A stretch of 63,655 nucleotides of DNA, the filler included, from Collodictyon triciliatum (Eukaryota), in the NCBI GenBank assembly GCA_043381765.1. It is 6 parts of 6 records of this genome, joined end to end, with 100 filler letters (N's around TTAATTAATTAA, not from the genome) between each part and the next. Parts side by side here need not be neighbours in the genome. Positions count along the whole stretch, not along the records: positions 30,193 to 42,678 come from JBHJMP010002156.1; 5 more parts are not named here. One strand, given 5' to 3'. This document shows positions 1 through 63,655 of the stretch, piece after piece (positions within the stretch are counted from its first letter, which is position 1; every line of letters starts with the position of its first letter). The notes below the pieces were generated by a model. That model ran no database searches, was not told the origin of the DNA, and saw nothing but the letters and a program-made list of their open reading frames with translations. The position numbers and the translations under genes are program-made.

Positions 1-101
<101 letters not shown>

Positions 102-380
102 AGCTTAAACTACAAAACATAAACAAAAAGGAAGGCATAATAAAGATTTGTAGCACACAATTTATACTGTTTTGAAGCTCAAAGGAAAGAGAGCAAAAAG
201 GCACGAAATACGACTTGATCATCAGCCCGAAGAAACGTTCCATCTGAATTTTCTACACGGCCGCCTCTGCCAATGACCTGTCTCTCTCGATCAGAAGATC
301 CTGGCCACTTTTCACGGCCAACGACTCTGAACCGAGTTAACCTTCTTCAATCCATCCCTAGTTTGCTTCACCGAGCCACT

Positions 381-510
381 ATGTCAACCTGCAACCATAT
401 TCGAAATGCTTCGTTGCTCCCCTTCCCGCAACACAACACCATCGTCCACAAAGAGGAATGCACTCTCTGCTTCGAGTCCATAGTGGGCATTCTCTACCAA
501 TATTGTTCTT

Positions 511-541
<31 letters not shown>

Positions 542-2613
542 TTTGTGTCTTCATTCTTGTTTATATAAAAAGATTAGTAATTTTTTTTCTTGTCAACTTA
601 GTATTCTCCTGAAGGTGTTGATGTTTGCCTGACCTGCTGGAATGGAGGTTGCCGTGGAGAATCGCATCACTCTGCTCTTCACCATACAAAGTCCAATCAT
701 CCCCTCGTTCTCAACATTCGCCGCGTCATCCGTCCAGTAAAATCCACAATATAATTAATTTTTTTATCCATACTATCCATCTAGTTTTCAATATGCTGAT
801 ACGAACCATCATCTCCACAGCGACGAAAAAAATAATAATCATACCTCTAACCGAGAAAATTCCTTACCGAAATATCTAAGTAGAACAATAATGACTAAGG
901 GGCTCATTTGACTAAATGATATACGCATATTTGCAAAGGACCCAGAGGAAGGCCAGCCTCAAAAAATAACCAAAGTTGCAATCGGCATGGAAGGGGGTCT
1001 GAAATTGCCCGACGAGAAATACGATGAGTTCTTTTCTGTTCACTGTTTCGCCTGCAAAGTCGATATCGCCACCGATGAAACTCTGCAGGTTTATATATTA
1101 TACAAATCCTTGGTATCACATGAAATTAATGCTGTAAAATAGTGACACAATGATATAGTATGGTGTCGTTGGATACAAACCCGATTCTGGTGTGCATATT
1201 CTTTCGTTCTATAAAGCATACATAACAATATGAGGGTTTGAAATTGTGTATTGCACCTCTTTGTAGCTCCAAAATGCAGTTGATCAAGTCATCAAAGCAT
1301 CCTCTGCTACAAAGAAGGAGGAGCTCAAGGCCTGGGAAAATCTTCGTTCTCCCTGTGAACACACACTTATGCTGAATCAAGTGACTGGCACCACCGTCCC
1401 AAGTGATTTCAATCACTATTCCTTCTTACAACTGAACCCAAACCTACACAGCCATCTATATTGCTTCTCCCCTCTATTGATAATCATTTATATGTGATTT
1501 CTCTACTTAAATTGCTGATTAATGATTTTTTTTTTTTTTTGCTGTTTTATAATTTGCAATAGGTTTAGAAAAGTGCAACAGTTGCGAAGTGTCTGACCAT
1601 CTGTGGCTTTGCCTGGTATGTGGAAATCTGGGGTGCAGCCGAAAAAACTTTGATGGAACTGGCGGAAACGGCCACGCACTTCAACACTCAGCCGCGACTG
1701 GACACACGCTTGTCGTTAAAATCGGAACAATCACTCCGGAAGGCTCTGCTGGTATTCATGATAGAAAATGAATACACGAATATGTAGTTTTTGAGATTTA
1801 CGATTTCAGTGTATGTTTCATTCTATGTCTTTTGAAATCCATGGTTATATATTGATTGATATTTGCTCATAGTAACGGACTTTTTCTTTTCTCTTTTTTC
1901 TTTTCTCTTTTTTCTTTTCTCTTTTTTCTTTTCTCTTTTTTCTTTTCCTTCCCTTTTCTTTCCCTTTTCTTTCCCTTTTCTCTCTTCTCTCTCCTCTCTT
2001 CTCTATTCTCTTTTCTTGACATATATGATACTGTTAGATGTTCATTGTTATAGTTGTGACGACGAGGTGGTCGACCCAAATCTATCAGTACATTTGTCGA
2101 ATTTTGGAATTGATATGGGCACACAGCAAAAGACTGCCACCACTATGGCTGAAATGGTACCCATTATTTTGGTTATATTTTCTCTTTCTCCTTTATTCTC
2201 ATCTGGACTCACAAAGTTTTTTTTTTTTTAGTATCACTGTAATGATATAGATACTACAAATATGATATCATAGGAATTGGAGCGCAATCTCACTTGGAAG
2301 TTCAACATGAAAACTGATGATGGGGTCGACTTCGAGCCGATTTACGGTCCAGGATACACAGGCCTTGCAAACTTGGGAAACTCGTATGTACTGATTCATT
2401 TTTCTGTCTTTTGCTTAATTTTTCTTCCATTTTTCATTTTTAAGATGTACTCCGTTCTCTTGTGCATCAAATTGTTATTATTTTGTGTTGTTTTATCATT
2501 TTTTTTAATCATCACCATTTTTAATTTTACTTTTTGAAGTTGCTATATGGCCTCGGTTATCCAAGCTGTTATGTCCATTAAGGAAGTTCGAGAAAGGTTT
2601 GTACCTTTTTTTT

Positions 2614-2696
<83 letters not shown>

Positions 2697-5600
2697 TAGT
2701 TTGTAGTTCGGAATACATAAACTGTACTTTGATTCGAATAGAGGGGAAAAAAGAATACATAAATTGTAAAAATTATAATGTGTGATATATCTTTCGATTA
2801 CCCTAGATACTATTCTCGAGCTGCAGATCATTTTGCAGCTTGTCGTGGACCTCATGCGACATGTTTTGACTGCCAGGTGCAGTATTTTGTATAATAATAC
2901 ATAATGAACTAAAAAAATTCATGATTTTTCCCTAATTAAAATTCTATGAGAATAATTCATAACAGAGTTTGTCATTGTTTTATTTAAACAACTCATATGC
3001 CACTCTGTCTGCTGAATCCCGATTTTTCTCCCTGGAAAAATAGATGCATAAAATTGCAGTGGGTATGTGGAATGGAAACCACTCCTTTCCAGCCACTGAC
3101 CCGCAAGCAAGAAAAAAGGTTTAAAAAAATATATTATTTGTTCTTTATTTGGTTCGCCTCGCTTAGAATATGTCAGAAGTATACGTGGTTTACATACTAT
3201 CAACTACGAAACAGGTTGGCATCAAACCTCTTATGTTCAAATCCCTGATAGCGGGAAATCACCGTGAATTTTCCTCCATGAGACAACAAGTGCCTTTTTA
3301 TTTCTATACTCCAGTCTGTTTAACTGAGATAATTGGTTGTCAGTGAAATGGTCTTGTAACGTAAGCACTGCAAGACATATAATTTACGAATATCCTTATT
3401 AAAAATTAATTTTTTTTGAAGGACGCCCTGGAATACTTCATTTACTGGATGACTCAAATTCATAGAAAAGAGCGGTAATCCCTAGCTTTTGAATGATATA
3501 TTTCGCCCGTTACTCATCTAATATATCAACATATGTGTCTATGGTTTAGTACGAATGGCCCAAGTTCCGATATTTCTTCCCTGTTTCGATTTAAATCAGA
3601 GGAGCGACTCCAGGTCTATTGATACTCTTCATATTTTTCACTATCCAGCTTCTTCAACAAAGCACAGAATATTAAGCTCTCCATAATAACCTCGCTGCGC
3701 TTTGAATCAAATAAAGGGGAAAAACTCCATAGTACAAAAATGACATTTTTCATCTCTCAAATGCATATATTTCTCCGTATTTTATATTTCATATTTTCTT
3801 TTAAACACAGTGTCTTCAATGCAAAAACGTTCGGTATAGCGAGCTGGAGCAAATGGATGTATGTCTGCAAAAATTGTTTGATGACCATTCTTAACAAACC
3901 TTCTGCATGTTGCCCGATGATAGTGAATTCACCTATGTATATTAGTTTGCAGTGTATGTCCCGCCAGAGGGTGACGTACATGACCTGAGACAACTTCTCC
4001 AAACGGCATACGAGTCTGAATATGTTCACTATACATGCCCAACATGCCGCTCACTGAAAAAATCACTTCGGTTTGGATTCATTTCCTCTATTATAACAAT
4101 GGATTTTTCCCCCTCTTTATTCGATTCAAAGTATACCGATGCATATTGGATCTAAATAGATATCACATTTCAATTTTGTACATGTTTTTCCATAATCGTA
4201 TAGTCAAACTTCTCTTCCTAAATTCCTCAGGAGCACAAAGTTTTCATCTTTTCCTAAATACCTGGCGATTTCTGTCAAGCGTTTTGTTTATCAAAACTAT
4301 GTCATAAGGAAGTTAGGTACTGCCAGAACCTGTGTTTACAAAAGGCTTTGAATGACTTAATATTTTGCTTTATATCTATACTTTCTTTTATTGATATTTA
4401 TTGGGCTTTATTGTGTCTTGTTTGATTGCTTTAAAAGAAAATCGCTATAGTCAGTGATGTACTTGTACCGGATACCTTGTCTCTGGATAATTTCCGAAGC
4501 AGAGGTATCCAACCCGGAGATGTTCTATATCCAAATTCACCACTACAGCCAACTAAGACACTTGCTGTTCCAGAAGGTTCATAGTGAAATATATTGCTCT
4601 TGAATTCATTTTATTCTTATTAATTCAGGCGAATAAAATTACATGACTAAAGATTGTATTTATCACCTTTATCATCCCATTTACTCATGCTATTTTTGAA
4701 GTCAATCCAGAGACTCTGGCCGAGCTCATCCAGATGGGGTTTCCTGAAATTCGATCACGAAAAGCTGTAAAACCATTTAAAAATTCTTGTGCATAAGACC
4801 TTAAACATATGTCGTATTTATCCGTGAATATAAAAGATGAGTTGAGAATATTGCCTCGAAGTTTACATATCTTTCCCAAATAAAATAATCAAAGCTGTTG
4901 TTAGATTGTAGCCACCGGAAATGGAGACTTGGAAGCATCGATGAACTGGCTTCTCGAGCATATGGATGACCCTGGTGTGTGTTAAATGCCTTATTAAATG
5001 TTATAATCCTGATTTGTCTATCCGCTCTTTTTATAAAATGATCATCAATAAACAAGCATTCATTACCACAACTATTGCATATTGAAAGTTGTTTTTATTC
5101 ATATGTAAATGTATATTTATCAAAAGATATCGATACCCCACCGGCCACAAAACCGCCCTCTGGTGGCCCCAAAAAGTCCTTTCCTTCTGAACTAATCTCT
5201 CAGGTACAGCGAAGCAGCGGGAAATCAATCACAGAACTACCTGCTTGTTTTTTTTTTTTCTTTCTACATTCTTCTCTTTTACATATCGAAATAATTTGAT
5301 GACACATTCTCAAATTATTTATGTTCTACGGACTATGGACTTGAATTCAGCTGACGGACATGGGATTCACAGAGTCTCGAGCTGTTAAGGCGCTTTCTGA
5401 AACGGTAAACCATCGCTGACTTATTTCCTTACATAATGACGTGTATAAATTCACACACTTAGTGTCATTGTATTTACATGTGTATTTTTTTTCTATCAAT
5501 AACCTGATTTTATCAAAGGATGGAAATGCAGAGAGAGCAGTCGATTGGCTTTTTAGCCACATGGACGACCCAGAGGAGGTTTTTGTTAGAGCAATAATTC

Positions 5601-6237
5601 CTTTAACTCAGTTTCTTTCAAACATTAGTGCGCATATTGCATTTTTTTTTTGATATTTTACCGTTGTGCTTTACTATTTTTATTTTAATTTTGTGCATTG
5701 GCCAGCCGATAAGTTGATTGACTGATTAAATAAATGTCTATTTCGCTTTCGTAATCAAAGCCAACTCCTGTTCAGAGTGAGGAGGCCCAATCAAGCGAGC
5801 CAGCTGAAGGTAATGGGAAGAGCAATCATATTTGATTGTAGCTCATTAGATAACCTTGGGTGTACACTATTCTGCAACAGTATAGAATCACATCATGATT
5901 TGCTATTTCTTACTCACATATTTGCATTAATATATTAGCAGACAACAGACCCGCACTTTATAACCTTGTGAGCTTTGTGACTCACCTTGGAACATCCACA
6001 TCGTGCGGTCACTACGTCGCGCACATACGGTTTTTTCCCCTTTTTCATATGTTTCCGATCTGCTACTTTGATTTGGGTGGTGTGCGGCAGTGTCCTTTGC
6101 ACATGACATCCAGTCTCACACATGTCCGCAAACACAGGAAAGAAGGGAAGTGGGTGGTCTTTAATGACGAAGAAGTCGCGGTCAGCCCGGTGGCTCCGAC
6201 TGGGAAGGCGTATGTCTACATTTACGAGCGCCAGTGA
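381..6237 (+). CDS. USP5: Ubiquitin carboxyl-terminal hydrolase 5/13 (isopeptidase T, UBP14), about 25 exons
   Basis: Manual splicing gives an N-terminal ZnF (VHKEECTLCF), zf-UBP (LWLCLVCGNLGCSRKNFDGTGGNGHALQH), Cys box (GYTGLANLGNSCYMASVIQ), EFSSMRQQDALEY, two UBA domains (MGFPEIRSRKA...WLLEHMDDP; MGFTESRAVKAL...AVDWLFSHMDDP) and His box ([30 protein letters not shown]). ATG at 381, TGA ending at 6237. Confidence 0.95.
2722..2752 (+). mobile_element. LINE 3'-tip micro-insertion with an 11-bp TSD
   Basis: CTGTACTTTGATTCGAATAGAGGGGAAAAAA flanked by GAATACATAAA at 2711-2721 and 2753-2763. Confidence 0.8.
3686..3724 (+). mobile_element. LINE 3'-tip micro-insertion with a 7-bp TSD
   Basis: ATAACCTCGCTGCGCTTTGAATCAAATAAAGGGGAAAAA flanked by CTCCATA at 3679-3685 and 3725-3731. 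Confidence 0.85.
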
Positions 6238-6812
6238 TTTGCCGTGCATCATCAAACGGATGGCATCCTTTCCATTCGTTTTTTTTTTTTCCCTCTCCTT
6301 TTTTTAAAAAAAGAAAGGAAAAAAAAAAAGAAAAAGAAAGGAAAGCATCGATTTGTTAGGAAAAGGCATAAAGGATATAAAGAGTGCGTGACAAAAGAAT
6401 TAGTCCGTGAAGCATCTTTATGTCCGTCTTGTTGGTGTCTTGTATGATGTAATTTAATGGAAGAGGCAAAAGCTACTTATAACGTCTCTAACAAAGTTAC
6501 CTAGATGACTCATTCCTGCGCATTTTAAATGGGACCTCAGTTTCAAACACACCACCAAGAAAAATTAGTAAAAAGCGAACGTGTTTAATATTATCATTAT
6601 TATTTCTTAATCTCATTGAGAATATCATCAAATACTGCTTAAAATAACTATCTCGAGTGCAATTTGCCACAGTTCGGTCAGAAAGAATGGAAAGAGAGTC
6701 CCTTTATAATCACACATTAATCATACTGCTTGAGGTATCGAAGACCCCGATTAGCTTGCAATGAAAAGGTAGCACAGTAGAGGCGAAATACCAAAGAAAA
6801 GAAAAGAGAAAA

Positions 6813-6866
6813 AGCAACGCAACGCAACGCAACGCAACGCAACGCAACGCAACGCAACGCAACGCA
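6813..6866. repeat. (GCAAC)n microsatellite
   Basis: Direct reading. Confidence 0.95.
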
Positions 6867-6872
6867 GATGGG

Positions 6873-9800
6873 TCAGAATCCTTCAAAGGCTTCGCCGAGT
6901 GCCTTTTCCATCTCTATTGGGTCGCCGCGCAGTGCGACATATGTGCCCGGTGAATATATCTCTGCAAGACCGAGAATAATCGAAAAGTCTGTGTCTGACG
7001 TATATCCCAGTGTTTTCTGTGTGGATGTATTTTGTAGCTCTTATTATTATTATTGTTCATTCGTTCGTTTGTGGCAATAAACTGGGTGATGGGAATAGAG
7101 GGGAGACCAACGGAGTCAGGACGTTTGTTGGGCGAGTTGGATAGCGCTCTCAAATGATAGTTTGAGGATTGAGAAAGGAAGAGCGAAAATCTAGAATAAG
7201 AGAGATTCGTTTTACCATGATTCGGTCTCTAGTGCGAGAAGATACAGGGCCTTTGCTCGACCTATTGATTCTATCTGGCCCACGCGTTTCGCTTTATGCG
7301 TCATAATGATAAACAAATGGACGAGTCGAACGAACAGCAAATATAGCAATGGTATATTGATGAGATTAGAGGAGATGATAATAAAAGAATGCATATATAG
7401 AGCATAGTACATATATATATAAGAAGCTGGAAGGTCACTTTGGAAGGTTAGAATAGAGTAAAAGGCAAGTATCGTGTTATCGCCTGTTGTTCGCGACAAT
7501 ATACATATATAAGGGAATGACAAACTGGAAAAAATGAGGGGAATGTGTGCGGACAATAAAATCATGTAACACTAACCTCAAATCATCTAAAAGCTTAAGC
7601 AAGGCTACCACTTTTCTATTCAAGGCCCTTGTAAAGTTTTGTATGTAGTGCTCCCTCATAAAGACAGGAACGAAAAAGACCTAGGTATGTGCGAACTGAT
7701 TGGTGACGTTTTTTTCTCCTTTGTCTCTGTGCCATAGAATCATTTGTGGATGAATTTGGGGTGTGGCAAATAGTTTCGTAAATCTGAATTACATACATCA
7801 TCAACAAGCTTTTCCACCATAGGTGCAACTTCATTGGGAGGATGGAAAAGTCCATTCCTAAAAGATGAAGATATTTTGAATACAAACAAAGTGGTGTCTG
7901 TGTGTTCATTTTTGTGTCTAGTATAAAGTAAATATACAAAATACGCAAGAACAAACATGACTTCCCATTTGTGCAGAGAAGAAGTCGATAGTTCTTTGAT
8001 TTGCCAAGTCGGATGCAGAAATCTTTTTGACAAATGCTCAGATATCGGAGTGTTACTCCCATTCGGGTTCAAGCTTGATGCAACTTCATTCATGACGAGT
8101 AAATAGTCCTCTCGGAGTTTACGGTATTCTGGATAAAGATTGGTGCGCCGTACCGACCTTCATGTAAAAAAAAAGGAGAGATAAAAAAAGGTATGTGACT
8201 CAATCTTAAATAAATGGGACATTTTACTTATTTAATTTATTGAAAGACTCTCATCTATTTAGCATCTATGCATATCAAACATTATCAAGTAGCCAACATC
8301 TTCACCATCCTGCACAAAATTGAAAGGAAGAATAAAAAAAAATCAAACATTATCAAGTGGATGAGACTCACTGGTCACGCAAGTCAATCAACGTGGTAGG
8401 GAGTATGGATTGAATCACCATCTCATCTGATATAACGTTCTCATCAGCTCGATGATGCGATTTACTTGATAAACTCATTCCTGATTCTCTCCTTGATATC
8501 TCAAATCCAATATTTGATTTGCGCTTTGAACCTTTATCTGAGTCTGGTTGATATCCAACTTCTGAAAGCATATCTGAAAATCTAATTCCTTGAACTCCAT
8601 CGATAACATTTACATGAATATCAACGATAGTTAAGTATGAGGATATATCGCCCTAATACAAATGTCTTTGTTACGAAGGGAAAACTTATTGCATTATCAA
8701 GTAAACGATATTTCAACCATGGTTTCATATCTAAGCTTGATTTTTACATGTATTATCAATCCTTGTAAATGCAAGTCTGGAACGAAGTAGTTTTTGTATC
8801 TGTCGCAGTATGCAGCACACCTTCTCTCACGGTGTGAAAGAAACATGGCCATTGTAGATATAAACTAAATTACAAAGTAGACGATGAATAATTGAATAGG
8901 TTCAATTTCATGATGGTACGGTGATATGATAGACTTACAGTGTTTATAACTGGCTCATTTTGTCCAATCACAATAGCGTTTTTGTGAGTTTGCAAATAGG
9001 ATGTGATAGCCCTTTAAAAACATATATTTCAGTCTCGACAGCTGTGAGAATTTCGTATAGATGTTAAGGTGACGGTGTTTCTAACTCAAGAAATTACCTT
9101 TTTATAAATTTTTTGGGGTACTCCAACTCCGCTTTCAAATAGAATAGAGTATGTTTGATATTGATTATAGGAATAACAGCAGATAGCAATGCCTCAATGT
9201 TCACTAGCGCCGATAACAACCATTGAAAACATACAGGACTTGTGATAGGCATATCCTATTAGTGTTTTTTGTTGTTGTTGTTGTTTTTGTTGAGAAAAAA
9301 AAGGGTATCGCCGATTATTCATTTCATTAATATTTGTGAAAAAATTGAAGTAAATGCCGCTTCGGGAAACTCATACGGCCAATTAATTACCATATATTTA
9401 AATATTTGTATATTTTTTGTGAGATGGGCGAGTCTATCTCGGATTGGTCGGAACGATTGAATAACTCTGTTCAAATGTTCCTGAATATATTTTTATATTG
9501 AGATGAATAAATAGTATTTCTAGATAGAAGATTCTTCCTCTTCCAAACAATTCAGTCTGTTAATACCTCATTTATTTTCATTTGCTAAGTATACCTTGTA
9601 GAAAAAGGTTGCCAAGGAATACGGAATTGGATGACCTTTCCTCTTGACATGAAATAGACAGGAAATAGCGCAAACACCTTGATGTTTTTTAGCCATTTCC
9701 AATATTGAATTCATAAATGAATTTAGGTTAGGATCAATCAATGGATTACTTTATAAAATGAATGAATCATTATCTAACAAAAGGAATGTACAGTACCGTA

Positions 9801-11181
9801 TTCTGGTAGCATAATCAAATTTATTTCAGCACCATCCTAGGGTAAGTAAAGCATAAAATAGTGAGATTAGAAATCAATCAAATATCAGTAACTACAGCCT
9901 GATGAAATCTTGATTGTATGGCCAAATTACATCTTTTTCTCTATCCTTCCCAACTCGACATATTTCTCCCAGAAATATCTGCCTCATTACATGAAATTGA
10001 AGGTCTTGAGATAAAAGTTTTTGTGTTATCTAAAATAAGGATGTATAACTTTGGTTATTACTTTTATTATAACTATAACATACACTTTATCATGTACATG
10101 TTAGTGAATATTGCTTTTTAAACGCACAAATCACATATTATATCACATTTTTCGATTTATTAGATCAGATTTTGAGAGTATCAGACCTTATATTTTTCTG
10201 CTGCTTCAGAGATATCATCTTCATTGTATGAGACTGAATGCACCCACACCTGAGAGAATGAATATACGATGAAAGGCGATAAATACAAGCGATTGAGATA
10301 AAGGGAAAAGCTCATGTCAGTAAGAGAGCTTCCTTAAAAATCTGATAAAAAATTATTTCAGGTCTTTTTCTTGAATCCAGCTTTTTTTTTTTTTAGCTCT
10401 ATTCACCAGTATGCCAAATATAATTCATTTTAAAAAAAATGATCAAATTCAATACGGAGCTAAGGAAAAAAAAATTCAATACGGAGCTCAATCATACATG
10501 CTCGATTTTAGGACCAAACACTTCATGCCATAGAGAGAGCTGAAAGCAAGATACGAAGTTGGAGTGTGGCATTTCGTCCATGTAATACTGCGTTTGGCCA
10601 GTAAACTCTGATAAATATTTCATTTTGGCTGCTATAAATTTAATTATTTTGATTAATAAGGAATATCTTCTAAAAAGTAAAAAAAAAAAAAAAAAATCAT
10701 TTCTGATCTTTTTATGTGAGATATCTCTGTCATATATAAGTATATTATGATTGCAAAAGGGTTTATTGGATTCATAATAAAAAGAATGAGGTATTAGATT
10801 TAGAAAAGCAATGAAGAGAATATAGATGAATAGAGAAAAAGAGAAACCATATTGGTATTTCGTGGATGTCTCCGAATAAGTAGAGTCTCTTAATGCCGGC
10901 TGGTATTGATCATCTTCGGATGTAGAGAGAACACTATACCTGCCCTTCAGCCAAGCCTGAGGCGCAGCAAACGCCTCGTCTGACACGCTTGTTGTTTTCT
11001 TTATTGAAGTATGCAACTCACTTTTGCAGACACTTGAAACGTCAGAGTTCGTCGATCGTGTTTCTAAAGTGCCCATCGGCAAGGAGGCGGTCTCTCGCTT
11101 TTGATCATGATGAATTTTTTGCCCCAAACCTGCCTGAGACTCGCTGCGGGCGATCCTTTCGCTCTGCTCGTCCTCGCTCAT
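6873..11181 (-). CDS. C9orf72: C9orf72-like DENN/longin protein, multi-exon; start codon uncertain
   Basis: Spliced minus-strand exons read SLWHEVFGPKIEHVW, QIFLGEICR, RDRLAHL, FIKRAITSYLQTHKNAIVIGQNEPVINTFISTMAMFLSHRERRC...FVPDLHLQGL, SILPTTLIDL and a last exon TDFSIILGLAEIYSPG...FEGF*. These match C9orf72 motifs in the same order (YWDNILGPRVRHIW, LNGEILR, AISSHLQT..SVVVG, FLTPAERKC, YPTTHID, IIMALAEKIKPG). Confidence 0.85.
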
Positions 11182-11425
11182 GGATTCTTTCCTGCGTTGA
11201 AAGGGTATTTTGCAGCGATAAAATCGATTACATAGACACTAATGTCGGTTGGTGCGAAGTTTACGTTTCCTTGTTCTTGTCCAACTTTCATGTTCACATA
11301 ACCGTGACACTCATTCCTTTATCGTGATTTCAAAGCAAGTTTGACAACTGCTCTGTCAAGGAAAAGAAACATTGAAGGCCCCTATTTTCAGAAAAGGGTG
11401 TGCTTATGCAAAATTAGTATGAATG

Positions 11426-11721
11426 CTTTGAATGGTTATATATTGGCAGCTTTTAATTGGTTTTTAATTGGTTTTTGATTGGTTTTTGATTGGTTTTTGA
11501 TTGGTCTTTGAATGGTTATATATTGGCAGCTTTTAATTGGTTTTTGATTGGTTTTTGATTGGTTTTTGATTGGTTTTTGATTGGTTTTTGATTGGTTTCT
11601 AATTGGTTTCTAATTGGTTTCTAATTGGGTTTTAATTGGGTTTTAATTGGCTTTTAATTGGCTTTTAATTGGCTTTTAATTGGTTTTTAATTGGTTTTTA
11701 ATTGGCTTTTAATTGGTTTTT
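11426..11721. repeat. 10-bp minisatellite (TTTTRATTGG-type) with a duplicated leader
   Basis: Tandem TTTTTGATTGG/TTTTAATTGG units. The leader CTTTGAATGGTTATATATTGGCAGC occurs twice. Confidence 0.9.
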
Positions 11722-12229
11722 ATGTTTCTAGCTTATGAGAATTATTATGGGTTGCAATGACAGGGTATCACTAAAGCCAATATGTATGTTTTATTCCATG
11801 GTGCATTTTTACTCTTTCTCAAGGAATAATCGATCGAAGCAACTACTGCAACAACCCCAAAAAGAATTTAATAAGAAAGAACGAGTTATCATGGCTCCAA
11901 AAAAAATAAGTCATTATTAAATCATCTCATAGATTCCTCGAAACTTTTTATGTAGAATAATTCATGACGCCATGGAAGACAATCTGAGAAGTGTTTTAAT
12001 CCCTGGAGAATCTGTTCCAGAAAGCATCGCCACCATGGAAAACATCCCGTCGTATGTACGGAATGGTGCTCGTCGGCTGAGTGCCGTTGTCGGATTAAGT
12101 ATCAATCATATTAATAAATATCGACTTTCCGATCCCTACAAATAACCATGACTCGTTTAAAAGTAAAAGAATTCGCTGGAGATTTGCTATCATCTAAAAT
12201 ATGGCAAGAAAGAAGTATCTTCATCGGCC

Positions 12230-12900
<671 letters not shown>

Positions 12901-13762
12901 AGGTCAGATTGTAGATGTCGAGGTTCAAGACAAGTAAACACTTGCTGATTTAATATACTTTGTGGTATCATCCCAATAGGTTATTATCCAAGGGACAAAC
13001 CCGACCAGAAAACAATCGTCCATCACCAGTTGAACTCTACCCTTTCAACATCCGAAGCAACGTTCAACCAGACTCCACTTGTGTTTATCTTCCAAGTAAC
13101 CCTTTTCTCCCTTCACCCGCTTTTATGTCATCGTTCTCTGGAAACATACGTACATCGCACTTTGCATGTCAGCCAAACTTGAACTCGGATGATATATTTC
13201 GATCGTAATTAAACAAGCCAGGTAGGAGACATCGTGAGAGGTAGGGTCATATCAAGAAAACCAGATTCCATTCGAATGAGCACAAAGAAACCCGATGAAG
13301 TAAGAGAATCATCAATCATCAATCATCAATCATCAAGCACGAATCAAACAGGGCGTCTGGCTTAGCTTCTGCCCCAAATGCAAAGAGCCCGTTGCGATGC
13401 TCAGTGAATGGACACTAACATGCCTCCCTTGCAATCTCCTAACACATCGCAAAGTTTCTCAAACATACTCCCTGGAAATGTGATCCTCCTTGCAAGGTCA
13501 AGATGCTAACAGATATCTTTGAATCGGATAAAGGGAAAGAAGAAGAAAAAAAAGAGAGCGATGCAAACTGATAAACATACCGCTCCCTCTGTAATATCTC
13601 CGACATTCCTTTATTTGAATTTTTTTTTTTTTTTTTGCTTCTCTTTTTCTTTGGCGCTTGCCATTCAGCGCGGTTCCGTAGTGGGCATAGGCTTGGGTGT
13701 TGTCTGCAACTCTTTCTGGTCAGCCTCTTTGGTTTTTCATATTTTCTTCGTGTGATGGTCTA

Positions 13763-13972
13763 CTACTGAGGTCCCGTCTCGATGAAGAGCCCGTCTCCAT
13801 AGTAGATCACAATAGAAGCAACAACAAAGTAGGCCAAATTGCGGCCGGCAGAAAAGATCTGTGCTCTGGCACTCGAGTTCTGAAGGATCACGTTCACCGT
13901 CTCTGCAAAAGTTGGCTCGTGGTGGGCCTCGCCGGCGATTTCTTCGTGGACTTCACGGCTCTCAAGGCTCAT
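13763..13972 (-). CDS. Small (69 aa) protein with a single C-terminal hydrophobic segment; possibly a small TOM-type subunit
   Basis: GC-rich ORF between A/T-rich flanks. It has an acidic N-terminus and the hydrophobic stretch LAYFVVASIVIYYG near the C-terminus. The family assignment is a guess. Confidence 0.5.
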   Translation of the reverse strand: MSLESREVHEEIAGEAHHEPTFAETVNVILQNSSARAQIFSAGRNLAYFVVASIVIYYGDGLFIETGPQ

Positions 13973-16211
13973 TTCTCTTTCTTTCTTTCTTTTTTTCTAC
14001 AATGTTGTACTTTTTAGTACAACGCCAAAAGCAAAAAGTGGCTATGCGACCCATCTTTGGCTGAGGCTTGGAAGGAACAAAATGTGGTCATTTCTTCCGC
14101 TCAACCAAGGAGAAAATAAGGCTCGCATAGGTGGACAAGACAAAAAGATGCGCACTTCCATTCTATGTTGAATACTGTTGGGTGGAAACTCTTCAGGCTC
14201 ATACTATCTCTGGCTGCTCAATGCCCTGGCTTTCTGTGGTTATCGTGAGCGGGCTTCACAGGTGAGCGCAACACTCTTTTCTCTCTCTCGTGGGCGACTT
14301 ATAAGTGATTTGTGAAGAAAGCTGATTCATCTTTTCTGAAACTGCAAAACAACATAGTAATGTCTCAACTTAGCCAACCTTAGCGCAGGGGCTATGATAG
14401 CAGTTTCTGTTTTTCCGCTTCTCAGCCCGAAAGATTCATCGGAAGAGGATGCTTGTGCTGCTCTTGTGCTAATCGTCATAAATTGATTCTATATCATCAT
14501 TACTTTTTCGTGCTGCGTGCAGAATAAAGGGGAAATCTTCATATATTTGAAGCGATGTATGTATACGATTGAGCTGAAAACTCTGTCAGATACAGCACCG
14601 AGGGTGGCTAGGCCAAGTGTAATCTACCAAACGCAAGCGATGATGTCTTTCAATTGGATATCAATCATGGGGTTTATAAGGCTAAATATTTCAAGTTTAC
14701 ACGGTGTGCTGAGAAATCAAAGGTTTTTTTTTTTTGGTCGCGGCATCAAATCTCACTTTTATGTTGTCTTTAGAAAACTTTGCTATTCCTAGTCTCTTTT
14801 TTTTTTTTCTTTTTGGATGGGAAACGAAACAAATCTTGCTTGGCTAACCCTTAAAAAATGTGATGTATGATTCAGAGGTTTTCTCTCATAAATCTCACCA
14901 GATTCAAAAACCAATCCGGCCATTCGTTGACCAATCGCCGTGTGAAGTCGATTCAAGAACACAAAAAGGGAGGGTTTGTTGGGGTGAGGCCTTCTCTCCT
15001 ACCATTGTAAACAGCAAACTCAATCCAACCTATATTTTGTATCGACAATATATATGATGATTTGCTGCATGGATGAGTGGATTTCGTACTATAAATTATC
15101 GTAATTACAAATATTTTAAATTCCGCATAAAGGTATACTTTTCTCGAGCCCTACCGTTTTAGGCTTTTCTCCTAAAAGGGACTAAGTTGGTGATTAATTT
15201 TCTCCATTGTTTATACATATGTGGAATATATACAAAATAAGATTAATTTTCTTTTATACCGCCATTCAATCAATATACATACACAGTTTAGTCAAAATGA
15301 TATATATAAATGTATCAATATAATTAATCATAGGACATTCAATAAATTGCACTCAATTCATCCTCTTTCAAACTTTGGGCATCTGTTTTTGTTAGGCTTT
15401 TGAAATGCGCTTATGAAACGCGTTCCTTTGCCTCAGCTTTTGCGCTTATGTTATTTCACCATAATTTTTTTCTGTCGTTTTTCTCTCGTTGGTGACTCGA
15501 TAACATCTTCTCAGCTGCTAAAAGGAATTACTGTGCGTTTTGAATAGTTAAAAGCCTGGTGTTCTAGTGGGCTGCTATCTCTCACTTGCCCTTCTCTTTG
15601 TGCGTAAGTAATATATATATATATACTTACTATTATACCTGGTAAAAATAATATATATCTGTAAGCTAACAAGCAAATCATTCTGTTCAAGAGAAAGAGA
15701 CATAGAGAGAAATAAATATGGCCAACAACCTAGTAATCGTAGTAGCAAACGTTTTTTTTCTTCATATTTTTCTTCTGCTTCTTCTACTATTATTGAATCC
15801 CCTTGAATAAATAATTCCAATACAGCGCTCGATAAACAAAAAGGAAAAAAAAATAGTGGCTCACAACTCTTGGCTAATAACACCTGTGTTGTGTTCACTC
15901 TCCCTTCCTTTTCCCCACTAACATAATTTCTTTGCAGACATTATTTACCTGTGTATTTGACGCACAAAAGAAAAGAAAGAAAAAGAAAACAAAAAAGAAA
16001 ACAAAAAAGAAAACAAAAAAGAAAACAAAAAAGAAAAAGAAAAGAAAACGAAAATATGATAACTTAAACCTCTAAGGAGCAAAGATTCTACCCACTTCCG
16101 ACGTTGATTAGCCTACTCTTCCCCCACTCATCTCTTACCATCTTGTGGCTGCCTTTTCAAAACCAAGCATTCATCCTCAAGAACCTTCGACTTTGGTTGG
16201 AGCCGCACACG

Positions 16212-17225
<1,014 letters not shown>

Positions 17226-17364
17226 TAAAATTATTTTTATTTTTATTATTTTTATTTTTATTATTTTTATTTTTATTATTTTTATTATTTTTATTTTTTA
17301 TTATTTTTATTTTTATTTTTATTTTTATTATTTTTTCCTTTATTCGATTCAAAGTGTAGCGAGG

Positions 17365-17475
<111 letters not shown>

Positions 17476-17575
17476 NNNNNNNNNNNNNNNNNNNNNNNNN
17501 NNNNNNNNNNNNNNNNNNNTTAATTAATTAANNNNNNNNNNNNNNNNNNNNNNNNNNNNNNNNNNNNNNNNNNNN
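17476..17575. other. Artificial contig spacer N44-TTAATTAATTAA-N44 (also 30093-30192, 42679-42778, 55267-55366, 59307-59406)
   Basis: Five identical 100-nt spacers with stops in all six frames. Genes are cut at them and most flanks are microsatellites. Confidence 0.97.
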
Positions 17576-17705
17576 GCTGTTATTGCTGTTATTGCTGTTA
17601 TTGCTGTTATTGCTGTTATTGCTGTTATTGCTGTTATTGCTGTTATTGCTGTTATTGCTGTTATTGCTGTTATTGTCTTTAACATTTGCTCATTCATTGC
17701 CTCAG

Positions 17706-24654
<6,949 letters not shown>

Positions 24655-24978
24655 CTCTTTTTGTTGATTGAGCCTTACACGACCCATGGCATGACAACTC
24701 CGCGCACAGGTGACTGAAGTGGATGAGTGGGTCGTGTTAGAATCAAAGAATCACATGGTTCGATTAAAAAAAAAAAAGAATAAAGGAAAAGTGGCAGCCC
24801 CGCTTGTTCTCTTCCCAGAAACCCATCAGCTTCCGGCTGTCGTACACAGGCTACCACGAATGTCATTTATCAGTGATTCGGCCTGGTGTCATTTCGTTTA
24901 TCTGACAGAGGAAGTATCTTGCATTTTCCTGGTGCCTCCAAGTCAGTGGGGTGTTTGAATATCGTGTGATTTTTATTT

Positions 24979-25090
24979 GATACTGGAAGGGATTACCAAT
25001 CGAAAGATTGGTAAACCTGATGCGCTAGTATCCAAGGTCTCACCACTTTTTTCACAGGTTGTGTAGTGGTGAAGGTTCCCAGGTGAGACC
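24979..25090 (-). ncRNA. Candidate Fanzor omegaRNA scaffold or transposon right end
   Basis: Cluster of inverted repeats starting 16 nt after the Fanzor stop: TTACCAATC/GATTGGTAA (24993-25014), GATACT/AGTATC (24979-25032), TCACCACT/AGTGGTGA (25040-25072) and GGTCTCACC/GGTGAGACC (25036-25090). Confidence 0.45.
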
Positions 25091-25105
25091 CAACAGCCTA
25101 TTTTT

Positions 25106-25680
25106 TTAAAAGCGAAATGTATGCATATTTTGAAGGATAAAAATAACTTTGTTGAGAATATTATTAGCGCTGTTGGAGTCCCTTGTCGAGAATACACTTT
25201 GTTTGCTTTCTGAGCGATTGCATTCTTTGCATATGAGACATCTATACACCTTTTTTGTATTTCCTTTCAGTATCATATATTCCAGTTCTTTTTCTCAGTT
25301 GAAACACATCTTGGAAGGTTCTTAATTCATTCATATTGACTGTTTTTAAAACATTTGGATAGTATTTTTCATAATCCTCTTCCGATTGTTGGCATAGAAT
25401 GTTTCATCGAACATTTTCTGCTCCAGTCTCCATACGCCAGTGCAACATCCTTGCCTAATGTCTTTTCGATTCGGTCCATAAATAATTGCTCACTTCTTTT
25501 TGAATTAACATACTGTCTCCATCTCATCTTTCGAAAAGGTACTTGTTCATAAAAACTGGATAATTCTATCTGGTATCTTGATTTCATATATATACATATT
25601 CCTGAAATTTTTCATAGTCGACCGTGCATGAATTATATTTACTCAGTTCTACCTCTAAATCGATTAAAGATACTTTTGAC
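25106..25680 (-). pseudogene. Degenerate Fanzor1 (TnpB-related RuvC nuclease), C-terminal half
   Basis: Reconstructed across frameshifts and stops: ELSKYNSCTVDYEKFQEY / FYEQVPFRKMRWRQYVNSKRSEQLFMDRIEKTLGKDVALAYGDWSR..MKHSMPTIGRGL*KILSK / TVNMNELRT-SKMCFN*EKELEY..VYRCLICKEC..FSTRDSNSANNIL. These are the Fanzor1-type YGDWS, RuvC-II E.RTSK, CxxC and RuvC-III RDxN motifs. RuvC-I is absent. Confidence 0.85.
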
Positions 25681-26159
25681 GTCTCAAACTGCTGATTCTC
25701 TTCAAAAGTCAGGGGACCAAAAGAAACAGCACTTTGTAGATCTGTTGCCATGCATATCTTGCTACTCGTGGGTCGATGGCTAGAGCTAGTTCTGTCTACT
25801 TTTTTCTTTCCCTTTATTATTTGTTTCAAAGAGCTCGATCCGCCTTTCCCCCCTCCCCCCCCCCCCCCCCCTATTATTCGTTTCAAATAGCTCACTCCGT
25901 TTCATTATTAGTTTGTTGTGCTCACGGGTCAGTGGCAGCCGGCGTCTTGATCGTCAGGGTGTCTCGGTGCATAACCTGTGTTGTAAAGGGATGTGGTAAG
26001 GTGACCCTTTCACTCTGCGTTGGCTGCGTCGGCCTCCTCGGTTTGCGTTCGGTCAGTAGGCATCCTACGGGGCAGGGCTGTGGCGTCGGCATCGCTTCTT
26101 CTCGGGATCCTTCTTTCCTGTTCACTCTTTCTGTTCGTTTTGATTTCTTTGATTTTTTT

Positions 26160-26255
<96 letters not shown>

Positions 26256-26521
26256 CTGGCTCCAGAGTTGGTGGGTTGGGAGAGGGAAAGAACTTTAGTG
26301 TAATATTATTATTTTCCAGAGAGTGTGCCTTTTTCCCTCAGTGCACAATATTTCTCAGCAAAGGAGACTTTATCTTATTCAGTGTTTTTTTTTATTGCTC
26401 CTCTCAACTCTGTCTCTCAGTGCGATCACCACATTTATTCCCATTGCGGGGTCAAAGAAAATCAAAATTTTTGGCCTGGGTTCGAACATCGTCACATTGA
26501 AACAAACGAATAAAGAGACAG

Positions 26522-26638
26522 ACAAACAAACAAACAAACAAACAAACAAACAAACAAACAAACAAACAAACAAACAAACAAACAAACAAACAAACAAACA
26601 AACAAACAAACAAACAAACAAACAAACAAACAAACAAA
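26522..26638. repeat. (CAAA)n microsatellite
   Basis: Direct reading. Confidence 0.95.
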
Positions 26639-26819
26639 TAAAATAAAATAAAATAAAGCCTGCAAATTTATTGTATAGAAGAAAGATTTGTCCGGCTTTG
26701 CTTTTCTTTGCTTCGATAAGATCTTTTCTTTTTTTTCTTTTGTGCCTGCCTGAGATTCAGGCGCGGATGGTTGCATCTGCCCGTGGATGAGACTGTGCTG
26801 GGTGGATGGCCTTCGGGGC

Positions 26820-27841
26820 TTAGTGGTGGTGGTGGCCGCTGTCTTCCGGGGCGTTGGGGTCGCGCTTGAGTACGAGGACTTGACCGCAGAGGGTGCATGT
26901 GAACGGCTTCTCCTTCTCCAGAGTGAACCAGCTGGCCACGGCCTGGTCTTCACCCTCTGTTTCGTTTCGTTTCGTTTCGTTTCGTTTCGTTTAGTTTAGT
27001 TTAGTTTAGTTTAGTTTAGTTTAGTTTAGTTTAGTTTAGTTTCGGCTGTTAATGAGATTTCTCACAATATAGAAGTAGATATAGATAGAGAAGAAGATGG
27101 CTCTGAGACGCAAACGGTTCGGAAAGGTGGGTCATGGTTGGCATGTGAGAGAATAGAGTCCTTTGGTGAGCTCCAGAGGAGAAAGGAAGAAAGAAAAGAA
27201 AAGAAAAGAAAGAGCAGTATATCATCCCATGACACAAGGAGTAGATGATAAATATGTAGAGTGAAGTTGCTTCCGTACTTCCGTCACAGTTTCCGTAGCA
27301 GCCGATGGTGCGCTTGTTGAAGTAAGAGTAGACGATGGCGGGATTCTCCGCGGTGCCAAAATGGCCAGTCAGGGGCTCCATATCGAAACGGTTCTTGCCC
27401 TGGACTTCAGCTTGGATTTCCTCCTTCTCGATGCCCACGGCACCGTCCACGGACGAGGGAATGGGATCTGTGACCTTTGCTACTCGGAGCAAGGATTGAG
27501 ATAGGTATGAAAGTTTCAATAAAAAGATCACAGGGAAGAGGAAAAGAAAATACCACTTAAGAAAAGGATGGGTTGGGTGAACTGGGGAAAAGTGTTTCGT
27601 CAGAATATGCACTTCACAGCAAGTTGCTCTCCAACGAACAGGAAGAACATCATTTTTTTTCCTTTATTCGATTCAAAGTACAGGAAGAATATCATGAAAT
27701 ATATAGTCACAAACCGCGCTCGCTCTGTGAGGCTCCGTGTGTGGAGCCAGAGCCGAAGCGGACGAAGGCTGAGGGAGCGGCAGCCTTTGAGACGAGGGCG
27801 CGGCGAACAGAGGCAGAGAGAACGCTGGAAACGATGGCCAT
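26820..27841 (-). CDS. COX5B: Cytochrome c oxidase subunit 5B, 3 exons
   Basis: Mitochondrial presequence MAIVSSVLSASVRRALVSK, then AVGIEKEE, FGTAENPAIVYSYFNKRTIGCYG and WFTLEKEKPFTCTLCGQVLVL, ending HHHH*. Confidence 0.92.
27654..27679 (-). mobile_element. LINE 3'-tip micro-insertion with a 16-bp TSD, in COX5B intron 1
   Basis: T-run plus CCTTTATTCGATTCAAAGT flanked by ACAGGAAGAA(C/T)ATCAT at 27638-27653 and 27680-27695. Confidence 0.85.
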
Positions 27842-29044
27842 GGCGAGAAAGTCTGGTCTGTTCAAGAGAACACCGGAGGATCACAAGGTGAGCAACTTTT
27901 GATGTAACAGTATCCTTGTTCTGTCCTGACAATTATGCGTCGTTGTTTGTTGCTCTTTCGCAAGTTGATTAGCCCTTTTCTTCTTTTTTTTTCTTCTTTG
28001 GATTCGAATTGTGTATAGACAGTTTGATAGTCGTAGCAAACGATGGTCATGACAGTAAGGTGGGATTGAGAAGGGAGTAAATAGATCGGCAGTTCATTTG
28101 TTAAACCCTGCAAACACAAAGAAAAAAAAACAAGAACATTTCCAAAACCCCAAAAGAATAGCAGCCCAAACTCAAGCTATCAAAGATTTCAAGAAAAAAA
28201 CTAATATTGAACCATTCTATCTGTTAAGAATAGTTTTATTTTTAGAAAAAAAAAGCGCAACACAAGGCCTGTTCTCAACAATATTCCACAACGTTGGATA
28301 ACGCCTATTCGAGCCCACTTGCACAAGTTGTAAAGGAGAGTAAAAGAAGAAGCCTGGTTTTGAGGATTGTGGGTAGCTGGTTGTTGCCTTTTGCGGGCTC
28401 TGCAAGGCTCTGGAAGGTACAGCTTCGCACACTTCAAACAGGAGGAACCTGTGTGGACTGCAGAGGGATGCGAAGACATAGCTTTGAGAGCCCTTTACCC
28501 TGATTCATCTCTTTGCTTTTTGGCGGATGCAGGATGCGAATGTTTCCGATGAAATTCAATGAGGATTGACTTAAGTGGAGGACACAAGTTTAATTACTTT
28601 CAAAGAAAATAGCCGAATCTGTTTCTACGTTAAGCTCATCTAGTGACGCAATTCTGGCGTGTCTAAAAGTCGACAAGCTTTTTATGTAGAAATTATACCC
28701 ACATTTTTAAAATATTATTCGCCCTGGGGTAGGAGGCAAGCCTGAAGGCCAAGCCCATTTGCTGGCATAGGCAAAGGCAGTGAGAAAAGTTCATTTTCAC
28801 ACATTCAAGCAGCACTGGCCGGAGTATGCATGTCCATGTACCTAAAAATATTAAATTTTGACTCTTTCAAATTAAGAATTATGCCTTTGAAGTTAATTAT
28901 ATCAGATTCTTATAAAATACTTATAAAATCCACATTTGTTACAACGATTTAGAAAAGATCCGTCCGCGGCTGGAGAAAGTGGGGCTTCGAACGAAGGAGA
29001 ACCAAACAAGAAACCGTTATCTTTTCTCGCTGCAAGCAAAAGCT

Positions 29045-29670
29045 NNNNNNNNNNNNNNNNNNNNNNNNNNNNNNNNNNNNNNNNNNNNNNNNNNNNNNNN
29101 NNNNNNNNNNNNNNNNNNNNNNNNNNNNNNNNNNNNNNNNNNNNNNNNNNNNNNNNNNNNNNNNNNNNNNNNNNNNNNNNNNNNNNNNNNNNNNNNNNNN
29201 NNNNNNNNNNNNNNNNNNNNNNNNNNNNNNNNNNNNNNNNNNNNNNNNNNNNNNNNNNNNNNNNNNNNNNNNNNNNNNNNNNNNNNNNNNNNNNNNNNNN
29301 NNNNNNNNNNNNNNNNNNNNNNNNNNNNNNNNNNNNNNNNNNNNNNNNNNNNNNNNNNNNNNNNNNNNNNNNNNNNNNNNNNNNNNNNNNNNNNNNNNNN
29401 NNNNNNNNNNNNNNNNNNNNNNNNNNNNNNNNNNNNNNNNNNNNNNNNNNNNNNNNNNNNNNNNNNNNNNNNNNNNNNNNNNNNNNNNNNNNNNNNNNNN
29501 NNNNNNNNNNNNNNNNNNNNNNNNNNNNNNNNNNNNNNNNNNNNNNNNNNNNNNNNNNNNNNNNNNNNNNNNNNNNNNNNNNNNNNNNNNNNNNNNNNNN
29601 NNNNNNNNNNNNNNNNNNNNNNNNNNNNNNNNNNNNNNNNNNNNNNNNNNNNNNNNNNNNNNNNNNNNNN
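29045..29670. other. Scaffold gap (626 N)
   Basis: Run of N. Confidence 0.99.
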
Positions 29671-30039
29671 CATAAAAAGTCAGAACCTTGAAGATGAAGA
29701 CTTGTTCCTTACCATTTGGGCAAATAGGCAATAATCGCAGAGCAGAGTCAAAAGCATTTTATTGATCAAATATAGAGAGACAATAATCAGTTTCCTCGTG
29801 GCTGAAAGCCACGTATAGTGTCAACACACAATATTTTCAAAATAAATTTGAAAGCAATATGATAATAAACTCGATTCTTTTCACCAGAACCTCGTAGGAA
29901 CAGATCTCCAACACACTTAATTTGGCCGACTGACAAAACCAAGAAGCATTCCCGACGACTGACAAAAAAATCTAGCATTTAGTGAGACATATAAGTTATA
30001 CTCCAGAGCCAAGGTTTGCACACGAATGCCCCCCCCCCC

Positions 30040-30090
<51 letters not shown>

Positions 30091-33000
30091 TTNNNNNNNN
30101 NNNNNNNNNNNNNNNNNNNNNNNNNNNNNNNNNNNNTTAATTAATTAANNNNNNNNNNNNNNNNNNNNNNNNNNNNNNNNNNNNNNNNNNNNAACAATAA
30201 CAACAATAACAACAATAATAACAATAATAACAACAACAACAAGAACAACAAAAAAATACTGATCAACACGAGGACAATCAAACTGAATGACCTTACACGA
30301 AAGCAAATACTAATATTATTAAAAAAACGAAAGGTTTAACCTAGGCAAGTCTTTTACCTTTGTCAGAAAGCTAAAAGAGTTGATCAAGGGTGGGGTAGTA
30401 TATCAAACGCTAGCAAATAACAATTATTATTGAAGGTATACAATAAGGGCAAAAGATGAGTCATTTCAACGAAACTTTTCTGTGATTGGCTCTGACCTTG
30501 CCTTGCATAATCCCTGGCTTATATCATGTTGCTTACCAACCAAAACTCAAGTTTCCAGAAAACTCATTAATATATCTAAATAAAAAAGAATTCAACTATT
30601 CTAATATCATAGCCCAATTTTTTAGGGCCCCTTATCATTACAACAATCACAAGCCAAGGAGAGATAGGACTGTCTTGATTTCGGAGCATCCTTTTGCGGA
30701 GCATTGTTGGCCAGGCATCCACATTACCTTAGCTATCCCTAAATCTTTTTGTTTTTATCAATAAAACTATATACCAACAGTTAGATAAATAATACTAGTT
30801 AATAGCGGATTCAAAGACCATCTCGTGCAGTTTATGACACCTTCCCAGGGGGTGGTGGCGATTGAGTATCTGGTCGCTGTACTGCTCAAATCACTCTCAC
30901 ATTAATGGATATTCCACACACGCATAGTTTAAGTCCGTCTCTCAGGCTTTCCTTCTTTGCTTCCAGGCTGGTTTTTTTCTATTTGCTTTTATCTTCTCAA
31001 ATCGGCATTTTTCATAGGATTTGAGTAATATTGGAGAAAGAAATATCTAATTATTCGTTCATATATTACACCTATACTTACACCTCGTTTATAATTTTAT
31101 TTTTCGATTAAGTAACAATGCTGTCAAAATAATATGCCAGGAAGATAATTATCAGTATTATAGGCTAAGCTCCTTATCCCCTGGTGTGCTTGAGGTATTG
31201 CTGATGAGAAAGGACTAGAAATCAATTGTCGTTGGAAGGCCTTTTAACATAATAGTCGAATTACACTAACATAGGCCACATCGACATATATCTTGATATT
31301 TGCATTTATTTTCCATGTATCCATATAAAAAATAATACCTGAATGACGCATATTGCCTATAGGATAGAAAAATTGGTTGAGTTGAGGCTAAAAAGAGAAA
31401 AAAGTCCACTTTAATGACCGTATCCCTGCGACTGAAGCTGTTCAATTGACAAAATGTAGGTAAAATAAAATTTTTAGCCGTCAGCTTGCCTCTATGAGAA
31501 TAATCAGGTCTCTTTATATTAGCGTGATGTCATATGATACAATTCTTCAAAAATCTAAATTGAATTGACCCAAAATATTAATAATTCACTCGAATACTTT
31601 CCATCAATATAGAAGAAGGATGACTAAATATACATGATCAAAAAGCGAGTAATCTCTTTTATTTTCATGATTTTTAATACCAGATTCTTTTTTGTTCAAT
31701 CTATTCAGCTTCAAAAAACAATTTCCTTGACTAATGTATACCTGGTATTCAACATGGTTAATATCCAACTGATCAACCTCCATAAATTCTGCAACAAAAT
31801 CACGATTGTGTGGACAATAATATTGTGAAATCATTTTGCAGAATTCGAAGAAATCTACCTGAATTTATAAATATACTGGCGACTAAAAGATATCTAATAA
31901 TCTCGAAATCATGAATAAACTAAACAATTCTAATAGCCTTATGATAGTCGTTCATTCAACGGGAAACTTTCGATCACAAATCACTTCAATCAACGGGATT
32001 AATTATGGGAAGATTTATAAGATTTACTACATATATTATGATTTTATGATTCTAAATAATCATATAGTCTAATCATTCGATCTCTTGATAAATTATTGCA
32101 ATTATTATCTAGTGGCACCGATGGAATGGAATAATGCATGCCTTTAAAGAAAACAAGTTGGAAACATATGGTAATTGAATTAAACGTAATTTAAGGTTTT
32201 TCATGGAAAATACCGACCCCCTCCAGAAATATTTTTAATCATCTACTTTGAATCAAATTAAGGAAAAAATCATACACAATTTCGACTATCTAAATAAATT
32301 AATGTTATATCAGGATGGACTCTGACATTAGTTAATTATAGTAGCAGTTCACGAACTTTCAAGCAAAGTCCATACTTTACTGTACTTTATCATACAAGAC
32401 TTTTTTGCTCGCATTTTGGGGTCACATCCAATTCATACTGCAAGTTGACACTTTATTTTTTTAAAAAAGAGCACTAATTTATTTTAAAGCTGAAAATACC
32501 TATAGTTAAAAACATAATATTATATTTCGAAAAACCCATGCTAATTTATTCATCGCGCATCTCACAAAAAAGCGTAGTCATTAAGCCAGATTTCACCAGC
32601 ATTCAGTTATTTGTACAGTATGGTTTTGGTAAAATTCATTATTATGTATTGAGCCTGCTACTTTTACTTCTAATAATAGAAAATGTTTGTAAAAAATATG
32701 CCCCATGTCATAGAAAATTGATAAAATGATTGATATTTAACGATAGAATATCAAGTACGCACAAATTTCTATTATAAATGCATAAAGCCAAAAAAGTAGC
32801 AAATTTATTATCAATTAGACTTCATTCATAATTTTAAGCATTTTTAGGGTAATAGTTCTAGCTGGCTGCTTCAAATACCAGCTGAAAAATCAATAGATTA
32901 TTTAATATACCATCTTTCATAGTATTTATCCATATTCAATCGGAAGCAGTTCAAACTTAAGTCATAGGTGAAGCTCAGAAACAGTTGAAAACTGAAGGAA

Positions 33001-36000
33001 TAACAGACAAATCGACGGGAAAGGGAACCAATTCGATCTACTACATGGAGGAAGGAGAAGGGGAGGTGGATTGGCGGTTCCTAGCTTCCTCAATGCTATA
33101 AAATGAAAGTCTAACATCGTACGGTGGGTTATATTATGTTGTAAGTGTGTTTCTATCCAGCTATTCATCATCAAAAATACAGAAAAATCACAAAACTATT
33201 TGCAAATTTCTGTCATCAAAAGTCAAGGTGTATCCTTTTTCCGATAAGGAGGCTTTATCTCATTTGAAAAAATGACCCATTTACAAAACAAGACGAAAAA
33301 AATATAAAGTTGAATTTAATAATTAAAAATAGTTCACTTGCAAAAAAATTCTAACGATAATAGTATAAAATCTCTAATATTAAGCATCTTCAGATTTTGG
33401 CCATGCTAGATATATTATTAACTTTGTAAAATTAACTCGTATTACATGTATTGTATCAATGCTATAATATTTATAATGAATTTAATTGTCTCAGCTATAC
33501 AATCAATATTTAAGATTAAAAAGATGAATTATCTACCTACATTATCTGCATTCACAAGTCGTTCATCTTTCAATAATCTTATTATGTATCACCTTATGAA
33601 TACTTAATTTACAAAAACTCTTCAAATTACGTATCTATTAGAAACGCTTTGTTTTTTCGGAATCTTGGTATCATTTTATTATAAATTTATTTATTTAATG
33701 GATAGAACTTAATAAAGTGTGATTTAAAAACCCCATCTTATTAACATATGAATTATTATTTCAACCAAATAAAAAAAAATCCATAGCCCCGCTCAAAAAT
33801 AGTTTTCCACTTAATGATACACCACTCCTTGAATGTCATACAATATTTGCATCACAGCTTTAAACCCCCACTCCCAACTATCACCTATCTAGACCTTGTT
33901 CGTTTCTTCAAGTGAAAATGATTTTTAGGTTTCCGCCTAGTAAAAAAAAATTCTTTTTATAATTGACCATTGCTAAATTTTTCTAAATTAGTTTTAATTT
34001 TCTCCCTTAATTATTCAGCTATCGATTCATCTAATCCAACAAACCCTTCCTCCCCTACTGAATCCAAATTAATACGAGGGAATAAAAAACCATATCTGAC
34101 TTTAATTATGCATAGATCCGACTAACCAAGGATTTTCTAGATGGTTTGAGCCCTCTCTTACAATTAAAATGATTCACAATCAGAAATCAAATTCTTTTTT
34201 CATGCAAAGTATTTTCGTATATTTTGGTTGATTTCCAGAGTGATTGGTTCATATTATTTATTATACGTATGCGCAAAGTATGCTATTATCACTATTTTAT
34301 ATTTGATGATTCTGTCATTTTATTCAAATTATTTATATTATCTGTTTCATTCTTACTATTTTGTCAAAATATAGTCGAGTAAGAGTATTTAATATGTCCA
34401 CATCTTAATTTATATATCTCATATTCATCAATTTTTACAAATAATACACTATGGAATTCGTTCTGTCTGTATTAGTAGATATGTAATATCTTTTAATAAC
34501 TAAATTTTGAGCTTTAAATTATTTCTTCAAACGATTTTGATAATAAATTACATAGTATTGATAAGTTTTATTTTTAAATTGAATAGTTTGTTTTACACAA
34601 TAGTCTTGGTTTTATCTTCGTATAAAGACTGATTTTATCAGAGTTCCAAGGAAACTAAAAATTACACAGTTTAAAAATTCTCAATCAAATATAGCATTCA
34701 TATATGGTACATAAATATTTATGATCGAAACAATATATAATCAAATATCTTTCTATTGGTTTAATTATGTTATTTCTGCTTCTGTTTTATTAGCATGAGT
34801 TGTTTTGGTTTAATGAAAATAAAAATGGTAGCTGAAATACGAATATCTCTTAAAAAGAGTTGATTTATTTGAATCCACAATTTAGAGCCTCCTCATAGAG
34901 AAATTTAAGATAATGATAATTAAATAGAATAATACGTGGAAACTTATACTGAAATTGATAGCGGATTATTAGACCTATTATATATAATATGCAACACTCA
35001 CACAAATTATTTTGGTATTTCAATAAGCATTTAATGAAATTTAAAATCTAAACCAGATTTGTCCCAATACAATGCTATAGAGAATATTTTTACGCTTGTT
35101 TCTCCATGGTAATTATTCGGTAAATTCAAGTGAACAGGGTTTCTTGAATCATTGAATTGGTAATGAATTATCTGACAATATGAATATTTTTACAGCTATG
35201 ATGGTTCGGTTGATTATAATGAACTACTCATACTATTAAAAATACAACTTTCCGAATTTTTTAAAATTTACGCTTTATATAATATAAACGTTATTATAAT
35301 CAAAGTCAACAATATTTTTTCGAGTAAGTTTAACATAGAATTTCTTGAAATATCAATACATCATGAATCAAAAGGTAATATATACATTTAATAATATATT
35401 TTAATAAATGAAGTAAATTTTCAGGAGATCTCAATTATTATGTATTGTTCATTTGATTATATTATCGTTAAATATTAATTATTATATGATACATCTGAAG
35501 AAAATTTATTAATATTGCACTTAAAATATTTTAATGCATAATTTCAATTTTTATATTTTTTTTATAAAAACCTGAATTAAATTAGAAAAATGCTTATACA
35601 ATAATTCTTTTCATTATTTCTTCAATATAAAATCCAAGAAATAATTTAAATTGTATTTTTCAATAACCACTTATATTTTAATTATAGTGTAATGCCTTAG
35701 CCCAGTTTATGTCATCCTGAGAAAAATACTCAATATTTGACAGTTTTGATGATAGCCCGTCAATTAAATGAAAATGAATTTTATTTAGACTAAGAAGCTT
35801 ATATAATATGCCTAATGAATGAAAAATCTTAAAATTTTTCTTTATTTTATCAAATTATAAATTACATGAGAAAAATAAAATCAAATACTTGATACATGAT
35901 CTCCTTGATATGATTTTTTCATAATTTGGATATACGCTTAATTTATAGTCACCCATAAAATAACCCGTTTTATCATATTAAATATTTTTACATTCACGTA

Positions 36001-36812
36001 GATTAATTGATAAATAATATAACTTCTTTTTATTTTATTTATAATTAGGTGTGATATAATTTTTGATATTAAAATGCATGTCATTAATTGAGTAAGTGTT
36101 TCAGTGAAATCGTTGGACACTGTGGTTAATATGAATTATTTTGACTGGTAACTTAGATAAACTAAAATTATTTGTTTCAAATTGAAACAATTCGTTATCT
36201 CATCAATTAAGCTCTAATTCAAAGTATTTACTGAGACTAATTTACACGTATTTATTCATTATAAGGTTTATTTGTATGAAGTTTATTTTTTTATTTTTTC
36301 GTACGACATACATTGCTTTACTTTAGTGTAAAAACAAAATTTATCCAGTATTAATTTTTCTTTAATAAATAGCATTCAAATATCGAAATCTACACACTTG
36401 ATTAAAAAATTTACTCAGTTGAAAATAATATCATTGGATGATTGAATTTTTAAAAGTCTATGCTAAAAATATATCAATAAAAGATAATATCATCAATTTA
36501 TTATGAATGAAGACTATGTTGCCCCTTTTAAATGCAAATTCATGAATAAATTTGAGACAGCCGTTAAAATATCAACTAAATAGTAGAAGTATATTTATAC
36601 TATCAATATTTTTATCTTCAGTTTGTGGAATGAATTCATATAACACTTATCAATTATGTAATGCGGTTAGTTTGTATCTATGTATGTCTAAATCAATCTA
36701 TTGAAATCAATTGAAATCGTTCAATGATAGACAACTTAATAATATATTGAGCATAAGATTATATCACTAGAATTGAATTACAACCTTTAAACGCAAATCA
36801 AATTAATTTAGA

Positions 36813-39800
36813 ATGAAATTCAATTCAAAGTCCTTTGCAGCTGTGTTGCTGTCGGGTACGTTGTTAATTGAAAAAAATATTATTATATTATTTTCACTAT
36901 TGACTGCAAAATGCAAAGAATAATAATTAACAAGTTTTTTTTTAGGATTGATACTCCAATCCCAATTGTGCCAAGTTAAAGGGCAAGATGTCCAAGTTTA
37001 CACCATTGGTAGTCATAGCAATAATGTTAACAGTGTTGCTGTTACTCCTGATGGCTCAAAAATTGTTTCTGGAAGCAGTGATTGGTCAGTCAAAATTTGG
37101 AATCTTTCTGATGGAACTTTGATTCGCACATTGACTGGTCATAGTGGTGATGTTTACAGTGTTGCTGTTACTCCTGATGGCTCAAAAATTGTATCTGGAA
37201 GTGATGATAATACAATCAAGATATGGAATCTTTCTGATGGAGCTTTGATTCGCACATTGACTGGTGGTGCTTACAGTGTTGCTGTCACTCCTGATGGCTC
37301 AAAAATTGTTTCTGGAGGTAGTGATTGGTCAGTCAAAATTTGGAATCTTTCTGATGGAACTTTGATTCGCACATTGACTGGTCATAATGGTGATGTTTAC
37401 AGTGTTGCTGTTACTCCTGATGGCTCAAAAATTGTTTCTGGAAGTAAGGATAATACAGTCAAAATTTGGAATCTTTCTGATGGAACTTTGATTCACACAT
37501 TGAATGGCCATGCTAATAGTGTTAGCAGTGTTGCTGTCACTCCTGATGGCTCAAAAATTGTTTCTGGAAGTCAGGATAATACAGTCAAAATTTGGAATCT
37601 TTCTGATGGAACTTTGATTCACACATTGATTGGTCATAGTAGTGATGTTTACAGTGTTGCTGTTACTCCTGATGGCTCAAAAATTATATCCAGTAGTGCT
37701 GACAATACAATCAAAATTTGGAATCTTTCTGATGGAACTTTGATTCGCACATTGAATGGTCATACTAATACTGTTTTGAGTGTTGCTGTCACTCCTGATG
37801 GTTCAAAAATTGCTTCTGCAAGTGGTGATAATACGATCGATATTTGGAATCTATCTGATGGAGCTTTGATTCGAATATTGACTGGACATACTAGTGATGT
37901 TTTAAGTGTTGCTGTTACACCTGATGGTTCTATAGTTGTTTCTGGAAGCGGTGATTGGTCAGTCAAAATTTGGAATCTTTCTGATGGAGCTCTGATTCGC
38001 ACATTGACTGGTCATATTAGTGTTGTTTACAGTGTTGCTGTTACTCCGGATGGCTCAAAAATTGTTTCTGGAAGTGGTGATAATACAATCAAAATTTGGA
38101 ATCTTTCTGATGGAGCTTTGATTCGCACACTGACTGGTCATACCAGTGGTGTTAATAGTGTTGCTGTTACCTCTGATGGTTCAAAAATTGCTTCTGGAAG
38201 TTATGACGGAACAATCAAAATTTGGAATCTTTCTGATGGAGCTCTGATTCGCATATTGACTGGTCATACCACTTATGTTTACAGTGTTACTGTTACACCT
38301 GATGGCTCAAAAATTGTTTCTGGAGGTGGTGATAATACAATCAAAATTTGGAATCTTTCTGATGGAGCTTTGATTCGCACACTGAATGGTCATACCAATA
38401 CTGTTTGGAGTGTTGCTGTTACTCCTGATGGTTCAAAAATTGTTTCTGGAAGTTATGACGGAACAATCAAAATCTGGAATATTTCTGATGGAGCTTTAAT
38501 TCGCACGTTGAGTGGTCATACTACTTATGTTTACAGTGTTACTTTTACACCTGATGGCTCAAAAATTGTTTCAGGAGGTGGAAGTTATGATAATACAATA
38601 AAAATATGGAACCTTTCTGATGGAGCTTTAATTCGCACGTTGAATGGCCATACTACTTATGTTTACAGTGTTACTGTTACACCTGATGGCTCAAAAATTG
38701 TTTCTGGAGGTGGTGATAATACAATCAAAATTTGGAATCTTTCTGATGGAACTTTGATTCGCACATTGAGTGGTCATACGAATATTGTTATCAGTGTTGC
38801 TGTTACTCCTGATGGCTCAAAAATTGTATCTGGTAGTTACGATAGTACAATCAGAATTTGGAATCTTTCTGATGGAGCTTTCATTCTTATATTGACTGGC
38901 CATATCACTAGTGTTATCAGTGTTGCTGTCACTCCTGATGGCTCAAAAATTGTATCTGGTAGTTACGATAATACAGTCAAAATCTGGAATCTTTCTGATG
39001 GAACTTCGATTCGCACATTGACTGGTCATACTGGTTATGTTAATACTGTTACTGTCACTCCTGATGGCTCAAAAATTGTATCTGGAAGTTACGATAATAC
39101 AATCAGAATTTGGAACCTTTCTGATGGAACTTCGATTCACACATTGAATGGTCATACTGGTTATGTTTACAGTGTTGCTATTACTCCTGATGGCTCAAAA
39201 ATTGTTTCTGGGATCCGTGAAGAAATCAAAATATGGAATCTTTCTGATGGAGCTTTGATTCGCACATTGACTGGCCATATCAGTAGTGTTATCAGTGTTG
39301 CTGTCACTCCTGATGGCTCAAAAATTGTATCTGGAAGTGGTGACAAAACGGTCAAAATCTGGAATATTTCTGATGGAAATTTGATTCGCACATTGAATCG
39401 CCATACTGGTGATGTTTACAGTGTTGCTGTTATTCCTGATAGCTCAAAAATTGTATCTGGAAGTAGAGATAAAGCTATAAAAATTTGGAATATTTGTGGG
39501 TACGGATACTTCGATTGGCTCTCTAATAAATGCAAACCATGTCCAGAGGGGGCATACAACAACCCAAACGATCTAAATTCATGTTCTTTGTGTCCTTTTG
39601 GGACATATAACCCAAAAAATGGCTCTATTAGTGAATCTGACTGTCTAAATGCGATGCTGGTTCATTCAATCCTTTTTCAGGACAATCATTCTGTAGAAAA
39701 TGTGTACCTGGTACGTATAACCCGAGCAAGATGTCAAGTTCTCTTTATAATGCTTGTATTAAATGCTTCGCTGGTTCTTATGGCGATAAATTTGGTTTGG

Positions 39801-42328
39801 AATCGTGCAATTTATGTCCTTCAGGAACTTATGGAGTGGATTTGATGGCAACATCGAATTCTTCATGTATTCAATGTGAACCTGGTAGTTACAGTGGGGT
39901 TGAAGGTCAATCGAGATGCCAAGAAAGTAAACCTGGATTTTATGTGCCAGAGAAAGGGGCTTCTATTCCATTAACGTGTCAACAAGGAACCTACTCAAAT
40001 GCAACCAAAGCAACTTTTTGCGAGAAGTGTCCAGCCGGCTCTTACAATCCAAATGTTGCATCATCTAGTTTTAATAGTTGCTTGCCATGTCCATTAGGAA
40101 GATTTTCATCTAAATCAGGGGCATCAACGTGTGAACTTTGTTCAGCTGGTTCTTACAACTCATACCTTGGGCAGGCTAGATGCACAAATTGTACTGATGG
40201 AACATACAATCCTCAATTGGGATCTAGTTCAAATTCATCATGCATAAAATGTCCGGTGGGAACTCATGGTAATGGTGATAGATATGAGTGTTTATCATGT
40301 CCAGCTGGTTCATTCAATAATAAAACTGGCTCATATGGACTATCATCATGTATTTCGTGCCCAAAGGGAGGCTACAGCTCAGAAAGAAGCGCATCATGCA
40401 ACTTATGTCCCACTCGCTCAACAACAACCAAAGAAGCCTCTGATTCAATCAATAATTGCACGTGCTTATATTCTTACACATTATTCAATGGTGCTTGCAC
40501 ATGCCCTCCAGGGCAATTTGAGGATGGAAATAAATGTGTTCCTTGCAGATTAGGTTCATACAAATCAACATACGACACTAATTTCTGCCTCTCATGCGGA
40601 GATAAATTCACGACAGAAAATAATGGCTCGATTACTTCAACCGATTGTGTTTGTAGTACTGGATTTGAACTCAGAAACTCCACTTGCGAGTGCAAACCTG
40701 GATGGTATGAAAAGCAAAAGAACTGCTACGAATGTTCACCAAGCACATACAGTGAATATTTTGGACAAAGCTTTTGCGAAAAATGCCCAATAAATTCATA
40801 CACAGATAAGACAAGCTCAGTATCAATTGAAGAGTGCAAATGTCTTCCATCAACATATCTCGACAACAAGACTAAGCAATGCAAAGATTGTCCAATCGGT
40901 TTTATTTGTGATGGAAGCAGTCAGCCGAGTGTAGCACCTGGATATTGGCAAGCATCAACATCAAACGGAGAATACATTTCTTACAAATGTCTTAATGAAG
41001 ATGCTTGCAACGGAGGTAATAACACATGTGCTGAAGGATATACCGGAGCCTTATGCAGTGTTTGTGAAAAGGGGTTTGGTAAGACCGGTGTTTATTGCAC
41101 TAAATGCCCCAACCAAGGTACGAGTGGGTTTTTAGTATTCCTCAGTATTGTAATACCTTTGATGTTTATTTTGTTCATGATAGAGCAATCAAGACAACCT
41201 ACAACGGAAAACATACAGATACTAAAAACACTTGCATCCCATTTCCAAGTTTTATCATATCTGGCGAACTTTGATGTCGACTGGAGCTCCACTATAATCT
41301 CAATAATGAAAATTCCAGCACTATTTTCATTTTCGTTATCAATAGACACGTATCCAATGGAATGTAGTTTTGAAACGACAATTTATGATAAGGTGTTATA
41401 TTCAATGATGACCCCTTTGATGTTAATAGGACTTGTTTTCTTTATATTTACAGCCAAAATGACGTGGAAACTAAGAACCAATCAAATTAATTGCAGAGAT
41501 ATTACTTTAATCAAAATTAAGGAAGAGTTTATATTTTCCATGCTGGTTATGCTATTTTTTGTTCATTCCACGATTATGTCGTCAATATCAAACATCTTCC
41601 GTTGCGAGAAGTTTGGTGATGAAAGTTACTTGAAGGCTGACATGTCCATAACGTGTGATGATTCAATATACCTCGCTTGGAAAAACGTATCTCTTGTTTA
41701 TGTGATTCTGTATTGTTTTGGTGGCCCGTTTATTCTCGCTGCATACATGTTCTACAAAAGGTCATCACTGATTGATCCAGCGTCAAATACTTACCACTTA
41801 CTCCGATTTTTGGTTGATGGATATACTGAAGAATGCTTTTACTGGGAAATCGTGACTATGATGCAAAAGCTCCTTGTCGTTTTGATAACTATTTTCTTTT
41901 CTTCAGCCTTGCAAATTTACTTCGGACTATGGTTACTTTTAATGACGATTGCATCATCTCTGTATTTCAAGCCATTTATTTCTAACGTACTCAGGAAGTC
42001 ACAACTTTACTCAATTTCAGTCCTTTACTTTACCTTGATGACAAGCCTTCTATTTAGATATACAGACCTTAGTATATTTTCGGAATTTTTTCTTGTGGTA
42101 CTGGTTGTTTTGTTGAACGGAATTATTGCAGCTGTCTCTTTAATGAAAGCTGGGCCTGCTCTGCTGGTATCTTTGTTGGGAAAAATAGAAAGATTTGCCC
42201 ACATTATTTACAAATTTGTGGTAGAATCATCCTTCATTACTTACGTGAAAAATAAATGGAAATTAATGAAAAATAGGAACAAAAATGAAGAATTATTCCG
42301 GTTACGTACTCACATCAACTTAAAATAA
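36813..42328 (+). CDS. Predicted surface receptor of about 1800 aa: signal peptide, 20 WD40 repeats, Cys-rich ephrin-receptor-like/GCC repeats and a multipass TM domain; 1-nt frameshift at about 39647-39649
   Basis: Exon 1 (36813-36855, MKFNSKSFAAVLLSG) and a GT-AG intron (36856-36945) join in frame to ORF 36948. ORFs 36948-39845 and 39731-42328 fuse if one A is added to CTAAATGC, giving DCLKCDAGSFNP. The stalk has CPxGxY repeats and CAEGYTGALCSVC. The membrane domain has about 9-10 hydrophobic segments with HFQV, YLKADMSITC and FYWEIVTMMQK. Confidence 0.88.
37002..39494 (+). repeat. Coding tandem array of 20 WD40 units of about 126 bp with high nucleotide identity
   Basis: Recurrent nucleotide strings such as GTTGCTGTYACTCCTGATGGCTCAAAAATTGT and TGGAATCTTTCTGATGGA occur in nearly every unit. 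Confidence 0.97.
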
Positions 42329-42341
42329 TCACTTCTAATTT

Positions 42342-42678
42342 CTCACTCACTCACTCACTCACTCTCTCACTCTCTCACTCACTCACTCACTCACTCACTC
42401 ACTCACTCACTCACTCACTCTCTCACTCACTCACTCACTCACTCACTCACTCACTCACTCACTCTCTCACTCACTCACTCACTCACTCACTCACTCACTC
42501 ACTCACTCACTCACTCACTCTCTCTCTCACTCTCTCACTCACTCACTCACTCACTCACTCACTCACTCACTCACTCACTCACTCACTCACTCACTCACTC
42601 ACTCACTCACTCTCTCTCTTTCTCACTCACTCACTCTCTCACCCTCGCTCTCTCACTCACTCACTCACTCACTCTCTC
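42342..42678. repeat. (TCAC)n/(TC)n microsatellite directly after the receptor stop codon
   Basis: Direct reading. Confidence 0.95.
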
Positions 42679-43694
42679 NNNNNNNNNNNNNNNNNNNNNN
42701 NNNNNNNNNNNNNNNNNNNNNNTTAATTAATTAANNNNNNNNNNNNNNNNNNNNNNNNNNNNNNNNNNNNNNNNNNNNCTGCAGCCACAGATTCAAAACA
42801 CATTTATTTTGTCGTCGCAACCTGGTGGCGTAGGGACAAGTTTGCTGGGTGCTGCTCCAAACCCATCCAGTGTATCCTCCAATTCTGCTGCTGAATCATC
42901 ATCGCATTCACAAGCATCACGGAAGTCCTTGGAGGCACACGTCTCGTCGATGGTGTTATGATGTCTATGGAAAGGTCAGTTTTTTCCTTTTTCCCTCTTT
43001 CATTTTCGCATCTCCATATTTAAGCAGAGATATGTCCTCTTATTGTATGATAATCTGAGTGGATTTTTCGACAACATTCACATCATGGTATAGCTGCTTC
43101 CTTGAAATACAGTGTTTTTATTTATTTACTTTTTTTTTCTTTTTCTGTTTTGCAATCAATCACAGAAACCGCGATGGGTGCTGGGAATCTCTCTTCCATA
43201 TCGCCCGCCTTTTATTCCCTTTCATACTTCTTTATGCTGTCGAAAGACACAACCATGTTTACAAAATTTGTTTGGTTTATTTCACCCCAACATCTCTCCA
43301 TCTTTGTTTGCTACCTTTGTTTTCTTTCCTTTCTGAACAGCAGACACACACTAATCGTACCTGATGTGATAAAAACTTTTTTTTAAAAAAAAAATTGTAT
43401 TAAAAAAGGAGACAGAAATGGAACAAAGCCGCCTCTACGATTTTAAATTCCCTTTCCTCGCCTGAATGCTTATCGGCGCATCACATGGGCTCAGGGAGGC
43501 GCTTCTGTGGTGGATTTCGTCTGCGCCGCTTCTGGCGATGACACCCAAACCAAAAATGCCTGTTCTGCCCTTCCGCAATATTTTACTGCACACGCTTCAC
43601 TATGCCTAATTTATACTCCACATATGGAGAAGGGAGGAATCGCTTATGCTCCTGAATCTTCATCCACAACGCACAAAGCGAGACGAAAGCCGCG

Positions 43695-44512
43695 TCAGGT
43701 TGCATGGTTCGGCTCTGCGTTGCGGTCGCTTCCGTGATGAGCCGCATTTTGAGAGTCGAGCAGGCCGTTTTCAAGCTCTTCCATCAACTGCTGCTCAAGC
43801 TCAGCCAATTCGCGGTCTCTTATCTGGAGCCGCTCAAGCTCCGTATCCCAGTCGTCCCAGCGAAAAGCTTTCGATGATGACTCATTGGGCCGAGGCATAT
43901 CGGCAGCGGACGACGGTCCGTCGAAGAAGTCCAGCGGGGGCTCGTCTTTGTCCAATGCGAAAGGGAGGATTGAAGAGGCGGCTTTTGGTCGGTGGGATGA
44001 GTCTGCCAGATCCGAGGAGTATGCTTGCGATTCGCTCACGTAGCTCTCGAAGTCGCTATCATAGTTTGGATCAGAGAACTCCTCGTCCTGTTCGTTGTGG
44101 TTTTCCTCTGCTTCCAACGGATCGGAGCTCGATCCTGCCTTCTGCAGTGCTGTGAGCTTGCGGAAAAATGCTCTGAAAACGCGGGAGCCGTCAACCTCGG
44201 TGATGAAGCTGTCTAGGGAATCCATCGATCGGCGTGCTTTCTTGGGTGTTTCCGCTTTTCTTTCTTTTCCTCTTTTTCGCCTTTTTCGACAAGAAACCAA
44301 GCGAACGGCCTCTTGAATAAGCAAACAGTTTGCCTGGTGGTGAATTTGTCCTGGGTGGATAGAACCACAGACGCCCCAGAATATACCTGTGCCAATAGCG
44401 AAATGATAGAATGTCAATTACTTTTGCATCGGTAGCCACCAGCTTTTCCATTCAGTTCGACATCAACCAGGCCCACCATTTTGAAATATGCATCCCGAAC
44501 AACTTCGCCCAT
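43695..44512 (-). CDS. Hypothetical protein with a basic NLS-like patch, an acidic region and a C-terminal coiled coil
   Basis: Long GC-rich ORF 43695-44417 (RKRRKRGKERK; DWDTELERLQIRDRELAELEQQLMEELE). A putative first exon MGEVVRDAYFKM starts at 44512. No family recognised. Confidence 0.45.
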
Positions 44513-45499
44513 TCTACCTTAACTCATGTTTTGTTAGCTCCTATGCAATCAAGAGTTGTTCGGTATGGTGCAGAATGGTTGTAGTCTCTCCATCTTGTAA
44601 ATGAGCATGGATTAGTTTGGAATGTGGATTAGGTTGGCGTCAGTAACGCATCTGAAAGAGCAAACGTCTCTGGTCAAGGGCGGTACTGTGCGCGGCTCAC
44701 CGAAGTTATTATCCCCGTGCGCGGCTACAGGAAACGGTAAGTTACCAATTGTGACGGTTCGCTCCAATCTATTAAAAAAAAACTGTCGAAAATCCTTTGC
44801 CATCAGAAGAGCAACGCCGCCCGATATCATCACGCTGCGAGTCGAGGATGAAGCACAGCGCACACGCCAACTCCAAACTGAGATGACGCTTGAAACAGCA
44901 GGAACCGAGCACAGATGCCAAAATCAACCTATTACATGTGGAATTTACAGTATGATGCAGAAATGTATCTCGATTATCAAATTTTATTTTCATAGAAGCG
45001 TAATGTCAACATAATGTATACAATTACTTCTATAATTATACTTAATCTATCTTTCGCACCACCACAGCCCACAATCCTGAATCTGGAAAGAGTTCATTAG
45101 TTTTTTTCAAATTAATAAAATTCGGATTGGCAACAATGTGGTGTCGATACCGCTGTCAATCCAAGATTGCAGAATGATCTCCAAGCCCAAGTCCCTATAT
45201 TAACAGACACGGATCTGAACAGCCAACCGGTCGGCGCGCCAATGACTCTGTGTTACGAGATGCCTCTATTCTTTACGAGAGCACAGGCAACAATATGGCA
45301 TTCAAGATGCGTGACACACTCCGGTCACTGATCTGATCGATCTCGAAATTCAGCTTTGCGTGCCGAGTGGCCAAACAAGGAATCAGACCACAAGAGAGGC
45401 GATCACACAACACACCCTCTGTTTGCACGCCGATCACTCACTCGTCTCTGCCCATCAGGAACCCAGCCCCCAAGGCGGCCAGACAACCAAGCAGCAACA

Positions 45500-48400
45500 A
45501 TGAGCTCGTGGACACCCCAAGAGCAGCACCTGACCGACCTCCTCAATGTCCTGCGCCTGTCCGGCACAGCAGACAGCACCCTTCAGCGCCGCATCCTCCA
45601 GGTCAGTGAACATCTTATTTTACAAAAACCAAGACAAAAAACAAAAAAAGAAACAAAAAAAAAGAAACAAAAAAAAAGAAACAAAAAAAAAAGAAACAAA
45701 AAAAAAAGAAACAAAAAAAGAAACAAAAAAAAGAAACAAAAAAAGAAACAAAAAAAGAAACAAAAAAAGAAACAAAAAAAGAAACAAAAAAAGAAACAAA
45801 AAAGAAACAAAAAAAGAAACAAAAAAAGAAACAAAAAAAAAAAAAAAAAAAAAAAGAAACAAAAAAAGAAACAAAAAAAGAAACAAAAAAAAAAACAAAA
45901 AAAGAAACAAAAAAAGAAACAAAAAAAGAAACAAAAAAAGAAACAAAAAAAGAAACAAAAAAAGAAACAAAAAAAGAAACAAAAAAAGAAACAAAAAAAG
46001 AAACAAAAAGAAACAAAAAGAAACAAAAAAGAAACAAAAAAGAAACAAAAAAGAAACAAAAAAGAAACAAAAAAAAAGAAACAAAAAAAGAAACAAAAAA
46101 AGAAACAAAAAAAAAGAAACAAAAAAAAGAAACAAAAACAAAACAAAAACGAAACACAAATAAGAAAAACAAAAAAAAAATGCAGCACCTGGAGAGCCTC
46201 AACTCCGTCGCAGACTTCAACTGCTACCTGTGCTTCATCCTGTGCGACCTGGAGTCCGAGACGGAGCAGGTGCGGGCCACAGCCGGGCTGCACATGAAAA
46301 ACAACCTGCTGCGCTTCCCGCCGTCGTCGCCGGACATCGCCTTCTTCATCCAAGGCACGCTGCTGCGGCGCCTGCTGCAGAGCCCGCTGCCCAGCAAGAT
46401 CCTGCGCAGCACCGTCTCGACGTGCGTGGCCGCCCTTGCGCAGCTGCGCCCGCGGCTGTCCGACTGGCCCGACCTGATCCCCGGCCTGCTGACAGGCGCA
46501 GCCGCAGACCCCGCCCTGGGCGAGGCCGTCCCGCTCGGCGCCCTCGACACGCTCGACAAGATCTTTGAGGACGCCGCAGACCGCTTCGACGAGCAGCTGT
46601 GGATCAACCACGGCGAGCGCCTCCTCCACTGCATCCTCGCCGCCCTCCACCACCCCCTCCATGACGCCCGCGTCCTCGCCCTCTCCTGCTTCAACCACCT
46701 CATGGCCATGCAGGCCGGCCCGTTCCTCCAAGTCCTCCCCGTCTTTGTCCAGGTTGCCCTTCCTTCTTTCCTTCTTGCCTCAGCTCCTTTTCTCATTATG
46801 TTTTACCGTATCTAACAACGTGCACTGATCTCTGCTCGGATGGCCTTGTTCCCCAGGCTTTGTTCCAGCTTACCACCGACTCGTCTCCTGAGGTGTGCAA
46901 ACGCCTCTGCCATGCGTTTGTCAATGTGTGGGAGTGCCGTGCGGATATTCTGCTGCCCAGTCTGCCTCAGATCATCGAGTACATGTTGGTCTGCTGTCAG
47001 GTGTGTGTTTATCTTTTCTCGTTTCTTTGAATCGAATAAAGGAAAAAATATATCTTTTCTCGTGTTTGTCTTTCATTCTTGGTGTCTTGGCATGTGAAGA
47101 AAAGCACTCGTCCCTCTGTTCTGCATTCCTGTGTGTTTATCTCACTCACCAGATGACTCGAGATTGTGCCCATTGTAAGCTCCTCCCTTAAAAAAACGCA
47201 ACTTGCAAACATAATCTAGGTCGAAGACGAATCTGTTGCCTTGGAGGCGACAGAGTTTTGGCTTTCCATCTCAGAATCTCCCGAGGCACAACCGTATCTT
47301 AGAAATGTCCTCCCAAGGTAATAATCTCGATAGCACCCTACTACACGGAAGTATGATGCTACCACTTATCACTGAAATTCTATCCCAAAACCTAATATTC
47401 ACTTACGGAGAGCATATTGATATGCTTTCATACGCTATTGAATTTATACCACGCAACAAATGGATTCTTTTCCATATCTTTGTCCTCAACATATGAAACA
47501 CCGTACTTATTTCGTTTGCAAACGCTCTCACGCAGTCAAAGACCACAAAAAGAAAAAAAACGAAAGAAAGCGAAAGATATCCAATCCCTAATTTTCCCTG
47601 TTCTCTTAACCTTCCTCTAGGCTAATTCCAATCCTCATGAAGAATATGGTGTACTCTGAGCTGGACATAGCAATCCTCGACGATGAAGACGAGTTCAGCG
47701 GGTCCAAACCTGACCGCGCAGAGGATATTAATCCAACACACTTCCACCACGCCGCGCGATCCCAAGGAGTTGCGCCCGTGGCCAACGAGGAGGAAGACGG
47801 GGATGATGGTGATGAAGAGGAGGATGAGGATGAGGACGGTTACGAGTGGAATCTCCGCAAGTGCTCGGCGTCTGCTCTGGACACCCTTGCGTCCACATTT
47901 GAAAACGAGATCCTCGCAACTCTACTTCCTCTGCTTCAGGTATCATCATCAAGCCAGTCTTTAGTCCGTTTCATTTCACAAATCCCTCGCACTAAACAGG
48001 CCTCCTACTCCAAAAGACAATCAACTAGCTAACGCCCAAATGTTTAGATCTCCTTCGAATCGCAGAAATGGGAAGTTCGTGAGTGTGGCATCCTATCCTT
48101 AGGTGCTATCTCTGAGGGTTGTTTGTCTGGTATCGCCCCGCATCTGGGTCAGCTCTACCCTTTCCTTTTGACCAACCTGAAGCATGAGAAGGTATGTCTT
48201 ATCAACTATATCTATTTTTTTCTTCAGAAGCCTTTATGTGCTGACTTCCATCCTGTTGAATCACTCGCATAATCTAAATCGTAATGTGCCTCTTCGAATC
48301 ACGCTTGCCGATCATGATCAGAAGCTATAGTTCATGGTTCTACTTGCACGCTAAAATTGACATCTACGAACTCATTTCCCAAAAGGCTCTTGTAAGAAGC

Positions 48401-50443
48401 ATAACCTGTTGGACGCTCAGCCGATACATCTCGTGGGTCGCCCAACCTGAAGTCTTGCCAAGGTTCTTTCAGCCTCTCGCAACGGTACAATTTCGCCATG
48501 AAGCCGCGCGTCCTTACACGCCTAAATCTTCAAAATAGGAGAATATGATTATTCCACTCTTAAATTGACCAAAAGTATGAAAATCCACACCATAACTACC
48601 ATCTCGTCCGCCGACAATGAAAATAGGGCCTGCTGGAGCGTATTCTTGACACGAATAAGCGCGTGCAAGAGGCCGCCTGCTCTGCATTCTCTGTCTTTGC
48701 AGAGGAGTGCAGTGATAAGCTTGTTCCATTCCTGGAGCCCATCATCACCCAGCTTGCTACTGCGTTCCAAAAGTATCAAGTGAGTATCTTATTCCAGTTC
48801 AAGCCGCACGCAGTATAGCTTATTGGTGGATGCGGACTGTCGTTCCCAACATTCTTCCTTTTTTTTTTTTTTTGGTTTATTAAAAAAATGGGCCATATAC
48901 CCCCCACATAATTAATTCCTGTTTCTCTTTTTTTTTCTCAGGCCAAGAACATGCTTATTCTCTACGATACGTTGTGTACTCTGGCAGAGAATGTTGGTTC
49001 CGAGATGAATCGCCCTTCCATAATCGACACAATCATGCCCCCGCTTGAGAAGCGCTGGGGTGAATTGACTAATGACAGCAAGGTAATTCATTCTCTTTTA
49101 TGAATCCCCTTATGTTCTGCATTTGCACTATCTCTTTCTTTTTTCTTTTGTGACACACCTGAATCGTGTCTCCGCTACATATTCGCTCTCTTTCCAACAG
49201 TGGATGTGTATTGGTTTTGTTCATCATTTTATGAAACTAATTCATTCTCATCGAATAGGACCTCGTTCCATTACTGGAATGTATGGGAAGCTTAGCGCAT
49301 TCCATTGGCCCAGGCTTCGAGAAGTTTGCCCCTCGCACCTATTCCCGCTGCCTCAAAATTATCCAAGAGAATCAAACAACTGCCGCGGTAGGATTGACAT
49401 TTTTATTTCTAATACACGAATGGCCCTCTCTAAATCTTCTGAGATTTTACTTCTGCGACAGACCCATAATTGTAGTCGGAAAAAGAAGATACCTACAGCA
49501 TGTCCTAATTATAGTATTATCATATCTTGGCATCCATAAACTCCCAGATTGAATACGAGTCATCCCAGACCGTGGGTATCGAGAAGGATATCATCGTCAC
49601 GGCGATTGACCTCATCAGCAGCCTCATAGAGGGAATGAAAGGCTCTATGGAGTCGCTCATCGGCGGCAGCAACATATTCCACCTTCTCTTCGATGCCATG
49701 ACTGTAATACCTATACTACTTATATTATGCAGCCTCTTAAAACTATGTCCCTTTTTTTAAACGTTATCTGAACCGGAATCACATACATATCTCAGGACGA
49801 CACCAGCCCCGACTGTCGCCAAAGCGCCTTTGCCCTCATCGGCGACCTTGCCCGCTATGCATTCCCTCATCTGCGGAATTACCTGCATCAGTATTTTCCT
49901 GTGATGCTGCAAAACATGGAGCACACCCAACACATTGCGGTGTGCAATAACGCTATCTGGGCGTCCGGGGAGATTGCAGTTGTGCTGGGCGAGGGTATGG
50001 CTCCAGTGGTTCCAGCCATCATGAACAAGATTGTGCCCCTCTACCAAACCCCGAACGTCTCGCGCCATCTAGTAGAGAACGTCTCCATCACCATCGGCCG
50101 CTTTGGACTGGCCGCGCCTCAAGTGATTTCACCCCATCTACCACACTTCTTTGGCAATTGGTGCAGTTCTATCCGTAGCGTCATGGACGACCGCGAAAAG
50201 AGCCAGGCTGTGCGTGGGATGCTGGAAATGATTTCCTTGAACCCTGGTGTCATAGTGCCGCACTTTGTCTCCTTCTGCGATGTGATTCTCGGCTGGTCAA
50301 CCGTCCCCGTGGAGATTAACCAGATAGTTGCTTCACTCTTCGCTCGGTTCCGCGCGTCGTTCTCTGACCCTGACTGGATGTCGTTCTCGACAAATATCCC
50401 CCAGGGTGTGCGAGAGCTCCTCGCGCAGCGCTTCAACATCTAA
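45500..50443 (+). CDS. TNPO1: Transportin-1 (importin beta-2/Kap104), multi-exon
   Basis: [29 protein letters not shown], the acidic H8 loop ([14 protein letters not shown]...[19 protein letters not shown]), [47 protein letters not shown] and [13 protein letters not shown]. Confidence 0.96.
45635..46180. repeat. (AAAAAAAGAAAC)n-type A-rich repeat filling transportin intron 1
   Basis: Direct reading. Confidence 0.95.
47023..47050 (+). mobile_element. LINE 3'-tip micro-insertion with a 13-bp TSD, in a transportin intron
   Basis: CTTTGAATCGAATAAAGGAAAAAA flanked by TATCTTTTCTCGT at 47010-47022 and 47051-47063. Confidence 0.85.
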
Positions 50444-51444
50444 TTCGGTAAGTTTTGTGGATGGCTGGATGATGGCTCCTTGCCTAAACTCTTTACTTTT
50501 CTTCCTTTATTTCTCTCCACAATTTATTTTACTTAGAGAAGAGTGGAAGCGTCTTGCATACTTGACCCAAGGAAACTCAAAAAATTAGCCATTACCTTTA
50601 ACTTTGATTTGCTGACTAATGCTTGATGATTTTTCCAGGGTAATCTAGTGGAGTCACTGCGTGATGGCACCAGTGCGAAAAGAACATATAATCCCTCGAG
50701 AACCATGCTAGTCTCCTGCACCCTCGTCCATTCTTCTAAATCCACCATCTATAAGCAAGCATATATGGGCACTTGTCTTTGCCATCTGCTCCTCCTACTT
50801 TGTGTGTGTATGTGTGTGACCTCGCTTTCCCGTCCTCGTCGATGCGTGCCCAAAACGCTCCATTCCTCTCTCTAATATGAACCCATGTCATGCCCCTCCG
50901 ACAGCAGAGTGCATTTGCCATCGCTCGGCTCTGCTGAGGGATGACCCGTGTCGACCAAGCCTTTCTTTTTTTTTCTTTTACTTTATGTGTGATTTTGTGA
51001 TGTGTATGCCTTCATCTCCTCTCTTTGCCTGTCCCCAATTCGGCCCATAAAAACAAAAATAATATGACAACAGAACACAGAAACGAAGCCAGCCCGCTGT
51101 TTTAGATGCCCTGTGAGGCGGGTGAGCGCTTGAGTTTTTGTAACTTGCAGGCAATCAAAGCCTTTGCTTTCATTCTCTCCATACCTCACTAGTTGTATTG
51201 GATATACACACAAAGATAAGACTAGGATTCTCTGCAACAAAAGAGGAATCCGCGTGATTGGCTCGCCATCGCTCATGGTTTCTCAATGCCCACCCATTCT
51301 TTTTTTTTTTTTTTTTTGGTTTGCTTTTAGTCATGTCTTTCACCACCACCCTGGTGGCCTCTTCGATTACACAGAAAAGATTTGGGATAAGGGTGTGGGT
51401 AATAAGCGAAAAGAGACAGAGCTCTGCTGGAATCCCTGCGGTTA

Positions 51445-54291
51445 TTATTGGGACGTCACTTTGTGGATCGAATGTGCCAAATGGTCGATGTTCTTTGAGT
51501 TGACACCAGTGAGACTGATGCGCCCGTCCTTGGTCATGTAAATGTGGTACTCCTTGGCCAGGATGGCAACCTACGAATAAGATAGTCAGACAATGATGGC
51601 TGCAAGGTATAACTCTTGAAGGAAGCCAAAAAAAAAAGAAAAAAAAAGAGACATATGCTTGATTTATTTTTGCTTCAAGGGGGCTGAGAAAACCTGCTCT
51701 GTTGTCAAACCGCTGAAGCAAAACATGCCAATCTGCTCGGTGATGTGGCTCCAATCGCGTTTGGAGCCAGCCTCCTTCAGCTTGTTTCGGAGGTCTTGAC
51801 GGACTTGTATGATGCGCTCAGCCATGGTTTTCACATCCTGCAACCTGGTGAGAGTGCGTCATACATTATACATATTGACCCGATTTTACAAATTAAGAAA
51901 TCTCTTTATCTACTTCGTTTCACACTCCTGCTTGCCTCAAGATTATGTAAGAATTGATTGTGATACAATACCAACCATTGCAACTTCAGTTCTGGGTCAT
52001 TCAGAATTAAGCTGACAACACGAGCTCCATGCAAAGGCGGGTTGGAGTACATGGGGCGAATGACAGTGCGCAGTTGGGTATCGACATTCACTGCTTGCTG
52101 CTGGGAGCCAGTCACAACGCTGAAGGTTCCAGCGCGTTCACCTGGCATTTAGAGTAGATGATCGATTCTTAGGGTGTTTTTTCTTTCTTTCTCAGTTTGT
52201 AAGTACAATCCATTAGTCAACAATATGCGTGATTATCGATTACGGCTGCACAATAAAATCGCAATGCTCCATGAAATGAAAATTGTACCATACAAGCCAA
52301 AATTCTTTGCAAACGATTGTGCCAAAACAACAGGCATGTTGTGCTCGACGAACAAACGAATCGCCTGATCAATCAATATTTTCATCATTTTGATAAACGG
52401 ACACTTAAGGTTAATTTTCATGATTTGGTCATCTCTTAGAAAAGAAAGATAAATAGCAGGTGAGATGTTACTTTGGCGTCTTGGTCTGGGTCGCCACTGG
52501 CAAATCCTTGATATGCACTATCAAAGAAGCAAACATGCTCGCCGCTCTACATGAAAGAAACATTTATCAATATCATATATTCATCGGATATAGCTCACGA
52601 GATCGATAAAATAGGATATATACCTTCAAAGCGTGCATGATGGTTGTCCATTCTTGTTGATTCTGTTTGGATGAAAAGAAGAAATAGTGATATTAACACA
52701 GAGATTGGATAGATTAGAGCCTCGAAACACATGCCTATTCACTGGGAGCATGGGCAATGCATACCAAATCAACACCAGTTGGGTTGTGTGCACAGGCATG
52801 GAGAAGGAAGACAGAGCGTGCCGGGGCGCTCTATATATGGCGTGTAGAATCGCAATGATAAACTTCATCACAAACGCTATAGATACAACTACGACTCTTT
52901 CGAGGCGATAGATAAAAAAAAAAAAAAAGAAAGGATTTTTGCTCTGAATGGGATGGGGCAAAGAGCAGTGGAGCAAACCTTAATATCGGAAAGGAATCCA
53001 TCCATGTTGACTTTCCCCGTGCGTGGGTCATAATAATGATAGTAGTTTACATCAAAACCAGAATGCTGGAAGATGTTTACATGGTTGGGCCAAGTCGGGT
53101 TTGGAATAAAGACTTTTCTATGTACAAAAGCATCTTTATAGATTCCATGAAGCTATCGAAAATAGAAAGGGACATCATAAAGATGATAGGGTAATCTAAT
53201 TTGAAATGAAATAAAAAGCTGTGTGCTATTATGTGGCTCACCCTGATTTATCCTTCATAAAGCGAGAGAGGAATATTGCGCCGACTCGCAAGGCCCCTGT
53301 TCCGGACAAGGACTGAACGACAGCAACCTACCGAAATAAAGAAAATAAAACAGCTTTCTTAAAGCTCAATGTTTACAGACCCTCTTCAGAAGATTGGGTC
53401 ATTTTCATGATGTGTGATGCATGATGCATGATGGATATTGAGCTGTGAATCAGTACTCTGTTTTCCTTAATGCATGCGCTGCCATCTCCGTAAGAGAGCT
53501 TTGCAGCTGCCTTTGTGAACGAAGCAATTCCACTAATCGGCGCATATTCATGGTCAACTTCAGATTGAAAAAGTCTTTTTTCGGCCTTTTTTTTTAATTT
53601 AAAAATATTAATATTTTTTTGGCTTCTTTGTGCAAGGAAAAGTGAGGGTCTATTGGGTGTACACAATATTTGCTTGGAGAGAAAGATTGTCATTGATAAG
53701 GCAAGAAGGCAGATTATTTTGAATGTATACAGCAGGCCAAAAACCTCTCTAACAGAAGGAAGAACCCATGGCTTTCCTCTATCATCCCGATAGGCGCCGA
53801 CCCCCAAATTGATTTTCAAGGGGCTTTGGTCGTTATTGAATGCATTCTGGGAGATTTTGCAAGGGTGCAAAAGCGGTCCGTTTTTATGTTGGTTTTGTTC
53901 ATACAGAAAACAAATAACATACTCACTCAAAATAAATGAACAAGCATGAAAAGAAGTCATATTCATCATAGTATCTTAAAACGCACGGTGATTCCAAATA
54001 TCGCATCCTCTGGGGCTTTCTAAAAGTTTGAGTCAATCCTAGCGTTAGGAAATACTATCTTGCTTTTCCTCTTCTTCATATGGTAGTATTGTGGACTTTG
54101 CTTGCAAGTATTTTTGTTTTTATATGGCTTTTTTCCTTTTTTTTTTTCTTCATCTTTGGTGCATATTCTCGTCTTATCATTCGACAAGCATAAAGAGTGC
54201 GGGAAACCTCGATGTGTGACCAATAAAACGCGACAGGAGCCAACAGTCGGCCGCGAATGGCAGCCACAGGTTTCTGAAGCGACGCAAGCAT
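51445..54291 (-). CDS. GOT2: Aspartate aminotransferase, mitochondrial type, multi-exon
   Basis: Presequence-like N-terminus, [70 protein letters not shown] (PLP lysine), [21 protein letters not shown] and TKDGRISL. Confidence 0.96.
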
Positions 54292-54829
54292 ATGTGCTTC
54301 TTTGTTTTCTATAGTTCATGGTGCTTTAGGAGTGCGACCACATGTATTTCATCGCGCGATATATTCCGACTTCAGTGCGAGTCACACGCTTTCACGTGCT
54401 GCGGGCTGCGAGCTTTCGGCAGGGGGCGAATAACAGGAAGAGATCAAATGAAAAATAAAATGAAAAAGTGAGGAAAAAGAAGAGTTGAGAGTGCGGAGGG
54501 GAAATGGCTGGGACACGAAGGGCTCTAAAAAGTGACGTTTGAAAACTCAGCCCCATTCAATATCAGATGCTTGTGGGTATCAATGTTGACAAGTCATATT
54601 TGGACATTATAATCAAATTCCACTTTCTCACCCAAACACATTCACCACACTTCTCCCGCTGTCAAGAAAGAACGTAGGTTGCGCAAGAAGGCAATACATT
54701 AAGAAACGGTAGATGTTTTTCAGTATTTTATCTAAAAATACACCACTGGCATTGCTTCAAACGAGCACTGTTTGTTGAAGCAGAAGGAACACTGCAGCAA
54801 TCGTAGGAAGCCTGCGCAAGCCACGCTCT

Positions 54830-55150
54830 TCAGAGAACACCCCATTTTACATAGCCGCGTGCTCCTGTCACCCAGCGGACCGAAGGGACTGCCCAGGACA
54901 TCGTTTCGAATCTCTTTTCCCTTCTCTCTTGAATCTCTCGCAACTCGTCGGACTGGGTGATTCCTCCAGCAACCAAACGGCCTCCATAATGGTAAAACTC
55001 GGAAGCGACCAAAGATACAGAAGAGCATCCAGAAATGACCTGCCTTAGAAGGAATTCTGTTGGTTATGAAAGGGCAGACTACTATTGCCGGCCTTGAAAG
55101 TTGAGTTTATTTGGAATATCAAGTCGGATTACAGGTCCATCACGTGCATT
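54830..55150 (-). CDS. Possible last exon(s) of an unidentified gene cut by the contig end
   Basis: AG-bounded GC-richer frame VISGCSSVSLVASEFYHYGGRLVAGG...YVKWGVL*. No homology recognised. Confidence 0.25.
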
Positions 55151-55477
55151 TCTGGCTTTATGATGACAAAACTCAAAAAGAAAAAAAAGAAAAAAAAGAA
55201 AAAGAAAAAGAAAAAGAAAAAGAAAAAGAAAAAGAAAAAGAAAAAGAAAAAGAAAAAGAAAAAGAANNNNNNNNNNNNNNNNNNNNNNNNNNNNNNNNNN
55301 NNNNNNNNNNTTAATTAATTAANNNNNNNNNNNNNNNNNNNNNNNNNNNNNNNNNNNNNNNNNNNNTGTATGTATGTATGTATGTATGTATGTATGTATG
55401 TATGTATGTATGTATGTATGTATGTATGTATGTATGTATGTATGTATGTATGTATGTATGTGAGGATTCTAAAAAGC

Positions 55478-55534
<57 letters not shown>

Positions 55535-55540
55535 GCAAAC

Positions 55541-57475
55541 CAGAAGACTCGATGTTCTGCATGACATAGTGGAAGGCGTCCTGGCTGCTGCTTGGGCGGT
55601 CGCTGTCGGTGTAGTCTGAGATTTTGTCCATGTTGTCGCGGATGTGCTCGGGAAGCAGCGTCTTGTTGAGCGGGAATGACACACCCTTTGTGCGCTGCAG
55701 AAGCAAGAAGTAACGAGGGACAAGGGGAGTGAGTTCAAGAAAGGGCCATGTGAACGTCAAAGTCATGTAGATGAGCAAGAGCGTTTCAGGAAATATAAAT
55801 GGGAAAGAAAAAAGGATTTGAAGAAATGCAGATACCTCGTAGCGAAGACGAGAAACCCAGCCAGCACCAACCTAAACAAGTTAAGGAGGAAAGGCGATGG
55901 ATACAGTCAGTTCAGTCTTATGGCATGGTCTGTAATGAGGTTGGTGAAATAAGATAAAGAAGGGTATTTTCTTTGAAAAAGAAAAAAGGAAAAGAGAAAA
56001 GAGAAAAAGAGAAAGAGTTCAAATAGATTAGATGAAGTCGTGCCTCAAAGAGCCCGCTGTTGACGGTGCTGCTTTCGTGGACAAGATAAGCGACCAAGGG
56101 CACGACAAACTCGGGCTTGAGAGCATCGAGCAGATCGGGAGGCATCACTGTGGCTGTCATGCGGGAGCCAGCGATGGGTGCAATTGTGTTTGTGAAGATG
56201 TTCTTTTTGGCACCCTCCATAGAAAGCTAAACCATTGATAGTCATCGGTATTTGTGGCGATGGGTATTGATACATTTTCGATTTCGTTTATGCACAAGGG
56301 ATTTAAAAAATTCAAAGATTGATGGCTTTTGATCCAGTTATTGAATAAATGAGTCGTATGAAATCATTTAAGATAAGGATATTATCATAATCTGTTCAGA
56401 AGCAAAAGAAGCAAAAGAAGCAAAAGATAATCTTCACATCATATGTTGCTTTAAGAGGATAATTAAGGTATTCAAATAAATTAATAGATAATAGAAAGCT
56501 ATTAATATCAACGGAAATATAATGAGAATGAGTACGATGACAAGTAAACTATAATGGTTAAAAGATGATGAAACGAAAAATCTGAAACCCGGGGAAGATC
56601 GATATAAAAGTACACTGTTGGAGAATCCCAGGAGAGCAAGCTTGGCCGAGCCGTAATTTGTCTGCCCGTGTTGTCCGTAGAGGCCGTTGGCAGAGGTGGT
56701 GTTGATGATGCGACCATAGTTTTGCTTGAGCATGTGAGGCCACGCTGCTTTGGTGACCTTTGTGCAGACAGGCAGATAAGCGGGTACGCGCATATACATC
56801 TATAATCAAATGAACGCAGGAGTTAAGCATATCATGCAAACCTTGTAGGCGCCCCAGACGTGGACTTTGTAGATGATTGCCCAGTCTTCGTCCTTCATCT
56901 TGGCAAACGAAACATCACGCAGAATGCCGGCGTTGTTGATCACAATATCGACGCGGCCGTATGTGTCGATGGCGGTTTGGATGATCTTGTCTCCAAACTC
57001 TACGCTGTCGAAGTTTGCCACAGCCTCTCCGCCTGCATTTGTGGGTCCGATCAGCCAGGGTGTTCTGAACATAAGAAAAAAGGAAAGAAAAGCAAAGAAA
57101 GAAAAGAAAGAAAAGAAAGAAAAGAAAAACGAAAAAATATGAAAATGAAAAAGAAAATAAAAAACAAAAGGAAAAAGAAAAAGGAAGAAGAAAAGAAAAA
57201 GAAACGAAAAGGAAGAAAAGAAGAGAAGGTCTCTTCAGTTGTTATTGTTATTATTGTTTCTTGCACAGCTGATTCAGACCGTTCTTTTTGATCTCATCGA
57301 CAACCACTTGCGCCGGGCCTTTGTCTGCGCCCTGACCGGAGGTCGAACCGCCCAAGTCGTTCACCACAACCTTTGCGCCACGAGACGCAAGGAAAAGCGC
57401 ATAAGCACGGCCGAGTCCGTTGCCGGCTCCGGTCACCACGGCAACGCGTCCGTCGTAGCGAAGTTCTTGGCTCAT
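55541..57475 (-). CDS. HSD17B4: Peroxisomal multifunctional enzyme type 2, N-terminal SDR domain; 3' part cut by contig end
   Basis: [80 protein letters not shown] and GLFEVGAGW. Confidence 0.93.
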
Positions 57476-57923
57476 GTTGGCAGATTTGATTCGGGTCTTG
57501 AGACTGCTTCGAGAACGTATCGCTGTGATTAGAAAGATGGATACTATTGTGCAGCAGACTCGTTTGCTCGTTGGTTGGCCGCTTCCTCCGTTGTCTCTGC
57601 CTCTTGTGCCGGACTCGGCTGTGCGGACAGGGACAGACGCAGCTGATTGGGAAGATTTCCTGTGCGTGGGTTGTTCTTGCGGGCTTTGGCTTTGCCTTCC
57701 GCAAGTGGGGTTGCGCACCGAAGAGGCGGAGGAGTCACAATGTGACGTAGATAGATAGAATAACGCAGAGGAAAGGAATGACATCTTGCTAATCATATCT
57801 ATGCATAGATGATAGGTTTAGAAGCCATTATTTTTTGAATTATAGAGCTAAAGAGGATTTAGTGGTAGTTTACATCAATATACTGTATATTCCAGAAATA
57901 ATATGAAGGGGCTGCTTTTGCTC

Positions 57924-58107
57924 TTTTTTTTGGGGGCTTTTATGATTTCGGGGGTTTGAGCGTACTTTTTATTTGTTACTGCCTGTGTCGCATTCGGTGC
58001 AGCCAGGAGATAATAGATTTTTGCAGAGAGTGAAAGCATGGCTGTGGTGGAATCTATATTGGTTCCCTTTTTCAGGTATCAAGTATGAATCAGATGTGAT
58101 GATTGAC
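57924..58107 (-). repeat. Repeat of about 185 bp, copy 1; poly(A)-tailed on the minus strand
   Basis: Near-identical to 59122-59306. Both copies begin with a T-run followed by GGGGCTTTTATGATTTCGGGGG. Confidence 0.9.
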
Positions 58108-59026
58108 ACGTTGGGATGGCTGGGTGATAATAATTCAAAAGACCTAGGGTTGCCTTTCAGTGGGTTGGAATCTCTCTCTTTTTTTATATAGCAGCCCTTT
58201 GTTTTTTTTCACGCTATCGCGCAACACCTGGGTGTATATTTTAGTTGTTTTTTTCTCTCTGATGTTCTGTTTGGCATATTCAATCACTCAAAATATGGAC
58301 AATATAGTGGTGTAACATTCCGGGTAACGATAAAGTCAGACATAAATATGTCCAATCAGGTATATCGGCATTGTGTATTAGTATTTGACATACGAATCAG
58401 GTATGTCCATACCATAGCTTCTTTTCAACCATAGAAGAATAGCCAAACTTACCCCACTCCGTGAGCTGAGTTGTTTGTGCCACAGAAATTACACTTGAAT
58501 GTTTGTGAAGAGATTTCGTTGATTCCTCCGCAATTATAACAATACTTTATTTTTTTACTCCGGCTTCTCTGACCTAGGCGTGTGATGTAATAGAAGATAG
58601 GCAATAACAATGCGAATTAAAATAACAATTAAAAAACTAATTAAAATACCAACAAAAATACTAACAAAAATACTAACAAAGATACTAACAAAAATACTAA
58701 CAAAAATACCAACAAAAATACTAACTAAATACTAACACAATACCAATAAAAGAACCTGACATAAAAATGTTTGCTAGTTATTACGTATGCTCGGATCAAA
58801 CGGCTTGTATTCATTCTGGATGAGCGACTGAGAAGAGACTCGGGTGGAGGCCGATCGGCTCGGGCTCGACATTGCACCTTTGAGTCTGCGAGTGGTATTT
58901 TGAGTAGTATCATTATTGTTATTATTATTATTATATAAAAAGATAATATGGAGAAAACTTCAGTCCACCAGGGACAACCACAAAATAGGACGCGCATTCA
59001 GTCTCTATGTCAAGTCTTTATCATAG

Positions 59027-59085
<59 letters not shown>

Positions 59086-59121
59086 CCCTTTCTTCCTCCT
59101 TCTTTTTTTTTTTCTTTTTTT

Positions 59122-59306
59122 TTTTTTTTTTGGGGCTTTTATGATTTCGGGGGTTTGAGCGTACTCTTTATTTGTTACTGCCTGTGTCGCATTCGGTGCA
59201 GCCAGGAGATAATAGATTTTTGCAGAGAGTGAAAGCATAGCTGTGGTGGAATCTATATTGGTTCCCTTTTTCAGGTATCAAGTATGAATCGGATGTGGTG
59301 ATTGAC
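59122..59306 (-). repeat. Repeat of about 185 bp, copy 2 (runs into the contig end)
   Basis: Direct repeat of 57924-58107 with a few substitutions. Confidence 0.9.
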
Positions 59307-59406
59307 NNNNNNNNNNNNNNNNNNNNNNNNNNNNNNNNNNNNNNNNNNNNTTAATTAATTAANNNNNNNNNNNNNNNNNNNNNNNNNNNNNNNNNNNNNN
59401 NNNNNN

Positions 59407-59506
<100 letters not shown>

Positions 59507-59576
59507 CGAAAAATATCAAAAAATTTTCCGACCCAATTTTGTGTTTCTTAGCTATAAATTATTATCTCTCATTATG

Positions 59577-59825
59577 TTCTTAATTCGATTAAGTGTAACG
59601 GGGCCAAGCCATACAAGAAGCAAGTTAAGTGCGCGTGGCAGAAAGCAAACGCGGGCAGATGATATTGCTGTGAAAGGGCTACCACTGAAAAGAAAATAGT
59701 GATAACAAATAGGTCTAGTTGGCAAATCACAGGCTGATTGACTGTGTGGGTAACAAAGAATGTGTATTGGACGTTGTATGTCTTGCGAAACCCTTCCATA
59801 TCACTTCGCTTGCAGCCAGCGTAAC
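59577..59825 (-). mobile_element. Old, diverged 3' fragment of the LINE
   Basis: Aligns colinearly with 62990-63243 (GCCATACAA, AGCAAACGCG, TGATTGRCTGTGTGGGTA) and with the reverse complement of 61645-61790. Confidence 0.7.
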
Positions 59826-59899
59826 AAAAATAAATAAATAAAATAATCAGGCCTCTCCAATAAGCTATTCAAAAAGTATTAATATACAAGAGCCTTCCA

Positions 59900-60500
59900 G
59901 CCTGGTAGGATTGATTTTCCGTTTGGTCTGGCCGCGACAACGGATTTGTCATGTTCTTTGTTGTGTGCATACGGAGGATTGTGGGTGGATGTGAGCTTAC
60001 GAGGTTGTAGAGCTGGATAGCGGGTAGGTATTGGTAGTTCATATATGACGTGTTGCCCCAGTAGGAAAGGCTCTTATGTCGTGCTTTGCCCTCTTTATAG
60101 TGATTTTCTCAGATATCTTGATGATGAAAGTCTTCAGATTCCTCGGTTGTGATTTGCGATGGAAGTTCCTTCATTCGCATGAATCGTTGTGATTCACTTT
60201 CTCTTCTAACACGGGCAGGATATGGAACAACAAATGAACTAAAAGATACCGAGTTGTTATGGACATATAGGTCTGTGAGACTAGTCGAACGTGATGTTTC
60301 TGGAGGTAGTGGTGGCAACAGATTTCCGTGATGATTCAATCCTCTCAGACAAATCAACAAGAAAGCAGCAAGAAGCACACATGTCAGATGCTCTGTACTG
60401 GAGTTCGAGGCTCTTGGAGCATTTATAAGCGGCGATGTCGGGTTTCCCAGTGAGTCTTCGGAGCTCCTTCAAAAGCGCAGCCTCATGGGACATCGTGACT
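59900..60500 (-). mobile_element. Possible degenerate LINE ORF1 (RRM-like) fragment
   Basis: Broken frame RFMRMKELPSQITTEE/LKTFIIKISEKITIKRAKHDIRAFPTG resembles L1/Tx1 ORF1 RRM patterns, and it lies among LINE remnants. Confidence 0.3.
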
Positions 60501-61060
60501 GAGGCGGGGCGGAGGTGGTCTGGACGAGTTCTGGGGACAGTGTGGGCAAGTGGACTGGGTTGTATGTTAGTGTGTTGCATAGTGTATATTCGCTTTGTGA
60601 CTGCACTTGACAAATGACACAGGATGAGAGTTGCTCGAGTGAGAGTAGGCAGTTGTGTATTTCGAGAATGGAAAGCACACTGTGTATAGGTGACGAACTT
60701 CGGGTAGCGAGAAAGAAAAAGCAAGGAAGCAGTTATTTTGGCTAGATGAAGCTTAACTATCCCACAAAAGCCAGTGAATCATGTGTCCGAATGACGATGG
60801 CTTACCCATTATAATGTGAGCTCTAACAGCTCCTTCATCCTGCAACAAGTCACATTCCAAAAGGATGGGAGCTTCGTACCGCCGAAAAATGCAACGATAT
60901 TTCACTCCTCGAATGCAACCCAACCACAGCCATCCTGAAAGGCAAAGTAGAATGGCGCTAATGTCGCCCCATCTCATACGGAGCTCCGTCGCCATTTTTC
61001 TTTCGCCTGAAGAACCAAAGGCGGTCCATTACGCCTGATTCTCCGCAATTATCGATGGCC

Positions 61061-61811
61061 ATGACGTACTCCAAGCTGTTTCAATATAAAATCATCAGTT
61101 CGAATCCCTACAAACCGGATAAGATGAGTCGATGGGCCGAAACCATAGGCATTATAGACCCACCAATAGTCAAAAGCTGGAAGTAAGCCCGTATACCTCA
61201 GTTACTCCCGAAACACCGCGCCCTACTTCTCAATATCTCAACCAGAGAGCTGTGGATAGGTGCGCGTGTAGTCCATGCAGCAACGACCTCTCCAGAATGC
61301 ACCATGTGCCATAGCGGAGATGACTCTATCGAACACACATTTGTGAAGTGCTCTCTTGCTCAAAAAGTGACAGAATCTACCCACAAGATGCTCTCTGAGC
61401 TTGATTATGCTCCCAACCAACTCAGCGTGTCTGACATCCTGTTTGGCCTACAATACCAAATGACCCACGACTCTGGAATACTCTGGACAGTCACAAAGGG
61501 GACATATGATGTGGTCCTTATGGAGTGTGCGTGCATTCTCTCGCTCCAATGATTTGCCCGAACGAGAAATCAATGTATCCAGGCTTGAAAGCCTCGTGCA
61601 ATACAGCTTCCTGGACAGCCTGCTGAAACACGCCTGCATTCTCCGCTACTCTGACCGCAAGCGAAGAGAGATGTGGTTATGTGTCGTGCGATATCTCCCA
61701 CAGCATATCCAACCCCTGCTACCCACGCAGCCTATCAACCAGTTGGGGCGCCCACCTGACCAATACGCTATCACTGACTTCTTTCCAGTGCCCCGTAATT
61801 ACCAATCTTAA
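61061..61811 (+). mobile_element. Degenerate L1/Tx1-like non-LTR retrotransposon, ORF2 C-terminus (zf-RVT)
   Basis: SWK*ARIPQLLPKHRALL..RELWIG..CTMCHSGDDSIEHTFVKCSLAQKV..ILFG../MWSLWSVR contains a CCHC zf-RVT motif, with one stop and one frameshift. Confidence 0.85.
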
Positions 61812-62981
61812 ATGCGCCCTGGAAGGAGTAACCTAACCTAACCCGGTTTTGATTTTCGTAAACGTGTATACATTTTAATTATGATGATAAATTTAGATAT
61901 AATTACTCATAATCATTCATAATCACTCAATGTGCTATTGTTATTAATTTTTATATAGCTCATATTTTCCAGATTTGAATTTTATATCTGGAAAGTAAAT
62001 TTGATCTCCTTATATTGCAGAAAAAGAAAAAGAAAGCGGTGTGGCGACCCAGAACACGACCTCCTTCCACGGCCGACGAGACTCACGCCGCGCCTATCGA
62101 AAAAACGTGCCTGCCCAGGTGAAAAAAAAAAAAAAAAAAACAACAACATGAAAGGAACTAATATTTTTATTATTTGGATTTTCTGAGCCCTTTTCAAAAA
62201 TAGTGGTTTCATGTTATTCCATGTTATTCAAGCCTTCGAGGTTCTTGCGCTGTTCACAGTTTTATGCAATAATACTTTATCTATGCATACCTGCCCATTA
62301 TAATTCATATATATATATCGCAACGATCGGATTTATTTTGACTTAAAACGCATTCCTTTCTTCACTTGCCTTGACAAGTGGAACACTACACGCGCACACC
62401 AAAGCCCAGTTCTCTATTGATGAATGTGTACTGATGAAAGATTTTGTAGTCATATGCGCAAATCAAGAAAATATTGCCATTTTTTTCGATTGAACCATCA
62501 AAATGTCTAGCTGCACAAAGGCGAGCGATGCATGGATGGCAGAGAGCAGACGCAAATTAAAGAGAAAATCAAAGAAAAAATCGAAGAAATTCCCATATGG
62601 AAAAGTAGATATTGCCAAGTTAGTCAGGCTGGCGGCACACCTGATAAGAGCAGGGGTCTTTAGTTTTTCACATATACCCAATCGAACATCCTTTTCATAA
62701 TTCCCATAGTTTGCCGCAGCTCAGTCCCCTAATGGATTAATTTTTTTTGGTGCGCACTCGCTACCCTACGTGACTGTTTTATATATATTTTTGTTCCTTT
62801 CGATATGAACAAGATATGTGGATCATTAGCATTAATTCTCTATATTTCGTTCATTTAGACGCTCCTTGACATCCGTGTGGTGAAGAAGTAATCGGTTATC
62901 AGGAAACACATCCTGTAGTTTAGCTTCCAGCGTTGCTCTTGTGCCTGCATGAGGAGTATAGGCGAGATTCAATCTCTCTGT

Positions 62982-63243
62982 TCTTTTCTTTTCCTTTATT
63001 CGATTCATAGTGCAGCGAGGTTATGCCATACAAAGGGGCGAGATAGGTTCGCATGGTAGAGAGCAAACGCGAGTAGGACAAGACACTACTATGGAGAGGC
63101 TAGCACTGGGAAGTAATCAGTGATAGCGAGTTAGTCAGGTGGGCGTCCCAACTGGTTGATTGGCTGTGTGGGTAGCAGGGGTTGGATATGTTGTGGGAGA
63201 TATCGCACGACACATTCCTACATATATAATCGTTTGCGGTCAG
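62982..63243 (-). mobile_element. 5'-truncated copy of the same LINE, including the 3' UTR and A-rich tail
   Basis: 63105-63243 is the reverse complement of about 61651-61790. It continues through a 3' UTR to ATAACCTCGCTGCACTATGAATCGAATAAAGGAAAAGAAAAG. Confidence 0.88.
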
Positions 63244-63655
63244 CTTCAATATATTTCTTTATCTATTTTTTTACATGTATCCTCTCACAGGTTCTGCGTA
63301 AGGAAAACTTGAGGATGGGGAACGAAGCCATTGAGGAAAGATATTTGTATGATGCCATCCAACCTAATTTCGGCAATAGGTGACTGTTGAATTCTGCTAT
63401 GTGTGAGTATATGATGGAATATTGAATAGGAGAGTACTAAAGTGGATGCCTGTGTGTTTAATGTTGGAGTGAATATATTTTTATTTCTTTACTTTATCAT
63501 GCGCTAAGGTAGTCATTGATTTTAAAAAAATGCATTTGGCCTACATGTGCAGTCATTCTGGTATGCAATTAGTATTATTTGATTTAAAAAAACACAGTAT
63601 ATCAATTTATGTGTTATTGATGCGATTGTTGGTGTTTTGCAGCTGTTAATCAAAT

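Follow-up and report, generated by a model that had tools for sequence, protein, structure and literature searches.

A candidate surface protein gene of Collodictyon triciliatum combines a repetitive 20-unit WD40 array with a cysteine-rich stalk and a multi-pass membrane anchor

Introduction

Tandem WD40 units of 42 amino acids built on a conserved scaffold are known from the HET-E, HET-D and HNWD proteins of Podospora anserina. The diversified codons of HET-E are described as lying on the top face of the propeller, in the d-a loop and the b-c turn, and as being positively selected (Paoletti et al. 2007, PMC1805685). The WRAP propeller of Nostoc punctiforme (Npun_R6612; PDB 2YMU) has been reported to consist of 14 amplified WD40 blades that form two seven-bladed propellers (PMC6805158). 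A survey of such proteins sets the cut-off for "highly repetitive" propellers at 60% internal symmetry, assigns 84% of the eukaryotic highly repetitive cases to Ascomycota and Basidiomycota, and reports a rapid turnover of the underlying genes, in which frameshifts and in-frame stop codons occur (PMC9218822).

Propellers can also be displayed outside the cell: plant CRINKLY4 receptor kinases are described as having an ectodomain in which an N-terminal WD40-type propeller is followed by a cysteine-rich domain (bioRxiv 10.1101/2020.08.10.245050). Among membrane proteins, the fungal Pkd2/Flc "TRP" family (PF06011) includes Schizosaccharomyces pombe Pkd2, Trp663 and Trp1322 as well as the yeast Flc proteins. 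According to the published descriptions, Pkd2 is composed of a signal peptide, an extracellular domain, a nine-helix membrane domain and a cytosolic tail (bioRxiv 10.1101/2022.08.11.503631) and is calcium-permeable under membrane stretch (PMC9727806).

Here we analyze a gene in a window of 63,655 nucleotides (the whole stretch of DNA studied, filler included) from the genome assembly of Collodictyon triciliatum. Taken as a whole, the explanation that we favor and consider probable, though far from certain, is that of one two-exon gene whose product is a surface protein some 1,800 residues long.

Results and discussion

The gene spans positions 36813-42328 on the plus strand, to which all features of the gene described below also belong, and comprises two exons. 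Its order of parts agrees with the architecture given in a preliminary description of this locus: a signal-peptide-like start leads into 20 WD40 units, which are followed by a cysteine-rich stalk and then a multi-pass anchor. The long ORF (P0001) lacks Met both ahead of the WD40 array and inside it, and translation must therefore start in an exon further upstream. Only 4 in-phase ATG..GT first-exon candidates are found in the 1.9 kb of 35000-36940, and two of these (36813/36856 and 36276/36301) give a hydrophobic N-terminus. The proposed exon 1 (36813-36855, 43 nt, read from the sequence) has the start codon at 36813 as the first of its 14 codons, which encode a basic n-region and the beginning of a hydrophobic core; its last base opens a split Gly codon. 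It is followed by a predicted phase-1 GT-AG intron of 90 nt (36856-36945, GTACGT...TTTTTTTTTAG) with a GC content of 19% vs about 38% in coding sequence. Exon 2 then stays in frame and begins (36946-37001) with the rest of the signal-peptide-like segment and a 6-residue linker; V-K-G at -3 to -1 after the hydrophobic core is a putative cleavage site. A small first exon of the kind that had been postulated to supply a signal-peptide-like N-terminus is available in the sequence. A metagenome DNA contig (run X3) spans 36887-37038 unspliced, as is expected of genomic DNA, with 2 differences and 1 gap, and it independently joins the intron and the start of exon 2 to the first WD40 unit.

The array occupies 37002-39515, and its unit number is as first proposed: Pfam finds 20 WD40 stretches (E 6.5e-222), Tandem Repeats Finder reports 19.7 copies of period 126 with 83% matches at 37024-39495, and manual delimiting likewise gives 20 tandem units. 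Each measures about 126 nt, and 17 of the 20 encode 42 amino acids (39 in unit 3, 44 in unit 13 and 41 in unit 18). To call these units nearly identical, as had been done, is an overstatement, with mean pairwise identities of 82.5% for nucleotides and 73% for amino acids; the latter is composed of 84% in the scaffold vs 27% at 8 variable columns. An internal symmetry of 73% nevertheless exceeds the 60% cut-off for highly repetitive propellers (PMC9218822), which in the eukaryotes of that survey are mostly fungal, whereas the gene described here apparently comes from a non-fungal protist, a low-GC eukaryote probably of fresh water. An AlphaFold2 model of the array (mean pLDDT 82.8) has four strands per unit, with drops in confidence near residues 270-350 and 570-650, and suggests that the array probably forms three propellers of 7+7+6 blades. 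In the PDB, the model comes closest to 2YMU (E 9.7e-55), with which it shares 47% identity over 593 columns. The WRAP propeller differs in that it is carried by a cytosolic STAND ATPase and has almost identical blades, while the array here is apparently extracellular.

Variation among the units is concentrated at GH-x-x-x-V-x and SG-x-D-x, as the preliminary description had noted: the highest-entropy columns (8, 28, 10, 7, 30, 3 and 6) are these positions, including the pairs that flank a conserved V and a conserved D. Its further claim that these are the top-face positions diversified in HET-E is supported by the correspondence of columns 8/10 (around V) and 28/30 (around D) to HET-E codons 7/9 and 25/27, with an 18-residue spacing in both proteins. 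The 20 units carry 19 distinct four-residue combinations at the variable sites, and 55 combinations have been reported for 69 units in Podospora (PMC1805685). However, the units here are more diverged than those of the Podospora arrays (dS about 0.29) and, unlike in the Podospora NLRs, the array is not linked to HET or NACHT domains and instead lies between a signal-peptide-like start and a cysteine-rich stalk with its anchor. The sensor had been called "NLR-style", but the protein has no NLR NTPase domain.

A codon-level comparison over the units, which the preliminary description had envisaged, gave Nei-Gojobori dN/dS values of 0.28 for the scaffold and 1.9-2.5 for the variable codons. Tree-based counts were above neutral expectation at columns 3, 7, 8, 10 and 28, with columns 8 (p 3e-4; site omega 2.8) and 28 (p 7e-5; site omega 3.1) significant after correction for 42 tests. 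In the 11 unit pairs of at least 90% identity, the variable codons differ by 44 non-synonymous and 1 synonymous changes and the scaffold by 19 and 33, respectively. These values provide evidence for a dN/dS above 1 at the variable sites, to be read in light of the facts that the sites were picked after seeing the data, that the units are not independent and that gene conversion may inflate parsimony counts.

The same positions are the most variable ones in 240 homologous arrays (columns 26, 8, 10, 7, 28, 3 and 6 in HMM numbering), at least four of the six target columns rank among the six most variable in 180 of these arrays, and an internal identity of at least 0.73 is reached by 33. The pattern is thus a property of the class and not specific to this gene, and much of it may be explained by relaxed constraint on surface loops given this recurrence, the post-hoc sites, the non-independent units and possible gene conversion. 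It is conceivable, though we think it unlikely, that the protein is genuinely extracellular while its array serves as an ordinary module for adhesion or spacing, in which top-face variation reflects the relaxed constraint seen in all amplified WD40 arrays and plays no part in recognizing prey or self/non-self. The behavior of the 240 arrays would fit such a module, as would the adhesion-type heads (TIG, FG-GAP, LRR) of relatives of the anchor. However, columns 8 and 28 exceed neutral expectation, and pure relaxation predicts a near-neutral ratio rather than the 44:1 seen in the closest unit pairs.

Bacterial proteins whose N-termini resemble signal peptides account for many of the closest arrays. 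Consensus units of bacterial arrays from metagenomes (e.g., P0244, P0246, P0304 and P0396) are 64-71% identical to the array here and share with it the stretch W-x-[VL]-S-D-G-x-L-[VI]-R-T-L-T-G-H-T as well as the variable positions. Signal-peptide-like starts are present in P0246, P0304 and P0396, and P0244, P0304 and P0396 run on into non-WD repeat regions. The extracellular placing of such an array was earlier presented as a departure from the rule, yet signal-peptide-like N-termini are common among the bacterial homologues of this WD40 type. These proteins differ from the one described here in being prokaryotic, and no Ephrin_rec_like stalk or multi-pass anchor was found in any of the 240 WD40-array homologues. 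Recurrence of an N-x-S sequon along the array here represents one amplified event; the homologue P0304 has a sequon at 11 of 14 blade ends.

The stalk (39516-40984) consists of Ephrin_rec_like (CxxC..GxY) repeats, with 9 Pfam stretches (PF07699, E 9.8e-50) and 16 regex motifs, i.e., at least 16 repeats, in line with the Cys-rich CPxGxY repeats described before; the first 500 residues of the downstream ORF product (P0002) include 55 Cys. Within one of these repeats, the reading frame shifts by one base from frame 3 to frame 2 at an AAA run (39641-39652), so that speaking of a "frame-corrected" protein, as had been done, was a real caveat. Of the GT-AG introns that could be drawn here, 59 candidates would restore the frame and all have a coding-like GC content of 0.36-0.52. 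The simplest reading of the break is an error at a homopolymer or else a mutation that arose very recently. Since the frame is broken and no read or contig covers 39520-39895, nor any metagenome match the break itself, an inactive gene has to be considered. A real one-base deletion would make this a recently inactivated pseudogene of which the signal peptide, the array and two Cys repeats are translatable, yielding a secreted soluble product or none. This would agree with the fast turnover, with frameshifts and stop codons, that has been reported for highly repetitive propeller genes (PMC9218822), yet we judge it rather improbable. The frames are open for 2.7 kb on either side of the break, which reads as constraint, with 894 open codons downstream; the repeat pattern runs on exactly across it; runs of A are a typical place of sequencing indels; and the scaffold dN/dS of 0.28 points to long-term constraint. 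Freshwater metatranscriptome contigs match the downstream part at 40820-40970, 41263-41429 and 41994-42159 without difference, which is weak evidence of RNA because DNA can occur in such a library.

An assembly chimera, in which the WD40 array of another gene or organism was joined to a stalk-and-anchor gene, appears very improbable. [quoted passage not shown] Against this, the ORF is in frame through both array junctions, contig X3 bridges the 5' junction, the G+C content of the array (37.5%) lies within that of the remainder of the gene (35-40%), and divergence is greatest in units 1 and 20 (67-88% to the other units), a pattern expected of the true ends of an old array.

That the array faces the outside of the cell can be inferred with good support, since the stalk is rich in disulfides and the ectodomains of the family include TIG, FG-GAP and Ephrin_rec_like; in addition, an N-x-S sequon in 19 of 20 units is consistent with secretion. 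A cytosolic array behind an unused first exon and an N-terminus that is no signal peptide is hardly credible. In its favor, matching contigs provide no RNA cover of the exon junction (36855/36946). Against it, no membrane segment separates the array from the Cys-dense stalk, relatives have TIG and FG-GAP at the corresponding position, the first residues of exon 2 complete a hydrophobic core, and a hydrophobic N-terminus results from either of the two usable first exons. By description (bioRxiv 10.1101/2020.08.10.245050), CRINKLY4 is a precedent for an extracellular propeller on a cysteine-rich stalk, differing in its single propeller, single membrane helix and cytoplasmic kinase.

The stalk is followed by a Cys-containing juxtamembrane domain, DUF7630 (PF24633, 40985-41107; 28.8 bits on a 455-aa piece with a cut-off of 27, and 26.9 bits on P0002), which 13 of 24 aligned relatives match as well. 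The multipass membrane domain seen earlier (41114-42226) is predicted to have about nine helices by AlphaFold2 (pLDDT 86.1, pTM 0.81) and hydropathy segments, with invariant C215 and C232 in a loop, and presumably has its N-terminus outside and its C-terminus inside. A Lys/Arg-rich helix (42230-42328, with the TAA stop at 42326-42328) would form the cytosolic tail.

At E<=0.001, a search with the 455-aa anchor retrieved 6,621 cluster representatives, of which 53 also pass E<=1e-30. The C-terminal chassis is thus not unique; judged by homology, it is part of a large, uncharacterised eukaryotic family with swapped ectodomain heads. The homology is always C-terminal, in proteins of up to 6,588 aa, and of 113 long relatives with an initial M, 45 have a hydrophobic N-terminal core. 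Five relatives that were scanned contain TIG, RCC1, FG-GAP, LRR, Ephrin_rec_like and DUF7630 domains. Rigifila ramosa or Mantamonas plastica is the source of 10 of the 20 relatives looked up, and relatives from these species (e.g., P0009, P0011 and P0017) share the C-terminal DUF7630 and membrane module with the protein here (E 1.6e-60 to 1e-43, about 30-33% identity). They also have Ephrin_rec_like repeats, and some carry RCC1, another beta-propeller head; however, their heads are TIG, RCC1, FG-GAP or LRR and not WD40. WD40 units were absent from all 159 anchor relatives examined, and no orthologue or paralogue with the full architecture was found among these or the 240 WD40 homologues. A WD40 head on this stalk and anchor is a domain combination absent from the relatives examined.

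The membrane module seems distantly related to the Pkd2/Flc family. PF06011 matches 7 of 24 aligned relatives at E<=0.1, one of which (P0126) exceeds the Pfam cut-off (32.4 vs 28.5 bits), and it is found on 11-15% of the members of the Atlas neighbors. The query anchor itself has no PF06011 match at E<=0.1, and a PDB fold search with the module gave none at E<=0.001 (best E 0.05, TM 0.15), so that reading it as a channel rests on distant homology. The layout of signal peptide, ectodomain, nine-helix membrane domain and tail is common to this protein and to Pkd2 as described (bioRxiv 10.1101/2022.08.11.503631), but Pkd2/Flc proteins have a small Ig-like lipid-binding ectodomain where the protein here has WD40 and Cys repeats that total about 1,400 residues.

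Under the two-exon reading that we favor, the family plan would consist of a signal peptide, an exchangeable head, an Ephrin_rec_like stalk, DUF7630 and a roughly nine-helix membrane module. The head of this protein would be a 20-blade WD40 array of the internally repetitive type otherwise found on STAND/NLR NTPases and secreted bacterial proteins. Facing outward, the top faces of its blades, each with its own residue combination, could bind one or more external ligands; unit duplication and selection at top-face codons may have diversified the blades; and the membrane module might relay binding as, e.g., an ion channel like Pkd2, or merely serve as an anchor. Non-self recognition by the array is speculation. 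The earlier interpretation as a variable surface sensor has thus kept its architecture, top-face sites, dN/dS signal and outside location, and has lost the specificity of the pattern, the uniqueness of the chassis and the NLR NTPase connection. Beyond the gene, a (CTCA)n microsatellite of 84.8 copies (42342-42678) reaches the contig end.

A new head on a known chassis

Internally repetitive WD40 arrays are known chiefly from fungal and bacterial STAND/NLR proteins, which are cytosolic and carry the array at their sensor end. The presence of such an array outside a eukaryotic membrane would mean that this fast-evolving binding module serves surface recognition as well. The gene at 36813–42328 (plus strand) encodes, in this order, a signal-peptide-like start, 20 WD40 units, a Cys-rich stalk, a DUF7630 domain and a multi-pass membrane module that we call the anchor, and the preliminary description had this architecture right. 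We infer with good support that the WD40 array lies outside the cell, and the gene adds a novel head to a chassis that is known but uncharacterised; recognition of non-self by the array, as also proposed in that description, is speculative.

The two halves of the protein were found apart from each other in our searches. In samples that covered the best 150 of the 6,621 anchor homologues, WD40 units were present in none of the 159 relatives fetched for the anchor, and neither stalk nor anchor was present in any of 240 WD40 homologues. A pattern search of metagenome contigs with P0002, the product of the second ORF that comprises stalk, DUF7630 and anchor, gave 54 matches to the pattern, but no relative was among them. 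Judged by titles and abstract openings, no paper on this architecture was found under Ephrin_rec_like/PF07699.

Gene start and first intron

The coding sequence is spread over two open reading frames on the plus strand, i.e., ORF 1 at 36927–39845 (frame 3) and ORF 2 at 39641–42328 (frame 2), which overlap at 39641–39845. ORF 1 contains no Met upstream of or inside its WD40 part, so that an upstream start is needed. The small first exon that had been proposed for this purpose is present in the sequence: it begins with an ATG at 36813, comprises 14 codons and one base, and is followed by an in-phase GT-AG intron of 90 nt and 19% G+C that starts with GTACGT at 36856 and ends with TTTTTTTTTAG at 36945. 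Within 1.9 kb, only four in-phase first exons running from an ATG to a GT are available for the acceptor at 36945, and two of them yield a hydrophobic N-terminus, namely the proposed exon and one alternative (36276–36300; ATG plus 8 codons, donor GTACGA). The alternative would imply an intron of 645 nt, though its position in T-rich low-complexity DNA suggests that it may be a chance occurrence.

Exon 2 opens with the last part of a hydrophobic core, followed by Q-S-Q-L-C-Q-V-K-G, so that any usable first exon gives a signal-peptide-like start, and the sequence of the N-terminus fits a putative signal peptide. Among contigs from four sequencing runs, no RNA contig crosses the exon junction. 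A hydrophobic N-terminal core was also detected in 45 of 113 long relatives of the anchor family.

The frame break and coverage by sequencing runs

Adding a single base at the AAA run in 39641–39652 leaves the Cys-repeat pattern unbroken across the site at which the two frames meet. A short intron could in principle take the place of this frame break, given that 59 GT-AG candidates would restore the frame (e.g., the 50 nt of 39631–39680). We consider this unlikely because all 59 have a coding-like G+C of 0.36–0.52, compared with 0.19 for the real intron, and because a regular Cys repeat can be read through this region across the two frames. Together with the flanking frames, both of which are open for 2.7 kb, these coding-like splice candidates narrow the choice to a sequencing error or a very recent mutation. 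No read or contig crosses the break, none of the contigs from four runs lies in 39520–39895, and an exact 23-mer adjoining the break had no match in metagenome contigs.

Five sequencing runs share 5–9% of sampled words with the stretch and none shares at least half of it; the four that we examined gave only short contigs over the gene. Some matches inside the array are WD40 genes of other organisms, as seen from their 90–95% likeness and unlike continuations. Three stretches of the anchor are matched without any difference by contigs of a freshwater metatranscriptome, and a contig of a subsurface DNA run spans the intron into the first blade. These matches place the source organism, or one closely related to it, in fresh water; they give only a hint of transcription.

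A WD40 array that varies at few positions

Tandem Repeats Finder reports the array as 19.7 copies with a 126-nt period, and we set 20 units at 37002–39515, three of which have small in-frame length changes. Pfam finds 20 stretches of PF00400 (E 6.5e-222). The units share a mean pairwise identity of 82.5% at the nucleotide and 73% at the amino-acid level, the latter divided into 84% for scaffold positions and 27% for eight variable columns, and divergence is greatest in the units at the two ends of the array. An AlphaFold2 model of the array (mean pLDDT 82.8, four strands per unit) forms three high-confidence blocks separated by dips near residues 270–350 and 570–650, which we read as three predicted propellers of 7 + 7 + 6 blades. 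In the PDB, the best match is 2YMU (E 9.7e-55, 47% identity), the two WRAP propellers from Nostoc with 14 blades in all (PMC6805158).

Codon usage sets the array apart from the rest of the gene. Third codon positions are 60% T in the array (37002–39515) but 33–37% T elsewhere in the gene, and the correlation of RSCU values between the array and the remainder is only 0.33. This bias may go back to the founder unit that was amplified, or it may be the trace of a different origin of the array. Each blade usually ends in W-D, in place of which this array has W-N followed by [LI]-S, creating an N-x-S sequon in 19 of the 20 blades; sequons of this kind are found at 165 of 4,919 blade ends of the homologues. 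The blade-end sequons would fit a secreted protein but amount to one amplified event. The lack of Cys in the array was rejected as a sign of secretion because 58 of the 240 homologues have Cys-free stretches of at least 840 aa as well.

Along the unit of about 42 residues, entropy is highest at alignment columns 8, 28, 10, 7, 30, 3 and 6. The variable sites are the three residues past G-H, the residue past the next V, and both neighbours of D in S-G-x-D-x, among which columns 8 and 10 flank V9 and columns 28 and 30 flank D29. The combination of these four residues is unique to its unit in 19 of the 20. According to Paoletti et al. (PMC1805685), the NWD repeats of Podospora have four positively selected codons that map to the propeller's top face, i.e., 7, 9, 25 and 27, which form pairs around the conserved codons 8 and 26, and the pairs 8/10 and 28/30 of our gene are spaced alike. 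The putative placement of our columns on the top face follows from correspondence with these codons.

The pattern of substitutions agrees with diversification at these sites, as anticipated in the preliminary description. Over all unit pairs, the Nei-Gojobori method gave a dS of 0.29 and a dN/dS of 0.28 on the scaffold compared with 1.9–2.5 at the variable codons. The 11 unit pairs that are at least 90% identical have 44 non-synonymous differences and 1 synonymous difference at the variable codons, compared with 19 and 33, respectively, on the scaffold. On the unit tree, parsimony counts, which gene conversion inflates, exceed neutrality at columns 3, 7, 8, 10 and 28 when set against the array-wide synonymous rate; correction for 42 columns leaves two of these, column 8 (p 3e-4) and column 28 (p 7e-5). 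For all these figures, it should be considered that the sites were chosen post hoc and that units and pairs are not independent.

Homologous arrays and known WD40 systems

To place this variability, we took the 240 best WD40 homologues and aligned their units, 4,292 in number, with the unit profile. The most variable columns inside the homologous arrays are the same as in our gene: in 180 of the 240, the six columns of highest variability include four or more of the six target columns, and 33 of the 240 match or exceed the internal conservation of our array. The array had been called hypervariable, and the concentration of variation at the named sites stands; across the 240 homologues, however, it is a class-wide property of such arrays and not specific to this gene.

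These homologues comprise STAND NTPases as well as bacterial proteins with signal-peptide-like N-termini. In the former group are fungal proteins named HET-E-1 by their source, cyanobacterial nSTAND and NACHT proteins, and an NB-ARC protein of Reticulomyxa filosa that is the best eukaryotic WD40 match (54%). The consensus units of some bacterial homologues are 64–71% identical to that of our gene. Judged by hydropathy with a crude rule, the N-terminus contains a hydrophobic core in 73 of the 223 homologues whose sequence starts with M, and in view of the bacterial proteins with signal-peptide-like N-termini, extracellular WD40 arrays of this type are not new in bacteria. Four metagenomic proteins of bacterial origin (P0244, P0246, P0304 and P0396) each carry 13–20 highly similar WD40 units, with signal-peptide-like starts in P0246, P0304 and P0396 and non-WD repeat regions past the array in P0244, P0304 and P0396. 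Taken together, they suggest a fairly large class of repetitive WD40 arrays that are apparently secreted.

With its 73% amino-acid identity, our array lies above the 60% symmetry cut-off that PMC9218822 gives for highly repetitive propellers and thus compares with the highly repetitive arrays of STAND/NLR type, though its units are less alike internally than those of WRAP and HNWD. Unlike HET-E, HNWD, NWD and other NLR/STAND proteins, the gene has no NACHT or NB-ARC NTPase domain by Pfam, and only 33 residues (exon 1, a split Gly codon and 18 residues of exon 2) precede unit 1, so that its product is not an NLR. It shares with Eph receptor tyrosine kinases only the Cys-rich Ephrin_rec_like repeat, while the ephrin-binding domain and the cytoplasmic kinase are absent. 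Plant CRINKLY4 offers a precedent, as its extracellular part is reported to be a propeller set on a Cys-rich domain (bioRxiv 10.1101/2020.08.10.245050).

Stalk, anchor and a large family of membrane proteins

The Cys-rich repeats directly adjoin the last blade. Pfam recognises nine stretches of Ephrin_rec_like (PF07699) and a regular expression finds 16 CxxC..GxY motifs; these repeats are followed by DUF7630 (PF24633; 28.8 bits, cut-off 27), for which a literature search found no paper, and then by the first membrane helix. With the last 455 residues as the query, an exhaustive HMMER search matched 6,621 cluster representatives with E<=0.001, pointing to a very large and barely described eukaryotic family. 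Among the matches listed, the anchor is always C-terminal, in proteins of up to 6,588 residues. The best match is a fragment of 293 aa with 57% identity, followed by others at about 30–33%, and the best full-length matches, aligned along about 385 residues, reach E 1.6e-60 to 1e-43. Of 20 matches looked up, 10 belong to Rigifila ramosa or Mantamonas plastica, which also provide the best named anchor matches at about 30%. In five relatives that we scanned, TIG, RCC1, FG-GAP, LRR or Ephrin_rec_like domains lie ahead of DUF7630. Such varied heads in front of a shared DUF7630 and anchor argue for a family with a fixed chassis and exchangeable heads.

AlphaFold2 models the anchor from 24 aligned sequences (pLDDT 86.1, pTM 0.81) with a beta hairpin and ten long helices, i.e., helices of more than 15 residues. 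We read this model as nine probable membrane crossings with the N-terminus outside, which would place the two Cys of the hairpin-bearing loop, invariant across the alignment, outside the cell and the basic loops and Lys-rich tail inside. Foldseek and HMM searches found no significant match to the anchor in the PDB (best E 0.05, TM 0.15), and the query itself had no match to PF06011, the fungal 'TRP' family that includes Flc and S. pombe Pkd2, at E<=0.1. Seven of the 24 aligned sequences match PF06011 at this threshold, one of them over the curated cut-off, and among Atlas neighbours of the anchor 11–15% of members carry PF06011. S. pombe Pkd2 is described with a signal peptide, an extracellular domain, nine membrane helices and a cytosolic tail (bioRxiv 10.1101/2022.08.11.503631). 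In this family, exchangeable ectodomain heads are joined to a Pkd2/Flc-like anchor, and no structure related to the fold of this anchor has been solved. Should the anchor be a channel, the family would form a modular set of ligand- or contact-gated channels in protists.

For the gene itself, a far-reaching but rather improbable reading would be that a protist has transferred an NLR-type diversifying WD40 array to its surface and wired it to a Pkd2/Flc-like nine-helix channel, so that a specific external contact (e.g., with a conspecific, prey or a pathogen) would translate directly into ion flux. If true, surface array and channel together would correspond to the HET-E allorecognition of fungi, but act outside the cell and through a channel.

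Genomic surroundings

The window consists of six contigs split by N runs with a ttaattaattaa linker. The runs at 17476–17575, 29045–29670, 30093–30192, 42679–42778, 55267–55366 and 59307–59406 are N..TTAATTAATTAA..N linkers and one internal gap of 626 N. The gene lies on the contig at 30193–42678, on which no other gene was recognised. In the 6.6 kb on its 5' side (30193–36800; 24–32% G+C), there is no stop-to-stop ORF of more than 92 aa, and Rfam has no match in the whole window. The G+C content is about 24–38% on the gene's contig versus 40–50% on the next one, and because contigs differ in this respect, neighbouring 'genes' need not be linked, nor come from one organism.

On the 3' side of the gene follows a (CTCA)n microsatellite in which the contig ends. 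Long microsatellites and low-complexity runs, including (CTCA)n, Lys-rich repeats of the AAG/AAC type, T runs, and TTTG-like and TATA/CTCT repeats, are frequent both at contig ends and internally (42342–42678, 45332–46800, 25740–26995 and 55367–55500), and their abundance probably underlies the fragmentation of the assembly. A further WD40 ORF on another contig (21139–24654, plus strand; 1,171 aa, 43% G+C) has nine Pfam WD40 repeats with a different consensus that are less repetitive than our array and come without stalk or anchor; its product looks like a cytosolic WD40 protein.
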